From the NCBI GenBank assembly GCA_965242525.1, contig CBDESP010000001.1:1-11084 (forward strand): a DNA stretch of 11,084 nt, read 5' to 3'. This document shows, one piece after another, positions 1-11,084 of this stretch; the stretch's first letter is position 1; every line of letters begins with the position of its first letter. This DNA comes from an uncultured Candidatus Binatia bacterium. Lineage in GTDB: Bacteria > Desulfobacterota > Binatia > UBA9968 > JAJDTQ01. The position numbers and the translations under genes were made by a program. Under the pieces are notes generated by a model. The model was not told the origin of the DNA. It did not search any database and saw only the letters and a list, made by a program, of their open reading frames with translations.

Positions 1-239
1 AGGGTCGGGTTGGGATTGGCGCCAGAAAGAAGTCTTCTGACCACCTCGGGGCGAAGGTCGGCTCGACGCGCCACCTCGGCCTTGGTCAGGTCGAGGCTGG
101 ACCGGCGCTGATCCAACTCGCGGATGATCGTGTCGATCTGGGTAGTGCGCCGACGGGCGGTCACATAGGCGGCCTCGAACTCCGGGTCCTTCATGCGGAT
201 CTCGAAGTAGCGTTCAGCGCCGGTGCTCAGCCGTGACAT
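1..239 (-). CDS. XRE-family helix-turn-helix protein, HigA-like antitoxin/regulator (3' end runs off the window)
   Basis: Not in the ORF track. Manual translation from ATG at 239: MSRLSTGAERYFEIRMKDPEFEAAYVTARRRTTQIDTIIRELDQRRSSLDLTKAEVARRADLRPEVVRRLLSGANPNPT. The 'DPEFEAAY' N-terminus, the LTKAEVARRA..VRRL helix-turn-helix and the NPT(L) motif are typical of XRE/HigA-type proteins. Confidence 0.8.
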   Translation of the reverse strand, partial: MSRLSTGAERYFEIRMKDPEFEAAYVTARRRTTQIDTIIRELDQRRSSLDLTKAEVARRADLRPEVVRRLLSGANPNPT

Positions 240-246
240 CTCCTCA

Positions 247-274
247 ACTATAACGTGACACACAAGTTACGCAA
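247..274 (-). promoter_or_regulatory. Sigma70/HrdB-type promoter for a probably leaderless HTH transcript
   Basis: Minus strand reads TTGCGT (274-269), 16 nt, TATAGT (252-247), 7 nt, ATG (239). It is a locally AT-rich patch in a 70% GC context. Confidence 0.65.
251..270. promoter_or_regulatory. Candidate autoregulatory operator (imperfect inverted repeats in the promoter spacer)
   Basis: TAAC-N11-GTTA (251-269) and GTGAC-N6-GTTAC (255-270) overlap the -10/-35 region of the HTH gene. Confidence 0.35.
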
Positions 275-363
275 GGCCGGAGTTTCGGCTCTTGGGGAAC
301 CCTGTTCTGCGGAATGGTGAATCGGTGGGCGACGAGGCTAGGGCGTTTGCCTTGGCGCTTTGC

Positions 364-1632
364 TCAACTGGGGTTTTGCTCGATGGCGGGGGGGTTGGGG
401 TTGGGGCGGCTGCCGTGGCGCTCGGGGTCGCCGGGGGCGTCGCCGACGGGGATGACGAGGTCGGTGGCCAGGCAGTCGGCGGTCATGCAGTCGGCCACCA
501 TGTTGTGGAACCGGTGCAGGGGCTCCTCGAAGCGGGGTGACAACGGACCCGGCGGGGCCCCGCCGTGGGTCAGGCCCCGCTGGGCCCGCTCTACGATGTC
601 GATGTCCTCGGCGTTGACTTGGTGCCAGAAGGTTCGGGTGGCAGCGAAGGCGGACTCGTTGAAGCCCTCGGCGGTGGGCGGGACCAAGAAGGTGCAGTGC
701 TCCCTAGTCCTTCCCGCCTCCAGCGGCTCAAGGCGGATTACGAAGGCGTGGTTGGGCAGCACCGAGACCAGCGTGTTGGGGAACACGGTCAGGAACCGGC
801 CGCTGGCCCCGTCGGATGCGTCCAAGCCGGGGGCCGGGGGCAGGGTCAGCCAGTCGTCGCGCTCGTCGCCGGACACGGGGGTGGTGGTCTGCCCGCAGTA
901 CAGGCCCGGACCCTGATACCGGTAGTGGTCGCCCACCCGAGACACCTTGGCCAGTTCGGGATGCACCCAGGCCAGGTGGTAGTACTCCTGGAAGTTCTCC
1001 GAAATCAGCTTCCAGTTGGCGGCCACCTCCACCGTGCTCTCCTCGCAGATCCGCCACCGGTCCAACCCGTAGCCGGACGTTCGCTCCGGCAGGTCGCCCA
1101 GCCACCGGTCCAGGGGCGGGGTCTCGGGATCGAGGCAGGCGAACACCAGCGGGCCCCACTCGTCCACCCGGACCGGCAGCAGCGGATAGTCAGTCGAGTC
1201 GAAACCGGGTCGGGGCACCTCGTCGAAGCGGGGGACCGACACCAGCGAGCCGTCGAGGGCGTAACCCCACCGGTGGTAGGGGCAGCGGATCACGCCGGCC
1301 ACGTCGCAGTCGGCCTCGGCCAGCTCCGTCCCCCGGTGGCGGCACGAGTTGACGAAGCCTCGCAACCTGCCGTCGCCGTCCCGGGTGACGAGCACCGATT
1401 TGGACCCGACTCGGCGGACCAGCATCCGGCCGGGCTCGGCCACCTCGGGGGCCGTGCCCACCGCCACCCAGGCCCGCTCGAACAGCCGCTCCTGCTCCAG
1501 GGCGAAGAAGCCGGGGTCGCGGTAGGCGTCCGGGTGAAGGCCGAACGCCTCGGCCAAGGGGCGCCGGGTGGCGCTCCAGGCCGCGTCTTCGCCCCAGCGC
1601 GCCGAACTCAGGACCGAGCCCTCCTCAGCCAC
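364..1632 (-). CDS. Rieske non-heme iron oxygenase alpha subunit (choline monooxygenase/CntA-like group of ring-hydroxylating oxygenases)
   Basis: Rieske motif CRHRG...CPYHRW, mononuclear iron motif ENFQEYYH-x4-H, and distal EDIDIVE..Q. 422 aa with GTG start. Substrate cannot be assigned from sequence. Confidence 0.9.
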   Translation of the reverse strand: MAEEGSVLSSARWGEDAAWSATRRPLAEAFGLHPDAYRDPGFFALEQERLFERAWVAVGTAPEVAEPGRMLVRRVGSKSVLVTRDGDGRLRGFVNSCRHRGTELAEADCDVAGVIRCPYHRWGYALDGSLVSVPRFDEVPRPGFDSTDYPLLPVRVDEWGPLVFACLDPETPPLDRWLGDLPERTSGYGLDRWRICEESTVEVAANWKLISENFQEYYHLAWVHPELAKVSRVGDHYRYQGPGLYCGQTTTPVSGDERDDWLTLPPAPGLDASDGASGRFLTVFPNTLVSVLPNHAFVIRLEPLEAGRTREHCTFLVPPTAEGFNESAFAATRTFWHQVNAEDIDIVERAQRGLTHGGAPPGPLSPRFEEPLHRFHNMVADCMTADCLATDLVIPVGDAPGDPERHGSRPNPNPPAIEQNPS

Positions 1633-1674
1633 TGGAACCGCTGGCGGCGGCGGTCCCGACCCTCACCGGGGAGG

Positions 1675-2676
1675 TCAGGTGTTGACGGCCGGGATTATCC
1701 GCTGGCCGTAGGCGTTGAGGGTTTCGTCCTTTTGGTCGTGCATCAAATAGACGGCGAACTGGTCCACGCCCAGGTCCCGCAGTTCCCGGAGCCGACCGAC
1801 ATGGTCGTCCTCGGGGCCGAGCAGGCAGAACCGGTCGATCACCTCGTCGGGCACGAAGTCGGTGTGGACGTTGCCAGCCCGGCCGTGGTCGGCGTAGTCG
1901 TAGCCCTGACGGCCCTCGATGTAGTCGGTCAGAGCCCGGGGCACGGCCTCGCCGGTGTCGCCGTAGCGCTCCACCAAGTCGGCCACGTGGTTGCCGACCA
2001 TGCCGCCGAACCAGCGGCACTGATCCCGCTGATGGGCCAGGTCGTCGCCGACATAAGCGGGGGCGGCCACGCATATATAAAGGTCGTCGGGGTCCCGGCC
2101 CACGGCAGCCGCGGCCCGGCGCACCGCCCCGATGGTCCAGGCCGCGATCTGGGGGTCGGCGAGCTGCAGGATGAACCCGTCGGCCTTGGCCCCGCACAAC
2201 TCCAGGGCCTTGGGCCCGTAGGCGGCCATCCACACCTCCAAGCGGCCGCCCCGGCTCCAGCCCAGGCGCAGGTCGGTCCCGTCGCAGTCCACCGAGCGGC
2301 CCTCGGCCAGGTCCTTGATCACCTCCATCGACCGGGCCAGCTCGGCCAGACTGGTGGGCCGGCCGCCCAGCACCCGCAGGGCCGAGTCGCCCCGGCCGAT
2401 GCCGCACACCGTCCGGTTGCCGAACATGTCATTGAGGGTGGCGAACAGCGAGGCGGTCACCGACGGGTGCCGGGTGCCGGGGTTGGTGACCATCGGCCCC
2501 ACCGTCATGCGGTTGGTGGCCGCCAGGATCTGGCTGTAGACGACGAAGGGCTCCTGCCACAGCACATGGCTGTCGAAGGTCCACCCGTAGCCGAACCCCA
2601 GGGTCTCGGCCCGCCGGGCCAGATCCACCACCCGCCAGGCCGGGGGATCGGTCTGCAGCACCACCCCGAAGTCCAT
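1675..2676 (-). CDS. LLM-class putative F420-dependent oxidoreductase, TIGR03842 (CPS_4043)-like
   Basis: True start is MDFGVVLQTDPP (ATG 2676, with GGGAG 6 nt upstream); the 3399 start in the ORF track is shadow of mmsA. Motifs WTFDSHVLWQEP, GPMVTNP, GIGRGDSA, AAYGPKAL, WFGGMVGNHVAD. 333 aa. Family recognised from memory and from its position next to hydA. Confidence 0.88.
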   Translation of the reverse strand: MDFGVVLQTDPPAWRVVDLARRAETLGFGYGWTFDSHVLWQEPFVVYSQILAATNRMTVGPMVTNPGTRHPSVTASLFATLNDMFGNRTVCGIGRGDSALRVLGGRPTSLAELARSMEVIKDLAEGRSVDCDGTDLRLGWSRGGRLEVWMAAYGPKALELCGAKADGFILQLADPQIAAWTIGAVRRAAAAVGRDPDDLYICVAAPAYVGDDLAHQRDQCRWFGGMVGNHVADLVERYGDTGEAVPRALTDYIEGRQGYDYADHGRAGNVHTDFVPDEVIDRFCLLGPEDDHVGRLRELRDLGVDQFAVYLMHDQKDETLNAYGQRIIPAVNT

Positions 2677-2750
2677 CACCATCTCCCGCGGCCCGGGCCG
2701 TCGCCCCCAACCGAGCCCGCCAACCCGCTCGCCGCCACCGGCCCGCTCCC

Positions 2751-4238
2751 CTACCGGTTCTGGGGGAAGCCCAGGTCGATGCGGCTGCCGGCCGGGTCGG
2801 GCCAGCGGGAGGTCACCACCTTGGCCTTGGTGTAGAAGCGGACACCCTCGGGGCCGTACATGTGGGCGTCGCCGAACAGCGACTGCTTCCAGCCCCCGAA
2901 GGAGTGGCAGCCCACCGGCACCGGGATGGGGACGTTGACCCCGACCATGCCCGCGTCGGCGTCCTCCTGGAACTGCCGGGCCGCGCCGCCGTCGCGGGTG
3001 AAGACGGCGGCGCCGTTGCCCCAGGGGTTGGCCTCGATCAGCTCCACCGCCTCCCGGTAGCCGTCGGCCCGCACCACGCACAGCACCGGCCCGAAGATCT
3101 CGTCGCGGTACACCGACATGTCGGGGGTGACGTGATCCAGCAGCGACGGCCCCAGGAAGAACCCGTCGCCGTCGAAGGCCTGGTCCCGGCCGTCCACCAC
3201 CACCGCCGCCCCCTCGTCGGCCCCGGCCCCCACGTAGCCGGCCACCCGGTCTCGGTGCTGGCCGGTGATGAGCGGGCCCATGTCGGAGGCCGGGTCGTCG
3301 CCGGGGCCGACGGCCAGCTTCTCGGTCCTCACTCGGATGGCGTCCACCATCCGGTCGCCGGCTGCGCCCACCGCCACCACCACCGAGATGGCCATGCACC
3401 GCTCCCCCGCCGACCCGTAGGCGGCCGACACGGCGGCGTCGGCGGCCAGGTCGATGTCGGCGTCGGGCAGGACCACCATGTGGTTCTTGGCCCCGCCCAG
3501 GGCCTGGACCCGCTTGCCCGCGGCGGTGGCCGTCTCATAGACGTGGCGGGCCACGGGGGTGGAGCCCACGAAGCTCACCGCCCTCACATCGGGGTGGGCC
3601 AGCAGCCGGTCCACCGCGGTCTTGTCGCCGTTGACCAGGTTCAACACGCCGGGCGGGAACCCGGCCTCATGGAACAGTTCGACGACGAGGCCGGGGCCCG
3701 ACGGGTCCCGCTCGGACGGCTTGAGCACGAAGGCGTTGCCGCAGGCCACCGCGTTGGGGATCATCCACAGCGGCACCATGGCCGGGAAGTTGAACGGGGT
3801 GATGCCGGCCACCACCCCCAGGGGCTGGCGCATCGAATACACATCGACCCCGGTGGAGGCCCGGGCGCTGTAGTCGCCCTTGAGCAGCTCGCCCAGCCCG
3901 CAGGCGTACTCGATGTTCTCCAAGCCCCGGGCCACCTCGCCCCGGGCGTCGGCGGCCACCTTGCCGTGCTCGGCGGTGATCCGGCGGGCGATCTCAGCCG
4001 CGTTGGCCTCCACTAGGTCCCGGAAGGCGAACATCAGCCGGGTGCGGGCGGCCAGCGAGGCGTGCCGCCACTCCTCGAAGGCCCCGGCGGCGGCGGCCAC
4101 CGCCTCGTCCACCTCCTCGACCGAGGCCAGGGCGGCTTCGGTGGTCTGTCGGCCGGTGGCCGGGTCGAACACCGGCGAGCCGCGCCCCGACCGGCCCGGC
4201 CGGGGCTCGCCGTTCACGTAGTGGCCGATCGTCTCCAT
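2751..4238 (-). CDS. mmsA: CoA-acylating methylmalonate/malonate-semialdehyde dehydrogenase
   Basis: ITPFNFPAMVPLW, LKPSERDP, SFVGSTP, GGAKNH, catalytic GERCMA, EIFGP, VGVNVPIPVP and SFGGWK motifs. Start is probably ATG 4238 (METIGH); TTG 4244 is the alternative. Confidence 0.95.
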   Translation of the reverse strand: METIGHYVNGEPRPGRSGRGSPVFDPATGRQTTEAALASVEEVDEAVAAAAGAFEEWRHASLAARTRLMFAFRDLVEANAAEIARRITAEHGKVAADARGEVARGLENIEYACGLGELLKGDYSARASTGVDVYSMRQPLGVVAGITPFNFPAMVPLWMIPNAVACGNAFVLKPSERDPSGPGLVVELFHEAGFPPGVLNLVNGDKTAVDRLLAHPDVRAVSFVGSTPVARHVYETATAAGKRVQALGGAKNHMVVLPDADIDLAADAAVSAAYGSAGERCMAISVVVAVGAAGDRMVDAIRVRTEKLAVGPGDDPASDMGPLITGQHRDRVAGYVGAGADEGAAVVVDGRDQAFDGDGFFLGPSLLDHVTPDMSVYRDEIFGPVLCVVRADGYREAVELIEANPWGNGAAVFTRDGGAARQFQEDADAGMVGVNVPIPVPVGCHSFGGWKQSLFGDAHMYGPEGVRFYTKAKVVTSRWPDPAGSRIDLGFPQNR

Positions 4239-4297
4239 CCTCAACCCCCCGTTTCGTCAAACCGCCCGGCCGCCCCCGGCCGAAGCACCGGGAGAAC

Positions 4298-5707
4298 TCA
4301 CCGTAGATACTGGCACAGGCCCCGGCGCAGGTAGCGGCCGTCGCCGGGGCGGCCCAGGTAGCGGCCGCCGTCGATGACGATGCGGCCCCTCGACATCACC
4401 GTGTCCACCCCGCCGGTGACCTCAATGCCCTCATAGGCGGAGTGGTCGATGTTCATGTGGTGGTTGTCGGCGCTTATCGTCCAGCGCCGGGCCGGGTCGT
4501 AGATCACGATGTCGGCGTCGGCGCCGGGGGCGATCACCCCTTTGCGGGGGTACAGGCCCATCATCCGGGCCGGGGTGGTGGAGCACAGCTCCACCCAGCG
4601 GGCCAGGCCGATCTCGCCGTTCACCACGCCCTGGTAGATCATGTCCATGCGGTGCTCCACCCCGCCGATCCCGTTGGGGATGGCCCGGAAGTCGCTGCGG
4701 CCCATCTCCTTCTGCTCCTTCATGCAGAACGGGCAGTGGTCGGTGGCCACCACGGCCAGGTCGTTGGTGCGCAGCCCCTTCCACAGCTCGTCTTGGTGGT
4801 GCTCGTGGCGGGAGCGCAGCGGGGTGGAGCAGACGTAGGCCGCGCCCTCGAACCCGGGCCGGCCGAGGTGGTCCTCCAGGCTGAAGTAGAGGTACTGGGG
4901 GCAGGTCTCGGCGAACACGTTGGCGCCCTGGTCCCGGGCGGCGGCCACCTGCTCTAGGGCCTGCTTGGCCGACAGATGCACGATGTACAGCGGGCAGGCC
5001 CCCACCCGGGCCAACTGGACGGCCCGGTGGGTGGCCTCGGCCTCCAGCTCGGCCCGGCGCACGTAGCCGTGGTTGACCGGGTCGGTCTCGCCCCGCTCGA
5101 AGGCCTGCTCGGCCAGCACGTCGATGGCCAGGCCGTTCTCGGCGTGCATCATGATCAGCCCGCCGTTGCCGGCCGCCTGCTGCATGGCCCGCAGGATCTG
5201 GCCGTCGTCGGACATCAGCACGCCGGGGTAGGCCATGAACAGCTTGAAGCTGGTGATGCCCTCGTTCACCAGCAGGTCCATCTCCTTGAGGGAGTCGTTG
5301 TCGACGCCGCCGATGATCATGTGGAAGCCGTAGTCGATGGCGCAGCGGCCCTCGGCTTGGGCCATCCGCTGGTCGAGGCACTCCCGCACGTTCTCGCCGT
5401 AGTTCTGGGTGGCGAAGTCCACGATGGTGGTGGTGCCGCCCCAGGCCGCGGCCCGGGTGCCGGTCTCGAAGTCGTCGGCCGACACCGTGCCCATGATCGG
5501 GATCTCCATGTGGGTGTGGACGTCGACCCCGCCGGGCACCACCAGCTTCCCGGCGGCGTCGATGACCTCCGCGCCGGCTTCGGCGGCGGCGGCGATGTCG
5601 CTGCCGGGCCACAGCACCGCCTCCACCCGCTCGCCGGCGACCAGCACCTCGGCCCGGTCGGCCCCGGTGGCGGACACCACGGTCCCGCCTTTGATCAGCG
5701 TCGCCAC
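4298..5707 (-). CDS. hydA: Dihydropyrimidinase / D-hydantoinase
   Basis: GTG at 5707 with AGGAGG 5 nt upstream. Metal ligands DVHTH, carbamylated Lys in SFKLFMAY, MHAENG, IVHLS and ATDHCPF; also AAAWGGTTT and IPNGIGGVEHRM. 469 aa. Confidence 0.95.
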   Translation of the reverse strand: MATLIKGGTVVSATGADRAEVLVAGERVEAVLWPGSDIAAAAEAGAEVIDAAGKLVVPGGVDVHTHMEIPIMGTVSADDFETGTRAAAWGGTTTIVDFATQNYGENVRECLDQRMAQAEGRCAIDYGFHMIIGGVDNDSLKEMDLLVNEGITSFKLFMAYPGVLMSDDGQILRAMQQAAGNGGLIMMHAENGLAIDVLAEQAFERGETDPVNHGYVRRAELEAEATHRAVQLARVGACPLYIVHLSAKQALEQVAAARDQGANVFAETCPQYLYFSLEDHLGRPGFEGAAYVCSTPLRSRHEHHQDELWKGLRTNDLAVVATDHCPFCMKEQKEMGRSDFRAIPNGIGGVEHRMDMIYQGVVNGEIGLARWVELCSTTPARMMGLYPRKGVIAPGADADIVIYDPARRWTISADNHHMNIDHSAYEGIEVTGGVDTVMSRGRIVIDGGRYLGRPGDGRYLRRGLCQYLR

Positions 5708-6894
5708 ATCCGCCTCCTCTTGCGGGGTGTCGGGTCCGGGCTCGGCGGTGATGGTACCTCTCGCCGGCCCAGCATCACATCGAGGTTGAACCGGTCCCGG
5801 GCGGCCCGGGCGGGGTTGCTGGCGACGTCGATCCCGCGGTCGTCGTCGATTTCTCCGGTCAGCCCCTCGGGAGCGCCGAGAGGAACGGCGGGAACGGGGG
5901 CGAACACGTCCGACAGCCACAGCGTGCCCTCGGCCGCGAAGCCGCGCAGCATGGTCACCGACCCGTCGGCCAGCACGCTCACATATCCCTCGGTGGTCAA
6001 AAAGCCCGCCCAGCTCAGATGCACGGCGTCGTAGTGCTCGGCCGCGGCCCGCCAGTCCACGCCGACGAGCCGGGGCGGACTCGGGTAAGCGGCGTGCTGA
6101 CCCGGCACGGCCAACAGCTCGCGGACCTGCGCCTCCTCGTCATATTTGGGCGGCCGATTCCGCGGCAACAGGCCGGACAGCCAGCCGAGGAGTCCAGGTC
6201 TTGCCAGAACGAAGAGCGCCACCGGGGTCGGGCGACGAGACAACCTCAGCCGCCACCGCCGCGACGGGCCGGGCGACTTGAACTCCCAGGTGCCATATGA
6301 CTTGTACATGTCCGCGTCGGTGTCGGGCCATCTCTCGACCAGATCGACCCAGTCCGAGGGGCGGTGAATCTCCTTCACCTTGGGCCGGCCTTCGATCTCG
6401 ACGCGCCAGCGGCTCGTCGGAGGCGGAAACAGCTCCCAGGCGCTCAAGACATCATCGTGGGCTTCCGCCGGGGGGCGGGTCGCGGTCCACAACAAGGAGC
6501 CGTCGGCTTGCCGGTGCGGGGCCGTGTCCGTGGTCCACCACTCCTGGCCGCCCGGGTCCATCGGCTCATGCAGGATGTCGCCGAATTTCCGGACCAGGGC
6601 TTCCGCGATCGGCAGCCTGCTCTCGGCGTTCCGATAGGCGGCCGCAACCTCACCGGGGGCGATGGGATTCCAAGGGCCGGCATAGTCTTCGCCCGCGCTC
6701 ACTGCAAGCGAGCGGACCTCGTCGACGGAGGCGGCCCAAACCCAATCGACGGCGCGTTCGACATCCTCGGGGTCGGAGCCGCCGCCCCCAAAAAAGTGGG
6801 AAGACTTCCGGTTCTGGACTCTCGACTCGATGGCGGCCAGCGTCACGACCCCCATCGGGGCCTCCATCAGCGCCTCTATTGATCCCGAGATCAT
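5695..6894 (-). CDS. Uncharacterised protein, downstream paralogue (copy B)
   Basis: Long ORF alignable along its length with copy A (QEWWTTD, KEIHRPSDWV, VDW.AAAEHYDAVH.SWAGFLTTEGY). Start is uncertain (ATG 6894 or 6867; no RBS seen) and it may be fused to copy A. Its stop overlaps the hydA start by 13 nt. Confidence 0.75.
   Translation of the reverse strand: MISGSIEALMEAPMGVVTLAAIESRVQNRKSSHFFGGGGSDPEDVERAVDWVWAASVDEVRSLAVSAGEDYAGPWNPIAPGEVAAAYRNAESRLPIAEALVRKFGDILHEPMDPGGQEWWTTDTAPHRQADGSLLWTATRPPAEAHDDVLSAWELFPPPTSRWRVEIEGRPKVKEIHRPSDWVDLVERWPDTDADMYKSYGTWEFKSPGPSRRWRLRLSRRPTPVALFVLARPGLLGWLSGLLPRNRPPKYDEEAQVRELLAVPGQHAAYPSPPRLVGVDWRAAAEHYDAVHLSWAGFLTTEGYVSVLADGSVTMLRGFAAEGTLWLSDVFAPVPAVPLGAPEGLTGEIDDDRGIDVASNPARAARDRFNLDVMLGRREVPSPPSPDPTPRKRRRMWRR
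5713..5758 (-). promoter_or_regulatory. RBS and candidate -10 element for hydA
   Basis: AGGAGG at 5718-5713. GGTACCAT (TANNNT at 5756-5751) lies about 45 nt upstream of the start codon. No convincing -35. Confidence 0.45.
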
Positions 6895-7131
6895 CGCCGC
6901 AGGCACCCTCTTTGGTCAGGCCCTCGGGGGCATCAAGAGGGGATGCGGGGACCGGGGCGAACCGATCGGTCAGCCACAGCGTGCTTTCGCTGGCGAAGCC
7001 GCGCATCATGGTCACCGACCCGTCCGCCAGCTCGCTCACATATCCCTCGGTGGTCAAGAAGCCCGCCCAGCTCACATGCACGGCATCGTAGTGCTCGGCC
7101 GCGGCGTGCCAGTCCACCCCGACGAGCCGGG
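5914..7131. repeat. Most conserved block of the tandem gene duplication: 5914-6074 vs 6971-7131
   Basis: Ungapped alignment with offset 1057 nt; 14 mismatches in 161 nt by manual count (about 91%). Confidence 0.9.
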
Positions 7132-7900
7132 TCGGCACCAGATAAGCCGCGTGCTGTCCCGGCGTATTCAGAAGCTCGCGGTTGTGAGCGTCGGGGTCGT
7201 GCGGGTCGCGCCGGAGCCGCCGCCGCCTGGTCGACAGCAGCCGGGACAGAAGTGGCCGCGGGGTGGGTGGTCGGGGTGATTTGAATGCCCAGTTGTCGCC
7301 AAATCGCTCGCACATAGGTGCGTCGGCGTCGGGCCATCGCTCGACCAGTTTCACCCAATCCGAGGGGCGGTGTATCTCCTTCACCCTGGGCCGACCTTCG
7401 ATCTCAACCTGCCAGCGACTCGTTGGGGGATAATGGAACTCCCAGGCGAGCAGGATTTCGTCGTGGACTTCCGGCGGGAGACGTGACACGGTCCACAGCA
7501 GGCCGCCGATATCAAGGCTTCCCGATACGCGAGGCGACTGGTCCGTGGTCCACCACTCCTGACCCTCTGTATCCATCGGCGCATGCAGGACATCACCGCA
7601 TTTCTGCCCGACCGCAGCAGCGATCGGCCGCCGTATCTCGGCGCATCGGTAGTAGGCCGCAAGGCCGACGGGAGCGTCGGAGTTCCAAGGGCTGACATGG
7701 CTGTCGCCGACCCACACCGCCAGTCTGAGCACTTCGCCGACAGAAGCTTCCTCGACCCAATTGACGGCGAGTTCGACGGCTTCGGCGTCGGATTCAGCGT
7801 CCCTCCGCCTCCATCTCGGCCATGCCTGCGACTCGATCTCGGCCAGCAGCGCCACCCCCAGGGGGGCTTCTGTCAACGCTTCGACGAAGTCCACGGTCAC
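6650..7900 (-). CDS. Uncharacterised protein, upstream paralogue (copy A); residues after about 6880 are out-of-frame read-through into copy B
   Basis: Likely start GTG 7900 (VTVDFVEALTEAPLGV), matching copy B IEALMEAPMGV. Homology to copy B ends at DDLGI (6881). Confidence 0.75.
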   Translation of the reverse strand: MTVDFVEALTEAPLGVALLAEIESQAWPRWRRRDAESDAEAVELAVNWVEEASVGEVLRLAVWVGDSHVSPWNSDAPVGLAAYYRCAEIRRPIAAAVGQKCGDVLHAPMDTEGQEWWTTDQSPRVSGSLDIGGLLWTVSRLPPEVHDEILLAWEFHYPPTSRWQVEIEGRPRVKEIHRPSDWVKLVERWPDADAPMCERFGDNWAFKSPRPPTPRPLLSRLLSTRRRRLRRDPHDPDAHNRELLNTPGQHAAYLVPTRLVGVDWHAAAEHYDAVHVSWAGFLTTEGYVSELADGSVTMMRGFASESTLWLTDRFAPVPASPLDAPEGLTKEGACGDDLGINRGADGGPDGGRDAGRHRVESPEPEVFPLFWGRRLRPRGCRTRRRLGLGRLRRRGPLACSERGRRLCRPLESHRPR

Positions 7901-7908
7901 CGACCGCC

Positions 7909-7914
7909 ACCCTA
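7909..7914 (-). promoter_or_regulatory. Candidate -10 element (TAGGGT) for a leaderless copy A transcript
   Basis: TANNNT hexamer 8 nt upstream of GTG 7900, with no Shine-Dalgarno. Leaderless starts are common in Actinobacteria. Confidence 0.4.
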
Positions 7915-7926
7915 GCCGACGAGCGG

Positions 7927-7997
7927 GCAGGGGCACACTGTGCGGGGTGACGGTCTGCTCATCGGGTCGCCGCTGGTCGGCCTGGCGCAGGTCGAAC
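7927..7997 (-). repeat. Degenerate direct-repeat copy (gene fragment) of 8461-8530 from the Fe-S gene
   Basis: gcaggggcacactgtgcggggtgacggtctgctcatcgggtcgccgctggtcggcctggcgcaggtcgaac vs gtaggagcacacggtgcggg-tgacggtctgctcttcgggccgccactgttcggcctggcgcaggtcgaac: 7 mismatches plus 1 indel in 71 columns. Encodes FDLRQADQRRPDEQTVT vs FDLRQAEQWRPEEQTVT. Confidence 0.92.
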
Positions 7998-8021
7998 AAG
8001 AAGGGAGATATATTCGCTTAG

Positions 8022-8360
8022 ATGCAACGCGTTGTGTTCAAAGTCTTGATAGTTGGAACAGCAATACTTTTGCTTTCCTTCGGGGGAGCTATCTGGGCCG
8101 CGCCGGTGACGATACCTCTTCTGATCTATGCGATTTTGCGAGTTGGACTGACCTGTCGCTGGCTTATTACCGCTACGATGATTCTCGCTTTGACTGCAAC
8201 CCAGTGTACGTGGGCGATCATGTATGTCACTGTGGGAGAATCCAACCCGGCAATATGGATAGCCCCTATCGCAACATTTACAGTATTTGTTACAGCAATA
8301 ACTTGGGTTACTCGCCGGGTTATTCGCCGTGGACGTATTGCCAGCCGAAGCGGCCTTTGA
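8022..8360 (+). CDS. Small hypothetical integral membrane protein (about 4 hydrophobic segments), low GC
   Basis: 112 aa and strongly hydrophobic, with a basic C-tail. About 47-48% GC in two 60-nt samples against about 70% in the flanks. AAGGGAG lies 14 nt upstream. Overlaps the convergent Fe-S gene by 41 nt. Confidence 0.7.
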   Translation: MQRVVFKVLIVGTAILLLSFGGAIWAAPVTIPLLIYAILRVGLTCRWLITATMILALTATQCTWAIMYVTVGESNPAIWIAPIATFTVFVTAITWVTRRVIRRGRIASRSGL

Positions 8361-9229
8361 TGCACAGGTGGCCGCTGGTGACCGAGTGGTCCGACGGCGA
8401 GGTTACCTTGACTATGCGCTCGTCCTGCACGTGCAGTTCTAAGTTGCAGCCCACCCCGCAGTAGGAGCACACGGTGCGGGTGACGGTCTGCTCTTCGGGC
8501 CGCCACTGTTCGGCCTGGCGCAGGTCGAACTCGGTTTTGAACTGCAGCGCCCCGGTGGGGCACACCCCCACGCAGTTGCCGCAGTAGACGCAGGCCGAGT
8601 CGGGCAGGGCCACGTCGAACTCGGTGGAGATGCGGGCGTCGAAGCCCCGGCCCGCCACCGCGATGGCGTAGGTGTGCTGGGCGTCGTCGCCGCAGGCCTC
8701 CACGCACTTGTAGCACAGCACGCACTTCTCGTAGTCCCGCACGTACAGCTCGTCCTGCACCTTCACCGGCTCCCGATATCCGCTCCACCGGGTGGTCCTC
8801 GTCGGCGTAGCGGCCGGGGTCGGCCCCGTAGTGCTCCATCCAGGCGTGCAGCGACTCGGCCTGGCTCAGGTCCACCCCCGACCCCAGGAACTCCAGCACC
8901 ATCCGGCGGCTGTGGCGGACCCGCTCGGTGTCGGTGCGCACCACCATGCCGTCCTCCGCCGGGCGGGAGCAGGCCGGCACCAGGGTGCGGGCCCCCTCCA
9001 GCTCCACCACGCACACCCGGCAGACGTTGACCGGGGTAAGGTTCTCGGCCCAGCACAGGGTGGGGGTGCGGACCCCGGCCTGCTCGCAGGCGGCGTGGAT
9101 GGTGGACCCGGCGGGCGCCTCCACCTCCCGCCCGTCGATGGTGAGCTTGACCGGAACCGCGGGCGGCGAGCCGTTCGAGGCATCGCCCCGGCTGGGGCCC
9201 GCCCCTGACCCCGGCGCCGAATCGCCCAT
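8320..9229 (-). CDS. Poly-iron-sulfur protein like the NuoG / formate dehydrogenase alpha N-terminus (2Fe-2S + 2x4Fe-4S + molybdopterin-enzyme Fe4S4 domain); one +1 frameshift near 8775
   Basis: TLC..VCRVC..PAC (2Fe-2S) in ORF 9232. After the shift at CGG ATA T CGG GAG come CVLCYKCVEAC, CVYCGNCVGVCP and CSYCGVGC...LCIKGRFG in ORF 8766. About 302 aa when corrected. Start overlaps the upstream stop (TGATG). Confidence 0.85.
8461..8530 (-). repeat. In-gene copy of the 70-bp direct repeat (partner of 7927-7997)
   Basis: See the alignment above; the copies are 534 nt apart. Confidence 0.92.
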
Positions 9230-11051
9230 CACGTCCCTCCGCCGCTTCGGGCCCCCGCCAGGCCCAAGTCCAGCGCCGAGCGCACGGCGGAGGCAGCGGT
9301 GTGGCCCAGGCCGCAGATGGAGGCGTCGCCCATCACCTTAGCCACGTCGTCGAGCATCTCCCGACGGCCGGCCGACAGCTCCCCCCGCTCGGCCATGCGC
9401 ACCCAGCGCCTCGTGCTGGCGGACCGTGCCCACCCGGCAGGGCACGCACTGGCCGCACGACTCGTGGCGGAAGAACTCGGCGATGCGCACCAGCACCGGG
9501 GTCATGTCCACGCCGGTGTCGAAGGCCATCACCACCCCCGAGCCCAGGGTGGTGCCGGCGGCTCGGGTGGTCCTCCAGGGTCAGGGGCAGGTCCAGCGAG
9601 TCCGGCCCCACGAACGAGCCGGCCGCGCCCCCCATGAGCACGGCCTGCAGCTCCCCCGTCCCGGTGATCCCCCCGGCCAGCTCCAGCACCTCCCCCAGTC
9701 TGGTCCCGAACGCCACCTCGTAGAGGCCGGGGCTCCGCACCCGGCCCGACAGGCACAGCAGCTTGGTGCCGGGGGACCGCTCCGTGCCCCTGGCCCGGTA
9801 GGCCTCGGGGCCGTCGGTGACGATGTCGAGCACGTTGATCAGGGTCTCGGGGTTGTTGACCGCGGTGGGCTGGCCGAACAGGCCGTGGGTGGTGGGGAAC
9901 GGCGGCTTGTTGCGGGGCTCGCCCCGGAACCCCTCCAGCGAGTTGAACAGAGCCGTCTCCTCGCCGCATATGTAGGCCCCGGCCCCCCGCCAGACGGCGA
10001 TGTCGAAGGTCTGGCCGCTGTCGGCCGCGTCGTCGCCGAGCAGCCCGGCTGCTCGGGCCTGGTCGACCGCGCCCTGGAGTCGGGCGGTGGCCAGCGGGTA
10101 CTCGCCCCGGATGTAGATCCACCCCTGGGCGGCGCCGACGGCCAGCCCGGCGATGGTGAGCGACTCGATCACCGCGAACGGGTCCTGCTCCATGACGATG
10201 CGGTCCTTGAAGGTGCCGGGCTCGGACTCGTCGCAGTTGGCCACCACGTGCTTGGGCCGCCCGGTCTCGGCCGCCACCGCCCGCCATTTGACCCCGGTGG
10301 GGAAGGCGGCCCCGCCCCGGCCCGACAGGCCCGAGTCGGCCACCGCGGCCAGCACCGCCTCGGGTCCCATCTCCACCGCCCGGGCCAGGGCCTCATAGCC
10401 GCCGCAGGCCCGGTAGGACTCCAGCGAGGTGGGGTCGGCCACCCCGATCCGGCGCAGCAGTCGCAAGCCGGGATCGCCGTGCTGAGGCAGCCGGTAGGCG
10501 CGGGCACCGTCGCCGTGGCCACTGTTGCCGTCGCCAGCACCGGCGCCGCCGTTTTCGTCGGCCGGCACCCGGTCAGGGCCGCCCACCGCCTGCACGAATA
10601 AGGCCGGAGCCCGCTCGCACTGGCCCAGGCACGGGCTGTGATGAACGTGGGCACCGGATGCGGCCACCGAGGCGGCCAGCTCCTCGCAGCCGGAGATCTG
10701 GCAGGCGGCGTCCACGCAGACGTGGACGGTGTCGCCGTCGTGGTCGGGCGCCTCGGTGCGGAACAGGTCGTAGAAGGAGGCCACTCCGTAGGCCTCGGCC
10801 GGGGGGACCAGCAGCACCTCGCCGATGTAGTTGATCCCGCCGGGGCTGATCCAGCCCGCCGCGTTCTGCAGGCCGTGCAAGGCCGGGAGCAGGTAGTGGC
10901 GGCGCTGGTGGCGGCGGTCCGTGCCCCCCACCACCAGCCGCTCGGTGCGGTGCTGGACCACCGGGTCGGCGCCGCAGCGCTTCAGCGCCGCGTCCACCGC
11001 GGCCCGCTCGACCTCGGTGGCCCGCTCGGCCCCGAGGTGGACGTCAGCCAC
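9229..11051 (-). CDS. Fused NuoE-NuoF-like (FdsG-FdsB/HoxF-type) NAD(P)H-binding FMN/Fe-S flavoprotein; two +1 frameshifts (about 9570 and about 9403)
   Basis: NuoE 2Fe-2S motif CVDAAC...CLGQC; NuoF motifs GRGGAAFPTG, NCDESEPGTFKD, YICGEETAL and NNPET. Removing one base at 9569-9570 gives LEDTRAAGTTLGSGVVMAFD..ESCGQCVPCRVG. Removing one at 9402-9404 gives HEALVRMAERGE..DASICGLGHTAASAVRSAL..GGT-stop (9231-9229). About 606 aa when corrected. Confidence 0.88.
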
Positions 11052-11084
11052 GCCCGAGCCGCCCCCCCGCCGGGCGGAACGGAG

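Follow-up and report, generated by a model that had tools for sequence, protein, structure and literature searches.

The 11,084-nucleotide stretch of DNA analysed here (the window, an 11-kb contig) raises the question of how a single low-GC gene came to lie at the very end of a gene for an iron-sulphur (Fe-S) protein, bracketed by a directly repeated segment of that gene and with no integrase in view. An earlier note, made from the letters alone, had read the arrangement as a 534-bp micro-island that replaced the 3′ end of its target and left the displaced piece behind. We compared the repeats, the genes around them and the same locus in related genomes; the features under discussion are collected in Table 1.

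Table 1. Features of the repeat-bracketed locus and its surroundings, in window coordinates
Feature	Position	Strand	Description
A	5695..6906	−	Tandem paralogue of A′, 55-57 % amino acid identity
A′	6650..7900	−	GTG start at 7900; unnamed family of ~360-400-aa proteins from Acidimicrobiia
A-family leader (CTCGGC-TAGGGTG motif)	7901..7928	−	Conserved; joined directly to R1
R1	7929..7997	−	Non-coding, decaying copy of an Fe-S gene fragment; part of the 121-nt spacer that separates the divergent cargo gene and A′
Cargo-gene leader	7998..8021	+	GGAG precedes the ATG; adjoins R1 and marks the left boundary of the low-GC DNA
Cargo gene	8022..8360	+	Predicted 112-aa hydrophobic small membrane protein; GC 0.49
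12-nt tandem duplication, Fe-S stop-codon region	8305..8328	−	Insert junction; polymorphic among strains
Fe-S gene tail	8320..8462	−	Encodes the Molybdop_Fe4S4 domain and the stop; separates R2 from the low-GC insert
Fe-S gene, HoxU/NuoG-N-terminal-like	8320..9232	−	Pfam Fer2_4, two 4Fe-4S (Fer4), Molybdop_Fe4S4
R2	8463..8530	−	Functional in-gene copy; codes FDLRQAEQWRPEEQTVTRTVCS
10-bp-stem hairpin	8508..8530	+	R2 outer edge, also in R1 at 7975-7997; terminator-like match; DNA folds
NuoE-NuoF fusion gene (diaphorase flavoprotein)	9333..11051	−	Pfam 2Fe-2S_thioredx, Complex1_51K, SLBB

The two copies of the repeat, R1 outside the Fe-S gene and R2 within it, were delimited with MAFFT and by a blastn search with the window as query across the complete 4.23-Mb genome. 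They measure 69 and 68 nt, both above 30 bp, and bracket the insert as direct repeats; they start 533-534 nt apart and share 89.9 % identity over 69 columns (E=4.8e-17 in the whole-genome search), and the same search returned no third copy. The repeat of about 70 bp and about 89 % identity previously placed at 7927-7997 and 8461-8530 is real, its coordinates having been 2 nt too generous at one end. The GC fraction falls from 0.72 in 7900-7999 to 0.46 in 8000-8099, is still 0.47 in 8250-8349 and rises to 0.63 in 8300-8399, giving a low-GC block from 7998 to ~8319 and agreeing with the observation that the drop coincides exactly with the repeat edge at 7998. It was also correctly noted that the repeats enclose the Fe-S gene tail and a low-GC gene, namely the last 143 nt of the former (8462-8320, minus strand) and the 112-aa ORF on the plus strand. 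The two sides are not equivalent: R1 adjoins the low-GC DNA directly, whilst the 143-nt gene tail separates that DNA from R2, and behind R1 there is no tail. Only a duplication of ~210 nt followed by a later deletion, or a tail supplied by the donor, fits this layout. The displaced piece supposedly left behind was not there, as no gene end follows R1, which runs straight into the conserved leader of the neighbouring gene; a second event, whether deletion or rearrangement, is therefore needed under any model.

The description of the unit as integrase-free was upheld, with no recombinase or transposase Pfam domain among the 14 window ORFs scanned across the 11-kb contig. No inverted repeat pair was found flanking 7998-8360, so that the terminal inverted repeats of a transposon or MITE were lacking there. 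The 12-nt duplication at the insert junction is left out in the metagenome runs X1, X17 and X4 but not in run X2, and is single copy in the related genomes G403 and G443. On the plus strand, a T-rich run follows the hairpin at the R2 edge. The fold of the whole repeat was no different from that of shuffled sequences (z −0.1 to −1.45), Rfam gave zero matches in the window, and a promoter scan produced one weak antisense match inside the cargo gene.

Could the architecture be an artefact, with parts joined chimerically or a repeat collapsed in a short contig prone to errors? In favour of this, the window stands as an 11-kb contig by itself and carries private single-base indels in homopolymer runs (8772 and 7944) that suggest raw-read errors. 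Against this, single contigs bridge R1, the cargo gene and R2 in all four of the other metagenome runs (four studies), at ~93-99 % identity to the window and with the parts in identical order, which disposes of the misassembly that the earlier note had named as fatal to its proposal. The junction is also encoded by two more protein clusters. In the type I homologues P0057 and P0058 the final residues, ...IRRGRIASRSG(L/P), correspond to the Fe-S tail read in antisense, so further assemblies carry the convergent junction. The probability of an artefact is negligible, and as regards the architecture it is already refuted; the single-base indels at 8772 and 7944 are doubtful.

One of these indels affects the target gene. 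Three-frame translations showed that the window Fe-S gene is split by a private 1-nt insertion in the C run near 8772, and the extra base is missing in 4/4 other runs. The natural length of the protein is ~295 aa, ending in ...GWQYVHGE, with an intact ORF of 295 aa in G403 and 297 aa in G432. Residues 1-148 were covered in 20/20 family loci by tblastn, and the protein at locus L045 likewise ends after the Fe4S4 domain. Reading the gene as an FdhA/NuoG (formate-dehydrogenase) homologue truncated by the insert was rejected, as every relative checked ends at ...YVHGE. Matches of the protein to the NCBIfam models HoxU, NuoG and FeFe_hydrog_A6 all fell below their cut-offs, and we therefore file it as HoxU/NuoG-'like' rather than as an equivalog; its 2Fe-2S and 4Fe-4S domains beside a NuoE/NuoF flavoprotein agree with that label. 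The NuoE-NuoF fusion is the first gene of the operon in the window, has 91-92 % nucleotide identity to G403, and matched the NCBIfam models nuoF_fam and nuoE_fam below cut-off.

Comparison of the two repeat copies with related genomes established which of them is the working one. R is present once in G403, G443 and 18 other loci, and in 102 of the 107 family genomes the match to window positions 7850-8600 begins only at the Fe-S gene end. R2 differs from G403 at 1/68 bases and from G443 at 3/68. R1 agrees with R2 and with G403 at 61/68 bases, with G443 at 60/68 and with the 18 others at no more than 56/68, and by this measure derives from the Fe-S gene of its own clade. Aligned without gaps, R1 and R2 agree at 61 of 68 bases, and R1 has one extra base in the G run near 7944. 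The copies are accordingly separated by six substitutions and one indel, not by seven substitutions as first counted. The four third-position changes (two synonymous, two Glu to Asp) and the Ser to Pro change were read correctly from the sequence, and the sixth substitution is Trp to Arg; four or more third-position changes among six are expected by chance with P=0.10, which is not significant. R1 was previously taken for another allele. It contains a frameshift, however, the Trp and Ser that it alters (Trp to Arg, Ser to Pro) are invariant in 20/20 relatives, and the 'CP' motif occurs in none of those 20. Contigs of the other runs show R1 indels that vary between strains (7944, 7946, 7953, 7956 and 7962). 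R1 is a decaying relic.

The cargo gene runs towards the Fe-S gene, and the convergent pair share 41 nt, the last 13 cargo codons being antisense to the Fe-S tail. Its product has seven homologues at 62-83 % identity, and among 107 family genomes, 8 gave matches to a profile of the cargo family at E≤1e-23; in these the members occupy unrelated contexts and are mostly of lower GC than their surroundings. The cargo is a real gene family of ~105-aa predicted membrane proteins. No Pfam, NCBIfam or Atlas family was assigned to the cargo protein or to the A proteins, and JGI metagenome contigs yielded no relatives of the cargo protein among 117 pattern matches. The idea that A-family genes are regularly accompanied by a small membrane gene was rejected, since a profile search of 76 A-family loci found this combination only at L013.

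The closest relative, G403, holds a deeply diverged cargo allele at this position, but reversed and lacking the repeat. The window and G403 alleles differ with a dS of ~1.0 and a dN/dS of 0.31, compared with a dS of 0.08-0.18 for the flanking genes, values which exclude a recent in situ inversion and show that the cargo gene is foreign, with a deep-branching history separate from that of its flanks. The reversed, repeat-free allele in G403 indicates that at least two old arrangements exist here and that this is not a recent island; the absence of a visible flanking repeat in G403 also means that insertion of the cargo family does not always leave one. G443 has neither the cargo gene nor R1, and contains other rearranged A-family remnants in the downstream flank. 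Alignment with relatives in search of an empty allele, as the earlier note had recommended, did not reveal a strict empty site for this locus, but did reveal six for a sister insertion in the genome G508. The window arrangement is an old fixed haplotype and gives no indication of activity.

Downstream of R1 lie the A-family genes. The CTCGGC-TAGGGTG motif of their leader recurs in front of A-family genes both in G443 and at L012. A′ is 69-72 % identical to the G403 copy at the amino acid level (dS 0.39), its C-terminal part is probably out of register with relatives, and A is reduced in G403 to a C-terminal remnant of 97 aa. The A family was found in 0/40 relatives of G000 and in 0/400 genomes of the class, and those 40 relatives matched the DNA of the region at just 66-84 % in short pieces; they are therefore of no use for comparing this contig.

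The sister insertion offers a second view of how the cargo family enters a genome. In G508, convergent glyoxalase and GATase genes are separated by a 380-bp insert that carries a family member; a 19-nt direct repeat represents a target duplication, and the end of the GATase has been rewritten from ...AAAAD* to ...AAAAAWRV*. The corresponding empty site is found in six genomes, in which the flanks abut or overlap by 12-22 nt. A cargo copy in G502 (locus L111) is 89 % identical to that of G508 and lies 12 kb from the empty site of G502 itself. The G508 and G502 copies share only the ORF and ~20 nt, and their differences fall nearly evenly on the three codon positions (11, 8 and 13), indicating little coding constraint for that pair. 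No clean empty site was found for the G502 copy, only a variable spacer (846 nt in G497 versus 540 nt), which leaves G508 as the sole clean case for which empty sites are seen. Repeat lengths around the insertions vary widely, at 11, 19 and 69 nt, and the repeats at the window site (Fe-S gene) and the G508 site (GATase gene) are unrelated in sequence. In other genomes the G508 hotspot holds a toxin-antitoxin pair, and the suggestion that such insertion may be a general way of loading cargo is in keeping with this.

The explanation we prefer, at somewhat better than an even chance, is that an insertion independent of any recombinase once hit the 3′ end of a HoxU/NuoG-like Fe-S gene, and that the 534-bp unit is its old scar. 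What entered would have been a minimal one-gene cassette of ~320 bp, low in GC, encoding a small membrane protein and carrying no mobility gene. Its entry would have duplicated part of the 3′ region of the target, as in an 'insertion with long target duplication' with the topology of a Campbell-type pop-in. The upstream copy (R2 and tail) would have been retained in the working gene, whereas the downstream copy would have been cut to 69 nt (R1) by a later rearrangement and joined to an A-family gene unit, after which R1 would have decayed neutrally. We infer the order of these events, the secondary deletion and an enzyme-free mechanism, which may have been host recombination or template switching at the repeat-edge hairpin.

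The model of the earlier note, in which a small circle or fragment bearing the cargo and its own Fe-S 3′ end recombined within R into a tail-less recipient, restoring the gene and leaving R1 as the stump, we regard as unlikely. Within the final 447 nt of the Fe-S gene, the four changes specific to the window all fall in the tail (0/304 versus 4/143), and each is C to A or T, consistent with low-GC cargo; the G508 cassette does give its target new last codons; and R1 ends cleanly at the A-unit leader, as a truncated recipient would. In G403 and G443, though, the tail is likewise the faster-evolving part, by about threefold (12/143 versus 8/304 lineage-specific changes), and once this is allowed for the clustering has P~0.13. 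Nor is the tail an outgroup to G403 and G443, the lineage-specific changes being 4, 3 and 5, and its 7/143 differences from G403 are within the range of other flanking genes; the evidence that the 3′ end was replaced is accordingly weak. Such a replacement would also require a viable ancestor with an Fe-S protein lacking its last cluster domain, and R1, altered at invariant residues, bears no sign of a former working allele. It is quite improbable, too, that R1 is unrelated to the cargo and represents debris of the A array, left as 69 nt by deletions after illegitimate or unequal recombination had put an A unit into or beside a second Fe-S copy. R1 does abut the conserved A-unit leader, A′ is deeply diverged from the G403 copy, and rearrangement has been repeated here (the window has tandem paralogues, G443 a remnant with an internal deletion and G403 the 97-aa remnant). 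The other edge of R1, however, matches to the base the point at which the low-GC cargo DNA begins, 4/4 runs have R1 together with the cargo gene, and no R1 lies beside the A genes of G403 or G443.

An enzyme encoded elsewhere is a further candidate, a recombinase or transposase that moves the cassette and leaves the repeats as attL/attR or as a non-autonomous target-site duplication. The cargo family is present at several sites, an rve integrase fragment lies ~0.8 kb away at L112, and a DDE transposase occupies the same hotspot in G505. We nonetheless consider this highly doubtful: the repeats at the two documented sites are unrelated (69 nt of Fe-S versus 19 nt of GATase), the cargo gene has no terminal inverted repeats around it, the region shared by G508 and G502 comprises only the ORF and ~20 nt, and the 11-kb contig has no recombinase. 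In sum, the interpretation first offered for this locus is partly supported: a small foreign single-gene segment between copies of a piece of the Fe-S gene stands, the second allele does not, and the evidence for a replaced tail is weak. Recombinase-independent insertion, our preferred reading, might be extended to a general enzyme-free route rather than rare accidents, although we think this extension rather unlikely. The cargo family would then be a distinct class of minimal cassette in sponge-associated Acidimicrobiales, with a ~0.3-kb ORF and a leader of 20 nt but without its own stop region, loaded repeatedly at convergent gene 3′ ends by a process of replication or repair, template switching at gene-end hairpins; between 11 and more than 69 nt of target would be duplicated, the C-termini of cargo and target rewritten, and the hotspots would also accept toxin-antitoxin pairs.

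Several known systems resemble what is seen here. A Campbell-type single crossover, or homology-facilitated illegitimate recombination, yields the order gene, repeat, new tail, cargo, repeat, and host functions suffice for it. The window has the same topology and the look of attL/attR without an integrase, but the displaced 3′ end expected behind its second repeat is missing, 69 nt at ~90 % identity is short for RecA-dependent exchange, and no donor or circular form is known. The minimal mobile elements of Neisseria, which Saunders and Snyder are said to have put forward in 2002, are reportedly small cassettes exchanged between conserved flanks by homologous recombination. The window shares with them the lack of mobility genes and the alternative contents at one site; unlike the window, they are not defined by duplicated gene ends.

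As Furuta, Abe and Kobayashi (2010, NAR 38:2428, PMC2853133) describe it, insertion with long target duplication is a category with repeats longer than 30 bp, no mobility gene, a low-GC insert and a repeat overlapping a gene 3′ end. The window insert shares with that description the absence of a mobility gene, the lower GC and the lack of a recombinase nearby, and its direct repeats are likewise longer than 30 bp, single copy in relatives and overlapping a gene 3′ end. The cargo in the cases described there is a restriction-modification system, whereas the window cargo is a single tiny membrane-protein gene; one window repeat copy lies 143 nt from the insert and the other has been truncated, an exact empty site is lacking, and the host, again unlike those cases, is an uncultured sponge-associated actinobacterium. 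The same paper (Furuta 2010, PMC2853133) mentions integrative elements, such as tRNA/tmRNA-targeting phages and islands, that hit gene 3′ ends and carry a replacement end. The window likewise brackets its insert with a repeat of the target 3′ end and keeps the target gene functional, but has neither an integrase nor a shared attachment core and an insert of only 0.3-0.5 kb; with no recombinase on the contig and unrelated repeats at the window and G508 sites, it does not belong with site-specific integrative elements. The kind of insertion is already known, though little studied, and no new element class or mechanism is revealed. To the small body of work on genes gained without the enzymes of mobile elements, the locus contributes a well-documented example from an uncultured actinobacterial lineage associated with sponges, and it illustrates how insertion can alter the last residues of cargo and target and how duplicated gene ends decay. 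Its features are the single orphan membrane-protein gene as cargo, the two ancient arrangements at one spot, the sister insertion with six empty-site genomes and a hotspot held in common with a toxin-antitoxin cassette.

A model-generated note on the window had described direct repeats bracketing the end of an Fe-S gene and a low-GC gene, and both alignment and blastn against the whole genome (89.9 % identity, E = 4.8e-17) confirmed this observation without finding a third repeat copy in that genome. R1, the copy outside the Fe-S gene, and R2, the copy inside it, agree at 61 of 68 bases, with one additional base in R1. The sharp GC drop claimed for the repeat edge at 7998 was likewise evident, with values of 0.72 immediately to the left and 0.46 immediately to the right. 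All large genes of the window lie on the minus strand, and a scan of 14 ORFs detected no domain of a recombinase or transposase. Each repeat copy has at its outer edge a hairpin, which in R2 is followed on the plus strand by a T-rich run, about 150 nt downstream of the stop codon of the small (cargo) gene; hairpin and run could represent the end of an antisense transcript of that gene, or a fragile site.

Features of the window and assembled contigs placed on it
Feature	Window position	Strand	Remark
NuoE-NuoF fusion	11051 to 9333	-	
Fe-S gene	9232 to 8320	-	Fer2_4, two 4Fe-4S motifs, Molybdop_Fe4S4 domain
Cargo gene	8022-8360	+	112-aa hydrophobic ORF, GC 0.49, convergent with Fe-S gene
A' (unnamed family)	7900 to 6650	-	
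A (tandem paralogue of A')	6906 to 5695	-	
Amidohydrolase, aldehyde dehydrogenase, luciferase-like monooxygenase, Rieske oxygenase	window	-	
R1	7929-7997		
R2	8463-8530		
Hairpin in R1	7975-7997		10-bp stem, 3-nt loop
Hairpin in R2	8508-8530		10-bp stem, 3-nt loop
Tandem duplication of Fe-S stop-codon region	8305-8328		12 nt, at insert junction
X1 record 1	7300-9100		20 other letters
X17 record 3	7734-8643		63 other letters
X2 record 9	7734-9100		55 other letters
X4 record 10	7841-8642		38 other letters

We placed Logan contigs from four metagenome runs, belonging to four studies, on window positions 7300-9100. In all four a single contig bridged R1, the small gene and R2, which contradicts misassembly, named in the earlier note as a refuting condition, and on this basis an assembly artefact was rejected. 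X1 may derive from the source sample of the window itself, whilst X17, X2 and X4 each differ from the window by 4-7 %, so that the arrangement is older than the split of these strains. The 12-nt duplication at the insert junction, which adds four residues to the C-terminus of the small protein, is shared by the window and X2 and missing in X1, X17, X4 and two related genomes (G403 and G443). A 1-nt insertion in a C run near 8772 breaks the Fe-S gene into two frames but is private to the window: all four runs lack it, as do G403, G443 and G432, and it is probably a homopolymer error of this small contig or a private pseudogenisation.

The window spans a complete contig (11,084 bp) with a GC content of 0.70, against 0.67 in the main contig of its seven-contig genome. 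The 40 relatives of that genome matched the region weakly (66-84 % nucleotide identity in short pieces), and the family of the paralogues A' and A was found in none of them, nor in any of 400 genomes of the class. Aligning this A family to all GTDB species yielded 76 loci (L012-L087), nearly all in Acidimicrobiia MAGs, including one (L013) in G403, labelled Candidatus Aldehydirespiratoraceae, that shows synteny over the entire window with 86-92 % nucleotide identity. The Fe-S gene was present in 102 of 107 genomes of the G403 family, with identity up to 97 %. Judged by this synteny and distribution, the contig probably derives from an Aldehydirespiratoraceae-like organism and may have been misbinned. 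In the G403 fusion (L013 6696-8696), the linker joining the NuoE-like to the NuoF-like part carries a glycine/aspartate-rich repeat that cannot be aligned with the window, and tblastn of the fusion against L013 splits at residues 163 and 184.

By its sequence, the Fe-S gene encodes a HoxU/NuoG-N-terminal-like subunit, with NCBIfam matches all below cut-off. A truncated formate dehydrogenase was rejected, as the Fe-S genes of the relatives checked share the same natural end: the ORF is intact in L013 (295 aa, ending GWQYVHGE) and comprises 297 aa in G432, a 71 %-identical homologue likewise stops directly after the Fe4S4 domain, and residues 1-148 of the C-terminal part in the window were covered by tblastn in 20 of 20 family loci. 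Proteins of the A family comprise 350-400 aa with strongly conserved HRPxDW and HLSWAGFLTxEGYV motifs, and belong to no Pfam, NCBIfam or Atlas family. They often occur in several copies per genome and in tandem arrays with deleted remnants and a conserved leader motif. A' extends about 85 codons beyond the end seen in relatives, overlapping the start of A; this last part (6650-6906) cannot be aligned with the family, which suggests that the contig has a frameshift here or one more single-base error.

No strict empty allele of this locus was found among the relatives. R is single in G403 and G443, but G403 carries another cargo allele and G443 has no small gene but a rearranged A region. In G403 the small gene comes next after the Fe-S gene and reads the same way, followed by A', a 97-aa A remnant and the amidohydrolase, with no second copy of R. 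In G443 the Fe-S gene precedes an A remnant with an internal deletion and then a full A gene, and R1 is missing. Neither small gene nor R1 was found within 1.5 kb after the Fe-S gene in 18 further genomes, and in G432 the amidohydrolase is 227 kb distant.

The cargo gene has a dN/dS of 0.31 between the window and G403, indicating a real coding gene. Its dS of about 1.0 compares with 0.08-0.18 in the Fe-S, NuoF, amidohydrolase and aldehyde dehydrogenase genes and 0.39 in A'; a recent in situ inversion was rejected on the contrast with the flanking genes, and the two arrangements therefore represent old haplotypes or independent acquisitions. A large protein collection held seven homologues in two classes. 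Five clusters (62-64 % identical) end in RR(P/A)YS, as in G403, whilst two clusters (78-83 % identical) share the window-like C-terminus IRRGRIASRSG(L/P), an antisense reading of the Fe-S tail that implies a convergent junction in those contigs too. A profile of the cargo family, which has no name in Pfam, NCBIfam or Atlas, matched eight of the 107 genomes of the G403 family (E <= 1e-23), with one further marginal match. The copies occur in unrelated contexts (peptidase M1, glyoxalase/GATase, RCC1 repeats, hydrolase), and the majority are lower in GC than the DNA around them.

One such copy, in G508 (L112, 1385-1798), sits in low-GC DNA of 380 bp inserted where a glyoxalase and a glutamine-amidotransferase gene converge; the direct repeat on its two sides measures 19 nt and derives from the last codons of the amidotransferase. 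Six genomes have the empty site (G502, G501, G507, G500, G492 and G496), where the flanks meet directly or share 12-22 nt, and G502 carries an 89 %-identical cargo-family copy 12 kb away. The amidotransferase ends in AAAAD* at the empty site and in AAAAAWRV* in G508; the insert therefore brings new last codons, and the replacement gene end that the earlier note had proposed for the window was seen at this sister site. The junction (L112, L121-L131) is an insertion hotspot with differing contents, namely a 639-bp RHH and PemK/MazF pair with an 11-nt repeat (G504, G509 and G497), such a pair with a DDE transposase (G505) and a 728-bp low-GC insert (G499). A short piece of the target is duplicated at each documented insert, and in G492 and G500 the stop region is tandemly duplicated over a short length without an insert, resembling the 12-nt duplication of the window.

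R1 had been taken for another allele in the earlier note, partly from its codon pattern. Four third-position changes were indeed found, but among six substitutions this excess has P = 0.10, and the R1 frameshift had been overlooked. Compared with the sequences of 20 relatives, R1 is closest to R2 and G403 (61/68), followed by G443 (60/68) and the rest (at most 56/68), and on these matches its source would be the window's own Fe-S gene or a very close allele. Two of its changes, Trp to Arg and Ser to Pro, affect residues invariant in all 20, none of which has the resulting 'CP' motif. Further, the additional base is missing in X2 and X4, and X17 has other R1 indels. The frameshift, invariant-residue changes and strain-variable indels argue for neutral decay and against another functional allele. 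At 0.09 per site, the six substitutions are comparable to the Fe-S dS between window and G403 (0.09), which points to an old event.

Topologically, the arrangement corresponds to a single-crossover pop-in or, in equivalent terms, to an insertion with long target duplication. The tail of the Fe-S gene is present only behind R2, where its 143 nt separate R2 from the low-GC DNA that R1 adjoins directly; behind R1 there is no displaced gene tail, and R1 directly joins a leader motif (CTCGGC-TAGGGTG) found upstream of A-family genes in G443 and L012 as well. A second event is thus needed under either model. We propose that about 210 nt (R plus tail) would have been duplicated at the Fe-S gene end, with a later deletion fusing R1 to the A unit; the hairpin would be a plausible site of breakage or template switching. 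Less probably, the tail was supplied by a donor, as the earlier note held, to a recipient already deprived of its own. Within the last 447 nt, the four changes specific to the window are all C to A/T and all located in the tail, which might hint at such an origin, but in other lineages, too, evolution of the tail is about three times faster. The repeats have unrelated sequences and differing lengths (11, 19 and 69 nt), and no inverted repeats were found, which argues against one dedicated recombinase. In sum, the earlier interpretation is borne out in part: for the repeat, the lack of a recombinase and, at the G508 site, gene-end rewriting, but not for an allelic R1.

Insertions with long target duplication, as characterized by Furuta et al. 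(2010, PMC2853133), have repeats of >30 bp, no mobility gene and a repeat that is single-copy in the empty-site genome. They include low-GC inserts whose repeat overlaps the 3' end of a gene, with restriction-modification genes as cargo. Against the insertions described there, the window shares repeats of >30 bp and the lack of a mobility gene, whereas its cargo is a small membrane-protein gene and not a restriction-modification system.
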